Shown here one piece after another: positions 1-64,000 of a stretch of 64,000 nucleotides of DNA; position 1 is the first letter of the stretch, and the number at the start of each line of letters is the position of its first letter. A model generated the notes under the pieces. It worked only from the letters and a program-made list of their open reading frames with translations. It was not told the origin of the DNA and did no database searches. A program made the position numbers and the translations under genes. This stretch comes from a virus (Duplodnaviria > Caudoviricetes): IMG/VR virus record IMGVR_UViG_2840526738_000004, positions 12,203-76,202 of that record. One strand, written 5' to 3'.

Positions 1-265
1 TATACAATCTAGTCCTAGGATTATCAACAAGGAATTGTTTATACTCAGGATGTTGACTGATATAATTAATCAAACCTCTATCATTTTTGGTACCTAATTG
101 ATATTCCTTATTTCTTCCAGCGATATGTATTTCTCCATCATCACCTAAGAATACAGTTGTATTACAACCATCAATCTTAGGTTGAACTATAACATTTCCT
201 TCTAGGATACCTTCTGTATCTTGGGTTCCTAGTCTACAAACATGTTGATACTTCTTAAACTCCAT
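1..265 (-). CDS. RNA ligase (Rnl2-like nucleotidyltransferase), partial; runs off the left edge
   Basis: Not in the ORF track. Manual translation gives MEFKKYQHVCRLGTQDTEGILEGNVIVQPKIDGCNTTVF..., containing the KxDGxN motif I. The ATG overlaps the upstream stop (TAATG). Confidence 0.75.
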   Translation of the reverse strand, partial: MEFKKYQHVCRLGTQDTEGILEGNVIVQPKIDGCNTTVFLGDDGEIHIAGRNKEYQLGTKNDRGLINYISQHPEYKQFLVDNPRTRLY

Positions 266-975
266 TATTGCTTTTTGGCTCCTTTTTTCTTTGCTTTAGG
301 CTTAACCTCTTTTGCCTTTACTTTACGTAAACCTAATTTTTCTATAGCCACTTCTGACCAATTTTCAAAGTTAGTTCCTTTATCAATCAAGTCGTTAAGT
401 TCTTCCACTGACACCCATTGACCTTCAAGTTTATCAACTTCATTGATTTCTATTTCATTGCATACATTATATAGTTCAACCTCTGTCAAGATACAGATAT
501 GAACTCTTGATACATCTGATGAGTCATCAATAAATACATCTGATAACTTGATATTCAATTCTCCATTTAGTCCGTCATACGTGGTTTCTTCACGTAATTC
601 ACGTTTGATACAATTAATAACTGTATTGCGGAAGTCAACGATATCATTTACACCTCTACCACGCTCATAATCAGCATGATCTACGTGTCCTCCAACACCA
701 ATTGAGTGTTTACCTACCAATCTTGAGTCGCCTTTTAAACGCTTTGTAATGAGGTATTTACCGTCATTCTTTAACACAACATATGGAATGACCTGTCTTA
801 AACTTGTATCAAGTTCAGCTTTGTATCTGTATTCGTAATATCCTCTTTTGGTAACAGCGTTCTCTAACGCTTTCATGGGACTTTCTCCAACTCTCAACCA
901 TGATTCATAATAATCGTTTTCTACGACCAGTACCTTTTCATTTCCGTATTTCTGTTTTAATTCTTGTTCAGTCAT
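265..975 (-). CDS. NUDIX hydrolase (YmaB/COG4112-like)
   Basis: Motifs AELDTSLRQVIPY, RL..K.SIGVGGHV and RELREET (partial Nudix box). Confidence 0.8.
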   Translation of the reverse strand: MTEQELKQKYGNEKVLVVENDYYESWLRVGESPMKALENAVTKRGYYEYRYKAELDTSLRQVIPYVVLKNDGKYLITKRLKGDSRLVGKHSIGVGGHVDHADYERGRGVNDIVDFRNTVINCIKRELREETTYDGLNGELNIKLSDVFIDDSSDVSRVHICILTEVELYNVCNEIEINEVDKLEGQWVSVEELNDLIDKGTNFENWSEVAIEKLGLRKVKAKEVKPKAKKKGAKKQ

Positions 976-984
976 GTTCCTCCT

Positions 985-1962
985 TTATATTTTGACCGTA
1001 TTTTCTTTAGGCAACGGTATATCCTTTCTCAAATAAAACTGTGCATCATCACATCTTAAATCACCATAATATCCAAACGGACACCAGCTACAGATCGGCG
1101 AGCATTTACTCTCATAACTAAGGTTCTCAGGTTGATACATTCGTCTAAATGCCTCAATCAGCTCATTATTGATATCTTCAATCGTACGCTGTTTATCTTT
1201 AAGCTGACCCTTTTTAGCACCAGTCTTGAAGTAAGTTTTATTAGCTACACTATCATTCAGTGCCAATGGTACAACATCCTGCAACTTATCAAAACGTGTG
1301 AAGTAATAAGCACATCTCGTTGGCAGTACTCCAAACTTTTCATAAATGACAAGTGAATATATAGGTAACTGTAAGTTATGTTTAAGTTTTGCTGGTTTAA
1401 ACAATGACTTACCTGTCTTATGGTCTATTACGATATATTCACCTGTTTTCTTATCTCTAAGCACCAAGTCAATAAATCCATTCAAGTAGACCTCGTTATA
1501 TTTCTCATCTGCGAACAATACAGTGAATGGAAGATCTACTTTCAATCTGAACTCCATTTCCTGTGCTACAACGTCGCATTTATCTAGTAATTCTGCCAGT
1601 TCTCCGTCGCAAGTGATAAATCCTTTCATCATCTGTTTGTGTGTTTCTAGCAGTTCACTTTCTGTTTCTTTATCAAAGTACATTTCACGTTTACTTAGAT
1701 TTTCTTCAACTAAGTCCTGTACTTCACCTATTGTCCATTGATATCCTTCTGATAATTTCTTACAATACTCTTCAATGCTTGCATGTATCTGCGTTCCAAA
1801 TTGCGTAGCATCTGAGTCACTATATTCCCCAAGTCCTAACAAGTATTGATATTTCCATCGACGTGGGCAATCCAAGAAAGTTGACAGCTGTGAATATGAC
1901 ACTGCCAATACTTTCTTAGTTACTCCATTTATGTCGAACTCTTTGAAGATTTTAGTTTTCAT
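985..1962 (-). CDS. PD-(D/E)XK RecB/AddB/Cas4-like exonuclease with probable Fe-S cysteines
   Basis: SYSQL..F..CPRRW, GTQIH, GFIDL, IDHKTG, QLPIY, and a C-terminal CSPICSWCPF...C. Confidence 0.85.
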   Translation of the reverse strand: MKTKIFKEFDINGVTKKVLAVSYSQLSTFLDCPRRWKYQYLLGLGEYSDSDATQFGTQIHASIEEYCKKLSEGYQWTIGEVQDLVEENLSKREMYFDKETESELLETHKQMMKGFITCDGELAELLDKCDVVAQEMEFRLKVDLPFTVLFADEKYNEVYLNGFIDLVLRDKKTGEYIVIDHKTGKSLFKPAKLKHNLQLPIYSLVIYEKFGVLPTRCAYYFTRFDKLQDVVPLALNDSVANKTYFKTGAKKGQLKDKQRTIEDINNELIEAFRRMYQPENLSYESKCSPICSWCPFGYYGDLRCDDAQFYLRKDIPLPKENTVKI

Positions 1963-2164
1963 TTAGAACCTTTCCATGGATTAAGAATTTTGGAACTGAA
2001 ACTACTTCTGTTCTGAATGTTCCCCATGCTGTAATACCTCTAACCTTAATCAGGCATAATAACTTACCCATTGTTATAATTTGTCCTTTCCATATACCGC
2101 TTTCAAAGTCAAGGTTAATCATTCTAAAGTAAACCATATCTCCACATTTTATATTATCAGACAC
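1952..2164 (-). CDS. hypothetical protein
   Basis: ORF with overlapping start/stop inside a co-oriented operon. Confidence 0.6.
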   Translation of the reverse strand: MSDNIKCGDMVYFRMINLDFESGIWKGQIITMGKLLCLIKVRGITAWGTFRTEVVSVPKFLIHGKVLNEN

Positions 2165-2474
2165 CGAAGTCCTCCAATGTTGTTTGCCCTTCTACTGGTT
2201 CATTCTTGGATTTTTCAATTACTGGCTCGTAATCCTCATAAAATGCATAGTCGCTCATAACAACCCAAAATATTTCCTTAGATAATTCATTCGCAACTCC
2301 GACTACATAATCAGTATCTCTAATTCGATATGCACGATCATTGCGGAATACATAATATTCTCCATTAAGCTCAATAACATCTTCACTTTCGATTAAATCT
2401 TTTAACCACTGAGGTTCCTCTCCTTCATGGTACTGATATGCTTCTACATATTCTGGTTTTCTTTTGTACTTCAC
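2157..2474 (-). CDS. hypothetical phage protein
   Basis: MKYKRKPEYVEAYQY N-terminus typical of small phage proteins; RBS AAGGAAAGGA. Confidence 0.7.
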   Translation of the reverse strand: MKYKRKPEYVEAYQYHEGEEPQWLKDLIESEDVIELNGEYYVFRNDRAYRIRDTDYVVGVANELSKEIFWVVMSDYAFYEDYEPVIEKSKNEPVEGQTTLEDFGV

Positions 2475-2499
2475 TTGCTGTCCTTTCCTTTACTACACC

Positions 2500-3372
2500 T
2501 TATTTCTTATCTGTTACAACTGTTCCAGCACCATTAACAGTAACCCAACCATGTTTTAAACGTGCTTCTGCTTCTTTCATCTTGATCAATTCTGGTGTGA
2601 TTGACTGTGATTTCAATTTATTAGCTTCTGCTTCTCCTTTAGCCTTTTCAATTGCTACAGCAGCTTCACCTTCAGCTTTAACTTTGTTAGTTTCTGCTTG
2701 TTTCTGTGCTGTAACAAGGTCTAATTCAGCCTTTTCAGCATCCTGTTTAGCCTGTTCTTTAGCTTTAACTTTCTTCATCAATTCATCATCTAACTGAACG
2801 TCAATGATATTCACTGATGACACTTTAATACCATATTCATCCAACAGCTTTTCAGTTAAGTATTTAGAAATACTTTCTCCAACTAAGCTACGTTTCTCGC
2901 TGTAGATATCCATAACAGAGAACTGTGGTGTAACATCTTTGATGTATGAAATAATCTGGTTCTGGACACGATTTTCAACGATATCTTCGCCATCCATTCC
3001 ACCGAAATTCTCATATAGTTTTACGACCTTATCAGCCTCAAAGTTATAATTAATACTTACATTAAGTTTTACCATACCACCGTCTGCTGGTGCATCTACA
3101 TGCCAGTCTTGGTGTTCATCTTTATTGTAATCAGCTGGATTATTACTCAATACCAACTGCTGTTGTTTTACTGGGAACTGTTTTACTTTCAACAATGGAT
3201 TAATGAAGTGATAACCTGTTGTTAACACATCTTCCTGAACTCCATCACTCATTGAATATACGACACCAACATTCCCTACATCTACTTTCTCGAATGAAGC
3301 AACTCCATATATTGCTCCTACTACTGCTCCAGCGATTACAACTCCAGCTAAAACACTACCTGTTTTATTCAT
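2500..3372 (-). CDS. SPFH/prohibitin (Band 7) family membrane protein
   Basis: N-terminal TM helix, V..GNVGVV...G..HF.NP, and a C-terminal AE/AQ-rich coiled coil. Confidence 0.9.
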   Translation of the reverse strand: MNKTGSVLAGVVIAGAVVGAIYGVASFEKVDVGNVGVVYSMSDGVQEDVLTTGYHFINPLLKVKQFPVKQQQLVLSNNPADYNKDEHQDWHVDAPADGGMVKLNVSINYNFEADKVVKLYENFGGMDGEDIVENRVQNQIISYIKDVTPQFSVMDIYSEKRSLVGESISKYLTEKLLDEYGIKVSSVNIIDVQLDDELMKKVKAKEQAKQDAEKAELDLVTAQKQAETNKVKAEGEAAVAIEKAKGEAEANKLKSQSITPELIKMKEAEARLKHGWVTVNGAGTVVTDKK

Positions 3373-3520
3373 TTAAATTACCTTTCCTTTCTTGCTCCTT
3401 TTGAGCTTCATATTTATCATTTGATTTTTTAATTTGAATAATTACTTGGTTGAATACTAATGCAACAAATGAGAAAACTAGCAATAGTCCAACAAAAATT
3501 CCTAAACCTATCAACCACAT
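3365..3520 (-). CDS. small single-TM membrane protein (51 aa)
   Basis: Manual translation MWLIGLGIFVGLLLVFSFVALVFNQVIIQIKKSNDKYEAQKEQERKGNLNE; it fills the gap with overlapping start and stop. Confidence 0.6.
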   Translation of the reverse strand: MWLIGLGIFVGLLLVFSFVALVFNQVIIQIKKSNDKYEAQKEQERKGNLNE

Positions 3521-3849
3521 TATTTATCTTCTGACTCCATATTTGGTTTCTTAATTTCTTGTATCTTATTTTTAATTTGCTTTGAGAAAATAATGCACAT
3601 AACCAATGCTAAAATCAGTGTGAATGGCACAAATACCTTCCATAGTAAGACGAATAAACATATGAAGATTGTTGTTAAGAATGATAAAAATGGAACACCA
3701 ATTACAACCACAAATAACATTATTTTCATATCTCCCATGTCGAAATCTTCAAATTTTTCATCTTCCTCAAAATCGTGTCTAATACCCCATGCAGTCAATA
3801 GCTCACTTAATATAGTTACTACAATAAATACTACTAGAAACATCTTCAT
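3520..3849 (-). CDS. hypothetical membrane protein
   Basis: Multiple hydrophobic segments; operonic spacing. Confidence 0.65.
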   Translation of the reverse strand: MKMFLVVFIVVTILSELLTAWGIRHDFEEDEKFEDFDMGDMKIMLFVVVIGVPFLSFLTTIFICLFVLLWKVFVPFTLILALVMCIIFSKQIKNKIQEIKKPNMESEDK

Positions 3850-3850
3850 G

Positions 3851-4132
3851 TTACTGTATCTCCTTCTTCAACCATTCTGTGATATCCTTAAATACGTCAC
3901 TTGGTTTCTTCTTGAATATAAAGTAATAACATCCAAGAACTAACAACGTTATCGGTACACTTAGAAAAGCTAAACCACTAAATACGATTCCACCAAACAA
4001 TGTCATCAAGAGTATAAGGAATACATCAAAACCATCAGTACGTTCAGTGTGATATTTTCTAAATAGAACCATTTCATAAATCAACGACATAAATGTAGCA
4101 ATAGTTGCAATAATTCCCATAAATGTGTCCAT
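3851..4132 (-). CDS. hypothetical membrane protein
   Basis: Two to three hydrophobic helices; operonic spacing. Confidence 0.65.
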   Translation of the reverse strand: MDTFMGIIATIATFMSLIYEMVLFRKYHTERTDGFDVFLILLMTLFGGIVFSGLAFLSVPITLLVLGCYYFIFKKKPSDVFKDITEWLKKEIQ

Positions 4133-4134
4133 AG

Positions 4135-4860
4135 TTAATCCTCCAACATGATTAAATCTTTCGCATATGGAAGTGTTTTAATCCAGTCACAGAAACCTTC
4201 ATGTGCGTTTAGCTGAGAATATTCTTGTCCTTCTATGACCATGATATTTTCACTCCACTCATCTAACTTGTGATTACGTCTTGCAAAGTAGATGTTACGC
4301 AATACTTCATAATTCAATGTAACTGTGCGTTTCTGGTTGTAACTTGATGGAAGTAGCTGAATCATCTGCCACCAATATTTTTTATCTTTGGTTTCAAGAT
4401 ATTTTTTTCTACATAGATTAAGTGTATCTATTATGAGTTCCATAACGTCATTTGGCGTAGCCCATTCAGAACCACAAGAAACAGCAATTCCATCATCAAT
4501 TAAATGCTCGCAACTAAAATCTTCCAACATAAATTCCTTCTTATGAATACAATGCATCGTACTACAGCTATTAGCAACAGTACCAACCTTATATGTATCA
4601 AATTCTTTCCACCAATATAACGGAGCAGTAATATCCACACTTACCATAATTTGTCGCATGAACTTTCTATGGTCAGAACCAGCTTTAATCAATCGTTGCA
4701 TTAAATTTATGTCATTATCTCCAATAAAATATTCACTACCTTGAAAGCGTGCATCGTCACATGTAAAAGTATCACTCTTATCCCAACTCTCTAACGGATT
4801 TCTCATACCTCTTATTGCATGTCCAAAACCCCAAACTTCTGTATCTTCAAATTTAATCAT
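4135..4860 (-). CDS. ThyX-like (flavin-dependent thymidylate synthase-related) phage protein
   Basis: GMRNP..SW, DH.KFMRQI.V.VDITAPLYWWKEFDTYKVGT..NSCSTMH, QLLPSSYNQ.RT and R..HKLDEW follow the divergent ThyX-like phage family; the canonical RHR motif is absent. Confidence 0.55.
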   Translation of the reverse strand: MIKFEDTEVWGFGHAIRGMRNPLESWDKSDTFTCDDARFQGSEYFIGDNDINLMQRLIKAGSDHRKFMRQIMVSVDITAPLYWWKEFDTYKVGTVANSCSTMHCIHKKEFMLEDFSCEHLIDDGIAVSCGSEWATPNDVMELIIDTLNLCRKKYLETKDKKYWWQMIQLLPSSYNQKRTVTLNYEVLRNIYFARRNHKLDEWSENIMVIEGQEYSQLNAHEGFCDWIKTLPYAKDLIMLED

Positions 4861-5104
4861 TACTATCTCCTACCTCATGTAAAACTTCTTCTGCGTTATC
4901 TTTCATATATTCTGCTAATTTCATATATCCATTAGTGTTTGTATCTTCATCAAAACCTCTATAGCTCACCCTTGCTGGATATACATTTAATGTGTTACCA
5001 ACACGTTCAAAAATTATAGCCCAGCCAAATGCATGTAATATCATATTTACGAACCACAGCAATCCACTTTCCTGAAATTCATTCCATGTTTTACGTCTAA
5101 TCAA
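4853..5104 (-). CDS. hypothetical phage protein
   Basis: Operonic ORF, ATGA overlaps. Confidence 0.7.
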   Translation of the reverse strand: MIRRKTWNEFQESGLLWFVNMILHAFGWAIIFERVGNTLNVYPARVSYRGFDEDTNTNGYMKLAEYMKDNAEEVLHEVGDSND

Positions 5105-6003
5105 AATACCAACTCCTCTAGTACCATATACTCATCAGTTGATAGCTCAACATTAACCCCAGTTTTTGTGTTTACAAAATTATCTTTTCCATCTACGCAC
5201 TTTAAAAACTTATTATTAGCAGTAACAGAATACCCTAATGGTCTTAAAATATCATCAGCTGTTATGACATACTCACCAGCTTTCGCTTGACGATTTACCT
5301 TCTTATATTCTTTATAATTTTCAAGCACATATCCTTCGTCCGATGATACATGGCAAACACTTCCATCTGCTATGTTTACACCATTAAAACATTGATATTT
5401 AGAATATTTATCAAATTCTTTTACTGATATGACATCACCATATTTATATTTATTTTGTGTACATCTTGGATTATTAACAAAGAAATAATCTCCTACCTTT
5501 ACTTCTCTATTCGTGCCAGTATATGAATACGTAAACCCATAGCCACGTCCAAACGTTCTCGCCAATTCGATATCAGATTCTTCTTCATTCTCAACAACAG
5601 ATTCTTCTTTATGTTCAACATTAAACCCATTATCTTCGAGGATCTTTCTGATATCTTTATATCTATAACCATGTTTCTTTAACAAACACATCATTAATCC
5701 TTTTTCAATATCAAACTTTTCTCCATGACATTTTGATACGAACTTATCACCGTTATCATCCCAATAAACTGTCACATTGTCATTTACCAATAATTTGTTA
5801 GGTGCCATCATTTTCTTGAAATGTTCTGGGTGTAAACTATACCATTTATCCCCTATTTTTCCTTCCTTACATCTTAATGTTTCAATCTCAATTGAAAAAT
5901 CTCTATTAATTTTTATAACTCTTCCGATGAATTCATTATCCAAATTAGTAAATCCATAGAAATTATCTATTGCCTTTATTACATCTCCAACTTTAAATTT
6001 CAT
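5101..6003 (-). CDS. modular hypothetical protein (KVGD/KOW-like repeats)
   Basis: MKFKVGD, VKVGD and RQAKAGEYV modules; shares modules with 9340-10269. Confidence 0.65.
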   Translation of the reverse strand: MKFKVGDVIKAIDNFYGFTNLDNEFIGRVIKINRDFSIEIETLRCKEGKIGDKWYSLHPEHFKKMMAPNKLLVNDNVTVYWDDNGDKFVSKCHGEKFDIEKGLMMCLLKKHGYRYKDIRKILEDNGFNVEHKEESVVENEEESDIELARTFGRGYGFTYSYTGTNREVKVGDYFFVNNPRCTQNKYKYGDVISVKEFDKYSKYQCFNGVNIADGSVCHVSSDEGYVLENYKEYKKVNRQAKAGEYVITADDILRPLGYSVTANNKFLKCVDGKDNFVNTKTGVNVELSTDEYMVLEELVF

Positions 6004-6017
6004 TAAATTCCTTTCCG

Positions 6018-7010
6018 TTAAATTTCTTCCAGATCGTCTACTAAGTCAAACATTGATTCATCATCTAAATCTGCAATACTGTCCTTTTCAACGTCTGAAT
6101 ACCGTTCCATTGGAAGCTTTACAACTTCCACAAATTTATAACATTTGTTATAAACCTTTTGATTTAATATCTTTCCAGCATCATCATTATCTCCACACAC
6201 AACTATCTTCACACCGAGTTTAAGCAGTAATGTTACCTGTTCTTCTGATACGCTACTTCCCATGCATGCTACAGCATTTTTGTATCCCCATTCATGTAAT
6301 TTCATTACCGACTTAAACCCTTCAACCAAGATTACAAACCCATACTTTACAACCTCGTTTTTTGCTCTTGAATAATTGAATAATGTCAATGTTTTCTTAG
6401 TGTCACCAACAATACGATATCTTGGTTCACTTCCGTCAATTGACCTACCTGATACGCTCAATATTTGACCATCAGGACTGTCAATTGGGAATGTTACTCT
6501 GTCTTTAACTGAACCATCAATTCCAAAACCTATATTGAAGTAGTTCAATGTTTCATCTTTGAAACCTTGTTCCAATATATAAGGATGATGATAGTCAACT
6601 ATATCGTTCAAGATGATCCCTGATACTGGTTCGATATCTTTACGTTTCTTCTTTTTGCTTTTAATAAGTGTGTCTAGTAATTTCATTTTATTCCTAGCTT
6701 CTATTTTCTCTTGTGTTATCTCAATCGCACTATCTTCAAGCTTGACTTTGTTTTTCAGCCATTTGACAGCATCACTATAGTTTAATGATAATTGTTTCTT
6801 TACAACATCAATAACTGTGTACGATCTATGACATTCGCTGAAACAGTAGAACTTTAAATTCTTGTATTTAAGATTGTTCTTAACTCCTCCATGAAACATA
6901 CAAGGCATTGACAACCAGTCATTCTCTCTAACAAAGTCAATCTCTAAATCGTCAAGAATATCCTCAATTACTTCGTCACACTTTTCAATCAATAACTTAG
7001 TATCTATCAC
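6018..7010 (-). CDS. dnaG: DNA primase (Zn finger + TOPRIM)
   Basis: CMFH...CFSEC zinc motif; LVEGFKSV and VVCGDNDDAG TOPRIM motifs; adjacent to the helicase. Confidence 0.9.
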   Translation of the reverse strand: MIDTKLLIEKCDEVIEDILDDLEIDFVRENDWLSMPCMFHGGVKNNLKYKNLKFYCFSECHRSYTVIDVVKKQLSLNYSDAVKWLKNKVKLEDSAIEITQEKIEARNKMKLLDTLIKSKKKKRKDIEPVSGIILNDIVDYHHPYILEQGFKDETLNYFNIGFGIDGSVKDRVTFPIDSPDGQILSVSGRSIDGSEPRYRIVGDTKKTLTLFNYSRAKNEVVKYGFVILVEGFKSVMKLHEWGYKNAVACMGSSVSEEQVTLLLKLGVKIVVCGDNDDAGKILNQKVYNKCYKFVEVVKLPMERYSDVEKDSIADLDDESMFDLVDDLEEI

Positions 7011-7027
7011 ATATATTCGTTCACATC

Positions 7028-7237
7028 CTAGTCGTTATCTATTTCAACAACTTCATATCTATGCTTTACAAGAGAGTTATTTTGCAAGCAGCGATATACT
7101 GTCGTCTTTGATACTTCTAAAAACTTACATAGTCCTGATAGTCTAAATATACCTAACACTATATCTTTGTCTTGTGTGTCATATACAGCATAATATTTAG
7201 ACATCATCCTCATCTTCCTCGTAAGACTCATCTTCAA
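7028..7237 (-). CDS. small HTH-like protein (true start probably ~7207)
   Basis: LCKFLEVSKTTVYRCL helix-turn-helix pattern. Confidence 0.5.
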   Translation of the reverse strand: MKMSLTRKMRMMSKYYAVYDTQDKDIVLGIFRLSGLCKFLEVSKTTVYRCLQNNSLVKHRYEVVEIDND

Positions 7238-8597
7238 GAAGTCCTAATGCATATTGATTATCAATAGCTTCTTCAAACACCGCCTTACTTTTGTCAAATT
7301 TGAAATTAATACCTTTTGACTCATCTTCCATATTTACACCATTACGATTTTCCTTAACAAATATGTACATGTTTCCGCCAACATCAATTCCTAAATCATC
7401 TGCAATCTGCTCTTTTGACTTCTTTACAAAATAACAAATGGTTGAAGCGTATTGTTTAATCTGGTTACTTCCCCAAATTCTCAATCCACCTTCGGCTTTT
7501 GAATAGTCTGAGGTCTGAGCCATAGCAACTACAGCAAGTTCTAACTCTCCAGCAACTTGATTTTTAAGGAAGTTTGTAAGGTTAGCTAATTCAGTATTTT
7601 CTTTCTTCTTTTCACTAACATTTTCAACTTTCAAGTAATCCCAAACGACCATCTTCAAGTTAGCTTGTTTCTTCAATCGTTTGATTTCGTTATACACATC
7701 ATTTTGTGACCAACCAGCAGTGTACTGATGATAAATCGGGCACTCTGATATCATATCCAATGTTTCATTGTACTTTTTAACCGCCCATTCATATTTCTTG
7801 TAATGACCTTTTTTGATAAAGTTAAAGTTTACATTCATGATTTTAGCAGCTAGTCTTGAAGTGAATGTTTCATCTGTCAACTCAGTATCAACGACTAACA
7901 TCGGTATCTTGTTTACGACTGAAAGGTTATAGATCATATCAACAACCCACTGTGATTTTCCGAATTTAGCTGGTGCTGAATAGATTACCAATTCTCCAAC
8001 TTCATATGTAAAGAACTTATCTAGTGTTTGATATCCTGTAGGAAAACCACTAAATTCTGTAGTTGTATATCTATCAAGTTTCTTACGTATCTTGTCCATT
8101 CTATCTCCAAGTTTTACTATCTTGTTTCCAGCTGTAAAATCACTTCTAACATCCATTAATTGACCTTCTAAGGTGTCATACAGCTCTTTTACGGTCATTT
8201 CTTTCTCAGTATCAAGAGTTGTTTGGGCATACAGTAAAACATCTCTTAAACGGTCTTTAAAGGCGCATTTGATAACGTTATTTACATGAGGTTTCAAGTC
8301 ATCATATGTGTAATCCTCACCTAATTCTTGAAGTTTATCTAGGTATTCTATACCGTCATTTTGCTCTAACATTTTATTGTAATCAGCATTTGACGATACA
8401 AAGGCAAAGATGTCTGCAATTGAAATGCTTTCGGCTCCACCTTTGTATAAGATGTTAATAACTGTATACAGCATTTTGTCTAACTTATTACTAAAGTATC
8501 CAACTTTTAAATCTTTCAACTCCAACAACAAGCTGACATCATTTATCAAAGCACCAATGATGATATCTTCTGAAAGTGATGATGTATATAAGCGCAT
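7197..8597 (-). CDS. dnaB: DnaB-like replicative helicase
   Basis: FPTGY..LD, Walker A SAPAKFGKS, VDTEL, VVWDYLK, AMAQ, KENRNG. Confidence 0.92.
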   Translation of the reverse strand: MRLYTSSLSEDIIIGALINDVSLLLELKDLKVGYFSNKLDKMLYTVINILYKGGAESISIADIFAFVSSNADYNKMLEQNDGIEYLDKLQELGEDYTYDDLKPHVNNVIKCAFKDRLRDVLLYAQTTLDTEKEMTVKELYDTLEGQLMDVRSDFTAGNKIVKLGDRMDKIRKKLDRYTTTEFSGFPTGYQTLDKFFTYEVGELVIYSAPAKFGKSQWVVDMIYNLSVVNKIPMLVVDTELTDETFTSRLAAKIMNVNFNFIKKGHYKKYEWAVKKYNETLDMISECPIYHQYTAGWSQNDVYNEIKRLKKQANLKMVVWDYLKVENVSEKKKENTELANLTNFLKNQVAGELELAVVAMAQTSDYSKAEGGLRIWGSNQIKQYASTICYFVKKSKEQIADDLGIDVGGNMYIFVKENRNGVNMEDESKGINFKFDKSKAVFEEAIDNQYALGLLEDESYEEDEDDV

Positions 8598-8761
8598 TAT
8601 TCAAAGTCCTTTACTGTCATTTTCCATGGACAGTGGAAGAAAACAATATATTTTCCTTTACAACACGTTACATGAAAATCTGTTATAACTCCTTTGTTCT
8701 TATTCCTGAATTCTATAAAGTTATCAATCTGTTTATTGTTTAGTTTCAGTTTGTGGTACAT
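8597..8761 (-). CDS. small hypothetical protein (54 aa)
   Basis: Manual translation MYHKLKLNNKQIDNFIEFRNKNKG...; the stop overlaps the helicase ATG (TAATG). Confidence 0.5.
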   Translation of the reverse strand: MYHKLKLNNKQIDNFIEFRNKNKGVITDFHVTCCKGKYIVFFHCPWKMTVKDFE

Positions 8762-9368
8762 CTAAACCTGTTTCCTCCCGTAATTCCTGATATGCTCTAG
8801 CTTGATTATCAATAACGTTATCAACCATTTTCATTACTTCCAAGAATGTATCTTCAAGGTCTTTTGAGTTGTCAATTACATAATCAAACTTTGACAAATC
8901 AGGTGTTGTCGCAATTTGTTCTGATTCATGTTTAGCTACATCTCCCCTTAAACCATGTTTATTTTTATTATCAATATATACGTTAACGATTGATAGATAA
9001 TGGTTATATGGTTCAGGTCGCATTTCGTTTTCAAAACGTGCATCAGTTACAATAAAATATTTAGTGTTACTCATCATAGATACAATTAAATCCCAAACTA
9101 CATGAACAAAGTAATCTTCGTTATTCTGTCTAATAACATCTCCAACGTTTTGTAGAATTGCTCTGTCTTTGTCCTTATCTCTATATCCATAGTTACGCAC
9201 GCAGATATCTTTTAAAACATCTGCATACGCAAGCTGAATAGATGAACTTTCATATTTGCTTTTTAACAGTTGTTGAATCATGACTGCAACTGTATCTTTA
9301 CCTGACTGTGCTTTTCCAGTTAATACAAATACTACATTTCTAAGCATCAGGGAACCTCTCTGGATCAT
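8733..9368 (-). CDS. deoxynucleoside monophosphate kinase (start probably MLRNVVF)
   Basis: P-loop TGKAQSGKDT, YAD.LK, R.ILQ.VG, VTDARFENE, H.SE, IDNS..LE. Confidence 0.88.
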   Translation of the reverse strand: MIQRGSLMLRNVVFVLTGKAQSGKDTVAVMIQQLLKSKYESSSIQLAYADVLKDICVRNYGYRDKDKDRAILQNVGDVIRQNNEDYFVHVVWDLIVSMMSNTKYFIVTDARFENEMRPEPYNHYLSIVNVYIDNKNKHGLRGDVAKHESEQIATTPDLSKFDYVIDNSKDLEDTFLEVMKMVDNVIDNQARAYQELREETGLDVPQTETKQ

Positions 9369-10269
9369 AACCTTCTAATACGACATAGTCTGATGCGCAT
9401 GAATCTAAATAGCACATAAGCTCTTTGTTTAGTACTTTAGCCTTACAACTATTGTAAAAATCTTCTCCCCTTACTACTTCCAACTTAGTACCTACTTCTA
9501 AAACATTTCCACGACGACGAGTACATCCAAATTTTCTATTAGTTAGCATAATATATTCCCCTGCTTTAGCAAATCTAATAGCAGCTCTGTAGACAAACTC
9601 AACATCTTCTTTGTAAACTGTAACATCACCTTTAAATCCATCTTCAATCTCAATTTCAACAACTACTGTATCATCTTCGACTTCCTTTATATGTCCGTAA
9701 TATCCACTACAAATGTTTACCTTTACTCTGTCATTAGGTTGTAGAACAAATTCTTTACTTTGTTCTTCGTTTTCCTCTTCAACTAGAACTTTTTCAGTGT
9801 CATTAAGACCTAATCCAAATAATCTCGCAAACGCATAACTTGCACCTGTTTTAAAGTCAAACTCATCTGATGAATTTAATCTTGCGGTTCCTTCCTTAAC
9901 TACTTCACCATGTTCGATTAGTTTTGCAATAGTATTTTTTCCATCTGTTGTGATTTCAACTTTTGGAAATTCTTCTTCCCATTCAATATCACTACATCTA
10001 ACAAATTCCACATCATCTTGAAAGGCGTATATTTCTATTGTTGGAATATATAACACACCTATTCTAATTCCTGACCAATTTCGACCATACATAAGATACT
10101 TTAAATCTTCCTTAGGTTCAAACTTATCATAATCCAAAAAATCTCCACTAGCCCATCTAAACCCATTTTTATCTAATTTTTTAAATATTTTTTCATTTAT
10201 TTCATCATTTTCCATTCTTAATACTATTTTTTCTTTTCTAAAAAATTCGATAAATTCTTTTTCTGTCAC
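9340..10269 (-). CDS. modular hypothetical protein
   Basis: TTDGK.T.A...G.ARLNSSDEFDFKTGA module and RFAKAGEYI module. Confidence 0.65.
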   Translation of the reverse strand: MTEKEFIEFFRKEKIVLRMENDEINEKIFKKLDKNGFRWASGDFLDYDKFEPKEDLKYLMYGRNWSGIRIGVLYIPTIEIYAFQDDVEFVRCSDIEWEEEFPKVEITTDGKNTIAKLIEHGEVVKEGTARLNSSDEFDFKTGASYAFARLFGLGLNDTEKVLVEEENEEQSKEFVLQPNDRVKVNICSGYYGHIKEVEDDTVVVEIEIEDGFKGDVTVYKEDVEFVYRAAIRFAKAGEYIMLTNRKFGCTRRRGNVLEVGTKLEVVRGEDFYNSCKAKVLNKELMCYLDSCASDYVVLEGYDPERFPDA

Positions 10270-10734
10270 TTATTTTCCTTTCCGTATATAGACTTCATGC
10301 CATTGTACACCATACTGTTCACTCTCAGCTTCCGAGCCATAGAACAAGTCAATGATGTTTCCTTTAATCGCTCCACCTGTATCTTCTGCAATGTATACTT
10401 GTCCATCAAATTTAACCTCAGAACCAAGCGGAATGATATTTGGATCTACAGCAATCGTTCTTCCTTTTTGTGGAACCGTTCCACTGAACGTTAGTCCACC
10501 ACAACCAACACAATCTGAACCATAAGCAGTAATCTTGAATGTTCCTAAAATTACCCATTCTTCTACCTTTTTCTTAGGCTTTACTTGCTTTTTAGTTTCT
10601 TTTTTAATTGGTTGTTTTATGATTTTCATTACTTTACTACGAAAATCATCCTTTTCCTTTGCAATAAATGGTTTCTTTTCAATCGCCTTTGTGAATTTTC
10701 TTTTATCAGGCATAATACTCATAGAAAACATCAT
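10270..10734 (-). CDS. 3D-domain cell-wall hydrolase (lytic transglycosylase-like), probably secreted
   Basis: ITAY, IAVDPNIIPLGS and AEDTGGAIKGNIIDLF. The frame extends upstream into a signal-like IKLTKIILAVCMMF. Confidence 0.9.
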   Translation of the reverse strand: MMFSMSIMPDKRKFTKAIEKKPFIAKEKDDFRSKVMKIIKQPIKKETKKQVKPKKKVEEWVILGTFKITAYGSDCVGCGGLTFSGTVPQKGRTIAVDPNIIPLGSEVKFDGQVYIAEDTGGAIKGNIIDLFYGSEAESEQYGVQWHEVYIRKGK

Positions 10735-10771
10735 GCAAACCGCTAATATAATTTTCGTTAATTTGATACAA

Positions 10772-10930
10772 TCACCTCAATCTGTAATATTCACATGTTT
10801 TTACAGGAACACATTTCCCGTCAATATACATATTTTCAATAATCTTGTATCTATATGCAAATTGTAACCAGTGCTTATTTCCATCAATCATGATTGGTTT
10901 CCATAAGAACACTTTACTTTTTTCTACCAT
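10772..10930 (-). CDS. small hypothetical protein (52 aa)
   Basis: Manual translation MVEKSKVFLWKPIMIDGNKHWLQF...; fills the operon gap. Confidence 0.5.
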   Translation of the reverse strand: MVEKSKVFLWKPIMIDGNKHWLQFAYRYKIIENMYIDGKCVPVKTCEYYRLR

Positions 10931-11421
10931 TCGTCATCTTCCTCTAGCATCTTTGAAAGGTCTACTTGCTTATTGTCATGAAATGTTGCTTTATATTCAA
11001 TTTCAAATGCAAGTTTATTTTCTTTTTCTTCCCTCTGTTTCTTGCGTTCAATGATATCCTGAATACGATTTTCGACTGAACCAAAGCCCCAGAAACCACC
11101 TTGTGTATCAATACATTCATTAAGTGCATAAATCATGTCACTGTATGAATATCCTTGTTCCTTAAGTTTCTTGATACGAGGTGTAAGTGCTTTAAAGTTC
11201 AATCTAACATTAGGATTTTCCTGATAGAAACCTTTTGGACATTCATTGCGATATTTGACAATGAGGTCTGTTAGCTTTTTGTAATCTTCCTTTTCTTGTT
11301 CAGATAATGTTCTATCAACTTTGCTTTTAGGACACTTTTTGTGACATAGGTTGCCATCGACTAGCAATACATTCTTGCTAGTCCTGACAACTTTTCTACC
11401 ACATAATGGACAAATATCCAT
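10924..11421 (-). CDS. Zn-finger replication accessory protein (positionally like SPbeta YorH)
   Basis: CPLC...CHKKC; lies between the AAA ATPase and the helicase as in SPbeta-like phages. Confidence 0.55.
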   Translation of the reverse strand: MDICPLCGRKVVRTSKNVLLVDGNLCHKKCPKSKVDRTLSEQEKEDYKKLTDLIVKYRNECPKGFYQENPNVRLNFKALTPRIKKLKEQGYSYSDMIYALNECIDTQGGFWGFGSVENRIQDIIERKKQREEKENKLAFEIEYKATFHDNKQVDLSKMLEEDDEW

Positions 11422-11422
11422 C

Positions 11423-12205
11423 CTAACCTCTTTCGCACAGAGGTAAATATCCGTGTTCTTTTAACAAGTTGTAAATGAACATTCTACCTTTCTGAGTCCA
11501 CTTAGTAGTTGTGAATGCGTGTGATACACCACGTCTATCTTCTCTGTATGATGTATCTGATTCTGTATATCCTAAATCAGAATACTGAGAATATAACAAC
11601 CATTGTTTATTGACCTTGTACTGAACACCTAAATCATGCAATAAATTATTAAAGAACATAGCAGAATATCCATAATCTTTCGCAATCTGTGAGGCTGTTA
11701 TGCAGTCCTTAGTTTGAAGAATGATTTCACAGTATTCAGCTTTTGGTTGTAGTTCTCCAATTTTCTCATCTTTTGCTTTATTTTCAATTTTTAACTGTTC
11801 ATTCAGTTCAACTTCATCTGCCAGTTTTCTAAGTGCATCAGGTAATGTCTTTGGCAGTTCAAACATTTCTTTAACTTTAAAGTATGTATCTTCTAAGTTA
11901 TCAAATTGTTCCCATGCTTTATCAGTATCCAAAATTTTGCAATGGCGATCAGCACCTTTTTCAGTCCAAAGATATAGGATAGATGCAAATTTAATTGAAG
12001 GGTCGTTACTATTAGTTACCATCCTTTTAAATTCCTTTAAATCATCGCCTTTTAACACATAATAGTGTTTTCCAGCAACAAAACGTTCTTTATTTCTGTT
12101 GAAATTAGTTTTAATATTTGTTTCTGATGTTTCATAAACCTCAGCTAATTGCTGGGTTGTCAATACTCTTTGATTAGAGTATTCAATTACTTGTAATTCT
12201 TCCAC
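11423..12205 (-). CDS. antirepressor, ORF6N + ANT/KilAC domains
   Basis: RVLTTQQLAEVY...NFNRNKERF..GKHYY.L.G..LKEFK; C-terminal QIAKDYG...WTQKGRMFIY. Confidence 0.92.
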   Translation of the reverse strand: MEELQVIEYSNQRVLTTQQLAEVYETSETNIKTNFNRNKERFVAGKHYYVLKGDDLKEFKRMVTNSNDPSIKFASILYLWTEKGADRHCKILDTDKAWEQFDNLEDTYFKVKEMFELPKTLPDALRKLADEVELNEQLKIENKAKDEKIGELQPKAEYCEIILQTKDCITASQIAKDYGYSAMFFNNLLHDLGVQYKVNKQWLLYSQYSDLGYTESDTSYREDRRGVSHAFTTTKWTQKGRMFIYNLLKEHGYLPLCERG

Positions 12206-12354
12206 TACTTAACTCCTTTACCCTCTAACTCACGGTCAATTTGACCCTGAGTCTGTGAATTGCCGACTCTGCTTATCATCAAGATCAACATGTTTTTTCA
12301 ATGTATTAGATATATCCATATGATATTTGTATTTACCTTTATATCTTTTTCGCA

Positions 12355-12708
12355 TTATGCCTCTCCTTTAAATTCAATGAAATGTGCGAATAATTCATCA
12401 TTTAATTCATCTAGTGAATAAAATTTACCATATCGAATATCATTATTACTCATAAGAAATCCTTTGTTTACTTCATACACCTTACCTACTGTAAAATTAC
12501 TATCGCTTGATTTTACACATACAATATCATTACTATATGATTTTTTATAATTAGTATCATTTGCATATGCATATGAAGCAATTAAATCTAGCAGGTCATT
12601 ACTAATATCGTTCACGTTCTTACTAGAATTTAAAATAAATGATTCTTCCATACAATTGACTTCCATTTCTTTTACTATTTGAAAATTTATATTTAATTCT
12701 ACTTTCAT
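12355..12708 (-). CDS. hypothetical protein
   Basis: RBS AAAGGA; VCVKS...FTVGKVYEV module. Confidence 0.6.
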   Translation of the reverse strand: MKVELNINFQIVKEMEVNCMEESFILNSSKNVNDISNDLLDLIASYAYANDTNYKKSYSNDIVCVKSSDSNFTVGKVYEVNKGFLMSNNDIRYGKFYSLDELNDELFAHFIEFKGEA

Positions 12709-12733
12709 TCCTTTACCTTTCCTTTATATATAA

Positions 12734-12754
12734 AGGGTAGAACTTGTCTACCCT
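12734..12754 (-). terminator. intrinsic terminator-like hairpin
   Basis: AGGGTAGA-caagt-TCTACCCT followed by TTA on the minus strand. Confidence 0.6.
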
Positions 12755-12767
12755 ATTGATCATCTTC

Positions 12768-13895
12768 CTACGCCTTATATTTTTCAATAAAGCCCATCAA
12801 TGCTTCTGCATTGGTTGTATCTTTAATTTTTTCACTGCCTAGGAATTCTTTAACCTTAGCTTTAGCAACATCTAGTCCTTCTGCTGACTTAATTGCCATT
12901 CTTACTGTTTTAGCTTCTTCACGTAATGTTTCGATATCAGGCATTGGTTTAGCAACTTCTTCTGATGATGTTACTTCTTCTTCAATTTCATCCTCATTTT
13001 CCACTTCTGTCCCAATTTCTTCGCCTTCATCTTCATCTTCGTCATCATCTAAACCAACTTTAACTGGTTCTTTGACTGGAAGTTTATTGTTATCAGCATT
13101 TGGGTTGCTTACATCTCCACCATCATCTTGAATTTTCTGAGTTACACGTACACCTTCATTAAATGCTTCAAGGAATTTATCAACCCCTTCTTCAACATCA
13201 TCAAAGTCAATGTACTCAGGCAATCCATATAATGGAACTTTAAGTTTTAGCATTGGATGACCATGCAACCATAAACGTCTGAATTCGTGTTTTTTACCAT
13301 CTTCATCTGTTTCATTAACAACTTCCATATACATAATGAAGTCACAATCACCCTGAACTAAGTGTTTAATCTGATTGATTGTATCAGGAACAACCTGATC
13401 ATACTCATTACCTGTTGCTGTTGTAATCTTTCTTTGTTTATCATGCGATACAAAGTTGACAATCAACCCCATATTACGTAAATCACGAATTTCATCTGTG
13501 AATCCTTGTCCAATGACGTTATACTGGTCACCTTTCAATTCATCCCATCCATTTTCATCCATGATATATTTTTTACACATTTTAGCAGCTTCACCAACTG
13601 TATCAATGATAGTGCTATCAAATGGTAATGCTTTGCCTTCTTTAATTTGCTTTTTGGTCTGTTTTTTGAACTGAAGGAATTCTTTCCAATTCTTGAATTG
13701 AATTACCTTTAACCCAACTACCGACTTAAATCTATCCTCGAAACCACATGTAAATGTTCTTCCTTGACGTTTCATTAAAGAATTCATAAATGTAGTTTTT
13801 CCAGATCCATCAGTACCAACTAAATTAATACTGTAGTGGTTGATATTTCCATCAATCGGCTGAACAGCCAATTCCCATAAATTAAAGTTAGACAC
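12768..13895 (-). CDS. AAA_24/Sak4-like NTP-binding recombination protein (YorG-like)
   Basis: GTDGSGKTTF, IIDTV, FVSH, QGDCDFIMY; acidic linker. Confidence 0.82.
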   Translation of the reverse strand: MSNFNLWELAVQPIDGNINHYSINLVGTDGSGKTTFMNSLMKRQGRTFTCGFEDRFKSVVGLKVIQFKNWKEFLQFKKQTKKQIKEGKALPFDSTIIDTVGEAAKMCKKYIMDENGWDELKGDQYNVIGQGFTDEIRDLRNMGLIVNFVSHDKQRKITTATGNEYDQVVPDTINQIKHLVQGDCDFIMYMEVVNETDEDGKKHEFRRLWLHGHPMLKLKVPLYGLPEYIDFDDVEEGVDKFLEAFNEGVRVTQKIQDDGGDVSNPNADNNKLPVKEPVKVGLDDDEDEDEGEEIGTEVENEDEIEEEVTSSEEVAKPMPDIETLREEAKTVRMAIKSAEGLDVAKAKVKEFLGSEKIKDTTNAEALMGFIEKYKA

Positions 13896-13898
13896 TTA

Positions 13899-14687
13899 TT
13901 ATTCGTCGTCCTCGTTACTAGCGAAATCTTTTACAATAAGGTTTTTATCTCCTTGTTTAAGCTTTTTCGCTTCCTTATATAACTGCTGGTCGCATTTTTC
14001 AACATCTTCTTGTGATTTTCTAATTATACCGCCATGTACTTGATATTCACGTACACCGTCATTCATATAGTCGCCATATTTGTCTTTCTTACTAAGACTA
14101 CTAATGATATCTCCTTTAACTTCGATGTAATCACCTTTATTAACATCTTCAAATTTTTCCAACATTTTCTCGCCACGAACGTATACAGTTTTATATTGAA
14201 CGCCTGAAACTTCATCTTGTTTATTTCTATAACTGTAAAATCCGATTTTGATTTTAATGAATTCTAGTTCATCCTCATCATCTTCAACTTTATTTACAGC
14301 ATCAACAAATCCTGTAATATTGAATGTCGCATAATCATCTTCATCTTCTGATGTATACAAGCCGTTAACCGTATGATTTTCATATAATTCGCCTTTATCA
14401 TTTACGAATTCATCACAATTACCATAAATGTATACTTTAACATTTCTTGACTTGTTGTTATTGTTCTTGTCTAAGAAAAAGCTTTCTAATGCTCCAAGCG
14501 TTGTATCTTCCTTATTAATTTTTAAATTTTTTCGATCATACAGAACACCTCTTATATAGCTTTCTGTACCGTTGTCTAAAACTCTAAAGATCATATCCGC
14601 TTTCTTCTTTTTCGTTTGTTTTGTTTCTCCCGGTTTGAAATTTGTTACGATTCCTTTGATTGTAATTCTGTTTTCAGTTTTTAACAC
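13899..14687 (-). CDS. putative single-stranded DNA-binding protein (tandem OB folds, YorF-like)
   Basis: N.ITIKG.V and ATFNITGFV repeated beta-rich units, GDYIEVKG, acidic C-terminus; upstream of the AAA_24 gene. Confidence 0.6.
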   Translation of the reverse strand: MLKTENRITIKGIVTNFKPGETKQTKKKKADMIFRVLDNGTESYIRGVLYDRKNLKINKEDTTLGALESFFLDKNNNNKSRNVKVYIYGNCDEFVNDKGELYENHTVNGLYTSEDEDDYATFNITGFVDAVNKVEDDEDELEFIKIKIGFYSYRNKQDEVSGVQYKTVYVRGEKMLEKFEDVNKGDYIEVKGDIISSLSKKDKYGDYMNDGVREYQVHGGIIRKSQEDVEKCDQQLYKEAKKLKQGDKNLIVKDFASNEDDE

Positions 14688-14692
14688 TAATT

Positions 14693-14929
14693 TTACCTTT
14701 CCGTTACCTGAATCTTGTTTAATGTTGTCTTAAATTCCTCAAAGTCTTGCGCAAGTTGCTCCATTACCTTTAAATCTTCTTCACTGTTCTTATCCACTTT
14801 GTCGGATATATCTGTCGCAACTCTAGCAAGCTTTAGTGCCAATTGCTGGCTTAATTCGCCTGTTTCATACATCACCTCCAATACAGTTAATTCATCTTCG
14901 ATAATTCTTTTGACGTTATCACTACACAT
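14693..14929 (-). CDS. hypothetical protein (true start MCSDNVK)
   Basis: RBS AAGGAG 8 nt upstream of the ATG at 14929; the ORF-track extension runs through a regulatory repeat. Confidence 0.6.
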   Translation of the reverse strand: MCSDNVKRIIEDELTVLEVMYETGELSQQLALKLARVATDISDKVDKNSEEDLKVMEQLAQDFEEFKTTLNKIQVTER

Positions 14930-14945
14930 GTTACTTTCTCCTTCT

Positions 14946-14973
14946 TGTTTAGTTGTATAAAGTTCGAGCATTA
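14946..14973. repeat. 28-bp direct repeat, copy A
   Basis: TGTTTAGTTGTATAAAGTTCGAGCATTA; 27/28 identical to 15839-15866. Confidence 0.9.
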
Positions 14974-14981
14974 TAAATCAT

Positions 14982-15000
14982 AAGGTGTTAGTCACACCTT
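14982..15000 (-). terminator. terminator-like hairpin at the end of the recombinase-fold gene
   Basis: AAGGTGT-gacta-ACACCTT followed by ATGATTT. Confidence 0.45.
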
Positions 15001-15806
15001 TGCTTTATATACTCATTTAAAGATATTAAATTATAATAACTCCCACCAATATTCCTATAAACATTGTTTGGCGTATCATATTTAAGTAACTCTGCCTTCT
15101 TTGAGTTTCTAATATCTTCAAGTGTGAACATCGTAAGGCATTTACTTTGAAGTTCTTTTTTCAGAGTTGTTATGATGCTCACTGGACTTAATTTTGTTGA
15201 CACTCTACTTTGGAAAAAGTATCCTTCACGTTCTCTTTTTTCTTTTCCTCGTATTTCTCTACGTTTATTCCAAGTTTTTATTTTATTACATAATTCAATA
15301 TCATAATTTTTCATATATTTATATAGATCATAGGACATTGTCTTTCCCAAACACTTTTTGTTTAAAAAATCAATGTCATCAGTTTTTAAATTTAATACAT
15401 CATCTACTTTAAATAAATATTCATATACAAGCAGAATATAACATGCAATTGAAACATCAACTTCTGAAGCTATATCCAATATTTCATTCTTAGAAAGTAT
15501 TGTAAATTCATCTTTTCCTTGATCGAGTCGAACTTCTTTTAATGTGTATTTTAGAGTTCCAAGCCCTTTTTCCTCTAAATACATCTTGAATTTCTCTAAA
15601 GAGTATTGTTTCAAATATAGAGTTGCTGAACTATCTTCATTTTTACTTTCTTGTAAGAATATTTCGCAATCACTTTTACTAGGTACTATGAAATCTTCAC
15701 TTGTAATTAACTTTGATATGTTGAATTTATAATTTTTTGCTGTTCTCTCAGAGTTAGTTATGCACACATAATTATAAAAGTCATTCAAAACTTCTTTGGT
15801 TTTCAT
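14988..15806 (-). CDS. degenerate tyrosine-recombinase-fold protein (possible MrpR/YopR-like repressor)
   Basis: Core-binding-like SERTAKNY...SSATL; LFKVDDVLNLKTDDIDF (catalytic R replaced by K); FTLEDIRNS (HxxRH degenerate); no LGH. Confidence 0.65.
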   Translation of the reverse strand: MKTKEVLNDFYNYVCITNSERTAKNYKFNISKLITSEDFIVPSKSDCEIFLQESKNEDSSATLYLKQYSLEKFKMYLEEKGLGTLKYTLKEVRLDQGKDEFTILSKNEILDIASEVDVSIACYILLVYEYLFKVDDVLNLKTDDIDFLNKKCLGKTMSYDLYKYMKNYDIELCNKIKTWNKRREIRGKEKREREGYFFQSRVSTKLSPVSIITTLKKELQSKCLTMFTLEDIRNSKKAELLKYDTPNNVYRNIGGSYYNLISLNEYIKQRCD

Positions 15807-15838
15807 TTTAGTTCCTCCATATTTGTAAAATTAATAGC

Positions 15839-15866
15839 TGTTTAGTTGTATAAACTTCGAGCATTA
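15839..15866. repeat. 28-bp direct repeat, copy B
   Basis: TGTTTAGTTGTATAAACTTCGAGCATTA, just downstream of a consensus promoter. Confidence 0.9.
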
Positions 15867-15878
15867 ATTTATGACTGA

Positions 15879-15907
15879 ATTATATATCTTAAATCTATAG
15901 AAGTCAA
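15879..15907 (-). promoter_or_regulatory. sigmaA-type promoter
   Basis: TTGACT-17 bp-TATAAT on the minus strand. Confidence 0.85.
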
Positions 15908-15941
15908 CGCTTTTAAGGGATATTTTTCCATTTTTTGGAAA

Positions 15942-16325
15942 TTATGCGAAATCTTCTAGTGTTTTCTCGTATTTAGGCTTATAATCGTAATCTTTATAGC
16001 TACAAAGTTTAGGATCAGTAATTCTACTTATCGTCTTTTCGTTGTAGTTTGTATTTAAAGCGTCAATAAATTTTTGAAGATATGAAACTTTAGCCTTGTA
16101 AAATCTACGCTCATCTCTAATTTTTTTTAAATCCCATGCAATCGGTATTAATTCCTTTGCTGTAGAAACTTTTTCCATTTCATGAAGTAACTTCTGTTGT
16201 TCAATATTACATTGTCCAACAGCCTTGTATGCCTCATTATATTCATCTTTCGCATCCTTAATCATTAACCCGATCGTCTTTGGATAATTGTTAAATGTAA
16301 ATCTACCGCATTTCTCCTGTATCAT
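15942..16325 (-). CDS. hypothetical coiled-coil phage protein
   Basis: QQKLLHEME...LKKIRDERRFYK pattern; RBS AGGAG. Confidence 0.7.
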   Translation of the reverse strand: MIQEKCGRFTFNNYPKTIGLMIKDAKDEYNEAYKAVGQCNIEQQKLLHEMEKVSTAKELIPIAWDLKKIRDERRFYKAKVSYLQKFIDALNTNYNEKTISRITDPKLCSYKDYDYKPKYEKTLEDFA

Positions 16326-16449
16326 TGTTGTTCTCCTGTTCTTCCATTCTGCTTATTCGTGATGATAGAATAACGCTAGCACATATTCCAACCATTCCTA
16401 ACACCACTAAACATGAGATAGCAAAATGCCACTATAACTATAAACAATT

Positions 16450-16698
16450 TCATTGGCATTCATTCTCCATAAAATACTTTTCAAAACATTCCTCGCATTT
16501 ATGACAGCATTTATCATCCCAATTAGGAGGACATTCTTTTTCGTATCTTGCTAATCTTGCGAACATCTTCTTGTATTTCTCATGTGCAGCACGTTGTTCT
16601 TCATACATTTCCTGTTTGACCTTATTTACACGCTTTAATTCCTGTATCTCTGCTAATAAACGCTCACGATCTTCAAGGATATCAGTAATTCCACTCAT
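16450..16698 (-). CDS. hypothetical Cys-rich protein
   Basis: Coiled coil followed by CPP...CCHKCEEC. Confidence 0.65.
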   Translation of the reverse strand: MSGITDILEDRERLLAEIQELKRVNKVKQEMYEEQRAAHEKYKKMFARLARYEKECPPNWDDKCCHKCEECFEKYFMENECQ

Positions 16699-17166
16699 TT
16701 ATTCTTCTCCTATATTTTTCTTTATAAAGTATAAAATTCTTTTTGCACTTTCTACTTCTAAGTAGATATCAGAATGTCCATAGTTTATTGCATCTTTTAT
16801 TAGGACTTCTAACTCTCTCACACTGTCTTTTGCAGACTGTTCATCTACATCATCTGGTTCCATGTCATCATCACTCCAATCCAACGCTTGACCACAATCA
16901 TCACAAAATTTTTTTGGAAATCCTATAGAAGTAATCGGAAAGAACAACTTCTTACAATTAGGACACGAATATTGTCCATTCCATATTTCAATTCTTTTTG
17001 GTTTGGATTTATCTACTAATTCTTGTAACGTGTCAATATCTTCTTGATGTTTATAAACTATTGGTTCTTCAAAATTTTCAGCCATTTGCAACTGTGCGCT
17101 AGACCAAGCATCTGTTGGTTCTTTTAAATTATCTAATGCTTCTTGGTATTCATTCATATTTATCAC
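16699..17166 (-). CDS. Zn-ribbon hypothetical protein
   Basis: CPNC...FCDDCGQALDWS. Confidence 0.7.
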   Translation of the reverse strand: MINMNEYQEALDNLKEPTDAWSSAQLQMAENFEEPIVYKHQEDIDTLQELVDKSKPKRIEIWNGQYSCPNCKKLFFPITSIGFPKKFCDDCGQALDWSDDDMEPDDVDEQSAKDSVRELEVLIKDAINYGHSDIYLEVESAKRILYFIKKNIGEE

Positions 17167-17465
17167 TCCTTAGGTAATTCAGCACGAACACCGTCTTTGC
17201 TTTCATGGATAATAAATTTTCCATCTCCTGTAAATTGAATACCTGATTTATCTTGTTGTACGATGTACACTTCTGGTTTTTCATCTGCATGCATTGGTCT
17301 ATATGTACACCAAATCATTTCATCATCTTGAATGTTGTAATTAATAAATTTATATCCATCTGGAATATTAATATCTTTTGTTCCACCATATTGTGTTACA
17401 ATACCATTGCTTCCACATCCACACAAAAGTGTAGCTAATATTCCAATCATTAATACTTTTTTCAT
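17163..17465 (-). CDS. phage lipoprotein
   Basis: MKK + hydrophobic core + lipobox LCGC; WCTYRPM. Confidence 0.75.
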   Translation of the reverse strand: MKKVLMIGILATLLCGCGSNGIVTQYGGTKDINIPDGYKFINYNIQDDEMIWCTYRPMHADEKPEVYIVQQDKSGIQFTGDGKFIIHESKDGVRAELPKE

Positions 17466-17481
17466 TGCTTCTCACTCCTCT

Positions 17482-17688
17482 CTATAACCTTTCAAAATCA
17501 ACTAAACAACCATTTTCATCTGTGTTAAAATCACTCAAAGCAAAGAATGTGCCTTCTACATTTACACCTAAAATTGGTTGCGTATCATAAAACTTCTCAA
17601 CTTTGTATATCTTACATTCTTCAATATCATTTACACATTTGATTTTACTTCCAGCGATAATTCGCTTTCCTAGACGGTCTTTCATCAA
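17482..17688 (-). CDS. hypothetical (YopX-C-like) protein
   Basis: KDRLGKRI..G..I motif. Confidence 0.55.
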   Translation of the reverse strand: MMKDRLGKRIIAGSKIKCVNDIEECKIYKVEKFYDTQPILGVNVEGTFFALSDFNTDENGCLVDFERL

Positions 17689-18017
17689 TATTGTTCCTCT
17701 ACGGCATTTAACTTTTTACCTCTAAATCTTTTGTTTAAATCTACTACAGCATCTGCAAATCTGCCTTTATAGATATAAGTACCCATATAAACACAAACTT
17801 GTTCAATTATACCTTCTTGATTAATATAAACATAACCTCTTGTGGCGCATAGATATTTAATCAGCATAATACATCCATCTTCATTGTCTTCTGCTTTCAC
17901 TAAATAATGTTCACCAAAATACTTATTACTTTTGTCATTAACCAATGTATCCAGATATTCGGTAAATTCACACTTATATGCTCTCATGTGTTTCACTTCT
18001 CCATTCTTCAAACTCAA
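17685..18017 (-). CDS. hypothetical protein
   Basis: Operonic ORF. Confidence 0.6.
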   Translation of the reverse strand: MSLKNGEVKHMRAYKCEFTEYLDTLVNDKSNKYFGEHYLVKAEDNEDGCIMLIKYLCATRGYVYINQEGIIEQVCVYMGTYIYKGRFADAVVDLNKRFRGKKLNAVEEQY

Positions 18018-18261
18018 CGCACTTCAAGCGTTGATTTACTAAATTCATTGATGATATAGCTTCATAAACCTTATCTCCAACACAAAGATCAATATAAGTT
18101 GCATATGTACCATGGCAAGAACAACCCCATCTCTTAATAGGAACTTTCAGCCTGAACACATCCCCAACCTTTAAATCCTTAAATCCTTTGCTTGTTGTTT
18201 TCTTTAGTATCTTTTTAACCACATAATACGGTGTATATGCATAAATTACATCATTTTCCAT
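17974..18261 (-). CDS. hypothetical protein
   Basis: Operonic ORF with RBS GAGGA; FKDLKVGD. Confidence 0.6.
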   Translation of the reverse strand: MENDVIYAYTPYYVVKKILKKTTSKGFKDLKVGDVFRLKVPIKRWGCSCHGTYATYIDLCVGDKVYEAISSMNLVNQRLKCVEFEEWRSETHESI

Positions 18262-18395
18262 TGTTTCTTTCCTCTACCAATCTGCACATTTCCTCAATAT
18301 CTTCACGTTTATTGCAATAAACATCAATATAATGGTCTTCTACATGAATTCTTGTGTGCCACATAAATATTTGTAACTCAGCAAAAGTTGCCATG

Positions 18396-18644
18396 TTAAT
18401 TTTTTGCATTGCAATCACCACCGTTCTTATTAAACTGCTCTTTATTCAGTTTTCGTTGCTTTTGTTTGTATTTACAATTACCACCTATACAAACTCTGTG
18501 AGTACATGTATTGCAAGCTACTTCATAATGTCCACACGTTGGGCATTTTTCTATCATGTGTGTCATCTCGTGGTAATCACCACAATATGTACAGAGTTCG
18601 TCTGATGGTTCTAATAACGGTTCGATTTCAATGTCTTTTCTCAT
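18396..18644 (-). CDS. Cys-rich Zn-finger hypothetical protein
   Basis: CTYC...CPTCGH..ACNTC...C....C. Confidence 0.65.
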   Translation of the reverse strand: MRKDIEIEPLLEPSDELCTYCGDYHEMTHMIEKCPTCGHYEVACNTCTHRVCIGGNCKYKQKQRKLNKEQFNKNGGDCNAKN

Positions 18645-19097
18645 TTAAGTTTCCTCCTTGATTACGTACCTTTTTATGTTGTATCCACTTTTCTTGTTCT
18701 TAATATCCTTGTACTGGATATCGTAATATGCCTTACACTGGCTAACTAAGTAAAGCGGTAGCTCAACACCAAATTTATAAACAATCTTCCCTTTGATATC
18801 GCTCAAAGTTGCGTTTTCAATGCATAATCCTTCAATTCCTAAATTATGCAAATACTTGATCAATGTCTTATCACACCCTACTAATACAACGTTGTTAGTT
18901 TCAAGGTAATAACTAGCAGCATATGTGAGTTCATAGAGTGCATTCTTCTTTGTATCACGCTCAATATTAAATCTAAGGAATGAATCTTGTGTAATTGCAA
19001 CGTAAACGTCAACTCCATCAGCATAAGCCTTCTTTGCATGCGCACGATTTACAACTGTCAAATTCAAATTTTGAGGTAATCTTTCTACTAATTCCAT
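18645..19097 (-). CDS. hypothetical protein
   Basis: RBS AAAGGAG. Confidence 0.65.
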   Translation of the reverse strand: MELVERLPQNLNLTVVNRAHAKKAYADGVDVYVAITQDSFLRFNIERDTKKNALYELTYAASYYLETNNVVLVGCDKTLIKYLHNLGIEGLCIENATLSDIKGKIVYKFGVELPLYLVSQCKAYYDIQYKDIKNKKSGYNIKRYVIKEET

Positions 19098-19171
19098 AAA
19101 AACACACTCCTTTCCCTCATAAAATTTGTTAATTTTATACCCATTTTAGGGGTGAAAAAAGTACGTTTCGG

Positions 19172-19591
19172 CTATTTAAAGGCTTCTGCGTACTTGTTCA
19201 AAATTCTATTTAATTTCATTTCTTGTTGATTTAAACCTTCTTTATAATTACCATACGACATTTCACGGTATAATGATGCTTTCCATTCATAATATATTGT
19301 ATCAATAGATATAATTAGATAAGCTAAGCAATGCAGATTATCAGCAAACTTATTATATATATAATTATATACGTAATTTTTACCTTTGAATTCTTCAACA
19401 ACTGCAATAATTGCTTGATTTTCAATTAAATATAGACCTGAATTTCCCTCTACACAAGTTGAATCATCACTCTTGACCAATAACAATTCATAAAATGAAA
19501 GTTTAGCTAACTTTTTATATTGTTCCGCTGTAATTTCTAAATCTTTGTCTAAATCTTCAAAATCTAAGTCTAAATCAATCTTATTCATCAT
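19172..19591 (-). CDS. hypothetical protein
   Basis: RBS GGAG; operonic. Confidence 0.65.
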   Translation of the reverse strand: MMNKIDLDLDFEDLDKDLEITAEQYKKLAKLSFYELLLVKSDDSTCVEGNSGLYLIENQAIIAVVEEFKGKNYVYNYIYNKFADNLHCLAYLIISIDTIYYEWKASLYREMSYGNYKEGLNQQEMKLNRILNKYAEAFK

Positions 19592-19874
19592 AAGCTCCTT
19601 CCACTGTTATAACAATTCTGTTACATCCTGATAAATACTGAAATTCAATTTCATCAACTTCACTAGTTGCCAATGCTCTTATAATATCATTAAAATCAGG
19701 TAATGCTTTTATATTTCCAATATCATTCATTTCATCAGAGGAAACAATATAAAGTCCATGTGCCAACTCATATAAATTAAATTGTTCATGTCCTTCATAA
19801 TTCCAGCCTACTCCATTTTTACTAAAGTATTTAACATCATATCTCGTTGCCATTTTAATCCTCCTTGGCATCAA
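19581..19874 (-). CDS. hypothetical protein (start probably MATRY)
   Basis: RBS GGAGG before ATGGCA. Confidence 0.6.
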   Translation of the reverse strand: MMPRRIKMATRYDVKYFSKNGVGWNYEGHEQFNLYELAHGLYIVSSDEMNDIGNIKALPDFNDIIRALATSEVDEIEFQYLSGCNRIVITVEGAYDE

Positions 19875-20922
19875 TTCCTGTAATCATTTTGAATTTATCT
19901 TCATCAAAATTAGGAATATTTCTTATAATATCTTTTTCATGTTGTGTTAATGATTTCCACCATTCTTTTGTCGCATTAGATGTATCAAAAACTTTTAAAT
20001 AACCGTAAGTCGTTTTATAACTAGAATAACGTTCTTTTTCTTCATCAGTCATATCAAAATCATATACCCAATCAACTTTAAAATCTTTAATACGTAATAA
20101 TATACGATAAGCTTCTGACCTACGCCATTGTTCAAATGTAATATCAGTATCTTTGTCAAAGAATTTTAACTTTTGATTAATTGTATTAAAACAACCAGAA
20201 CAGAAAGAAGCTATATTCCAATCTCCACTATTTTCATACCCTATATTGTGGTGTCCACTATTGTAATTTCCAGTGTTGTAATCTCCAGTGTTTCGACATC
20301 CTTTGTTGTAATTTCCAGTGTTGTAATCTCCAGTGTTGTGACCACCACTATTGTAGTGCCCGATATTACAATTCCAAGTGTTACGGTAACCTCTATTGCG
20401 AATTCCTGTATTCCAAAAACCTCTATTTTGATTTCCTGTATTATAATCACCACTATTGTAGTCACCAACATTTTTATTACCGCTATTGTAATTACCAGTG
20501 TTATTGTCGCCGCTATTTTCATCACCAACGTTTCTATCGCCACTATTCCAATTTCCAATATTTTCATTTCCACTATTACGCCTACCAATATTTTTAAAAC
20601 CTGTATTTAAATGCCCCATATTAACAAGTTCAAGAACTTCATGCCACGATAATTCACGATCAATTCTGATTTTATTTGTTGCACATTTTGAATCTTCTCC
20701 ATCGCAATCAACATCACCAAGTGCGGTTACTTCTGCTACTTTATTTTCAGGATCAAAAGGATAATAATTAAAACAATCTAGCACATTCTTACAAAAATGA
20801 AATCCATCGCTGCAACATTGTGGATTTACTTTTTCTTTAAATGTTCTTCCCACTTCGTACTGAAACCCTCTACACGTCCAATCATGGTTAAAAACTTTAT
20901 AACCTTTAACTTTCTTTCTCAT
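19855..20922 (-). CDS. pentapeptide-like (NxG) repeat phage protein
   Basis: GYKVFN.DWTCRGFQYEVG...GFHFC N-terminal domain; ~25 N(S/T)Gxx repeats; conserved C-terminal domain. Confidence 0.85.
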   Translation of the reverse strand: MRKKVKGYKVFNHDWTCRGFQYEVGRTFKEKVNPQCCSDGFHFCKNVLDCFNYYPFDPENKVAEVTALGDVDCDGEDSKCATNKIRIDRELSWHEVLELVNMGHLNTGFKNIGRRNSGNENIGNWNSGDRNVGDENSGDNNTGNYNSGNKNVGDYNSGDYNTGNQNRGFWNTGIRNRGYRNTWNCNIGHYNSGGHNTGDYNTGNYNKGCRNTGDYNTGNYNSGHHNIGYENSGDWNIASFCSGCFNTINQKLKFFDKDTDITFEQWRRSEAYRILLRIKDFKVDWVYDFDMTDEEKERYSSYKTTYGYLKVFDTSNATKEWWKSLTQHEKDIIRNIPNFDEDKFKMITGIDAKED

Positions 20923-20932
20923 ACCAATCCTC

Positions 20933-21658
20933 CTAAATACTCTCTAAATTATCTTTCATATCTTCCTCAAATTGCTCTGATTCTACATATGTTTGATATT
21001 CACTTATCCTATCCATAACTCTTTTTAATTCATAGTCTTCAAGTTTTCTTTTTACAATTTCTAATTTTTCTTCATCCTTAATAGATTGTAAAAATACGAT
21101 GTATAGGTCTGTTAATAAGTGATACACATGCTGTTCTTTAAAGTTGCGCAATAACACATCAAATTGGGAATTGTTATTAATATATGAATTAATATATGCT
21201 TCTCTGATATCATCATTCGTGACACCTTCGCTATCTAAGAATTCATTAGCAATACGATATAATTTCTCATTTTCAATATCTTCCTGTTCCAATAAATTGG
21301 CATAACCATCAACATAGCATATTGAATAAATTTGCTCATAGTATCCAATCAATCTAAAAATGGTTCCATTTATTTTTTTAATAAGCATATCAATCCTATC
21401 GTGATTAATTGAATAAGAAACAGTGCCGTCTATTTCTTTGCCACTATACTTGTTTTTAAGTTTGATACGAAATTGAATTACGCTGTCAATTGTATCAATT
21501 AAATTCATGTTCAATGTTATTACATAATCGTCATAATCAAATAAAGTCCATACCTTACTCCATAACTTTGGGTTTAAGTAGTTCTTAATGATAAAGCTAT
21601 AATCCATTTCATATACTTTTATTACAGGTACCATTTTCTTCCTCCTACGCTTTCGCAA
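20933..21658 (-). CDS. conserved hypothetical phage protein
   Basis: IKVYEMDYSFIIKNYLNP.LW pattern; RBS AGGAGG. Confidence 0.7.
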   Translation of the reverse strand: MRKRRRKKMVPVIKVYEMDYSFIIKNYLNPKLWSKVWTLFDYDDYVITLNMNLIDTIDSVIQFRIKLKNKYSGKEIDGTVSYSINHDRIDMLIKKINGTIFRLIGYYEQIYSICYVDGYANLLEQEDIENEKLYRIANEFLDSEGVTNDDIREAYINSYINNNSQFDVLLRNFKEQHVYHLLTDLYIVFLQSIKDEEKLEIVKRKLEDYELKRVMDRISEYQTYVESEQFEEDMKDNLESI

Positions 21659-22421
21659 TTAAAGTCTGAATGTACTCCAAACCTTTTGGTGTTACCATTG
21701 TTTCCTTAAACTTCTCAATCGTTCCGTTGTTATCATATGTACGTTCTGTCACTGTAAGGAAACCATCAGTCTTAGCTTTCTTCAATGGTAATCTCCAACC
21801 TGATTTTGTAGACCTTGTCAATTTACCACGTTCCATGATATCCCACATCTTTTCCAAGTTAGCAATCTTGTATCCATTGCTCACAAGGTAGTTATAGGCT
21901 TCCTCGACGGTCAAAGCATCATCGTCTACAGGTATTTCAGCCAACTGTTCTTCTTGCTTGTCAAGACGTTCTACGAGCTTGTTGACGATAGCTGTAAGGT
22001 TGTTTACAGTGTCTTGCATGACTTTAAAGCTATCAGCCAATGACATAACGATCGTTGCAAGCTGTTGAGTATTTAATGCTGTTTCCTTTGCCTTATTTTC
22101 CACAGCTACAAAATAATTTCTTGCCTCTTCGCCTTTTTCATTTTTAGCTGTCATAGATAGTTTTTTTGCAAAATCAGATGTTAGCTTATAGTCCTCTGCA
22201 AAATTACCTCTACCTTCACTCGTCATGTGGTACGAGTGAAAATCTTCACCTTCTACAGCAAATTCATTTTCGGTGATATTTCTTTTTACCCATTTGGAAT
22301 AATTGCTAGAATTTAATTCCAAAAACTCATACAGCTTTCTCGCTGTTGTCATTCCATTTTCGTCTACACCTAATGCAATCTCAATCGGTGTTTTGTCTGT
22401 TGTTTCAATAATGTTATCCAT
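21645..22421 (-). CDS. antirepressor, AntA/AntB + ANT-like C-terminus
   Basis: TPIEIALGVDENGMTTARKLYEFL, DF.....AKKLSM....KGEEARNYF, MVTPKGLEYI. Confidence 0.9.
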   Translation of the reverse strand: MDNIIETTDKTPIEIALGVDENGMTTARKLYEFLELNSSNYSKWVKRNITENEFAVEGEDFHSYHMTSEGRGNFAEDYKLTSDFAKKLSMTAKNEKGEEARNYFVAVENKAKETALNTQQLATIVMSLADSFKVMQDTVNNLTAIVNKLVERLDKQEEQLAEIPVDDDALTVEEAYNYLVSNGYKIANLEKMWDIMERGKLTRSTKSGWRLPLKKAKTDGFLTVTERTYDNNGTIEKFKETMVTPKGLEYIQTLIAKA

Positions 22422-22478
22422 CGTTATTCCTTTCCTTTACTATGCTCCTTTACTATGCTCCTTGTATCGTGAGCAGCA

Positions 22479-22507
22479 TTGACATAGTTTTTAGATATCT
22501 ATATACT
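22479..22507 (+). promoter_or_regulatory. sigmaA promoter of antisense-oriented small unit 1
   Basis: TTGACA-17 bp-TATACT. Confidence 0.85.
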
Positions 22508-22591
22508 TAAGTTAGCCTCGTTTCAAACTGTGATGGTAAAATTACCATGTTGAACACCGTTTCAATAGCAGTAATTATGAAAGGAGGCTAG

Positions 22592-22726
22592 ATGGCGAAT
22601 AAACCATCTAAAGAAGGCACTGGACTGGAAATCAGTTTTGGGAAATGGTTCTCTTTGTGCCTAAGTGAAGACACCATTGTCAAACTGATAGTCACTTTTT
22701 TAACAGCTTTTGGCTTGTTAAAATAA
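22592..22726 (+). CDS. 44-aa peptide with hydrophobic C-terminus; type I toxin candidate
   Basis: MANKPSKEGTGLEISFGKWFSLCLSEDTIVKLIVTFLTAFGLLK; SD GAAAGGAGG paired with the transcript 5' end. Confidence 0.65.
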   Translation: MANKPSKEGTGLEISFGKWFSLCLSEDTIVKLIVTFLTAFGLLK

Positions 22727-22809
22727 CAGTGCCTTTTCTTAAACTTTTATATATGATATACTTAATTTGTCCTTACCTTTCCGTTACTAAAGGAAGGAGG
22801 ATTGCTGAT

Positions 22810-22842
22810 ATGACAACACTAAATATCAGCTGGCGTGGATAA
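22810..22842 (+). CDS. 10-aa leader uORF (MTTLNISWRG)
   Basis: SD AGGAGG 9 nt upstream; its stop overlaps the GTG of the next ORF. Confidence 0.45.
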   Translation: MTTLNISWRG

Positions 22843-22936
22843 CCAAAGTACTTTAGAGTGTCTCCAAGCTTTAAAGGAGATACTTGAGATAAGCATTATG
22901 GCTTTAACGTTATATTACTTATCAAAAGGGAAATAG
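22835..22936 (+). CDS. 33-aa hydrophobic peptide; type I toxin candidate
   Basis: MDNQSTLECLQALKEILEISIMALTLYYLSKGK; the GTG start lies in a 13-bp long-range helix with the region at its stop codon. Confidence 0.55.
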   Translation: MDNQSTLECLQALKEILEISIMALTLYYLSKGK

Positions 22937-22972
22937 GTTATCCATGCCTTTTTCTATGTCAATACCACACAT

Positions 22973-23001
22973 GATACAAGGAACATCTTGTATCTTTTTT
23001 A
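22973..23001 (+). terminator. intrinsic terminator of the plus-strand small units
   Basis: GATACAAG-gaacat-CTTGTATC followed by T7. Confidence 0.85.
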
Positions 23002-23010
23002 TTTAGTTAT

Positions 23011-23484
23011 TTATTTCATCTCTGTTCTTAAATAATACTTAATCAATCTTTCTTCACCGATTTCGTCAATAGCTTTTTTTGCTAATTCCTCGGTGTCAAA
23101 GAAAATACCGCCATAATTTCTTGAATTCCAAAAATCAGGTACAATTTTGTTATTATACATGAGTATACAAAAGTTGTTATAATCAAACTTAAACGTTCTC
23201 CTACCATATTTCAGCATGATAGCCTCAACTTTTCGGCGTTCATATTCAAATTTAGCTTCTTGTTCTGTTAAGAAAACATTACCCATTTCTCTTGCTTTTT
23301 TATCAATTTTATCACCATCCCAAGAATATTTTGAAATATCTCCGCAATCTTCGATAATATAATATACATCTTCATTTTCCAAATCCCATACCGTTTTAGG
23401 TTTTGGTTTTATCAATATCTTTTCTAATTCTTTTTCTTTTACTTCATAATCTCCATACTTGTCCATAGCTTCTTTTAGTTTCAT
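23011..23484 (-). CDS. conserved hypothetical phage protein
   Basis: YYII...G.I...W...GNVFLTEQEA pattern. Confidence 0.7.
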   Translation of the reverse strand: MKLKEAMDKYGDYEVKEKELEKILIKPKPKTVWDLENEDVYYIIEDCGDISKYSWDGDKIDKKAREMGNVFLTEQEAKFEYERRKVEAIMLKYGRRTFKFDYNNFCILMYNNKIVPDFWNSRNYGGIFFDTEELAKKAIDEIGEERLIKYYLRTEMK

Positions 23485-23527
23485 ATTTTAACCCATCCTT
23501 TCTACATCTTTACATTTACGTTCATAT

Positions 23528-23731
23528 TCACGTTTTAAACTTGTCCAATAACGCCTGTTTTGCTTCCTTTATCGTCTTAAAGCAATCAGATTCTTCCAGC
23601 ATATATGACATACCATAACATCCGTATAAAACTCTATTAAAATCTAATTTTATATCAGTTACATAACCAAACTTTATCTGTTCTTGGTCAATGTAATAAA
23701 ATCCTTCATTTAATTCAAATTTAGCCTTCAT
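23528..23731 (-). CDS. hypothetical protein
   Basis: RBS GGAGG. Confidence 0.65.
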   Translation of the reverse strand: MKAKFELNEGFYYIDQEQIKFGYVTDIKLDFNRVLYGCYGMSYMLEESDCFKTIKEAKQALLDKFKT

Positions 23732-23740
23732 ATTTTCCTC

Positions 23741-23980
23741 CTACACATTAATCGTGTTATTTGATACTTCGGCAAATTGCACATGAATTCCATTTTGCTG
23801 TAAATCTTCAACTAGATCCATAACATTAACTTTTCGTTTCCCAGCATTAGCTTGTCTTATCTTTGCGTTGTAAAATTCACGTTGCAATTGCCTGTATTTA
23901 ATTTCTTCATCATTGAAAGTGACGATACCATAGATGTTCGTTCTATCCATGGTATCTCTCACAACTGCTGTCTTTAACAT
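23741..23980 (-). CDS. hypothetical protein
   Basis: Operonic ORF with RBS GAGG. Confidence 0.6.
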   Translation of the reverse strand: MLKTAVVRDTMDRTNIYGIVTFNDEEIKYRQLQREFYNAKIRQANAGKRKVNVMDLVEDLQQNGIHVQFAEVSNNTINV

Positions 23981-24237
23981 TTCAAATCATCCTCATCTTT
24001 CAAAGGTTTGAGCTTTTTCTTGACGAACTTGTAAATACGTTCGTTTACCTGTTTATAATCCTCTTTATCAGTGCTAACCATAAGTTTTTTAACACATTCA
24101 TCCATTAACGGTGTATCAACTATCTCAAACAGGCATGAGTGACCACTTCTATCTTTTACATTGAGCTTTTTATCAATGACCTTACACATTTGCATAATTT
24201 CATTTTCACACACTAACCTATTTCTTACTACTTTCAT
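23974..24237 (-). CDS. hypothetical protein
   Basis: RBS GGAGG; ATGA overlap. Confidence 0.6.
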   Translation of the reverse strand: MKVVRNRLVCENEIMQMCKVIDKKLNVKDRSGHSCLFEIVDTPLMDECVKKLMVSTDKEDYKQVNERIYKFVKKKLKPLKDEDDLKC

Positions 24238-24404
24238 TCCAACACCTCCAATGCACCAATCTTGATTTCATAAATCGCTTGCTCATAACCATCTCCGTAG
24301 CCAATCTCATAATCAGCGTTGAAGTAATCTTTTTGCCACAAATAAAGGTTGCCTACGAGCGATACAGCTAACAAGCAACCTAATACACATATTAACTTTT
24401 TCAT
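24234..24404 (-). CDS. small exported or membrane peptide (56 aa)
   Basis: Manual translation MKKLICVLGCLLAVSLVGNLYLWQKDYF...; RBS AAGGAG. Confidence 0.6.
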   Translation of the reverse strand: MKKLICVLGCLLAVSLVGNLYLWQKDYFNADYEIGYGDGYEQAIYEIKIGALEVLE

Positions 24405-24416
24405 ATCCTAAACTCC

Positions 24417-25229
24417 TTATTTCAGCTTAAAAAGTTCATTTATATTCACGTGGTCAATTCCAATATATACAAATTCTGCTGAATTATCATGTGCTTCTTT
24501 TAAGCTACATGAGTATGCACACATATCTCCAATATAGCTGTCCGCATTAAATTCCTCATGTTCATCTGCTGTTTCTTTAATATAATCTCTAGCAATTTGG
24601 AAATTATCTGTAATTACATTACTCCATTTTGAGCCATCTTTTTCTTTTATATAAACAATATATGCTTCTTGTTTATTTTCAGGTACATTCCACAAGAAAC
24701 ACTCTAGTATGCCACATAACATTGTGAAACCATATAAACTTCCATCTTCATTTTCTTCAAAGTTATCTGCGTATAAATCGCCAGCTTTTCTTTCTAACTC
24801 AGTTAACGTTCTATCAAACAAATTAGGATCGAGCGCTAATTTATCTGCAAAATCCTCAGTATAAATAGCTGGGCAATAGTACTCGCTATCATTTACCATT
24901 TCTATCCATTCTTGTAATAATGGGCTACATGTACTGATATTAGGCTTATTTGTTAACTCACGATAATAGCAATCTTGGTTCAAGATATCTTCAATCAGCT
25001 GTTTATCAACTTCATCATTTTCGTTATATATTTCGCCAGACACGAATACATGACCTTCTTTGTTGTTAACCCAATATATGATGTCGTATAATTCATATTC
25101 ATTTTCGCCTTCTGCTATTGTTGTATCAAAACATGCAACAACTTTGACACCATTAAATTCCTTTTCTCTTTCACCGTTTTTAACTTGTTCTAAGTATCTT
25201 AATTCTGCTTCATTAACTTCTATTGACAT
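24417..25229 (-). CDS. acidic hypothetical early protein
   Basis: RBS GGAGG; 270 aa. Confidence 0.7.
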   Translation of the reverse strand: MSIEVNEAELRYLEQVKNGEREKEFNGVKVVACFDTTIAEGENEYELYDIIYWVNNKEGHVFVSGEIYNENDEVDKQLIEDILNQDCYYRELTNKPNISTCSPLLQEWIEMVNDSEYYCPAIYTEDFADKLALDPNLFDRTLTELERKAGDLYADNFEENEDGSLYGFTMLCGILECFLWNVPENKQEAYIVYIKEKDGSKWSNVITDNFQIARDYIKETADEHEEFNADSYIGDMCAYSCSLKEAHDNSAEFVYIGIDHVNINELFKLK

Positions 25230-25230
25230 A

Positions 25231-25551
25231 TCATTTTCCTCCTGTCATTTCTTGCACAACTTCACACATTCTCAAATATAAAAGTTCTCTTAAATCATTA
25301 TCATTTTTGAGATGTACAAATTCTTCTTTAGTTATCGTATCATCACAATCAATACTTTCAAAAGTATTATTATTAGGATTATAACGATAATAGTTTATAA
25401 ATAATTCAAAATAATCATTTGTTTCAACTAAGACTAATTCTTGCGCAATATCACGTTTACTTAACGTCATTAGTACATCACTTTCTAAATCTCTAATACT
25501 AGTTCTACCGTTAATTACATTAGATACATCTTTTATAATTTTATTTGACAT
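25231..25551 (-). CDS. hypothetical early protein
   Basis: RBS GAGG. Confidence 0.65.
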   Translation of the reverse strand: MSNKIIKDVSNVINGRTSIRDLESDVLMTLSKRDIAQELVLVETNDYFELFINYYRYNPNNNTFESIDCDDTITKEEFVHLKNDNDLRELLYLRMCEVVQEMTGGK

Positions 25552-25573
25552 GGTTTAGTCCTCACTTTATCTC

Positions 25574-25602
25574 TTGAATGTTTGCATATAATCTGTTAAA
25601 AT
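25574..25602 (+). promoter_or_regulatory. sigmaA promoter firing antisense into the 61-aa membrane ORF
   Basis: TTGAAT-17 bp-TAAAAT with extended TG at -15/-14. Confidence 0.7.
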
Positions 25603-25638
25603 GAAGGCAGGAAGTATTACTACAACCTGCCTAAGTAA

Positions 25639-25824
25639 TTAGCGGTCAATCCACTTTTTAGGGAAATAGACAGCTATGTTAGGAGCATTGAGCACCACCA
25701 TAAACAGCACTAAGCCGATGATAAGTGCTGGGTAACTCAATGTGCAACAAAACGTGTAATTTAGTGCCATGCTTGCAAGGAATAGCGCTGCAAATACACG
25801 TTTTTTTGGTGTATAACGATACAT
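25639..25824 (-). CDS. 61-aa two-TM membrane peptide (toxin or exclusion candidate)
   Basis: Strong RBS AAAGGAGG; hydrophobic; visibly more GC-rich than its neighbours. Confidence 0.7.
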   Translation of the reverse strand: MYRYTPKKRVFAALFLASMALNYTFCCTLSYPALIIGLVLFMVVLNAPNIAVYFPKKWIDR

Positions 25825-25917
25825 ACTATCATCCTCCTTTTCGTATCGTTTGAGGTGTTGGCAGATGTTTTACTGCCCCCGTTGACACCTCATGTAATCT
25901 ATGAATGGTTTTATTAA

Positions 25918-25948
25918 AGGGTGCCTTTTACAGCACCCTGTGTTTTTT
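25918..25948. terminator. bidirectional terminator-like hairpin
   Basis: AGGGTGC-N8-GCACCCT, with GTGTTTTTT on + and TTAAT on -. Confidence 0.6.
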
Positions 25949-26225
25949 ATTCTACAATGCGCCAGTCGGCATAATGCCCATTTGCGCCATAATCAATAGG
26001 ATTGTCATTTAGATCCAAACCTTCATTCGTGCCATACCAATTACGAACGTACAATTCTTGACCAGTTTGTGTATCAAAGATGACAATACTTTGTTCAGTA
26101 TAACATGCGTTCTTGTCTGCTAATTCCATTGCTTCCTCGATTGTGTCGGCATATAGATTACCAGTACCTGTTCTAAAATCTACCATATAGTTTTTCATAT
26201 TATTTACACCCTTTCCATTCTTCAA
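25947..26225 (-). CDS. hypothetical early protein (start probably MKNYM)
   Basis: Operonic ORF. Confidence 0.65.
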   Translation of the reverse strand: MKNGKGVNNMKNYMVDFRTGTGNLYADTIEEAMELADKNACYTEQSIVIFDTQTGQELYVRNWYGTNEGLDLNDNPIDYGANGHYADWRIVE

Positions 26226-26505
26226 ATGTAATTTCTGTAATACGTCCTATTCTCCTTGTTTTGTCAGTAAACTTAAGTGTTACATATTCCCTTAACTCTT
26301 TAATTGACATTTCAACCTCATCTTCGTCAAATGTAAAGTCAATATGTGCCCATTCTGGGAATAGTTGCTCTATACTTTCAATAGTTGCACGTTCGTCATA
26401 AAAGAAACATTTGTTCATTAATTCTTTTAAGATAAGTACATTTATCTTGTTACGTTCTTTGATAAATTCGTTCCACAACACGTCAATTCTGTTTAATTCA
26501 ATCAT
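26200..26505 (-). CDS. hypothetical early protein
   Basis: RBS GAGG. Confidence 0.65.
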   Translation of the reverse strand: MIELNRIDVLWNEFIKERNKINVLILKELMNKCFFYDERATIESIEQLFPEWAHIDFTFDEDEVEMSIKELREYVTLKFTDKTRRIGRITEITFEEWKGCK

Positions 26506-26550
26506 TGTCCATCCCTCAACTTTCTATACGTGCTCGACAAAATTTCAATA

Positions 26551-26847
26551 TCAGTTATAAAAATAAACTATATTGTTATCATTATCTGTGCCCTTTGTTG
26601 GTAGTACATAAATATCAAAGTCCAAAAAAGGTATAGTAAAATTTCGTTCGTTTGCTTTTTCCGTTGAGCATGAGAATACATAGTCATTAACGCAACAATT
26701 ATCCCAATGCAATTCACTTTTCTCAATAAACACTTCATTATCGCCTACAAAGTTCCTTATTTCTTCTTGTAATTGGTCTTCACTAAATCTTTTATATACT
26801 AATGATTCTAAAAACTGTTCAAAGTCAACTTCTGTAATATGTTTCAT
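26551..26847 (-). CDS. hypothetical early protein, apparently truncated by a +1 T frameshift
   Basis: Removing one T from the T5 run restores a frame ending in an ATGA overlap at 26502. Confidence 0.55.
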   Translation of the reverse strand: MKHITEVDFEQFLESLVYKRFSEDQLQEEIRNFVGDNEVFIEKSELHWDNCCVNDYVFSCSTEKANERNFTIPFLDFDIYVLPTKGTDNDNNIVYFYN

Positions 26848-26848
26848 T

Positions 26849-27373
26849 CTATTCTTCCTCGCTTTCTAATCTTCCAATCGTTCCCCATTCTTCACAAGTA
26901 TCCATAACATAACAGCCTTTTGTATAAAATCTATATATTATCTCTCTCATGCATTTGGGGTTATTTATAATCTCAAATTGATTGTTTACGTATACCTCAA
27001 ATTTATTTTGCGAATTATTACTAAGTATTAGTAACATACCGTCATCATAAATATACAGTTCTGCCAACCGAAACCAGCGCATAGAAGCTTCTACACCTCT
27101 ATCTAAAACTCTGTTTAATGTAGCAAGTTTTCTTTTATTGCCTTTGACCTGTTCTAGTATTCTTTGTGTGATTTTACGTGCTGTTCTATTGCTTGCCTTG
27201 GAATACGCACTAAGCATGTTGTTATAATCCTCGTACTCATCTTTATGTTTATTTTCTGATTTCATCATCTCAAATAAATGGTTCTCAGCTTTGACACTGT
27301 TTTTTAGAATTTCCAGTAATTTTACATTATCATCCATTTTGATTACCTCTTTTCTTGGCGTTATGCTAATCAA
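26849..27373 (-). CDS. hypothetical early protein (start probably MDDNVK)
   Basis: RBS AAGAGG before ATGGAT. Confidence 0.65.
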   Translation of the reverse strand: MISITPRKEVIKMDDNVKLLEILKNSVKAENHLFEMMKSENKHKDEYEDYNNMLSAYSKASNRTARKITQRILEQVKGNKRKLATLNRVLDRGVEASMRWFRLAELYIYDDGMLLILSNNSQNKFEVYVNNQFEIINNPKCMREIIYRFYTKGCYVMDTCEEWGTIGRLESEEE

Positions 27374-27396
27374 AAGGTACCCTACTAAGGTACCTT
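27374..27396 (-). terminator. terminator-like hairpin
   Basis: AAGGTACC-N7-GGTACCTT followed by TTG. Confidence 0.6.
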
Positions 27397-27397
27397 G

Positions 27398-27883
27398 TTA
27401 ACTAATTATTGCTTTTACATATACTATATCGTCTTTACAAGTTGCTTCCATGCATATAATGCGCCAAGCTAGTGTACCCGCTATGACATCCTTAATCTGT
27501 ATTGTATCGCCATGGACAAGTACATTACCTTGTGCATCCATTACAACTAAACGACCATATATCATGCAATCTAATAGATGATAAAGAGTAAGATGTTGAC
27601 GAAACATTTCACGATTTATGAAGTCAATAATGATATTGTTGACATAACAACACAATCCTTCTTCACTTTCACAATAATATACTTTTCCACCGTCAAAGTA
27701 ATCATGTGTTATAGCAAACATTGATAGATTGTTGTATTCCAAATAATCAATTAACATAAAAGGATCAGTTGTATTTATTAGCTCAACGCATTCTAAATTA
27801 CGTGTTACTGCCTCAATTTTGTGTACACCGTCTTTATAGTTGTATCGCACATCAACGTATTGCTCAAACTCTTGTTTTGTCAT
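27398..27883 (-). CDS. hypothetical early protein
   Basis: RBS GAGGG. Confidence 0.65.
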   Translation of the reverse strand: MTKQEFEQYVDVRYNYKDGVHKIEAVTRNLECVELINTTDPFMLIDYLEYNNLSMFAITHDYFDGGKVYYCESEEGLCCYVNNIIIDFINREMFRQHLTLYHLLDCMIYGRLVVMDAQGNVLVHGDTIQIKDVIAGTLAWRIICMEATCKDDIVYVKAIIS

Positions 27884-27884
27884 G

Positions 27885-28232
27885 TTAGTTGCCCTCGCTT
27901 TCTCTTAAATCATTGTATAATTGCAATAAAGCATTTTTACACCATTCCATATCTTCATATACGTCTTTCATATCATATGGTGCTCCATTTTTGCCATGCC
28001 CTGTATCGTCAAGCCATAAATAAGTTTCATAGCTTACATCCCAATCTTGATAAGTTATATAAATACTTTCAATGAAATCATCAATGTCATCAGTTTTACA
28101 TAATGTTATACTAAAATCTTGTCCTGCTGGACTAAATTGAGATAATAAATAATTTTCTCTTTCATCAGTAATTGTCCACCCTAATTCTTCGATTTTATCT
28201 AAAACTTCTTGTATTGTTTTCACATTCAACAC
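27885..28232 (-). CDS. conserved hypothetical early phage protein
   Basis: QFSPAGQDF...YETYLWLD..GHGKNGAPY.MKDVYEDME pattern. Confidence 0.7.
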   Translation of the reverse strand: MLNVKTIQEVLDKIEELGWTITDERENYLLSQFSPAGQDFSITLCKTDDIDDFIESIYITYQDWDVSYETYLWLDDTGHGKNGAPYDMKDVYEDMEWCKNALLQLYNDLRESEGN

Positions 28233-28250
28233 ATCCTTCTTTTTTTTATT

Positions 28251-28595
28251 TTAATTTTCTTCACTTTCTGTATATTCATTTTCGATGAAATTTAACGCTT
28301 GTTCCAGTGTTTCAAACCTTTGAAAATCGTCTACCGTTCTTATTTTCAATGTATTTTCATCAAAGTGCCTAACTGTATACTTTCTTTCCATGCTATCAAA
28401 GGTATCCTCACTAGTTACAAATAAGTTACCTTCCATTAATTCGGTTTCGATTTTTGTTCCCCAGTATTCCATAGTATCTTTATCAAAATAGTGCAATCCT
28501 TTTTCTTTGCACATTCTGATTACATCTTTCATTCTTAGCATGTTAATTATCCTCGCTTTCCTAAAAGTCTTCATAATATTCCACAAGCCAGTCAT
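28251..28595 (-). CDS. conserved hypothetical early protein (start probably MLRMK)
   Basis: G.HYFDKDTM.YWGTKI...FVTSE...RKYTVR pattern. Confidence 0.7.
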   Translation of the reverse strand: MTGLWNIMKTFRKARIINMLRMKDVIRMCKEKGLHYFDKDTMEYWGTKIETELMEGNLFVTSEDTFDSMERKYTVRHFDENTLKIRTVDDFQRFETLEQALNFIENEYTESEEN

Positions 28596-28941
28596 AGACC
28601 TGCTCAGAACCGCATAAAGCCATTAATTTGTTGTAATTTTCTTTGCATCCTACAAATGCTTTAAAACACTCAGATGCTTTTGTATAACCGAAAGCAGCTT
28701 GAAACTCATCAATATCATCATTACATTGTTCCCAAGCTACAGCATCACGTACTAAACAACCTAAACAATTATATAGTGTAGGTTTTAAAAAACCGGGATT
28801 ACATTGATATTCAAATGTGATACTTGTACCTGTATCAGCTCGTAAAATGTTCACAATGTAACGTTTGTGATATTGAGTAAATGTATTGCTTTGGTCTAAA
28901 CTTTCTTGGTATTTATATTCTAAAACATCTAAAAAACTCAT
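28561..28941 (-). CDS. conserved hypothetical early protein
   Basis: F.YQCN...PTLYNCL.CL..DA...F...FGY pattern. Confidence 0.7.
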   Translation of the reverse strand: MSFLDVLEYKYQESLDQSNTFTQYHKRYIVNILRADTGTSITFEYQCNPGFLKPTLYNCLGCLVRDAVAWEQCNDDIDEFQAAFGYTKASECFKAFVGCKENYNKLMALCGSEQVYDWLVEYYEDF

Positions 28942-28943
28942 AA

Positions 28944-29174
28944 TTACTTACCACCTTTCTCTATTAATTCCCTATGCTTTTCTAATCTATAAAGACCACA
29001 ACCATTTTCTCTATATTCTTTTAGTCTTTGCTTTGCTAGTTTAAGTGTGTATTCACTACATTCACATTCCCATTCGGTGCCATAGTTGCCCATGATATCC
29101 CAACGGTCAATAGTTTTTCTTTTATACATTTTATTTTCCTCTTTTCCCATAGTAAAGGGTGTACAATTTAGCAC
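28944..29174 (-). CDS. small conserved early protein (start probably MYKRKT)
   Basis: RKT.D.W.I.GNYG..WE...LKEYREN pattern; RBS GAGG. Confidence 0.7.
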   Translation of the reverse strand: MLNCTPFTMGKEENKMYKRKTIDRWDIMGNYGTEWECECSEYTLKLAKQRLKEYRENGCGLYRLEKHRELIEKGGK

Positions 29175-29179
29175 ACCCT
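29156..29179 (-). terminator. terminator-like hairpin
   Basis: AGGGTGT-N10-ACACCCT followed by TTA. Confidence 0.55.
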
Positions 29180-29186
29180 AATTTAG

Positions 29187-29396
29187 CTATTCTTCTACTT
29201 CTACTATTTCATCTTCTTCATCAATTACAACGGTAAAATCGCTTGGCGTAACATTTTCAACACCATTTTCATTATAATACTCAATCTTTCCCATGATGTT
29301 TTCTTGTGCAAATTCTAACGCTTCATTTCTTGTTTCATATCCTTCATCAAAGGCTACCATGTTACCGTCTAACCATATTTCATATTTATATGTCAT
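29187..29396 (-). CDS. small acidic early protein
   Basis: RBS GAGG. Confidence 0.65.
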   Translation of the reverse strand: MTYKYEIWLDGNMVAFDEGYETRNEALEFAQENIMGKIEYYNENGVENVTPSDFTVVIDEEDEIVEVEE

Positions 29397-29701
29397 AATG
29401 CATAACCTCTTATCTTACTTTCCACAATAACAGCCATTCTATCCACATATTGCCATAAATCATAACGTGTATCAAAATCAATTAATTCTAGTTCATGAGC
29501 AAATTCTATTATTCCTTTTGTTTTTTGAATTCTATCATACATAAACCCTAAATTGTTATAATTTTTATAAGCGTAAAATAAAATTTCCAATCTTTCAAGA
29601 AATTTAATAACTTGCTCATTTCTAGTGTCAACGTCTACTACAAGTACAGCTTCTTTAAATTGATATTTCATAATGCTTACCTCGACTTTCTTATAACTCA
29701 T
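29393..29701 (-). CDS. hypothetical early protein
   Basis: Operonic ORF. Confidence 0.6.
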   Translation of the reverse strand: MSYKKVEVSIMKYQFKEAVLVVDVDTRNEQVIKFLERLEILFYAYKNYNNLGFMYDRIQKTKGIIEFAHELELIDFDTRYDLWQYVDRMAVIVESKIRGYAL

Positions 29702-29963
29702 AATATCTTTCTTTATATGCCAGTAACTCGCTACAATAAAATCTACAATTTACATCTTCTGTTTCAAGTATTTCTCTTAATGATGACACTTCATCAGCAC
29801 CAACAGCATCTTGAATTGCCTTGAACATCTCACTCACAATGATACAACCATCAGTATCCAACTTCATTCCATATTCATTTGTTTGTCCACTGTATTCTGT
29901 ATCTGTTACGTCATATTCATTGATTAATTCATTGATTGTCTGTTCTACTTGTTCAAATGTCAT
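29691..29963 (-). CDS. acidic early protein, first gene of the early arm
   Basis: RBS GAGGA after the long leader. Confidence 0.65.
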   Translation of the reverse strand: MTFEQVEQTINELINEYDVTDTEYSGQTNEYGMKLDTDGCIIVSEMFKAIQDAVGADEVSSLREILETEDVNCRFYCSELLAYKERYYEL

Positions 29964-29974
29964 GTTCTTTTCCT

Positions 29975-30550
29975 CAACTTTCGTTGTAATTCAAAGGGCA
30001 GACCATTCAGCCTACCCTGTTAACCATTCATAATTTACATGAGATATCAACCTCACGCCCTAAAATTAGGGATTATATATTTCATATTGGCAACTTGTAC
30101 ATTGCCAATCAAAACATATTTTGATATAATGATGTCGTACAAAGTACAACACCAACTACACGTAACATCTATGATTACTTGTAAACTCAAGACTAGGTTT
30201 TCAATCCTAGCAGGCAGGTGCCTTATAGTTCAATGTCACATGATTCAATTTTCAAATATCTGTACATTACAGCTATTCTCACGCACTTGTACCGTTTCTC
30301 AACGTGACGTATGCATGTTTCACAACATTCACACGTGCCCTTTGAATGCTAGTCAATTGGAAATAAACCGTAAAACTTAATGGTTTAAAGCCTCAGTGAT
30401 TAATCTAGTTTTCTGTAGTTTATAGGTTTTTACAAGACCTAGTAACTTGTGTACTTTTTGTACAATTCAATTTTTGATTTTGTCATAACGGCTAGGGTTA
30501 CACAACTTAACTTTGTCAGGGTTTGTTTTGTGTTGCCCTTGTCATTTGAC
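29975..30550 (-). ncRNA. candidate long structured leader or ncRNA (~590 nt)
   Basis: Lies between a consensus promoter and the first ATG; at least 8 hairpins, GNRA loops (GUGA, GAGA), G-U pairs that work only on the minus strand, and a terminal terminator-like hairpin. Confidence 0.5.
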
Positions 30551-30556
30551 ACCTAT

Positions 30557-30630
30557 ATGATAATCGATAAATGATTACATGTCAACACTTTTTGAGAACT
30601 TTTTTTAAAATTTTTTTGCTAATTCTAAAA
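30557..30630 (-). promoter_or_regulatory. major early sigmaA promoter with A-tract UP element
   Basis: TTGACA (30585-30580)-17 bp-TATCAT (30562-30557); phased A5-A8 tracts upstream. Confidence 0.85.
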
Positions 30631-30681
30631 CTATTGATTTTTCTTTCTATATATACGACTAACAAAAAGGGTGTGAAATAT

Positions 30682-31056
30682 ATGAGCATTAAGGCAAAAA
30701 CAAAAGCTTTTATAGCTATGAAAAACATAAATCTTACCAAAATGGCGAACGAAAAAGGTATAGCAAAACAAAATTTGTCTAGGACTTATGGCAGAGATAC
30801 ACTCAAAATAAAAGAGTTGTTGGAATTATGTGCTATTGCTGATTGTAGACTGTCTATTGTTGATAATAGAACTAACCGTGAATTAATAAATTATAACAAG
30901 TATGATATAGCGGCAGAAATTATAATGGATATGATTAATGGCAATAACAATGATAGTTTTGTTGATATATATGATAGTTACAATAGCTATAATACAGCCG
31001 AGGAGCCAACACAAGAACAGCCCAAAATGAGGAAACCAATATCACGTAAAAAATAG
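30682..31056 (+). CDS. XRE/Cro-like HTH regulator divergent from the early promoter
   Basis: INLTKMANEKGIAKQNLSRTY...LKIKELLEL; RBS AAGGGTGTG before the ATG at 30682 (the ORF-track start is too far upstream). Confidence 0.75.
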   Translation: MSIKAKTKAFIAMKNINLTKMANEKGIAKQNLSRTYGRDTLKIKELLELCAIADCRLSIVDNRTNRELINYNKYDIAAEIIMDMINGNNNDSFVDIYDSYNSYNTAEEPTQEQPKMRKPISRKK

Positions 31057-31068
31057 CAACACTCATAT

Positions 31069-31112
31069 GTACCAGTTACCCGTCGGGATTACTCGCAACT
31101 GGTACTATTTTT
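31069..31112 (+). terminator. intrinsic terminator
   Basis: GTACCAGTT...AACTGGTAC followed by TATTTTT. Confidence 0.75.
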
Positions 31113-31140
31113 ATGGATCAGTCGACCTACTATATATGAT

Positions 31141-31960
31141 ATTATGTATGCTTATGATTATATAGGTTTATTTGTGTGATATTATGTGATTATATGATAG
31201 ATATAGATATAAGGCATGATATGACATAAGATATACTTATTAAGTATGATGAGTGAGAATGGGATGAAGTAACGTGGAATAGGTATATAGCATGAGATAC
31301 TAGATGATATAGAGTGTGATACTATATTATGAGATGTTCGATGTTAGGACTATATCTAATTAGTATGTTCGATGACAATCGAATGGACTTGGTTCCAATG
31401 TGAAGTAAACTTCACAACTATATATACGTGTAAGATATATATTACATGCATAGATAATTAACAAATAAACCATGAATAGCAGATAATCAACTGGTACGAT
31501 ACTACCATATAGATAATATTGATTATGTTCGCCGATTATATAGTTAGGTGGGGGTGGTTTACTATTCAAAGTTATGAAAAAGTCGTGAAAATCGCCCCAC
31601 CTAGTCAGCTCTAGCAATACACCAATATTCAAAATATGCCTATTTAATAGGCTTTTTTAATGCTCATTCAGATCCCTTGACACCCCTACCTTAATTTTCT
31701 TACACACCATTTCCATTACCCAAAAAAACTTTCTCAAAAATTTTCTGGGGGCTATTTTGCAAAGTGTAAAGTGGTTAAAATTGCCTATTTTTGACCTATT
31801 TTCGCCCTGTTTTTCTGCCCTATTTTTACACCATAAACATCCAGTTTTATATACCGAAAATCACATGTTTTACAGATGTTGTTTTTACATGTTTTTTACC
31901 GTTGTTACACCGTTGTTGTTTATGTAGTAAAATAGATGTTCCACATGTTCATTTACCTAT
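31141..31960. other. strand-asymmetric non-coding region; putative packaging or terminus site
   Basis: A C-poor, G-rich stretch switches to a G-poor, C-rich one across the inverted repeat TAGGTGGGG/CCCCACCTA; phased CCTATTTTT tracts follow. Confidence 0.45.
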
Positions 31961-32149
31961 TCAACGTTACTGAATAATATTCTGGTACCTTTTCACGCAT
32001 ATTGTTAGTCATGTCTAATATGTAAAGTGTACTTGTTAATTATATTTAGCTTCGCACAGTGAATATATTTACTGGTATGCTTCCCTCTTACCTCTCACAA
32101 TTACCTATCCATTTCCATTTGTACCATTCACACACTCGTAAAATCAATT

Positions 32150-32365
32150 CTAAGGCACCATACGTTCGTTCTGAGCAACTTTAGCATTTGAAACGAGTAT
32201 TAATTAGGGTAAACCTTAAAACTTCTTAAATCGAGCGTATTAGCCCTTTTACGGTATATCTATCTCTTCCGAGGTATACAATATCCCTTTTAAGGTATCA
32301 TACGAGCTGTCTGAGAGGTTTTACAGGTTAACATGAGTATCAATTAGGGTATACCCCTTAAAACG
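32150..32365. repeat. two block-conserved repeats, 140-bp period
   Basis: TAAGGyAyCATACG-N5-TCTGAG-N19-GAGTATyAATTAGGGTAwACC..TTAAAAC at 32151 and 32291. Confidence 0.8.
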
Positions 32366-32531
32366 CCTAGAATGACCTCTAAAGAGCTTATACGGGTATT
32401 GGCACGAATATCAAGACACGACATGGAACCTTTTGGGTTAGGTTTAGGGTTAACAGGTATGGTTTACAGGTATTACATTTAACATTAACCATTTATAGGA
32501 TTATATAATCAATCATTGTTAACCCAACATA

Positions 32532-33035
32532 TGTTGGATGAGTGAAACGAATACAACAAATGTCATGAATGAGTGAAACGAATGAATGTCATTACAAACC
32601 CCATTTGCTCTATTGGTTTATGTGCTAGATCTTGTGATTAGGAATACAATAGCAGGATTGAACGTTAGCCATCAGGGAGAACCTTATTGCGTTTCGACAT
32701 CAATGTCAAGCCACAGGTCAATGTGTTGTAGCATTCAATAGCGAATATTATTATTCGTCATGAATGTCGATTAATATTTGCCTATCAGACATTCATAATC
32801 ACATAGGTTAACAGGTTCATATTCTTGTGTTATAGGGTTCATTTACCTGACTTGACTGATAATTTAGTATGAATGAAATAGTATTTATGAATGTAATGAA
32901 TAAATACTATGTAATGAATACTAAATACTAACTTCTAATTAACTCCTAAAAGAGAAAGAAAATATATATACTACGTATATATACAAAAGAAAGATGAAAA
33001 GGGTTCTAATAAGGTTTCTTATGTACGTACATATA
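32532..33035. other. putative replication origin region (hairpins with GARTGWAAYGA loops, AT-rich palindromes)
   Basis: Loop motif at 32540, 32571 and 32889 inside inverted repeats; palindromes TATATATAC-tac-GTATATATA and TATGTACGTACATA. Confidence 0.4.
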
Positions 33036-33085
33036 TGACTGTTTAGATACAAAAAAAGATGCCCATTTCTGGACACCTAATCCTG

Positions 33086-33322
33086 TTATTTAGATTCTGT
33101 GTTATGCGCAATTTTATCTAGCAATTCTATAATTTCTGAAAAGCCTCCTACAATGACAGCTGTGACAAAGCATATGATCATTGCTGCAAGAGCAGAATCT
33201 TTGTAAAGAGGATTGCTAAGTATATACCAACAAATTCCAATTACAACTAGCAATGCTGCTACTGCTCTTAGGACAAAAGCCCAGAAATTGTAAACTCCAA
33301 AAAATTTCTTTAATTCGTTCAT
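33086..33322 (-). CDS. two-TM membrane protein (possible superinfection-exclusion or lysogenic-conversion gene)
   Basis: RBS AAGGGAG before MNELKK; two hydrophobic helices; flanked by its own terminators. Confidence 0.65.
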   Translation of the reverse strand: MNELKKFFGVYNFWAFVLRAVAALLVVIGICWYILSNPLYKDSALAAMIICFVTAVIVGGFSEIIELLDKIAHNTESK

Positions 33323-33396
33323 TTTTAATTCTCCCTTCATGCTATACAAAATAATAACACTTATGTCACAAAAAGAAAAGCCCTTACAAGAGAGCC

Positions 33397-34371
33397 TTAC
33401 TTTACAAACATATTATACATAATTTTGTCCATATTACATTTTGCTATTTTTGAAGCATGGACATATCTCATTGTTGTAGATCTATTGGCATGCCCCATCA
33501 ACTTTTGCAATGTATCTTCATCAGTACCATTCTCAATCATTGCTGTAGCAAAAGTGTGTCGCAATGTGTGAGGATGAATCGTTTCATAATCAAGTCCAGC
33601 TTTGATTGCAGCATTCTTGACGATTGTATTGATTGTACCCACAGATATTTTTTTACCCTTACTGTCTGGTTGTGTCGTGTGCGATACAAACATATACTCG
33701 TTTTTATCTTTCCACGTTAGATTTCTTTTTTCAAGATATTCTGTAAGTTGTACGTACAAGTCTTTATGGATTATTTCAATACGAACCTTGTCTCCTTTTC
33801 CCTTTGGTTGGATTACATATGACTCATCACTCTTGAAAATATCCCCAACTTTTAAATCTGTTATCTCAGCACGTCGCATTCCTGTAGTTAGCATTAGAGT
33901 GACAATGATTGTGTTACGGAAACCAGCGATACCTTTTGACATTCCAGCACCTAGTATCAGCCTTCTGCCTTCTTCGATGGATAATGCCCTATCCTGACTA
34001 AATTCTGAGATTGCGTTCTTGTATCTGTAACATCCTTCGTCTGTTGATATTGGATTATAGTTCATGACACCAACTGATTTACGTGACAAGAACTTGTAAA
34101 AACTGTTTAGGGCAGCAAGCTTTGCATTTACTGTAGCACGCTTCATTCCCTTTTTAATTTGTTCTGAACTCCAATCGTTGACAATTTCAGGTGTTACGCT
34201 TCTGATATCTTCCAGTGTAATGTCTTTACTGCTTTTCTTGTTGAAGAACTGCAAGATTGACCGTGCATAACTATCTTTGGTTTTATCTGAAAGATTGTTT
34301 GTGTACATGTCTGCATAATTAATTTCGTTAGCTTTCCCTACTTGTGTATCGTTTAACATTATCTGTTCCAT
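33397..34371 (-). CDS. XerC/D-like tyrosine recombinase/integrase, catalytically intact
   Basis: TTGMRRAEI (R), KGKGDK (K), HTLRH, LMGH, TTMRY (Y). Confidence 0.93.
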   Translation of the reverse strand: MEQIMLNDTQVGKANEINYADMYTNNLSDKTKDSYARSILQFFNKKSSKDITLEDIRSVTPEIVNDWSSEQIKKGMKRATVNAKLAALNSFYKFLSRKSVGVMNYNPISTDEGCYRYKNAISEFSQDRALSIEEGRRLILGAGMSKGIAGFRNTIIVTLMLTTGMRRAEITDLKVGDIFKSDESYVIQPKGKGDKVRIEIIHKDLYVQLTEYLEKRNLTWKDKNEYMFVSHTTQPDSKGKKISVGTINTIVKNAAIKAGLDYETIHPHTLRHTFATAMIENGTDEDTLQKLMGHANRSTTMRYVHASKIAKCNMDKIMYNMFVK

Positions 34372-34412
34372 AAGTTTATATCTCCTTTATTTACATCTTT
34401 ATTATACCATAC

Positions 34413-34442
34413 AGTCTACATAATATCTATATTATAACAGTA
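34413..34442. other. dif/cer-like recombination site (11-8-11)
   Basis: Minus strand TACTGTTATAA-TATAGATA-TTATGTAGACT; right arm is 10/11 identical to the Bacillus dif XerD arm TTATGTAAACT. Confidence 0.6.
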
Positions 34443-34549
34443 ATTAAAAAAGCTTTCACAGTTTTCATAAAAATACTTTCCCATATTTGGAAAACAGGGT
34501 TTATAATACAGGTATACAAAGAAAAGCCCATCAAATTAAAAGGAGGTAA

Positions 34550-34939
34550 ATGGTAGAAAAAGTTATTTTTACAACAGCACAGTCTTACAACAATAGCCCT
34601 TTAGACGAACTGTTAGCAAACACACCAATCGAAAAGATTGATCTAGCGAAAATGAAATTATTTTTAAATTTATACACAACAAAGGTAAAAACGGACAGGA
34701 GATTTATGTATTCCCTTGAAGCTGATCTGATTGATTATGTTACTGTAGCCCTCAGTAATGTCGAAATCACATCACGTGATAGAGAGATTTTAGATTTTTA
34801 TTTGTGCGGATATACCGAGAAAGAGATTAGCAGAATTTTAAAAGTTAGTATAAACACAGTGAACAAACACCTTAAATCAAGTATAAGAAAAATTATCGAG
34901 CAATTGTACAGTGAAGTAGGCGTAGAGGTCAAACATTGA
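34550..34939 (+). CDS. sigma-70 region-4/LuxR-type HTH protein; candidate late-transcription activator
   Basis: ITSRDREILDFYLCGYTEKEISRILKVSINTVNKHL; RBS AAAGGAGG. Confidence 0.8.
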   Translation: MVEKVIFTTAQSYNNSPLDELLANTPIEKIDLAKMKLFLNLYTTKVKTDRRFMYSLEADLIDYVTVALSNVEITSRDREILDFYLCGYTEKEISRILKVSINTVNKHLKSSIRKIIEQLYSEVGVEVKH

Positions 34940-35253
34940 GAGTAAGTGTTACGATCGGAAACGATGAAATCATTTTGGATGCTTCTCTTTCAGTAGAAGA
35001 ACGTATTCAATTTGTTGATGACCTCATCCAGAAATATGAACCATGGTTGACATATCGCATGCCAATCAATTACAAGGACAAAATGTGTTCAGGATACAAA
35101 GTTGAGTCAATCCTTGAACATTTGGCTTCTTACATTTTAAATGCTGTTAAAGTTGATGAAGAATATCCATGGCAAACATTCTATAAAAAACGTCAAAGTA
35201 TGATAAATGAGTGTAATTTAACAGATTTTGAACAGAAAATGAATAAATTTTAA
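34936..35253 (+). CDS. conserved hypothetical protein (pre-late cluster)
   Basis: ATGA-type overlap; LSVEERI..V...LE.LASYIL pattern. Confidence 0.7.
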   Translation: MRVSVTIGNDEIILDASLSVEERIQFVDDLIQKYEPWLTYRMPINYKDKMCSGYKVESILEHLASYILNAVKVDEEYPWQTFYKKRQSMINECNLTDFEQKMNKF

Positions 35254-35268
35254 TTGTTTTCGTAAAAC

Positions 35269-35304
35269 GGGGTGAAAAAACGGTTAAAAATCAACTATAT
35301 ATGT
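35269..35304 (+). promoter_or_regulatory. phage late promoter motif, copy 1
   Basis: GGGGTG-N16-TCAACTATATATGT. Confidence 0.75.
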
Positions 35305-35333
35305 GAGAGGTAAATTTTAAAGGAAGGTGTAAC

Positions 35334-36275
35334 TTGAATACAGCGATAAAAGAAGAACACATTGCTTTAATGCAACAAATGTATGATTGTGGCAAGTCAT
35401 ATACAGAAATTGCATTGGAGATACATGCTCGTTTTGGTATCCCTGTCCATAGTGATAGTGTACGATACTATGTAAAGCGAAAGAAACAAAAGAAATTAAC
35501 TAAATTGGAAAAGTTGCAGAAAGAGAATATCGAAAAAGTTCTCATAATTTCTGACCTACATATCCCATTCCAGCGAGATGATGTCATTGATATCGTTAGA
35601 AAATATGCTGATGAGGTAAGTATGATCATTCTCAATGGTGATATACAAGATTGTAAGGCAATCAGTTCATTTGTTGAACTTGGTCGTGGAAAATTGATTG
35701 ATGAAATGAGTTTTGCACATCAAATGCTGAAATGGATTGATGTATTGACGCCAGATATTCCGAAAATCATAGTCCAAGGCAATCATGAAGTTCGCATGAA
35801 GAAATATCTCGCTAACAATCCGAATGAATTAAATAACTTACACACTGATAACATCATGAAAGAAGTTATAGAGGGATTTAAATGTGTTGATCACGAGAAA
35901 GGTTTGGTCACATATTACGAGCCACTTAAGAATTATACAGCATTAGACAACTGGTATTATGAATACAAAGGTATGATTTGTTGTCATCCGTTGAGTTTTT
36001 CAAAGATTCCAGCAAGGACAGCTTACAATGCAGTAGAATATTTTGTTCGTAATGGATTCAATTTTGATACTTGTATTGTAGCTCATACACATCACTATGG
36101 AAGTTGTATGAACTTAGGAAAGTACACGGTCGAAACTGGATGTTTGTGTCAAGAACAGCCATATGCTGCAACTGGCAAACTAAATTATACGCCCCAAGAC
36201 TATGGCTATCATTTGGCTGTATTCAAAGACGGTGTATACGATATTAACCTCAGTAAGAATTACATACTGAAATAA
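35334..36275 (+). CDS. calcineurin-like metallophosphoesterase
   Basis: ISDLHIP, GDIQD, GNHE, HP and AHTH motifs. Confidence 0.9.
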   Translation: MNTAIKEEHIALMQQMYDCGKSYTEIALEIHARFGIPVHSDSVRYYVKRKKQKKLTKLEKLQKENIEKVLIISDLHIPFQRDDVIDIVRKYADEVSMIILNGDIQDCKAISSFVELGRGKLIDEMSFAHQMLKWIDVLTPDIPKIIVQGNHEVRMKKYLANNPNELNNLHTDNIMKEVIEGFKCVDHEKGLVTYYEPLKNYTALDNWYYEYKGMICCHPLSFSKIPARTAYNAVEYFVRNGFNFDTCIVAHTHHYGSCMNLGKYTVETGCLCQEQPYAATGKLNYTPQDYGYHLAVFKDGVYDINLSKNYILK

Positions 36276-36282
36276 TCAATAT

Positions 36283-36308
36283 GACAGAGATAATCTGTCT
36301 TTTTTTTA
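36283..36308 (+). terminator. intrinsic terminator
   Basis: GACAGA-N5-TCTGTC followed by a T run. Confidence 0.7.
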
Positions 36309-36326
36309 TTTCAAAAAAGGAGGCAA

Positions 36327-37190
36327 ATGGCAACAAAAAGAAAATCGGTTAGGCGTAACCGACCAAGAGATATAACTACAAAAGAAGGGTTGATTAAATA
36401 TCTTGAAGCTAATCAAGATACTGAATTACCTTTTGTTGAAGAAGCTTGGGAAGCAGCGCTTAAGCAATATGAAGAAAAGAAAGACGTTGAAACGACTGTC
36501 AATAAAATTGTCAAAGATGAAGATGGAAACCCTGTAATTTCTTCTTTCAATGTGAATTACAATAAAAACCCTGTAAGTAACTATTTTAAATTAATGGGGT
36601 TAAAGGCTTACAAAGCTAAAGCAAAGAAAATTCAACAGAATAAGATTTTAATGACAGACCGCAGAGCAGAAATAGAAGATGTATATTTTAATGAAAATGA
36701 TGACGATATTGATGATGAAGATGACGATGATGAAGAAGAAAATTCATACTCTTTCAAGAAAAATGACTCAATCATATGTTGGATAGAATCATTTGCAAGT
36801 GATTACGAGAAAAAGTATATCAAAAATAGATACATCACTTATATGAGTGAGTATGAAATCAATGAAGGTGTTGGCAAGACCGCACTCAAAGGAATATTAA
36901 GTATTGAATTAGCTTTGGATAGAATTGATAGGCTTCGCTCTCAGGGTGAAGATGTTGACTATAAAATGGAGAAAGAGTTGAGAAAATCACTTTTGGACTC
37001 ATTTGATGCTATGAAATGGCAACCAAAACAACGTAATATGCAAGAGGAAATGGCAGCCAACAAGTTTACAGTGATGATGGATAGAATGGTTAAAGAAGGT
37101 GGTTTTAAACCTCCAGAACAAAAGATTGAAAAAGACGAAATTGATAAGCTTATGGATATTATTACTGAATCTAGGGAGAAACAGGAATAA
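36327..37190 (+). CDS. putative terminase small subunit (positional)
   Basis: Directly upstream of terL; helical and acidic, as in SPbeta-like head modules. Confidence 0.55.
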   Translation: MATKRKSVRRNRPRDITTKEGLIKYLEANQDTELPFVEEAWEAALKQYEEKKDVETTVNKIVKDEDGNPVISSFNVNYNKNPVSNYFKLMGLKAYKAKAKKIQQNKILMTDRRAEIEDVYFNENDDDIDDEDDDDEEENSYSFKKNDSIICWIESFASDYEKKYIKNRYITYMSEYEINEGVGKTALKGILSIELALDRIDRLRSQGEDVDYKMEKELRKSLLDSFDAMKWQPKQRNMQEEMAANKFTVMMDRMVKEGGFKPPEQKIEKDEIDKLMDIITESREKQE

Positions 37191-37627
37191 TGAACAAAAA
37201 AGATAAGCAAAGACGTAAGCGTGAGATATACAATGAAGCTGTTGCTTACTGGAGGAAATATCCAGACGTTTACTGCGAGCAAGTTTTAGGTATCAGAATT
37301 AATGTATATCAGAAAGTCATGATGAGGGCTTTTTTCAGATACAAATATATTGCATTTGTAATGGGGCGTGGTGTTGGTAAAAGTTTTATCTGCATACTTT
37401 GTCTTGTAATATATGCGTTGCTATATCCTGGTAGTAAGATTGGAATTATAGCGCCAACTTTTAGACAGGCTAAACAATTATTATCTGAAAAGTACAGAGG
37501 TGAACTTTGTGAATGGTCACCTTTTCTAAAACAGGAAGAAAGAAAATTTGCGTGTTCTATGCAATCGGCGAGAGTCGATTTTTTTAATGGTTCATTTATT
37601 GAGGCATTTCCACTAGGAACAGATGGT
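37190..37627 (+). CDS. terL: terminase large subunit, exon 1
   Basis: LNVYQKVM, Walker A MGRGVGKS, IIAPTFRQA; ends at ...PLGTDG. Confidence 0.9.
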
Positions 37628-37933
37628 GAAAATATCGCCCCTACATTGAGAAATCTTTGTAGTGCATAATTCAAAATCGGTAGATTCCACTGGTAAAGGA
37701 TAATACCGAGGTAAACAGGAACATCACCTGTCACCGTAACGCATAGGGATTGAGTGTTAAGAGAGCAAAAATATCCCCAAGAGTGAATTATACGATAGAT
37801 TATAGGTCTATCCTTGGCAGAGTTAATCGCCTGTCAAGCCAAACATATAGATGTGGGTAAAAATATATGCTGGGCTTACACGATAGTAAAGTGTAAGAAG
37901 TAGAGGATAAAAAGCCTTTACGGTAACAATTCG
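37628..37933 (+). ncRNA. group I self-splicing intron (306 nt, no homing endonuclease)
   Basis: 5' exon ends in U, paired to G in P1; intron ends in G; P3 AUAAUUCA/UGAAUUAU, P4 UCGGUA/UACCGA, P7 GCAUA/UAUGC, P9 CUUACAC/GUGUAAG; splicing restores the frame. Confidence 0.9.
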
Positions 37934-39142
37934 GCTAAAATCCGTGGTGCCAGACTTCATGTTGTATTGATAGATGAAGCTGCGTACGTTCCTAGAGAAA
38001 TCATTCAGACCGTTGTAATGCCTATGTTACTTGTAAAACAGGGATATAAGGTTGGAGAAAAAAATACAGAAGCAAACACAAATAAAATCGTCATGGCTTC
38101 AAGTGCTTCATTCAGATCTAATCACTTCTATACCACTTATACTGATTGGACAAAGGAAATGTTCAAAAGAGGAAATGATAAATATTTCACTTTGACATTA
38201 CCTTGGAAAATTGGTGTGCAAGCTGGATTCATGGAAGAAAGCGACATCATGGAGAAGAAAAAAGAATTGAGCGCTATGCAATTCGCCATGGAATATGAAG
38301 GCGTATTCCCTTCTTTGATTGATGGAACTTGGATAAATCCAGAAGATTTAGAAGCTTGTCGTAACCTTACTGATTTCCAATTACATGGAAATAACAAATT
38401 TGAATATATCATGTCTGTTGATATTGCTCGTATGAAGGGCGAAGATAACACAATCATAATGGTCTTCAAATTGAAATGGGTAAAAGAACACATAGAACCA
38501 GAATTAGTTTATATTCAGTCAATGAATGGTTGTACGTTTGCAGAACAAGCAAAACAGATCAGAGCAGTAAAAAGAAGATATCCTTCAATAATCAGAGCCT
38601 ATATGGATGCAGTTACCATTGGACAAGGTGTTTTTGATGAATTGGCAAAAGAATTCCTTTGCGAAGAAACAGAAACATACGAAGATCCATGGATTGATAT
38701 GAATGATGAAGAAGCCATGAAGAATCGTGAATTAACTCATGCTATTCCATTAATTTATGGTATCAAAGCAACGCCAGAAATCAATCACAAATGTGGATAT
38801 GCAGTCAAGAAATATATTGAAAAGAAATGGTTGCATTTGTACACAAGGAACGCTGGCGAAATCGCTCATGTTAACAAAGATACTGATTATACATATGAAG
38901 AAGAATTAGTATTGAATGAAACTAGACAAACGATAGATGAAGTAATCAATATGCAAGCACAGACACTAAATAGTGGTTTTATGAAATTTATCACTCGTGG
39001 TAAGCGAAAAGACCGTTGGTCTGCACTAGGATATGGGTTGTATGGCGTTGAAATCATACAAAAGGAAAGAGAAAAGCCAAAGAATGAAAAAGCAATTTTT
39101 GGCTTTACAAGGTTAAATTTAAATAGACGAGGAGGTTTTTAG
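37934..39142 (+). CDS. terL: terminase large subunit, exon 2
   Basis: AKIRGARLHVVLIDEA (Walker B), ASSA, SVDIAR, KDRWSAL nuclease motifs; spliced product is 548 aa. Confidence 0.92.
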   Translation, partial: AKIRGARLHVVLIDEAAYVPREIIQTVVMPMLLVKQGYKVGEKNTEANTNKIVMASSASFRSNHFYTTYTDWTKEMFKRGNDKYFTLTLPWKIGVQAGFMEESDIMEKKKELSAMQFAMEYEGVFPSLIDGTWINPEDLEACRNLTDFQLHGNNKFEYIMSVDIARMKGEDNTIIMVFKLKWVKEHIEPELVYIQSMNGCTFAEQAKQIRAVKRRYPSIIRAYMDAVTIGQGVFDELAKEFLCEETETYEDPWIDMNDEEAMKNRELTHAIPLIYGIKATPEINHKCGYAVKKYIEKKWLHLYTRNAGEIAHVNKDTDYTYEEELVLNETRQTIDEVINMQAQTLNSGFMKFITRGKRKDRWSALGYGLYGVEIIQKEREKPKNEKAIFGFTRLNLNRRGGF

Positions 39143-40632
39143 TGTCAAATACAAATAAGACAAAGCCAGTAACCAATCAAATGGTATGCGGTCAAATTGC
39201 AAAGTTAGAAGATGAATATTCTACATATTTCAACAAAAACTTTAATGTTGACGGTTCTCCTGATGATATAGAACTGGAAGATATATTTAATGCACCACAA
39301 GATCATGTAGATGACATCATCGGATATAGCAAATATTGCTATCGTAAGCATGGAATCATCATGCGTGTAGTCAATATGTACAGAGATTTTGGGTGTACAA
39401 AAATGCATTTGCACTATAAAGAAGATGGTGCGGATGCTGAAAAAGCAAAAGAGGTCATAGATACCTATAACAAACGTGTCAACATGTTACATACAATGGG
39501 AGAATGTATTTTTGAGATTGCTCAGACAGGCAACCTTGTATTGTATGATAGAAATGGCAAACGTCTTGATATCTACCCTATTGATAGGTGTGAGCCTGTT
39601 CCGTTGTTAGTTAGTAATAAACCATTGATTAAATTTAAGATTGAACAAGATTTTGATATGTCTGATTATGATGAAAAGATTAAGAAAAAGATAAATAGTG
39701 CTTATCCAAAAGAAGTTCTAAAGGCGCAAAAAGCTGGGAAGGATTTTGCAGTTTTAGACATCGATAATACCTATTTTGCAAAGATTAACTGTTCACAATA
39801 TGAAACATACGGTCTTAGTGTTATCGTTCCCGCATTTGAAGATTTATCACACAAGAATTTACTTAAGAATGCAGAACGTTCTACAGCTAACGCAGTAATC
39901 AATAAAATCTTGTTAATGCAAGTAGGAGATGAAAATAACCCTCCTAATGCGAATTTGATTGCGCAATATCAGAAAATGCTAGAAGGAATGAGTGGATCAA
40001 TCGGTGTATCAGTTCCATATTATGTCAATATGTCTTTCATCGAACCATCAACGGAAGTTTTTGGTTCTGAGAAATTTGTTGAGATTGACAAGGATATTCT
40101 GAATACATTAGGTGTTTCTGTTTCATTGCTACGTGGCGAAGGCGGAGGTTCTTATTCTGATGGACTGATGAACTTTACGAGCCTTTGTAGAAACATTGAA
40201 GCAGCAAGAGAGCCTTTGCCTGACATTGTTCATGCATTATATCAGGCAGAATTAAAGCGTAATAGAATAGATCCAAAGTATGCACCAACTGTTGAGTTTG
40301 GTGATGTCATTATTGACAAAGAAGCAAAAATGCAGTTATTAATCAGTCTATTTCAGGATGCTAGTCTACCATATGAATTATTGTATGAAGGCTGTGGTAT
40401 GGACTTTGACCACGTTAAGTTATTGAAGAAACAAGAAAAAGCACAAAAACTTGATGAATTGTTTGAGCCACATGCAATGCCATTCCAAGGTAACCAAGGA
40501 GAAGGATCTACTGATGAAGGCGGTGCCCCAAAGAAAACTGATAGCGAACGTAAATCAGACAAGAGTAAATCAAACAACAAGCAAGCAAGACCTGATAAGA
40601 AATCAAAATCAGGTGTAAAAACGGGTAAATAA
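39142..40632 (+). CDS. portal protein
   Basis: Position after terL, ~500 aa, charged C-terminal tail. Confidence 0.8.
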   Translation: MSNTNKTKPVTNQMVCGQIAKLEDEYSTYFNKNFNVDGSPDDIELEDIFNAPQDHVDDIIGYSKYCYRKHGIIMRVVNMYRDFGCTKMHLHYKEDGADAEKAKEVIDTYNKRVNMLHTMGECIFEIAQTGNLVLYDRNGKRLDIYPIDRCEPVPLLVSNKPLIKFKIEQDFDMSDYDEKIKKKINSAYPKEVLKAQKAGKDFAVLDIDNTYFAKINCSQYETYGLSVIVPAFEDLSHKNLLKNAERSTANAVINKILLMQVGDENNPPNANLIAQYQKMLEGMSGSIGVSVPYYVNMSFIEPSTEVFGSEKFVEIDKDILNTLGVSVSLLRGEGGGSYSDGLMNFTSLCRNIEAAREPLPDIVHALYQAELKRNRIDPKYAPTVEFGDVIIDKEAKMQLLISLFQDASLPYELLYEGCGMDFDHVKLLKKQEKAQKLDELFEPHAMPFQGNQGEGSTDEGGAPKKTDSERKSDKSKSNNKQARPDKKSKSGVKTGK

Positions 40633-40659
40633 ATAAAAATTAAATTATTTTAACAAAAA

Positions 40660-40697
40660 GGGGTGAAAAAACCCCTTAAATTCAACTATATATATGT
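40660..40697 (+). promoter_or_regulatory. phage late promoter motif, copy 2
   Basis: GGGGTG-N16-TCAACTATATATATGT. Confidence 0.75.
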
Positions 40698-40731
40698 AAG
40701 ATAAAAAATCTCTACACAGAGAGGTGAGAAG

Positions 40732-41811
40732 TTGAAACAGATAACAGAAATCAATCTTACGCAAAAAGATACTGTTGAGTTAGCTTCTATTACCAATTTT
40801 GATCAGATGCACATAAAGTGTTTTGCCACTACGGAGGGTAAGAACCTAAATGGTACTGAATTCCCCCGTAACACTTTATTAGCATCATATAAATCATTAA
40901 TTGATACGCATGTCTGGATTGTTCCTGACAAGTACGGATTCCCTACTGGTCATGGATTTGATTTTACAAGCGCCGAATTCGATATGGAAAAAAGAAAGAA
41001 TATCGGTCATATAAAAAACGCATATCCAGTCATCGTAACCAAAGATGAACAAATTGTAGATGTAAGTGAAATGAATATTGAAGATTTCCCAGAGGGAGAG
41101 TTAAGAATTGTTGCTGATTTGGCAATAGATAAATTCTACTTTTCTGAAATTGCAGACAATCTTAAATATCTTCACAGCATCAACGATTTGTTTTTTTCTA
41201 TGGAAGCTTTAACAAAAGGTGTGCAGAAAGAAGATAGGCGAGAATGTAGTGAAATCTCATTTACAGGTCTGGCTATTGTCTCTAATCCAGCCTTTGTTAA
41301 CTCAAAGTCAATCGAAATTGCACAAAGAAAAGAGGAGGAACACTCATTGGATTTTGAAAAAGAGTACAACGAACTGAAAACTAAATACGATACAGTCGTT
41401 GCAGAAAATGAAACATTGAAAAATGCCTCTGCTGGAATTACAGAAGTTGCTACAGAATTAGCTACAGCTAAAACAGAATTGGCAACTGCTAATAAAACTA
41501 TTGATGAATTAAAAGTCTATAAAGAAAAGTTTGAAACAGCAGAAAAAGAAAAATTAGGGAAAACAAGAGCTGAACAGATGAAGAAACTTGGTAAAGAAAT
41601 TGAAGCATCTGAATTAGCAGAAAAAACAGACGTTGAATTTGCGCAGTTAGTAATTGAAGCTGCTAGTACATTTAAAGCTAAACCTTTAGAAGATGATGAA
41701 GATGACGATGATGAAGTAGAAGTAGCTGGTGTACTAAGTTTTAATCATGGCAATAAAAGTAAATTTGACCAGCTGGATGAATTATTAAAAGATTTTGAGG
41801 AGGATAAATAA
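40732..41811 (+). CDS. prohead protease/scaffold protein
   Basis: N-terminal N.NG..F...GH..SME...FTGLAIV..PAF protease-like domain; C-terminal coiled coil. Confidence 0.75.
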   Translation: MKQITEINLTQKDTVELASITNFDQMHIKCFATTEGKNLNGTEFPRNTLLASYKSLIDTHVWIVPDKYGFPTGHGFDFTSAEFDMEKRKNIGHIKNAYPVIVTKDEQIVDVSEMNIEDFPEGELRIVADLAIDKFYFSEIADNLKYLHSINDLFFSMEALTKGVQKEDRRECSEISFTGLAIVSNPAFVNSKSIEIAQRKEEEHSLDFEKEYNELKTKYDTVVAENETLKNASAGITEVATELATAKTELATANKTIDELKVYKEKFETAEKEKLGKTRAEQMKKLGKEIEASELAEKTDVEFAQLVIEAASTFKAKPLEDDEDDDDEVEVAGVLSFNHGNKSKFDQLDELLKDFEEDK

Positions 41812-41814
41812 TTA

Positions 41815-42270
41815 ATGTTACAAAAACACCGTAATAAAGCTTCTATCCCTGATGGGTTATATTATCCAGCAGAGGATATGAAGAAGGGTACTGCTGTAAT
41901 TAGAAAGTTAGATACAGATAAAGGAACATTTGTATTTGCAAAACCTTCTACAGCAGATGAAGCAAAAAGTATTTATGGTTTTATCACTCGTGATATTCGT
42001 TATGATGACCATACAAAGAAATACTATGATACTTGTTTAGCTTCAGAACTTGCAACAGCTTATACAAGAGTTTCTGGGGAGTCATGGAAAACCACTGAAT
42101 TTGTTGAAGATTTAGCTGTTGGAGATTTATGTGCAGTTGGATTTGAATCTAATGATGCTGGTAAAGTTCGTAAAGCTAAAGCTGGTGAAACAGCAACTAT
42201 GATTGTATTACAAAAGACAGAAGCATTCCAAGGATACGAAGATCCTATGGTAACTGTCCAGTATTTATAG
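41815..42270 (+). CDS. head decoration or capsid-associated protein
   Basis: Position between scaffold and capsid; 151 aa. Confidence 0.55.
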   Translation: MLQKHRNKASIPDGLYYPAEDMKKGTAVIRKLDTDKGTFVFAKPSTADEAKSIYGFITRDIRYDDHTKKYYDTCLASELATAYTRVSGESWKTTEFVEDLAVGDLCAVGFESNDAGKVRKAKAGETATMIVLQKTEAFQGYEDPMVTVQYL

Positions 42271-42280
42271 AGGTAAAATA

Positions 42281-43246
42281 ATGAAAAAAAGAACAAAACT
42301 GATTAAAAAAGTTGTTAGTGTTGGTGACAAAGTACGCTTAGGAACCATTGACCAGAATGACGAAAAAATCGAAGCAGCAGAAGAAATTTTAAAAGAAATC
42401 TTCGAGACAGAAGATGGGCGTACAGAATTAGCTACTGAAATTAAATCTTATATTGAGGATAAATATTACAAATTTAACTTCGCTGATTATGTTTTTGAAA
42501 AACGTAGATTTAAAGTAACTGATATTCCAACATTCAAAACGCATAAAAAGGGTATTATTGCATACAAGACAGCACCAGACTCTTATGTACCAAAAAGTGA
42601 AAACTATGAAACAGAATTCACAATGAATTTCGTTAACATGGGTGTTCGTCCTACTGCCCAGTTAATAGATTTAAAAACTGGTAGAATTTCTGCATTATCA
42701 GAATTAATTAACGATGCTTATGAAGCAATGAACACATTAACAATTAAAGAAAGTCTTGATTGTTTGTCGCAGACTTTTAACGCAACAGTGAATAAAGACA
42801 ACTTTGTAGAAACTAACACTGTTAATAAAGCAGCTTTAGATAAGATGATTAATCGTGTACGTAAGAAAACGTTAAAACGCCCAACTATCATTGGTAATTA
42901 TGATTTATTAACTCAGATTGAGGCATTTCCTGAATATAAAGGAATGGAACCTGTATACAATGAAATCAGAAAGGATGGATTGTTAGGCATGTATCGTGGA
43001 TGTAAATTGGTATATGTACCAGACATCGAGGATCCTGTAACACATAAACCTTTATTCCCAGAAGATAGAATTATGATTGTGTCTGAAAAGGTAGGATTCT
43101 TTGCTACACAGGGTGAAATGCAATCTGAACAGGAAAAAGATATCAATGATAACTCATGGAGTTGCCGTATTGACCAGCGTTATGGTTTGCTAGTAACTCA
43201 TCCTGAAGGATTAGCTGTAATTAAAATTGTACCATCACAGGGCTAA
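42281..43246 (+). CDS. major capsid protein
   Basis: 321 aa in the HK97-type position, followed by a terminator; G.Y.G..L and R.DQRYG patterns. Confidence 0.8.
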   Translation: MKKRTKLIKKVVSVGDKVRLGTIDQNDEKIEAAEEILKEIFETEDGRTELATEIKSYIEDKYYKFNFADYVFEKRRFKVTDIPTFKTHKKGIIAYKTAPDSYVPKSENYETEFTMNFVNMGVRPTAQLIDLKTGRISALSELINDAYEAMNTLTIKESLDCLSQTFNATVNKDNFVETNTVNKAALDKMINRVRKKTLKRPTIIGNYDLLTQIEAFPEYKGMEPVYNEIRKDGLLGMYRGCKLVYVPDIEDPVTHKPLFPEDRIMIVSEKVGFFATQGEMQSEQEKDINDNSWSCRIDQRYGLLVTHPEGLAVIKIVPSQG

Positions 43247-43294
43247 AGGGATATTCCCTTTAGTTCTTTTAAATAAGGAAAGGAAAAACAAACA

Positions 43295-43729
43295 TTGGAA
43301 AAGAATATTGTAACAATTAAAAACACTGGAATTACATCATTGATTTTGGATTTAACACCATATTGTTCAAAAATCATAGATTTAGAAGTTGGTAGCATTG
43401 CTGGTGTAAAAGTAGAAGAATATGAGTATATGCTTGAAATATTCAAAAGTTTTTTTGAAAAAGGAAAATTATCAGTAATTAAAGCTCCAAAAAATGTTGA
43501 AATTATTAAGAATGATTTCAAATATGACGAAAAGAAAATAGATGAAATCGTGCAGATGACTCAGGCAAAATTTAAGACAGAAATTTCTAAAGTTGATGAT
43601 ATTGAAGTATTAAGAATTATTTTAAAACATTCCATAGATGAAGGAAAAACAGAAAAATTCCTTAAAATTATTGAAACTAGAATTGACGAGTTAAAAACAG
43701 AAGATGTAGCTATTGCTTCTTCATTTTAG
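43295..43729 (+). CDS. head-associated hypothetical protein
   Basis: Position after the capsid gene. Confidence 0.55.
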   Translation: MEKNIVTIKNTGITSLILDLTPYCSKIIDLEVGSIAGVKVEEYEYMLEIFKSFFEKGKLSVIKAPKNVEIIKNDFKYDEKKIDEIVQMTQAKFKTEISKVDDIEVLRIILKHSIDEGKTEKFLKIIETRIDELKTEDVAIASSF

Positions 43730-43731
43730 AG

Positions 43732-44172
43732 GTGCTTATGACTACATTTGATGAAATAGCTTTGAATTTGTCTGTTAAGATACCAGACGATGCAAAAGAA
43801 GTCATCAAAAAGGATAACTTACGTATTTATTATGGTTTAACGAGAATGTATACAGTATTAGGTATCAAAGATAAGGATATTCATTATGATGAAGAAACCA
43901 ACACAGGATATTGTGAACGTGACTTGTCATATGCTGAAATTCATTTAGCTTCCCTGTATGCTTATGAGTCATACTTGGAAATGAAAGAGCTTGAATATAC
44001 AGAGGATATCATGGGTATCAAAACGATTACATTTGAGATTAAATCATTAGATAAGAAACCTGATGCAATTAATAATATGCTGTATCAATTAAGGCGCTGG
44101 ATAAGCGAAGATATTAAACGAGCAACTGGTTCTGCCGTTGTCGTTGGAAAGGCTTGGGAGATGAAATCATGA
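43732..44172 (+). CDS. putative head-tail connector
   Basis: Position and size. Confidence 0.5.
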   Translation: MLMTTFDEIALNLSVKIPDDAKEVIKKDNLRIYYGLTRMYTVLGIKDKDIHYDEETNTGYCERDLSYAEIHLASLYAYESYLEMKELEYTEDIMGIKTITFEIKSLDKKPDAINNMLYQLRRWISEDIKRATGSAVVVGKAWEMKS

Positions 44173-44318
44173 CAAAAGACGAATTGTATAAAGAAGCAGT
44201 GGATATCCTTCCTCTGTTAGAACTTGTTGTAAAAGACAAAGACCAGTACAAATTGATTCGTAAGCGAATCTTAGATTTAGCTAACGATATCAAACGTAGT
44301 GATACAGATGGCATTTAG
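44169..44318 (+). CDS. small conserved virion-module protein (49 aa)
   Basis: Manual translation MTKDELYKEAVDILPLLELVVKDKDQYKLIRKRILDLANDIKRSDTDGI; ATGA overlap. Confidence 0.6.
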   Translation: MTKDELYKEAVDILPLLELVVKDKDQYKLIRKRILDLANDIKRSDTDGI

Positions 44319-44934
44319 ACCTGAACAAATATCAAAAGCACTTGCTAAGGCTGGTAAGACTTATGATGAGGTAATGCAAACGCCTGAAATAGCCTTTGAC
44401 ATCCGAATAGATGGTGTCATGACTAGAGGGCAAGTCAAGGACAATGAAAGACTGAATACCTCCAAGGAACAGTACACAAAGACACTTACTTGTGGTAAGA
44501 AAACAGATGTAAAAAGAGGAAGTTATGTAGAAATACAAAGAAACTCTGGTGACACTGAATTATCGCAAAAAGGTATCGTGATTACTGAACCTAACGAAAC
44601 CCCTATAGACAAGTATTTTACAGCATTATTATTCAATACAGAGGTTACTAGATATAGATACAAGACAAAATACAATGAAATTGGCGACATCATAGGAAAA
44701 GATATAGAGAAACAGGATACAATCCCCTGCTTTGTACAAAAGATTACAAGAAGCGAAAGAATGCTTGATAGTGGCATTGAGCGTGATAGCGTGAATGAAT
44801 TAACGACACTAAAGAAATGGGATATCAAAGTTGATGATGTTCTACAAATTGGTGAACAAAAGTACAAAGTAAATGATTTCAATGAAATTGATAAGGATGT
44901 ATGTATCTGCTATATGACATTCTATAGAGCATAA
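44308..44934 (+). CDS. putative head-closure/adaptor protein
   Basis: Position; beta-rich, with WDIKVDDVL.IG..KYKV. Confidence 0.55.
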   Translation: MAFRPEQISKALAKAGKTYDEVMQTPEIAFDIRIDGVMTRGQVKDNERLNTSKEQYTKTLTCGKKTDVKRGSYVEIQRNSGDTELSQKGIVITEPNETPIDKYFTALLFNTEVTRYRYKTKYNEIGDIIGKDIEKQDTIPCFVQKITRSERMLDSGIERDSVNELTTLKKWDIKVDDVLQIGEQKYKVNDFNEIDKDVCICYMTFYRA

Positions 44935-45497
44935 TGGCTGAATATCAACTAATGGAGTTCGATGAAGAACTCTTTTTACATGACCTATTGGATGGTCTAG
45001 ATCATGCTATGATAAACGCAATTCAAGTTGTATTTGGAAGTCATCCTTATTTTGATGGCAATTCAGAAAAAACACAAACAATGAGTGGAATTGAATATGA
45101 TATCCACTCAACAGATTTCAAGGCATGGATACTTGAATATGGCAAAGGTAAATACCTAGATGAAAGCAATCCATATCTTGATGAATATAAGAATTCTTTA
45201 TACTGGAATTCAAAACGTGAATCACACGGAAACGCAATCTTATACAGAGGGAATGGTGTGAATTACTCACAGCTTGATTATCAATCTGGTAGTGGAACTT
45301 ATGAAGCTACTGGTGTTGGAAATCCAGACTTGGAAGTTCCTGACTGGGCGCAAGGTGTTAGACCTTCCCCATTTATTGACAAACTTTTGAAACAAGTTTG
45401 GACATTATTCAAGACAGATAGTATTGAGATTATACGGAAAATGGAAGATGCCGCTGACAACTATTTCAGACCTAGTTCTTCTAATACATTAAGGTAG
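44934..45497 (+). CDS. putative tail-completion/neck protein
   Basis: Position; AWILEYGKG and PSPFI patterns. Confidence 0.5.
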   Translation: MAEYQLMEFDEELFLHDLLDGLDHAMINAIQVVFGSHPYFDGNSEKTQTMSGIEYDIHSTDFKAWILEYGKGKYLDESNPYLDEYKNSLYWNSKRESHGNAILYRGNGVNYSQLDYQSGSGTYEATGVGNPDLEVPDWAQGVRPSPFIDKLLKQVWTLFKTDSIEIIRKMEDAADNYFRPSSSNTLR

Positions 45498-45986
45498 GTG
45501 TTCATTATAGTAGACTTTAGAGATATATTCGTAAAAACTTTTGTGGCATTAGCCAACGACAGCGAGCTTATAAAGCTTTTAGATATTGATTTAGCGGAAG
45601 TGACAGATAGCAATGAACGCATGGGTAAGATACGAGAGCAAATAAAGGAATCTATAAAACCTAACGACATCTTGAATAACAATAACACACGGTTATGCAT
45701 ACATCCCGAAACTGGTGAATGGCAACCTAGTAGACAGGTAATCAAATACCTTGCTGTAGATGTACATATCACTAATGACCGTGACGAGATTGATAGACGT
45801 GCTAATAAGATTGTAAAAAGAATTATCGAAGTGTTGGATACACGTGAACGAAAATTGCATAATTTGAAGCCATTAGAAATTGGACTAATCGGCTTGCAAT
45901 ACAAAAAAGATTCAGCAGAAGAATCACAAAGCAGCGGATGGCAGAAATATTCCGTTGTTTTTGAATATAGATTTTTGAAATTATAG
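45498..45986 (+). CDS. putative tail terminator
   Basis: Immediately before the major tail protein; VDVH...R...I..RIIE.L. Confidence 0.55.
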   Translation: MFIIVDFRDIFVKTFVALANDSELIKLLDIDLAEVTDSNERMGKIREQIKESIKPNDILNNNNTRLCIHPETGEWQPSRQVIKYLAVDVHITNDRDEIDRRANKIVKRIIEVLDTRERKLHNLKPLEIGLIGLQYKKDSAEESQSSGWQKYSVVFEYRFLKL

Positions 45987-45997
45987 GAGGAAAATTA

Positions 45998-46738
45998 ATG
46001 TCAAAATACAGATTTGGAGTATGTGACGTTATCTTACGAGAATTGATTGATAGAAGCAATGTACATATCTTTAACGAATTGCAGAAAGCTGCATTTGAAT
46101 CTTCATTCTCAGCCGAAAATGTTACTGGTGGTAACCGTATGTTCCCACTTACATCATGGCCAAAGGATAAATCAGTTAAATTAACGTTTGATAATGCAGC
46201 ATGCGATGTAAATATGATTCACTTAACCGAAGGTGCAATCACATCAAAGGCTTCAAAAACATTGATGAAGATTATGGAAGTATTAATCCCAACAGACGGT
46301 GTTATTACTTTAGATGAAGTACCAACGGAAGTATTAGTTGAAGGCTTTAAAGTAGCAACATCTGATACACCAGCTAAGGGTGAATTTAAATTAGGTACAG
46401 CTGATAAAACAGTTACATTCGCACCAGCTGATGCGGGTACAAGCGTTAAATTAGTGTACTCTTACAACTCAGGTGCAGATTCAGTTACTAACACTATTAC
46501 TGAAGGTACAAAAGGTGTTCCATTTGAAGCATTTATTAACGAGAATATTTACAACGAAAACAACGAAGTAGTTGGTACTCACAATATTCACGTATACAAA
46601 ATGCAGTGTACTACTGGTACAAAGATTGATACATCTCACCAGACACCAACAGTAGAAAGTTTTGAAGCAGAAGCACGTGACCCTAAACGTACAGATAAAG
46701 CGTTATGGGAAGAAACTTACGACTGGTTCACAAAATAA
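45998..46738 (+). CDS. major tail protein
   Basis: Position; Thr/Gly-rich beta protein followed by a terminator. Confidence 0.75.
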   Translation: MSKYRFGVCDVILRELIDRSNVHIFNELQKAAFESSFSAENVTGGNRMFPLTSWPKDKSVKLTFDNAACDVNMIHLTEGAITSKASKTLMKIMEVLIPTDGVITLDEVPTEVLVEGFKVATSDTPAKGEFKLGTADKTVTFAPADAGTSVKLVYSYNSGADSVTNTITEGTKGVPFEAFINENIYNENNEVVGTHNIHVYKMQCTTGTKIDTSHQTPTVESFEAEARDPKRTDKALWEETYDWFTK

Positions 46739-46745
46739 CAACAAT

Positions 46746-46780
46746 GCCAACACCCATATGGGATTGTTGGCTTTTTTATT
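46746..46780 (+). terminator. intrinsic terminator
   Basis: GCCAACA...TGTTGGC followed by TTTTTT. Confidence 0.75.
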
Positions 46781-46792
46781 TATGGAGGACTT

Positions 46793-47467
46793 ATGGTAAA
46801 AGGACAAGAATTAGAATTAGCTGTAGGTAAACCAATATTGATATTTGATTTTGCTGATGACAAAGAAGGTAGATTGTGTAAACCATTGACTTTAGAAAAT
46901 TTAGGACTAGGAAAAATTCATTTAGCGGCCATTGATCAAGAAGATATGCAAGCTAATTTCAATGATGAACATAAATTTGAAGCTTTAATGAGTTTACTTC
47001 AAATGACGATTATAACCGATGATAAAGATGATTTTACTTACATGGTTCAATCTATCGGTGATGATATGTTCCCTGAATTAATCAAAGATATCAAATATAT
47101 TAGCGGTTTAAAGGAAGAAAGTGATAGTGGGAAATCCTCTTTAAATGAAAATCTTCCTATTACAAACAATCAATCTATTACAGCAATAATTACACACACA
47201 TCATACAAGTATGAAGATATCATGAATTTAACGCTTAGACAATACAAAAGCCTAGTTAGATACATAGAAAAAGAACTTTCATTTGAATATAAGTATTCAA
47301 CTATTTTCTCTGCTAAAGATCCACAAGAATATCTCACACCAGAAGATTTCCCATTGGTTGATACATATACAGATACACAAGAAGAAGATGATGAACCACA
47401 CCGTACTACAATTGACGATTTAATTAAACGTGGTGTGCAAATTCCAGAAGGAGTTTTAAATAGATAA
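46793..47467 (+). CDS. tail assembly chaperone
   Basis: Between the major tail and tape measure genes; Y.YEDIMNLTLRQY pattern. Confidence 0.65.
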   Translation: MVKGQELELAVGKPILIFDFADDKEGRLCKPLTLENLGLGKIHLAAIDQEDMQANFNDEHKFEALMSLLQMTIITDDKDDFTYMVQSIGDDMFPELIKDIKYISGLKEESDSGKSSLNENLPITNNQSITAIITHTSYKYEDIMNLTLRQYKSLVRYIEKELSFEYKYSTIFSAKDPQEYLTPEDFPLVDTYTDTQEEDDEPHRTTIDDLIKRGVQIPEGVLNR

Positions 47468-50400
47468 ATGGATGATTCCGTAAAAAGACAAATGCACGTG
47501 GGTGTCGGACTTGATGTTACCGATGCCCAAGGTGGATTAGATTCTGTAAAACAGAAAGTAAATGATATAAACAGTTCTATTCAAGAACTCGCAAGAAGTG
47601 CTAGTGAAGCTGAAAAGACTGTCGGTAACTTATCTAAAGGATTAAACAATAGTACTAACAATACATCATCCGCCGATAAAGCTACTAAAGATTTTGTAAA
47701 AACATTAAAGAATGAAGTACTGGCTGGACAAAAAACTGCTACTCAGGCATTCCAAGAGTTAGAAAAAGAAAAACAAAGATTAACTAAGATACTTGAAAGT
47801 GACTCATTTGATAAGAATAAAGATGCTGAAAATTATAAGAGTTTGGTTAGTGAATTAGCTAGTATCAATAAACAATTGAATGCCAGTATGGTAGCTGAAC
47901 AAAAAGCAGCTGAAACACAGAAACGTGCTGAGGTAAAAAAGACTACAGCTGAAATAAAGGCTAATTACAAGGAAATAGAAACAGCTGGTAAACAGTTAAC
48001 AACTAATCTTAACGCCTCATTCAAAGCTGTAAATACTGCTTATGCTTCTAATAACAAACTTGGAAATACAATGTTTAATACAGCTATGCAAGTGTCTGGT
48101 GTTAGACAGTTAGCAAGTGAAATTCAAAATTTAGGAACTGCGCTTGTTGATATTAACTACAACACAATCAATAATCAACGTTTAATGGGAGATTTCTCTA
48201 CTTCCCTACGTGATAAGTTGAATGCTAGTGCGGTTGAGATTGCTAAGAATTCTGGAACATTGATTACTGATGCACAACAAATTGAGGGCGCATGGATTCG
48301 TATCAATGACCAGTATGCTAAGTCACCTAAATTGTTATCAGATATTTCAGACACAACATCTAAATTCATGTCTGTAGGTGAAATTACTGATGCTGAAAGT
48401 GCGGTTAAGTTGTTGAATTCTTCCCTACTTCAATTTAATTTAGCTGGTTCTGACGCTGCTAAAAACGCCGAAACTATAGCTAATAAGTTTGCATATATGG
48501 CTGATAAGACTGCAATGGGAACAGCTGATGAATATGCAGAGTCTATTGCCAAGATGGGCGCTAATATCAGAAACATGAATGGTGACATTGATGATGCCAT
48601 CGTAATGACTTCTATCATTGGTGACAAGCTTGCTAAAAATGGACAAGAGGCTGGCAATGCATTAAATACATTTACAGCTTATATGCAACGTGCCAAGACA
48701 TTGAATCTGTTTGATGATTTGGCTGACCAGTTAGGTGATACTAATATTCGTATTCGTGAAGGCGATAAAGGACTAAAAGACTTTAAAGGTACATTAGAAG
48801 CTATTAGTTCTGCTTACTCACAATTAAAATCTCAGGGTGACCAGCAAGGAATGAATAAGATCATTGAGGCTTTGGGTGCAACACGTCAACGTGCAACTGC
48901 TCAGGCTTTATTGGATGCCATTTCATCTGATGACGGTCAAAACCTTGAATATTATTATCAGTTATTGACACAAGCTACAGCTCAAGGTTCATACTTAGAA
49001 CAACAGAATGAAGTATTGATGACATCATTGAAGAAACAATTCAATGTGTTTGTTGCTTCTATTCAAGAGGCTGGCATGGCTTGGGGAAATTCAGGTATCC
49101 TTGATGGTGCTTCAATATTCCTGAAAGGTATTAATGGAATTGTTGAAGTTATAGGTAAAATACCAGCACCTATTATGAGTGCAGTAAGTGCATTCTTGGC
49201 ATTAAAAGGTGGCTTACTTGCATTTGAAAAGATTGGTGACATCACTGGTTTAACTGATAGATTCACTCAGGCAATGAATGGTGGAACTAAAGCTAGTCGT
49301 GATGTTGCAGAAGCTACCGCTAAGACCACTCAGGCGTTCATTTCTGAACAGCAAATGATGTTCTCTAGTGCAAGTGCTAGTGATAAGTTAACAGCTTCAT
49401 ATCAAGCGCAATACACTGCTCTGAATGACTTTAAAGCTTCAATGATTGAGCATAACAAAGCATATGCTGAAGGTGCAATATCTGCTGCTGAATATAATGC
49501 TCGTGTTCAGGAGTCAACAAATGCTTATCGTAATAGTATGCAATATGGACAAATGGCAGCCACTACAGATAGTGAAGTTGCAAATGCTAAGAAACGTGTT
49601 GCATCAGCCATAAAAGAACAGAATGTTGCTGAGAATTTAAGCAATAGAACTAAGAAAGAAAAAATCGGATTGCTTGCTTCTGAGAAAGTTCAGGAAATGG
49701 CAAACAATGGTTATAGAAAAATAGGAACCGATTCCCAAAAGGCTCGAAATATAGCAGATACGCTTTACAACAAATTACAAAAAGCTCGCCTAATTTTAAC
49801 TGGACAAACTGCAACATCTGAAACTGTTGATACAGCAGCGAAAACTGCTGGAACTGTAGCTACTGGTGTGTTAACAGCTGCTACAACTGCCCTTGGTGTT
49901 GCCTTAAATTTCTTATTATCCCCTATGGTTCTGATCTCAACTGCAATTGCTGGCATATCATGGTTGATGGGACAAAGCTCTGCTAAGACACAAGAATTAC
50001 AAGAAGATATAGATAATCTTACAACTACTGTAAATGAGTCTAGAGAACGTATTGCTGAATTAAAAGACCAGCAACAGCGTTCAGGTTTAAGTGGCTATGA
50101 AGAACAAGAGTTAGACTATCTGCAAAAGAAAGTAGACCTTGAAGAGCAATCACTTAAAATCAAACAACAGGAAAAGAATGCTGACGATTGGTTCGGTAAT
50201 CATCATACTTTAGGTAATCCTTTTGGTTTAGGTGGTTCTAATAACTTATCAGAAGATGTTAAAGATTCAATTACAGATTTCAAAGAAGCAAAAAACACTT
50301 TAGAAGATTGGGCAAAATATGCTGATGCAAGCGGTAAATCAATTGAAGAGCTAGGCACTGGTTTAAAAACTGCTACTGAGTATACAGAAGAAATGAATTC

Positions 50401-53383
50401 CGCTGCTGCTGAATTAGTTCAGTATCGTTCACAATTAGAAGGTGCTATTGATAGTGGCATGTTCAATACAAAAGATACAGAACAAGCAAAAGAATTATTA
50501 AATACTATTGATGAATTATATCCAGAAATCGAAAAAACAGTTAACTCAACAAAAGATTTAAACGAGGCTACCACTTCAATTGATACAGAAGGATTCAAAA
50601 CATTAACTGAGGATTTAAAAAAATCACGCCAACAATTAGAAGGTGTAAATTCAGATATCTTAGAACTGACTAAGGGTAATGTTACAGCTGATTATTTATT
50701 AGATTTAACTGACAAATATGAAGGTTTTTCTGAGGTTGCCAGTAAATCAACAAAAGAACAGATTGAATTCTTACGTAATTACCAGAGTGAGTTAGAACAA
50801 ACTGTAGCTTCTTCTATTGATTCTAAGATTGATGAATTAAATAAGACCAAGGAAGCCTTAGAAAACAAATTGCAAAGCCTGAAAGACCAGAAACTTGGAA
50901 TGGATGACTCAGAGGTTTTAAAAGCAACTGAAAGTTTACGTGAATGCGAGAATGAGTTGCAACAGTTAGAACTTCAAAAAGATATTCAATTGAATATTAG
51001 TTTGAACAATGCATTAGATTTTTCTAGTTTTGTTAATTCAATGGATGAACTTGTTAACTCAACTAAAGATTTAACACAGGCACAATATGACTTGCAGAAT
51101 GGTACAGCTTTAAGCCAGCAAGAATTATGGAACTTATGTCAAACATATCCTGAATTATTGTATCAAGCTAATCTTTTTGCTGATGGTTCAGTAAGCGCTC
51201 AGGAAAGTGCTATCAATGCTGTCCTTGGGATGAAACAGCAAGAGTTCGATTCTACTATTGACCAGAAGATTGCCGAATTACAAGCAGAAAAGACAAAACT
51301 TGAAAATCAAATTGATATTGAAGGTCAACAGAAACAGATTTTATTAGATTTAGATGCTGATGAAGCCAATGGCAAGATTAATACTGAACAACAGTTACAA
51401 GATAAATTGACTCAATTCAATAATCTTGAAATGGAGAAATACGCCCAAAAGACCAATGATGAATCTAATATGTCACAAACTGGTGCGCAAAATATGGTTA
51501 ATAGCGCAGATCAAGCTAGTTTGAATATATCTAGTATGGCAGTTAGTGTTGGTAACCAGATTATGACTGCTATAGACCAAGGCGCAAGCAGTGGTGCAAA
51601 CTCTTTGGCTACAAATGCAAATAGTGGACAAATATCATTATCTGCATTAGCTTCACAGGCTCATGCAACTGCTGAGGCAATTCAAGGTGCATTCCAAGGT
51701 GAAGTTAGAGGTAGTGCCAGTATTCGAGGAATGGTTGATTTTGGTAAAAGTTTAGCTGGTGCCATTAGTCAATCATATAGGTCTATTCAAAACGGATACA
51801 AAGGCGGAACATCCATCAAAGATATTCAAAATGCAAACTATAGACATCAGAAAGAAGAAGAATTAAAAGCAGATATTGAAGCCGCAAAGCTTAAGGTTGG
51901 ACAGCTTAATAATGCTATTGCTAATCTTCAAGCTTTCAAAAATGCTGGTTTATCTAATGTTGCTAATAACCTGTATCCTGATAAGTCAACTGGTGGTTCT
52001 AGTCATGCTGATAAGGCTGCAAAACAGGCAGCGAAAGATGCTGAAAAAGCTGCAAAGGAAGCCGAAAAAGCAGCCAAAGAGGCAGCTAAGGCAGCGGAAG
52101 AAGAACGTAAAGCTATAGAACAGATACGTGAATCTTACATCAAGAATGTTGAAGATTTACAGGATAGAATAGCCAAAGCATTAAAGAAGAAATATCAACA
52201 GCAATTTGATGAACGCAAGAAACTTCTTGAAAAAGAACACGAAGCACGTGTTAAACAAATTCAGGATGAAATTGACCGTTTAAATGGTGACAGACCAGAG
52301 GATAAGAAAAATAAACTTGCTGGTTTAAAAGAGAAATTAGAAAAGTGGAAGAAAGATGACAGTACTCTTGGTAAACAGAAGCAGAAAGAGTATATGGATC
52401 AAATTAAAGACCTTGAAAAAGAAATCAAGATTGATGAATTAGAAAGTCAATTAGATGACGAAAACAAGAAATTTGATACCTTGATTGACACTGAAAATGC
52501 TAACTGTGACAAGATACTTGCTACCCTTACCCAGAAAATGGATGATGAACACATCTACAAAGAAGCCAATGACATGATTACTAATGGCAAGATGACAGAG
52601 ATCGTTGACTTGCTTACAACTTATGATGCTAAATGGGATGGTTGGGCTACCCTTATGGGACAGTCCGCTGGACAAATTATCGCAGACCAAGTTAAAGTTG
52701 CAATGGCTAATTATGTTGATGTGTTGAAGAATTCCATAACTTCCAATGGTGGTGTTTACACTAACCAAGTAACTGGGAATACATCAAAACCTTCCTCTAA
52801 TACATCAAAACCATCTACAAATACATCTACTAAACCAAAACCTGCACCAGCACCTAAGCCTAAAACAGTTAAGATAGGAAGTAAAGTTAAGATCACTGAT
52901 ACATCAGCTGGTATGTTCTATACTTCTACATCAAAAGGTGCTGTAAACAGTTGGAGAGGTTATACTGGTAGTTACTATGTAGTAAACGATGCTGCTGGTA
53001 GAGTTGCTATTGCTAGAGATAAGAACATCAATAATGCTATTGGTTGGATAGATAAGAAGAAAGTCGTTGCTATGAGAACTGGTGGTTATACTGGTAATCA
53101 AGAAGGACTTGCTATGTTGCATAAGAATGAACGTATCCTTAATTCACAGCAGACAACCGACTTCCATGAATTGATTGACTTTTTACCAAAGATGAAGACT
53201 ATGTTCACTACTAGTAATGACATGTCAAAACATCAGGAAACTAATATCAATGCACCTTTGGTTAACGTCCACGTTGATAAAGTTGAGCAGAACACAAAGA
53301 CTGATATGCATAATGATATGGACAATTTAGACCGTATGTTGCGTAAATCTTTGCGAAGAAGTGGAACTTTAATAAAAAAATAA
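47468..53383 (+). CDS. tail tape measure protein
   Basis: 1971 aa, Ala-rich helical; TP901-type TMP core; C-terminal TGGYTG...AMLH..E.IL motif. Confidence 0.92.
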   Translation: MDDSVKRQMHVGVGLDVTDAQGGLDSVKQKVNDINSSIQELARSASEAEKTVGNLSKGLNNSTNNTSSADKATKDFVKTLKNEVLAGQKTATQAFQELEKEKQRLTKILESDSFDKNKDAENYKSLVSELASINKQLNASMVAEQKAAETQKRAEVKKTTAEIKANYKEIETAGKQLTTNLNASFKAVNTAYASNNKLGNTMFNTAMQVSGVRQLASEIQNLGTALVDINYNTINNQRLMGDFSTSLRDKLNASAVEIAKNSGTLITDAQQIEGAWIRINDQYAKSPKLLSDISDTTSKFMSVGEITDAESAVKLLNSSLLQFNLAGSDAAKNAETIANKFAYMADKTAMGTADEYAESIAKMGANIRNMNGDIDDAIVMTSIIGDKLAKNGQEAGNALNTFTAYMQRAKTLNLFDDLADQLGDTNIRIREGDKGLKDFKGTLEAISSAYSQLKSQGDQQGMNKIIEALGATRQRATAQALLDAISSDDGQNLEYYYQLLTQATAQGSYLEQQNEVLMTSLKKQFNVFVASIQEAGMAWGNSGILDGASIFLKGINGIVEVIGKIPAPIMSAVSAFLALKGGLLAFEKIGDITGLTDRFTQAMNGGTKASRDVAEATAKTTQAFISEQQMMFSSASASDKLTASYQAQYTALNDFKASMIEHNKAYAEGAISAAEYNARVQESTNAYRNSMQYGQMAATTDSEVANAKKRVASAIKEQNVAENLSNRTKKEKIGLLASEKVQEMANNGYRKIGTDSQKARNIADTLYNKLQKARLILTGQTATSETVDTAAKTAGTVATGVLTAATTALGVALNFLLSPMVLISTAIAGISWLMGQSSAKTQELQEDIDNLTTTVNESRERIAELKDQQQRSGLSGYEEQELDYLQKKVDLEEQSLKIKQQEKNADDWFGNHHTLGNPFGLGGSNNLSEDVKDSITDFKEAKNTLEDWAKYADASGKSIEELGTGLKTATEYTEEMNSAAAELVQYRSQLEGAIDSGMFNTKDTEQAKELLNTIDELYPEIEKTVNSTKDLNEATTSIDTEGFKTLTEDLKKSRQQLEGVNSDILELTKGNVTADYLLDLTDKYEGFSEVASKSTKEQIEFLRNYQSELEQTVASSIDSKIDELNKTKEALENKLQSLKDQKLGMDDSEVLKATESLRECENELQQLELQKDIQLNISLNNALDFSSFVNSMDELVNSTKDLTQAQYDLQNGTALSQQELWNLCQTYPELLYQANLFADGSVSAQESAINAVLGMKQQEFDSTIDQKIAELQAEKTKLENQIDIEGQQKQILLDLDADEANGKINTEQQLQDKLTQFNNLEMEKYAQKTNDESNMSQTGAQNMVNSADQASLNISSMAVSVGNQIMTAIDQGASSGANSLATNANSGQISLSALASQAHATAEAIQGAFQGEVRGSASIRGMVDFGKSLAGAISQSYRSIQNGYKGGTSIKDIQNANYRHQKEEELKADIEAAKLKVGQLNNAIANLQAFKNAGLSNVANNLYPDKSTGGSSHADKAAKQAAKDAEKAAKEAEKAAKEAAKAAEEERKAIEQIRESYIKNVEDLQDRIAKALKKKYQQQFDERKKLLEKEHEARVKQIQDEIDRLNGDRPEDKKNKLAGLKEKLEKWKKDDSTLGKQKQKEYMDQIKDLEKEIKIDELESQLDDENKKFDTLIDTENANCDKILATLTQKMDDEHIYKEANDMITNGKMTEIVDLLTTYDAKWDGWATLMGQSAGQIIADQVKVAMANYVDVLKNSITSNGGVYTNQVTGNTSKPSSNTSKPSTNTSTKPKPAPAPKPKTVKIGSKVKITDTSAGMFYTSTSKGAVNSWRGYTGSYYVVNDAAGRVAIARDKNINNAIGWIDKKKVVAMRTGGYTGNQEGLAMLHKNERILNSQQTTDFHELIDFLPKMKTMFTTSNDMSKHQETNINAPLVNVHVDKVEQNTKTDMHNDMDNLDRMLRKSLRRSGTLIKK

Positions 53384-53390
53384 TCAAAAA

Positions 53391-53428
53391 GGGGTGAAAA
53401 ACATCTCAAAATTCAACTATATATATGT
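53391..53428 (+). promoter_or_regulatory. phage late promoter motif, copy 3
   Basis: GGGGTG-N16-TCAACTATATATATGT. Confidence 0.75.
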
Positions 53429-53464
53429 AGAGTTTAATTTCTACATGTATATAGTTTTTTTATT
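53417..53464 (+). terminator. terminator overlapping late promoter copy 3
   Basis: 14-bp stem CTATATATATGTAG/CTACATGTATATAG followed by T6. Confidence 0.75.
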
Positions 53465-53482
53465 TTAGAGGGAAGTGATTAA

Positions 53483-54250
53483 ATGTACAAAACAAAAACA
53501 AATGATTTGATGGACTTTTATTTTAATGGCAAGAAGTTATCAGATTTTGGTGGTTATGTTGGCTCAACAGATGGCGGTTTAAATAAATATTCAGGGCTAC
53601 CCGCACGTGAGATTGTGTCTGACAAAGCACTAAAAACAGATATCGAAACTGTCTTTAATTCATATTTAACAAGCAGGTCTTTCCCCGTTCCTGTAGTTTT
53701 TGAAAATTTGGATGATGGTGACATCAGAAAAATTAGTGCATGGTTGAATTCTCCTACTCCTTCCCCATTTTATTATGTGGGAGATTCAATATATATAAAT
53801 GCAATGCTTGATTCAGACTCTTTCGATTTTGAAATGGCAACTATAGAAGATGGTCAAATGGAATTAAAATTTATTTGTCATGACCCATATTTCTACAGCA
53901 TGCAAGACAAGACTTACACAAGTAGCAGCTTGACTTCTGGAACTGAATACTCATTTACTAATGACGGTACAGAAGAAGCTTATCCAAGTGTTGAAGTTAG
54001 AGCAACTGGTTCAATCAATCTGAAAATATACGATAGTAATAAAATCTTATATTCAGAAACGAATGTCACAAATATCGTTTCAGGTGTCGTTATGAATTCT
54101 ATCACTGGAGAATGTACAACATTAGCTGGTGGGGACATGATTAATGATATTGATGAGTTCCCTGTCCTGCCTTCAGGAAAGTTTTATTTCAAGATAACTG
54201 GTTCTCAGTTGAATAGCTTGAAAATGACATTTAAAGGAAGGTATATTTAA
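53483..54250 (+). CDS. distal tail protein (Dit)
   Basis: FYFNGKKLSDFG, LKFICHDPYFYS, N.GTEEAYP, FPVLPSG; follows the TMP. Confidence 0.85.
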   Translation: MYKTKTNDLMDFYFNGKKLSDFGGYVGSTDGGLNKYSGLPAREIVSDKALKTDIETVFNSYLTSRSFPVPVVFENLDDGDIRKISAWLNSPTPSPFYYVGDSIYINAMLDSDSFDFEMATIEDGQMELKFICHDPYFYSMQDKTYTSSSLTSGTEYSFTNDGTEEAYPSVEVRATGSINLKIYDSNKILYSETNVTNIVSGVVMNSITGECTTLAGGDMINDIDEFPVLPSGKFYFKITGSQLNSLKMTFKGRYI

Positions 54251-57200
54251 TGACAAGGCATTTATTTATATATAATGCGCAACGAAAAAAACTGTGTGAT
54301 CTAGTAGACCGAACACAGTTTGCTGTTAGAAATGATGATTTAAAGACATATCTTAACCAGATATCAGAATTGAGTTTTGATGTGCCAATTAAAAATCCTA
54401 AGTCAAAATACATTCAGAATGAAAATCTGGTAATGTATGATGATGAATTTTATATTATTAAGACAAAAGTGTTGAAGATAGAAAATGATGGAACTGAGGT
54501 TTACCAAGTTTCATGTAAACACTATTCAGATACACTTGCAATGAATGTAGTATTCATAGATGAAACGACACCTCGCAACGTTGTTGATTTAATGAAACTA
54601 GCATTATGTTATGACAACAAGGGCAATCCAACATTAGGTTGGAAAGTTGGTAACGTAACTGTTGATAGAGTTAAGTTAAGAGGTTTAGAGTCATCAGAAG
54701 AAAGTTCATTCAGTACCTTGCTTACAATTGCTGAGAAATTTGAAGGCGCATTACAGTTCAATTCACAAGATATGACTGTTGACCTTTATCCAGCAACAGC
54801 AAGCGAAACACCTGTATTAAACTTACGTTTTTCAAGAAATATGAAAGGACTTGAAGTTACATATGACACATCAGAATTATGTACTCGTTTATATTGTTAT
54901 GGCGGTGCAGATGATGATGGCAATGACATTGATATCATGTCTGTCAATCCTACAGGAATGGCGTACATTGATAACTTTGATTACTTCAAGAAACTTGGAT
55001 ATTCAGAAGATTACATAAATGCCAATAAATCATTTTTCCTAAGAACTAACATCTATCGTGATGATAGTTTTTTTGACCCAAAAGATTTATATGAGCATGG
55101 TGTTAAAGAATTAAAGAAATGGGCATTCCCTATCATTGATATCAAGATTGAAGCATTGTCAATTGAACATATAGGCTCACAGGATGCTTCAAAATTGAAG
55201 ATTGGTGATTGTATCCGTATCATTGATATGGATTATGGGCTTGATTTCTTATGTAACGTAATATCTTATGAGAGATTAGGTTCTGAACCTCACTGTCCTA
55301 AGATTGAAGTTACAAATGCATTGACTTATAAAGATACGATTAATGAGATGTTCAAGAATACATCTACTATCAGCAAGATAACGACTTCTGGCGGAAATAT
55401 TCGTGGTAACAAGATTGACAACATCAATGTTTCACAGATTGGTGATTTAAACCTTTACTACTTGAATGCAGAACAGATTGAAAGTAAATATGCGAATATT
55501 GAATATTTAAAATCTAACTATGTAGATGCTGAAACGATTAAGACAAAGTATCTGACTGCTGATGAAATCGGTGCTAAATATTTGACCGCACAGCAAGCTT
55601 CATTGATTTACTTGACTTCTGATCAGGCGCATATCAAGTATCTTGGTGTTGAAGAATTTACTGCTAAATTTGGACAAATGGAAACTCTGATAACAGAAAC
55701 TATTGAGTCTAATGAGGGTAAATTCAATTCACTTGATACTGATATCCTGAATGTTAAAACTGAATTAACAGCTCAGAGTGGTAAATTTAGTACTATAACA
55801 GCAGATATTGCCAAGTTAAAACAGGCAGATATAGACAACTTAAATGCTGTCAATGGTAAGTTTGAAACAGTCAATACCGATATCTTGAATGTAAAAAAAG
55901 AACTTACTGCTCAGAGTGGAAAGTTTGGAACCATTGAAAGCGATATCGCTAAACTGAAACAAGCTGATATTGACAACCTTACAGCTATTAATGGTAAGTT
56001 TGATACATTAGACACATTGTATTTGAAATCTAGTGTTGCCGAGTTAACATATGCAACAATCAAACAGCTGGAAAGTGATTATGCAAAAATCAAGAGCTTA
56101 GAGGCTTTCACTGCTGCAATCAATGACTTGAAAGCGAACAAGATTTCAACTACAGAGTTTAATGCTCAAATGGCAACTATTAATGAGGCTTTGATTGGCA
56201 AGGCAACTATTAGTGACCTTGAAGCTACTAATGGTATTGTTCATTCATTACAATCAGACGTTGCCGATATTGATACGATCATTAATCGTGTAACAACATC
56301 AGACAGTATTCATTCCCTATTGATTAATGCAAATACAGCGGTGATTGATAGTGGATATTTCAAAACATTGGTATCTAATAACATCAAGGTAAATGATTTA
56401 CTTGCTGGTGATATTAGTACTACAAGATTTAAAGTTAAATCTGATAGTGGTTTATTTGTCATCACTGACAATACACTACAGGTTAAAGATAAAAACCGTG
56501 TTCGTGTACAGATTGGCGAGGACTCAACTAAAGATTACTCCCTTACCTTGTGGGATGCTGACGGTAACTTAATATGGGATGCTAGAGGTTTGAAAGCTTC
56601 TGGTATCAAGGATGCTATTATCAAAGATGCCATGATTTCTGACAATGCTCAGATTAGTGGTAAGAAAGTTAATATTTCATCTTTAGTTACTGAAATCAAT
56701 AATGGAACTACATTAATTACTGCTAACCATATTCAATATGATGGAAAGTCATTAGATGTAGCATTTAGTGCTTTAGCTACTACTGTAAACAAAGACTCTG
56801 AAACCATTAAATCTCATAGCACACAGTTAACCGCACAAGACGGTAAGATATCAACGCTAATCAGTGATACTACACAGGTTAAAAAAGATATCACAGCTGT
56901 ACAAGGAGATGTGACTACTGCAAAAGGTAACATCACAACTTTGCAGACAAACTACAGTGCTTTAGATCAAACTGTTAAGGAATTGTCTAGTACAGTTGGT
57001 GAGCACACATCTAGTCTAAGTACTGTTACGACAATAGCAAATGATGCCAAAACTTTAGCTAATACAGCAAACACCAATGCAAGTACAGCTAAAAATGACG
57101 CCTCAACTGCTAAAACAAACGCTAGTACAGCCTTGTCAACAGCTAACACTGCAAAAAGTACCGCTGATACAGCAAAAACTGATGCTAGCACAGCCAAGAC

Positions 57201-60200
57201 TACAGCCAATACCGCTAAGTCAACAGCTGATAGTGCTAAAACAACAGCTGGTAATGCTCAAACTGCGGCTAATAACGCTAATACAAAAATTGATGGATTG
57301 GAATTAGGTGGTATTAATTTACTTGTCGTAAAAGATATTACAAAAGGTAAATATTTAAATAACTCTGGTTCAGAAGTATCTGATAGCAGTTGGTTTTACT
57401 CTAATTATATCCCTGTAAAAGGATTAAAAAATCTAGTTGCAAGTGGGTATTCTAACTTGGGCACATCTCCATCAGTATGTTATTATGATAAAGATAAAAA
57501 ATTTGTTAAAGGTATAAATAACAATAGCCAATCGTTGGGGAAACTAATGACTATAGATAGTGGTGTTGAATATATTAGGTTTAGTGGAATGATAGTTGAT
57601 TTGCCTACTCTTAAAATCGAAAAAGGGACTAAACCTACAAATTATTCTCCTGCACCACAAGATGTAGATTCGTCTATCAACACCGTAAACTCTCGTATCA
57701 CAACAGAGATTAAAACGGTTAGTGATAAGTATGCAACATTGCAACAAGATGTTAATGGATTTAAGACTACAGTATCTAATACATACAGTACTAAGACTGA
57801 GGTTAGCAAGGTAAAAAACGATGCGGCCACAGATGCAACTAACAAAGCAAATCAAGCAAAAACAGATGCTGTCAATAGTGCTAATGCTAATACTACAACA
57901 TTGTTAAAGTCATATAGTACAACGAGTGCTATGAATAGTGCTATAAGTCAAGAATCCAACAAGATTACTACAGCAGTAGCCAGTACATATACAACCAAGG
58001 CAGAATTTAATGCTTTGGAAATTGGTGGTAGAAACATTGCTACTAATACAAACAAAGGTATTACTGGTTGGGGTTGGGGTATGCAAACCAACTCAGGAAA
58101 GACTATAACTGAGGTCATAGAAAACGGTATTAAATGCTGTAAGATAACAAAAGATAGTACTTCTGGCAGTGGTTGGAATTATATGTCATATAGTTACATA
58201 AATGTATCTAAGTACATGCCTAACAAGAAATATACTGTATCTTTTGAAATCAAACCTTCTGTAGACACAAAATTCACTATTTCATTCAGAAATGGTAACG
58301 GAACAAATATATTCACGAATGATCAAACAACAAAAGTTGCACCTAAAAATGTTTGGACAAAACTTTATGTAACTCTAACTACTATTGCTACATTTCCTAC
58401 AATGAGCGCACAAGTTATGTATATGACTGGCGCAAGTTGTGCGGCAAACGTTTCTTATATCTTAAGAAATTTGGTTATTGAAGAAGGTACTAAACCATCT
58501 CCTTGGACACCAGCACCAGAAGATATAGATGCATCTATTGCTATTGTTGACGGAAAGTTTAAAAATTATAGCACTACTACTCAGATGAACTCGGCAATTA
58601 CAACCAAAGCAAATGAGATAACATCTACTGTATCTAAGACCTATGCTACACAAGCAACGGTCAATACAATTAATGGAGATGTTTCTGCACTTAAGACGTG
58701 GAGAACAAGTGCTGAACAAAAGATAACCGATACTGCAATTGTTAACACAGTTAGAAACTCAGTCAACTATAAAAATGATCTAACTGGGAAGGTTGGTAAA
58801 ACAGAAATTATTTCTTGTATCAACCAAACAGCGGAAACAATTAAAATAGATGCAAGTAAAATAGAACTTACAGGTAAAGTAACTATTAGCATGTTGGACA
58901 GTACCACCCAAACCAAAGTAAATAACGGCAACAATGCTATGTCATCTATCAACACTAATAAAGCCAATTGGGATAAAGGTAAAACTGCTTACGATTGGAC
59001 TAATACCAACGGTGGGAACATGACAAACCTTAGAGCAATGATACTTAAGTGGACTAACAACGCAGTTAGCACAAGCACTTATATCCAAGGTGGCTGGATT
59101 GCAACAAATACGATTACTGCTAATAAACTTATATTGAGTGATTTTACCAATTTATCAGATCTTAATGAAAATACATATTCTACATATGGATTTACTAAAG
59201 TTGCTGATTCTTCTAACTCTAATGACCCATGGTTCCAAAAGAGTGGATTAGCACGAAATATATCACTGACTGATAAGCCTTATTTAAAATATCATTGTAA
59301 TGGTGGCGAAAAATTCAGAATTGAATTTGAAATGTCAAGCACTGTGAAAGGCGCAACAGCTAGTGGTGGAACTGATAGTGTGTATAAAAACATCAATGTT
59401 GGTATCTATGGAAAGCTTAAGAATGGTAATACATTCTATGTCATTCCTAAAGGCGGTGTAAGTGATGCCAGCGGAACTGTTAGAAAAATATCTACAGTTG
59501 CTTCATTACCTGCCGATGCTGTTACATTTAATGTACAGTTACAAATTGAAGGTTATCCTAGTTTCTCTGGAACACTGAAAGTAAGACATGTACGTGTTAC
59601 TAGAATGAACACTGCCGACCTAATCGTTGACGGTGCTATCACAGCAACACAGATTGCCTCACGTACCATCACAGCTGACAAAATTGTTAGTAAATCACTT
59701 ACAGCGAATGAAATCAAAGCTGGTATTCTTACAGCAACTAGCGGTCTATTCGCTAATTCATGTATCACTAATGCTTTCATTGCTGATTTAGCAGTTACAA
59801 ATGCGAAACTTGCAAATGCTACTATTGAAAATGCCAAAATTAAAGATGGTACAATTCAAAATGCTAAGATTGCAACCCTTGATGCAGGTAAAATCAATAC
59901 TGGTTATTTGAATGCTGCTCGTATTCAGGCTGGATCAATCACTGGTACTCATCTTGCAGTCAACACTATAACAGCTGATAAACTAGCTATTGCCAATATA
60001 GGTTTTGCTAAGAACCCTAACTTCACACGTTGGTCTGGAACATTCCCTGACGGTATGGGCGATTGGTCTAGCAGTACAAGTCGTATTGCTAAAATTGCTG
60101 TTAATGGTATGAATGTAATACAGATGACTACTGGAACATCACAAACTGGATTGGCATTAGGTGCTTCAAATACAACTACAGGTTTCTTCTCACAAGGTCT

Positions 60201-61992
60201 AAGTCTTGACGGTTTAGGCTATGTAATGATTGAAATTAAATTCCGTTTAACATCAGGTACTAATCCTACTGGTGCTGGATTGTTGCTAGACTTCAACTAC
60301 AAAAATACATCAGGTACAGCAACTAGTTCAAGATTAACTTGTAACTTAAGTGAGTTAGGTACTGCATTGACTGTCAATACTTGGTATACATATCGTAAAG
60401 TTATGGCTGTTCCATCAGCTGTATTAGCTGGACAGTTTGTATCATTGAATGGTTATCTCATGGGTAACTACACTGGTAATGGCGCAGCTACAAGCAAGAC
60501 TATTCAGTTCGCTAGTGTTAACGTATATCAGGCAACATATCAAGATTATTTAACTCAGACTTGGACAAGTGGGACTTATATCAATGGTGCTAGTATCAAG
60601 ACTGGAAGTATTGAAGCTAATCAATTATCGACAAATGCGATAAAATCACGTAACTATGTAGCCAATAGCACTGGCTCATTCTTGAACCTTGCTGATGGAA
60701 CATTTAACAGTAAGAACCTTAAATGGGATAGCGCTGGTAACTTAACTGCAAATAATGCTAAATTAACTGGTACAATTAATGCAACTAGTGGATTTATTGG
60801 CGAATTTGCTATTAAAGATGGTAGAATAACATCTGAATATTCACCTAATGGGGATCGTTTACAATCATTTATGTATCTTACTAGAACCGCTATATTTACT
60901 TCATTAGTAGGTGATAGTAGTGCTGAATTTGCGAGTGGTGTTGTATTAGTTTCTAGAGATGGTGGAAACGGTATTCAATACGCTCAAATGCAACCTAGTT
61001 TGATTGATACCGATGGAGATGTTAAAGCTGGGCGCAATCTAATTGCTGGTAATTCTGTTACAGCTGTTAATACGATCACAACCCAATATGGTTCATTTCA
61101 AACGTCTAATGCATGTTTAACAAGTCATTGGGCTGGATTTTATAATGGTGGTAAACGTGTTGCTTGGATTGGAGATAATTCGACTAATGACTTATGGATA
61201 AATAAAGAAAATGGTGGTTGTATATATCTCGGTGGTTCTAATGTTTATATGGCATATAGCATGTTGTTTGATAGGAACGATCTTAGTATTTATAGTAGAG
61301 CTACAAATGGAACAGAATATATTCAATTTACACCAGTTAATTCTTCAAATAATTGTGTTTTAGGATATGGAACATATAATGCTGGTATAGGAAAATGTCG
61401 TATATATGGTTGTGAAGTAGACTTGATAAATAAAAAAGGAACAGAGTTAATGTGGTGGTCTGATGGCAACGCATCGTGGACTGGATACTTTGCGCCTAAT
61501 GACTACAATACTGCTATGGGTACTGATACATATAGGTGGTGGAGATGTTATGTTAAAAACGCTGAATCTGTATCTTCAGATATTAGATTAAAACAGAATA
61601 TAAATCCCTACGATGAACGGTATGAACGCATGTTCATGGATTTGAAACCTGTAACTTATGAATGGAAAGATAGACCAAACGATAAACATTGTGGTCTTAT
61701 TGCACAATGGACAAAAGAGGCAATGGATAAAAATGGTATTATGGAAAATGAATTTGTTTGTTATGAACATAACCGTGAAAGTGATACTTATGCAATATCC
61801 TATCCAGAACTTACAAGTTTAAATATGCACATGATACAAAAGACCATCAAAACCACAAACAACCACGAACAACGTATCAAAGAACTTGAACAAGAAAATC
61901 GTAAAAAAGACAATATAATTAACGAATTACAATCTAAACTAAACGCCTATATTAATGGTGATTTAGTTATAACCAATATCAAGAGGGCTTAG
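54250..61992 (+). CDS. Tal/tail fibre-spike protein with carbohydrate-binding-like modules and a C-terminal intramolecular chaperone (peptidase S74)
   Basis: N-terminal prophage-tail domain (RN...L...T..LCTRLY.YG); GG.NL modules with SPWTPAPED; SDIRLKQNI...GLIAQ. Confidence 0.9.
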   Translation: MTRHLFIYNAQRKKLCDLVDRTQFAVRNDDLKTYLNQISELSFDVPIKNPKSKYIQNENLVMYDDEFYIIKTKVLKIENDGTEVYQVSCKHYSDTLAMNVVFIDETTPRNVVDLMKLALCYDNKGNPTLGWKVGNVTVDRVKLRGLESSEESSFSTLLTIAEKFEGALQFNSQDMTVDLYPATASETPVLNLRFSRNMKGLEVTYDTSELCTRLYCYGGADDDGNDIDIMSVNPTGMAYIDNFDYFKKLGYSEDYINANKSFFLRTNIYRDDSFFDPKDLYEHGVKELKKWAFPIIDIKIEALSIEHIGSQDASKLKIGDCIRIIDMDYGLDFLCNVISYERLGSEPHCPKIEVTNALTYKDTINEMFKNTSTISKITTSGGNIRGNKIDNINVSQIGDLNLYYLNAEQIESKYANIEYLKSNYVDAETIKTKYLTADEIGAKYLTAQQASLIYLTSDQAHIKYLGVEEFTAKFGQMETLITETIESNEGKFNSLDTDILNVKTELTAQSGKFSTITADIAKLKQADIDNLNAVNGKFETVNTDILNVKKELTAQSGKFGTIESDIAKLKQADIDNLTAINGKFDTLDTLYLKSSVAELTYATIKQLESDYAKIKSLEAFTAAINDLKANKISTTEFNAQMATINEALIGKATISDLEATNGIVHSLQSDVADIDTIINRVTTSDSIHSLLINANTAVIDSGYFKTLVSNNIKVNDLLAGDISTTRFKVKSDSGLFVITDNTLQVKDKNRVRVQIGEDSTKDYSLTLWDADGNLIWDARGLKASGIKDAIIKDAMISDNAQISGKKVNISSLVTEINNGTTLITANHIQYDGKSLDVAFSALATTVNKDSETIKSHSTQLTAQDGKISTLISDTTQVKKDITAVQGDVTTAKGNITTLQTNYSALDQTVKELSSTVGEHTSSLSTVTTIANDAKTLANTANTNASTAKNDASTAKTNASTALSTANTAKSTADTAKTDASTAKTTANTAKSTADSAKTTAGNAQTAANNANTKIDGLELGGINLLVVKDITKGKYLNNSGSEVSDSSWFYSNYIPVKGLKNLVASGYSNLGTSPSVCYYDKDKKFVKGINNNSQSLGKLMTIDSGVEYIRFSGMIVDLPTLKIEKGTKPTNYSPAPQDVDSSINTVNSRITTEIKTVSDKYATLQQDVNGFKTTVSNTYSTKTEVSKVKNDAATDATNKANQAKTDAVNSANANTTTLLKSYSTTSAMNSAISQESNKITTAVASTYTTKAEFNALEIGGRNIATNTNKGITGWGWGMQTNSGKTITEVIENGIKCCKITKDSTSGSGWNYMSYSYINVSKYMPNKKYTVSFEIKPSVDTKFTISFRNGNGTNIFTNDQTTKVAPKNVWTKLYVTLTTIATFPTMSAQVMYMTGASCAANVSYILRNLVIEEGTKPSPWTPAPEDIDASIAIVDGKFKNYSTTTQMNSAITTKANEITSTVSKTYATQATVNTINGDVSALKTWRTSAEQKITDTAIVNTVRNSVNYKNDLTGKVGKTEIISCINQTAETIKIDASKIELTGKVTISMLDSTTQTKVNNGNNAMSSINTNKANWDKGKTAYDWTNTNGGNMTNLRAMILKWTNNAVSTSTYIQGGWIATNTITANKLILSDFTNLSDLNENTYSTYGFTKVADSSNSNDPWFQKSGLARNISLTDKPYLKYHCNGGEKFRIEFEMSSTVKGATASGGTDSVYKNINVGIYGKLKNGNTFYVIPKGGVSDASGTVRKISTVASLPADAVTFNVQLQIEGYPSFSGTLKVRHVRVTRMNTADLIVDGAITATQIASRTITADKIVSKSLTANEIKAGILTATSGLFANSCITNAFIADLAVTNAKLANATIENAKIKDGTIQNAKIATLDAGKINTGYLNAARIQAGSITGTHLAVNTITADKLAIANIGFAKNPNFTRWSGTFPDGMGDWSSSTSRIAKIAVNGMNVIQMTTGTSQTGLALGASNTTTGFFSQGLSLDGLGYVMIEIKFRLTSGTNPTGAGLLLDFNYKNTSGTATSSRLTCNLSELGTALTVNTWYTYRKVMAVPSAVLAGQFVSLNGYLMGNYTGNGAATSKTIQFASVNVYQATYQDYLTQTWTSGTYINGASIKTGSIEANQLSTNAIKSRNYVANSTGSFLNLADGTFNSKNLKWDSAGNLTANNAKLTGTINATSGFIGEFAIKDGRITSEYSPNGDRLQSFMYLTRTAIFTSLVGDSSAEFASGVVLVSRDGGNGIQYAQMQPSLIDTDGDVKAGRNLIAGNSVTAVNTITTQYGSFQTSNACLTSHWAGFYNGGKRVAWIGDNSTNDLWINKENGGCIYLGGSNVYMAYSMLFDRNDLSIYSRATNGTEYIQFTPVNSSNNCVLGYGTYNAGIGKCRIYGCEVDLINKKGTELMWWSDGNASWTGYFAPNDYNTAMGTDTYRWWRCYVKNAESVSSDIRLKQNINPYDERYERMFMDLKPVTYEWKDRPNDKHCGLIAQWTKEAMDKNGIMENEFVCYEHNRESDTYAISYPELTSLNMHMIQKTIKTTNNHEQRIKELEQENRKKDNIINELQSKLNAYINGDLVITNIKRA

Positions 61993-62029
61993 TCCCCTCT
62001 TTTAATATGCCATTTTTGAGTAAAGGAGA

Positions 62030-62302
62030 GTGATTATAATGGCAACAATTACAACAAATAAAACAAAACAGGTGGTTATGCGTAACCGAATCGATGTGGA
62101 TGGTGTTCCATGTAAATTCCAAGAATATACGATCAATAGTGATGATCCAGCTAAATTCAATAAATCAGAATGGGAAGCAGATGAAGCCGCTAAACAGTTA
62201 TACAAAGAAAATCGTGTAGCTATTCGTACAGCAGAAGCAGAATTTGAAGATGAAGTATTCGCATTATCAGAAGCAATGGAAGCTGAGAAAAGGAGAAGCT
62301 AA
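62030..62302 (+). CDS. small tail-associated protein
   Basis: RBS AAAGGAG; follows the fibre gene. Confidence 0.6.
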   Translation: MIIMATITTNKTKQVVMRNRIDVDGVPCKFQEYTINSDDPAKFNKSEWEADEAAKQLYKENRVAIRTAEAEFEDEVFALSEAMEAEKRRS

Positions 62303-62308
62303 ATAATT

Positions 62309-62758
62309 ATGAAAATTACTAATGGACAGGTATGGAATGTTTGTTTCGGAATTCAGCAAGGAACTTCCCTATTAGACAAATTAGCAACTGTTAGATTATC
62401 AGTAGCTAAAGCATATGACCGTAACAAAATCATCAAGAAATTATCAGAACAGTTCAATGATATCGCTAAATTACGTGATGACTTGATTAAGAAATATGGC
62501 AAAGAAGATGAAGAAGGTAATACATCAGTATCACCAGAAGATGTAGAAAACTTTCAGAAATTCATCAACGATCAAAATGAATTATTTGAAATCGAAGAAG
62601 ATTACAAAATCAAGAAGTTATCCGCTGATACATTGGATTCATTGGAACTTAATTTCTCAGAACTTGAACAGTTGAGTTTCCTGATTGATTTTGGCGATGA
62701 AGAAGAAGTTGAAACGGTAGAAACTGAACTTGTTGAAACTGAAACAAAATCTGAATAA
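62309..62758 (+). CDS. conserved hypothetical protein (DUF1617-like)
   Basis: MKITNG...L..LA..RL....AY...K..KKL pattern, common before lysis genes. Confidence 0.55.
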   Translation: MKITNGQVWNVCFGIQQGTSLLDKLATVRLSVAKAYDRNKIIKKLSEQFNDIAKLRDDLIKKYGKEDEEGNTSVSPEDVENFQKFINDQNELFEIEEDYKIKKLSADTLDSLELNFSELEQLSFLIDFGDEEEVETVETELVETETKSE

Positions 62759-62817
62759 TGACGTTTCCAAGGGTGTACGTCAACACCCTTCTTATTTAAC
62801 AAACTGGAGGAAATTTT

Positions 62818-63012
62818 ATGAACGAATTAATTAAAAAACTAGTGAAACTGCTTGATGTGAAATCCATTATGACACTTACCTTAACTGGTGCATTTGTGTA
62901 TCTAGTTGGTTCACAGGTTGTAGACGGAGATAAATTCATGTCAATCTACACAATGATTGTGGGTTTCTATTTTGGTGTTCAGTCTACTAAATCTGGTACA
63001 TCAAAGGAGTAG
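62818..63012 (+). CDS. holin (2 TM)
   Basis: LLDVKSIMTL...F..IYTMIVGFYFG; precedes the endolysin. Confidence 0.75.
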   Translation: MNELIKKLVKLLDVKSIMTLTLTGAFVYLVGSQVVDGDKFMSIYTMIVGFYFGVQSTKSGTSKE

Positions 63013-63016
63013 TTAA

Positions 63017-63358
63017 GTGTTATCACAAGTATTAATGACAGGATATCCGATTGTACTGACTGCCTTATGTGGCTACATCGTATGGCTTTTGCAGGAACAA
63101 CGTAAGGAAACCAAGAAGAAAGAAGCTGAGATTGAGAAACATCAGAAGGCTAACTTTGTTGGAACACGTTGTCTGTTAAGACAGCAGTTAATGGAATATC
63201 ACGATAAATACACAGCACTTGAATATATCACACCAAGTGCTTATGAGAATCTATGTGAAATGCTTCAAGCCTATGAGGACTTGGGCGGTAATGGTAAAGT
63301 CCACAAAATGAGTCAAGAAACCATGGCTTTACCTATTAAAAATTATGAGGAGGAATAA
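63017..63358 (+). CDS. holin-like membrane protein
   Basis: N-terminal TM helix; LLRQQL..YH..Y...Y..LGGNG pattern. Confidence 0.65.
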   Translation: MLSQVLMTGYPIVLTALCGYIVWLLQEQRKETKKKEAEIEKHQKANFVGTRCLLRQQLMEYHDKYTALEYITPSAYENLCEMLQAYEDLGGNGKVHKMSQETMALPIKNYEEE

Positions 63359-63361
63359 TAT

Positions 63362-64000
63362 ATGAAATCAGCTAATGAATTTGCAAAAGAAAGAATTGGA
63401 AAAGGTGTAGATGTTGATGGTTATTATGGAGCACAGTGTTGGGATCTGTTTGCGTACTTTTGCCAGCAAGCTGGGTACAAAGTAATTAATTGTACTACAT
63501 CTTTATTTGTTAAAGATATTTGGAATAATCGTAAAACAAATGGTGCATTAACTAATTTTACTGAGGTGTCTGTAAAAAATATGCAAGATGGAGATTGGGT
63601 TATTTGGGGTGACTGTGATGTAGCACCAACAAGTCATATTGGCATGTTTAGACGTTATACTGGCAACAATAGAGCAATTATTTTAGGTCAAAATCAATTA
63701 GGTGTACAAAAAGCAACAGAAGTTGATATGACGTTGAATGGCGTTATCGGTGTATTACGCCCTAACTGTTATAAAAATAAGTGTCCTTTTAAATCTAGTG
63801 GCGCAGTAAAACCATTATATAATGGTATCCGTGTACGTACAGCGCCTAGCACAAAGAAAGGCGATACTGGTATCGTATACAACGCTGACAGCCCTAATTT
63901 ATACTACAATCGTATTGTCTTAGCCGACGGTTGGTACTGGGCAGAGTATGATCGTGCAAAAGGTGGAAAAGGCTATTGTGCTTTATGCAAGGCTGATGGT
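63362..64000 (+). CDS. endolysin, CHAP amidase + SH3-type cell-wall-binding domain (partial; runs off the right edge)
   Basis: Not in the ORF track. Manual translation: DVDGYYGAQCWDL (Cys), SHIG (His), ILGQNQ, then IRVRTAPS...DGWYW. Confidence 0.9.
   Translation, partial: MKSANEFAKERIGKGVDVDGYYGAQCWDLFAYFCQQAGYKVINCTTSLFVKDIWNNRKTNGALTNFTEVSVKNMQDGDWVIWGDCDVAPTSHIGMFRRYTGNNRAIILGQNQLGVQKATEVDMTLNGVIGVLRPNCYKNKCPFKSSGAVKPLYNGIRVRTAPSTKKGDTGIVYNADSPNLYYNRIVLADGWYWAEYDRAKGGKGYCALCKADG

Follow-up and report, generated by a model that had tools for sequence, protein, structure and literature searches.

The window (the whole stretch of DNA analysed, 64 kb) makes up most of a 76-kb IMG/VR virus record. 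Every gene to the left of position 29963 is carried by the minus strand, the structural genes are carried by the plus strand from about 34550, and the main early promoter, the repressor gene and the integrase gene lie between them (Table 1). The closest named relative is Clostridium phage Amboise, whose portal is 61% identical and which has the same divergent layout of repressor and early arm; the repressor is 55% identical over 76 aa to that of Amboise (WAK79341), and the promoter block is kept in Amboise and in the Amboise-like records L010 and L027. Amboise resides as an inducible prophage in the cultured OMM12 strain [Clostridium] innocuum I46 (PMC10197239). Its early arm occupies one strand over about 42 kb, up to the genome end, and on this ground the stretch 29964-30550 of the window was taken as the leader of a very long early operon. 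The phage is a relative of Amboise, probably a temperate Amboise-like siphophage of [Clostridium] innocuum-type hosts. A lookup with the integrase added about ten contigs of the same phage clade, some of them with a leader of the window type.

The first genes of the early arm form a cassette enclosed by a long-range pair of complementary arms, referred to here as a bracket. The gene content of the cassette varies by lineage, and the enclosed genes are unrelated between clades. By analogy, the cassette probably holds host-takeover or anti-defence genes, since an AcrIC5-like gene is present in the same arm of a relative: this early-arm gene (L066, 13172-13354) has a precomputed Pfam match to the anti-CRISPR AcrIC5 and fits anti-defence early cassettes.

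Other elements were observed around the control region. In Amboise (L003 4487-4711 and 4739-5000), the repressor is separated from the leader by a second small HTH gene (WAK79342) that is weakly paralogous to it, the early promoter block is present in two tandem copies, and the two phanotate ORFs WAK79343 and WAK79344 of the leader look spurious. In the window, about 2 kb devoid of credible ORFs (31057-33085) extend from the repressor to the gene of a small membrane protein adjoining the integrase. They contain short direct repeats (32535-32552 and 32566-32583) along with an inverted repeat (32862-32888 and 32900-32926) and a motif of ~25 nt repeated near 32195 and 32336. Amboise, G001 and L061 have an ORF-free stretch of this kind in the corresponding position; attP, an origin or another RNA could reside in it. 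The first gene of the structural arm (34550-34939), whose homologues in sister contigs match GerE / sigma-70 region 4, is a candidate late-gene activator.

Table 1. Position of the features of the early region (window numbering)
Feature	Position	Strand	Remarks
Tyrosine integrase	33397-34371		between early and structural arms
Cro/CI-type HTH repressor gene, 124 aa	30682-31056	+	Pfam HTH_26
Main early promoter, TTGACA-17-TATCAT	30557-30585	-	11/12 matches; divergent from repressor gene
Untranslated early-operon leader, about 587 nt	29964-30550	-	mosaic: kept 5' piece, swappable middle, kept 3' module
5'-terminal long hairpin	30482-30550	-	begins at about +1 of the transcript; in MFE and centroid structures
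12-nt perfect complement of hairpin e 3' strand and U-tract (29989-30000)	30336-30347	-	E about 0.04-0.07
Hairpin with GUGA loop	30336-30307	-	read from sequence
Hairpin with GAGA loop	30304-30293	-	read from sequence
Hairpin	30210-30193	-	read from sequence
Hairpin	30109-30086	-	read from sequence
3' module, about 115 nt	29964-30078	-	CCCUAA hairpin, hairpin d, IR-L, hairpin e, RBS; 98% in L050-type leaders
Hairpin CCCUAA/UUAGGG	in 3' module	-	read from sequence
Hairpin d, 8 bp	30038-30057	-	-10.7 kcal/mol
IR-L, 5' arm of the putative long-range helix, 30 nt	30022-30051	-	spans the 3' strand of hairpin d plus the linker before hairpin e
Hairpin e, 10 bp	29995-30018	-	-15.2 kcal/mol; followed by UUUGAAUU; 3 nt past IR-L
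First early gene start	29963	-	
First early-gene cassette, 12 small genes	25947-29963	-	enclosed by the bracket; function unassigned except one DUF7447
Hairpin T, terminator-like, 8 bp	25918-25939	-	-14.1 kcal/mol; short U-tract in the early sense, A-tract before
IR-R, 3' arm of the putative long-range helix	25881-25910	-	7 nt past hairpin T; 57 nt before next start codon
Local hairpin hiding the 3' end of IR-R	25851-25892	-	-17.7 kcal/mol; mirrors hairpin d

All the hairpins named in the initial annotation were found on the minus strand at the positions it gave, and its statements that the leader follows the main early promoter and contains no credible ORF were borne out; this promoter is strong and close to consensus. 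The only minus-strand frames of the leader are a 37-aa frame starting with GTG and a 45-aa frame starting with TTG. A decayed or hidden gene was considered and dropped, as no family was matched and the frame is not conserved (the 113-aa frame of the plus strand is lost in sister contigs). The 5'-terminal hairpin is retained in the leaders of L005 and of the L050 type, and its first ~20 nt are common to the start of the Amboise P1 transcript; it may serve as a 5' stabiliser.

The initial annotation had described some 590 nt dense in hairpins and had proposed selection on the minus-strand RNA. Taken as a whole, the 587-nt leader does fold unusually well (MFE -160.2 kcal/mol, z -6.45, 0 of 100 shuffles as good; z -5.33 for the plus strand). 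However, the excess is confined to the last 186 nt: z is only -1.63 for the 5' 201 nt and -1.00 for the middle 200 nt, close to chance, so that the mid-leader hairpins of the initial annotation are individually no better than expected by chance. For the 3' 186 nt, z is -4.96 in the transcript sense versus -2.44 in the antisense (-54.9 versus -33.9 kcal/mol), a gap that results from G-U pairs, and structure favoured in the sense of the transcript is thus found at least in this third of the leader. In a scan of the 64-kb window by GC-regressed MFE of 200-nt pieces, 30001-30200 was the most structured piece of the minus strand. The second most structured region of the window is a gap of ~590 nt inside the minus-strand early arm (22422-23010). 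This gap carries a strong promoter (22479-22507) and a terminator (22973-22994), both on the plus strand, together with a 33-nt inverted repeat (22455-22487 with 22954-22986), and is likely a small unit of opposite strand.

The leader was compared with known families and with sequence collections. The cmscan against Rfam that the initial annotation had proposed returned no leader match, either with Rfam 15 at E<=1 (positions 28000-33000 and the Amboise locus) or at the gathering score over the whole window, where the models included EAR/epsC, ROOL, GOLLD, HEARO, OLE and raiA among the rest. By blastn against the phage collection, the window leader gave no match and the Amboise leader matched Amboise alone, and IMG/VR searches for the locus with single proteins (first gene, repressor, cassette gene) gave no match. 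A degenerate 21-base pattern of the 3' module retrieved only Amboise-like records from IMG/VR and the JGI metagenomes; the 21 matches of a looser 16-base pattern were all in unrelated coding sequence. A portal profile run over 401 genomes of the order of a distant MAG's host recovered that MAG alone, and among the relatives found through the integrase, contigs L060, L063 and L067 stop before the leader.

Sister phages provided a finer view of the leader. The metagenome contigs L004 and L005 are 96-99.8% identical to the window, and divergence from L005 amounts to 12% in the repressor, 8% in the promoter, 5% in the 5' leader, 0.5% in the 3' leader and 0% in the genes. Such a smooth gradient indicates a recombination junction rather than constraint. 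Ten of 12 differences fall in unpaired positions, but they lie along this recombination gradient, and variation among these near-identical contigs is too small for covariation. Over 29600-30905, identity to L005 is 100% in the first early genes and slides to 88% in the repressor. The C-terminus of the repressor is swapped (98 aa versus 124 aa, with a third variant of 87 aa), and the immunity region is a recombination hot spot in this phage clade.

The leaders of L050, L052, L053 and L056 (L050 type) resemble that of the window at their ends only, over the initial ~147 nt (84%) and the final 129 nt (98%; window 30078-29950). Their middle is a different sequence of ~430 nt, distantly related to the middle of the Amboise leader, and it folds well (z -7.2). 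The Amboise and window leaders can be aligned only over their last ~170 nt (local score 52.5 versus 28.2 +/- 3.7 for shuffles). The exchange of the middle, together with an alignable 3' end, points to the 3' module as the selected unit. The initial annotation had suggested a large ncRNA as one possibility; in its fullest form this would be an RNA of the ROOL or GOLLD kind, functional over the whole ~590 nt. The high overall z-score and several GNRA loops speak for it, but sister phages have swapped the middle 400 nt, folding of the 5' and middle thirds is at chance level and Rfam gives no match; the mosaic largely refutes this idea, which we regard as very improbable. From sequence comparison, one conserved, ornate RNA of ~590 nt is thus not supported, and the mosaic and fold results correct an attractive idea.

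Within the 3' module, hairpin d is retained in Amboise with one change on both sides of the stem and one on a single side. As its 3' strand is the start of IR-L, hairpin d competes with the predicted long-range helix. Hairpin e looks like a weak terminator or a pause site. RNAalifold retains its stem in the clades of the window and of Amboise, where two pairs have changed on both sides, and it contains a conserved U-G wobble that would be an A-C mismatch on the opposite strand; in L066, another hairpin takes its place. The 12-nt complement of its 3' strand is found only in leaders of the window type and could be an anti-terminator partner or a chance match. An attenuator was envisaged, in which hairpin e would be a regulated terminator with 30347-30336 as its anti-terminator and many transcripts would end as a leader RNA of ~560 nt; as a variant, this RNA might act in trans on IR-R. 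A hairpin of -15.2 kcal/mol followed by a U-rich tract 3 nt past IR-L resembles the seed-plus-terminator organisation of small RNAs, and the 12-nt complement is perfect and lies 336 nt upstream. However, with E about 0.05 this 12-mer is no better than chance, and neither the L050-type leaders nor that of Amboise contain it; the U-tract is short, no terminator was called there by the scan tool, and L066 has no hairpin e. We consider an attenuator improbable.

The most distinctive feature of the 3' module lies in its relation to a remote site. IR-L and IR-R, 4.1 kb apart, can pair at 29 of 30 positions (26 Watson-Crick pairs, 3 G-U pairs and 1 A-A mismatch) with a predicted duplex energy of -41.2 kcal/mol, and a self-comparison of the genome identified them as the sole significant long-range inverted repeat of the 31-kb early arm. 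Arm pairs were sought by BLAST-type self-comparison, RNAduplex with long partners being swamped by spurious looped duplexes in Amboise. Hairpin T, which precedes IR-R, closes the first cassette; its U-tract is weak in the window, and the homologous position is occupied by a canonical terminator in Amboise and L066. Two other functions of the arms were tried and rejected: a promoter inside them, for want of a usable -10 element, and nut-like sites, because the two copies are complementary in RNA, not identical.

The same arrangement was found in other lineages. In Amboise, a 31-nt arm is present 48-78 nt before the first gene, at the homologous position of the leader, and its partner lies 1.5 kb downstream, starting 11 nt past a canonical terminator. 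The arm pair is 2.2 kb apart in the Amboise-like records L010 and L027, again with the upstream arm at the homologous position of the leader and the downstream arm past a terminator. In a third lineage, L066 (a Logan contig with a leader ~75-78% identical to that of Amboise), the arms of 31 nt pair at 29 of 31 positions over 2.5 kb, and the distal one is placed right past a terminator. The window, Amboise and L066 thus all have a downstream arm that starts 7-11 nt past the terminator stem. In all three, a helix of at least about 20 bp can form on the operon strand around a unit contained in one transcript, with 29/30, 28/30 and 27/30 pairs and -39 to -43.5 kcal/mol. More distant relatives of the same layout (G001/L023, L061 and L062) have no arm pair, and their leaders are short or different. 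In the G001 provirus (L023 850-1140), the leader is ~880 nt long. It includes a 38-aa ORF preceded by a good RBS, its promoter motif is duplicated, and it is devoid of a long-range arm pair.

The sequence of the arms has diverged between lineages while their pairing is retained. The arms of the window are identical to those of Amboise and L066 at only 15-19 of 30 positions, and the Amboise and L066 arms have 25 of 30 positions in common. Arms from the same lineage pair at 27-29 of 30 positions versus 20-21 of 30 when the arms of the window are crossed with partners from Amboise or L066. Indexed from the shared core, 12 of the 30 helix positions are altered on both sides across lineages with retention of pairing, a covariation that rests on three lineages, two of which (Amboise and L066) are related. 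One mismatch near the centre of the helix is kept in every lineage; in variants of the window clade, it shifts from A-A to A-C and nothing else changes. The arms are unchanged in sister phages bearing the three repressor variants, and the orientation of the cassette is identical in about ten independent assemblies.

Amboise-type phages have a second, smaller bracket immediately behind the first. In Amboise, the hairpin and linker just past the downstream arm can pair with a site right after the next gene (~27 bp, -36.3 kcal/mol). L066 keeps both arms of this second bracket with only ~150 nt and no gene between them, and in L065 a homologous arm is present at the end of the leader with its partner after two small genes. 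Four positions of the second bracket are altered on both sides among Amboise, L066 and L065. Each arm, in the first bracket as in the second, has its outer end folded into a local hairpin, with energies of -10.7 and -17.7 kcal/mol in the window. These observations bear on the possibility that the leader is a spacer with no function, debris of recombination at a mosaic junction whose arms would be left over from an inverted duplication. The divergence gradient relative to L005 is indeed the signature of a recombination junction. Old duplicates, however, decay independently, yet three lineages with different arms keep 27-29 of 30 pairs, and the design is repeated in the second bracket; a functionless spacer is, in our opinion, even a little less probable than an attenuator.

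The covariation would look the same whether an RNA helix was under selection or the two copies of a DNA inverted repeat evolved in concert, and by itself it does not discriminate between them. Several observations nevertheless favour the RNA, and we put it at about two in three that the helix acts at the RNA rather than at the DNA level. Firstly, the arms sit on the transcribed strand of one operon, one of them always adjoining a terminator and the other a 5'-UTR hairpin. Secondly, local structure around the arms is far stronger in the sense of the transcript, and the non-canonical positions are mostly G-U in that sense: roughly 12 G-U versus 4-5 A-C events were counted, a modest excess in which some events are shared by descent. 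Thirdly, the cassette neither contains nor adjoins a recombinase gene, dyad symmetry is absent from the arms and the assemblies are all colinear.

At the DNA level, the arms could be the crossover sites of an invertible cassette, or paired protein sites that loop or insulate the first cassette. Inverted repeats of 26-34 bp that enclose 1-4 kb are typical of invertible segments in phages, as in the Gin, Cin and Hin systems. A recombinase or regulator that diverged together with its sites would also give covariation of the two copies, and several tyrosine recombinases are encoded elsewhere in these phages. However, Pfam and PHROGs searches with the cassette genes and their neighbours revealed no recombinase gene inside or adjoining the bracket: the matches within the cassette were DUF7447, phrog_4273 and phrog_4655 (unknown function), an AntA-like protein is encoded ~3.5 kb downstream of IR-R, and the nearest integrase gene lies on the far side of the repressor at a distance of 3.3 kb. 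The window, L005, L050-L056, Amboise, L010, L027 and L066 are colinear in one orientation, although assemblies constitute weak evidence on this point. Only 6 of 15 mirrored positions within an arm are symmetrical (counted by eye), mismatches are scattered and mainly G-U in the transcript sense, the position of the arms follows RNA features on both sides, and the arms remain constant despite the three repressor variants. We regard inverted repeats acting as DNA as unlikely.

Combined, these data are consistent with an RNA helix of kilobase range that would be completed only upon read-through of the terminator and would direct the processing or the stability of the message, a reading that we hold to be about as probable as all others together. 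The initial annotation had linked the leader to the series of terminators downstream; what stands of this link is the covarying 30-nt complementarity to the site just past the first terminator-like hairpin. In the proposed mechanism, IR-L would be partly locked in hairpin d within the 3' module. Transcripts stopped at the terminator would end in its hairpin and would have no IR-R, and in read-through transcripts a 30-bp RNA helix would close around the cassette of 1.5-4.1 kb. This helix would be a natural substrate for the double-strand-specific RNase III, which might cut the leader and cassette out of the polycistronic RNA; alternatively, the helix might shield their ends. Excision or end shielding would confer different stabilities on immediate-early and later messages. 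In Firmicutes, a perfect helix of such length is an RNase III substrate, the enzyme cutting the stalks of rRNA and also, according to a passage of the same source, the early RNA of phage SP82 (PMC4838370). We infer the transcription start, the read-through of hairpin T and any cleavage from the sequence.

As IR-R lies past the terminator, its pairing cannot stop hairpin T from forming, and the putative helix is thus not a usual antiterminator. A processive RNA antiterminator of the put or EAR type, proposed in the initial annotation, is another matter: the 3' hairpins would modify the polymerase so that it passes hairpin T and later terminators, and in one variant the downstream arm might strip the RNA off the polymerase. 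A very long operon on one strand with a single strong promoter and terminator-like hairpins inside would suit such an element, as would a conserved module of several hairpins in the leader. However, no Rfam family was matched at E<=1, hairpin e is not conserved in L066, and relatives with equally long arms have no such leader. Moreover, the most conserved feature is a single-stranded complementarity past the terminator, which an antiterminator does not need. We find this explanation doubtful, slightly more so than that of DNA repeats.

The kilobase-range helix may be one instance of a wider organisation. It is possible, at somewhat less than an even chance, that Amboise-like phages split their giant early transcript into cassettes by means of kilobase-range brackets serving as split sites for a double-strand-specific RNase, each with its distal arm just past a terminator, helix formation upon read-through leading to excision, shut-off or stabilisation of the immediate-early cassette. 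If true, this partition would amount to long-range retroregulation of multiple cassettes, which is not described for phage mRNAs, and a covarying 30-bp helix linked to a terminator around an early cassette, if real, would be a new way to time or process the early program of a phage. To our knowledge, regulatory intramolecular RNA helices of kilobase range are well documented in bacteria essentially for rRNA precursors only, and the messenger cases are few and short-range.

A close parallel is provided by the processing stalks of the 16S and 23S rRNAs of B. subtilis, targets of RNase III and Mini-III, in which the flanks of a 1.5-3 kb unit pair into a long helix as proposed here (PMC4838370). 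Each consecutive unit of an rRNA operon has its own stalk, like the first and second brackets of Amboise-type phages. Unlike the rRNA stalks, the brackets would enclose protein-coding early cassettes, the helix is AU-rich with a conserved central mismatch, and cleavage is only proposed. In the retroregulation of λ int by sib, an RNase III-sensitive duplex is completed only in RNA that reads through the terminator. Similarly, the distal arm described here is placed right past the U-tract of the terminator in three lineages and would be made only on read-through. Whereas sib is a local hairpin extending the terminator stem, the partner is here 1.5-4 kb upstream in the 5' leader, and either decay or stabilisation could follow. 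In S. aureus, pairing of the icaR mRNA's 5' UTR with its 3' UTR controls the access of a ribonuclease. In B. subtilis, a 14-bp pairing of the 5' and 3' UTRs of hbs modulates cleavage by RNase Y (PMC5737220). As in these messages, a structured 5' UTR would pair with a 3' region of the same message; the hbs and icaR mRNAs are however monocistronic and below 1 kb, with helices of 14 bp or similarly short, unlike the 27-31 bp around multigene cassettes with a 3' arm past a terminator seen here.

Phage precedents exist for the individual elements. The early polycistronic RNA of T7 is cut by RNase III into discrete units at double-stranded sites between genes. RNase III processing of early RNA is also described for the Bacillus phage SP82 in works cited by PMC4838370 (its refs 19 and 20). 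Unlike the T7 and SP82 sites, which are local hairpins, the site would here have one half at either end of a cassette. HK022 put, composed of two stems, and the Bacillus EAR element (epsC) are processive antiterminator RNAs that act in cis on RNA polymerase. They have in common with the present locus a structured cis RNA that forms part of the leader, and a long operon in which terminators occur; in contrast to them, the leader does not match the EAR model, and its defining feature is a complementarity of intermolecular type rather than a fold that binds polymerase. Finally, the P4 CI RNA and the c4 RNA of P1 and P7 are short processed immunity RNAs that act near the promoter on termination or translation. 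As in those phages, where such segments influence expression downstream, parts of the leader are complementary to other sites of the same transcription unit; the present phage, however, encodes a protein repressor, and the target is kilobases further downstream, past a terminator.
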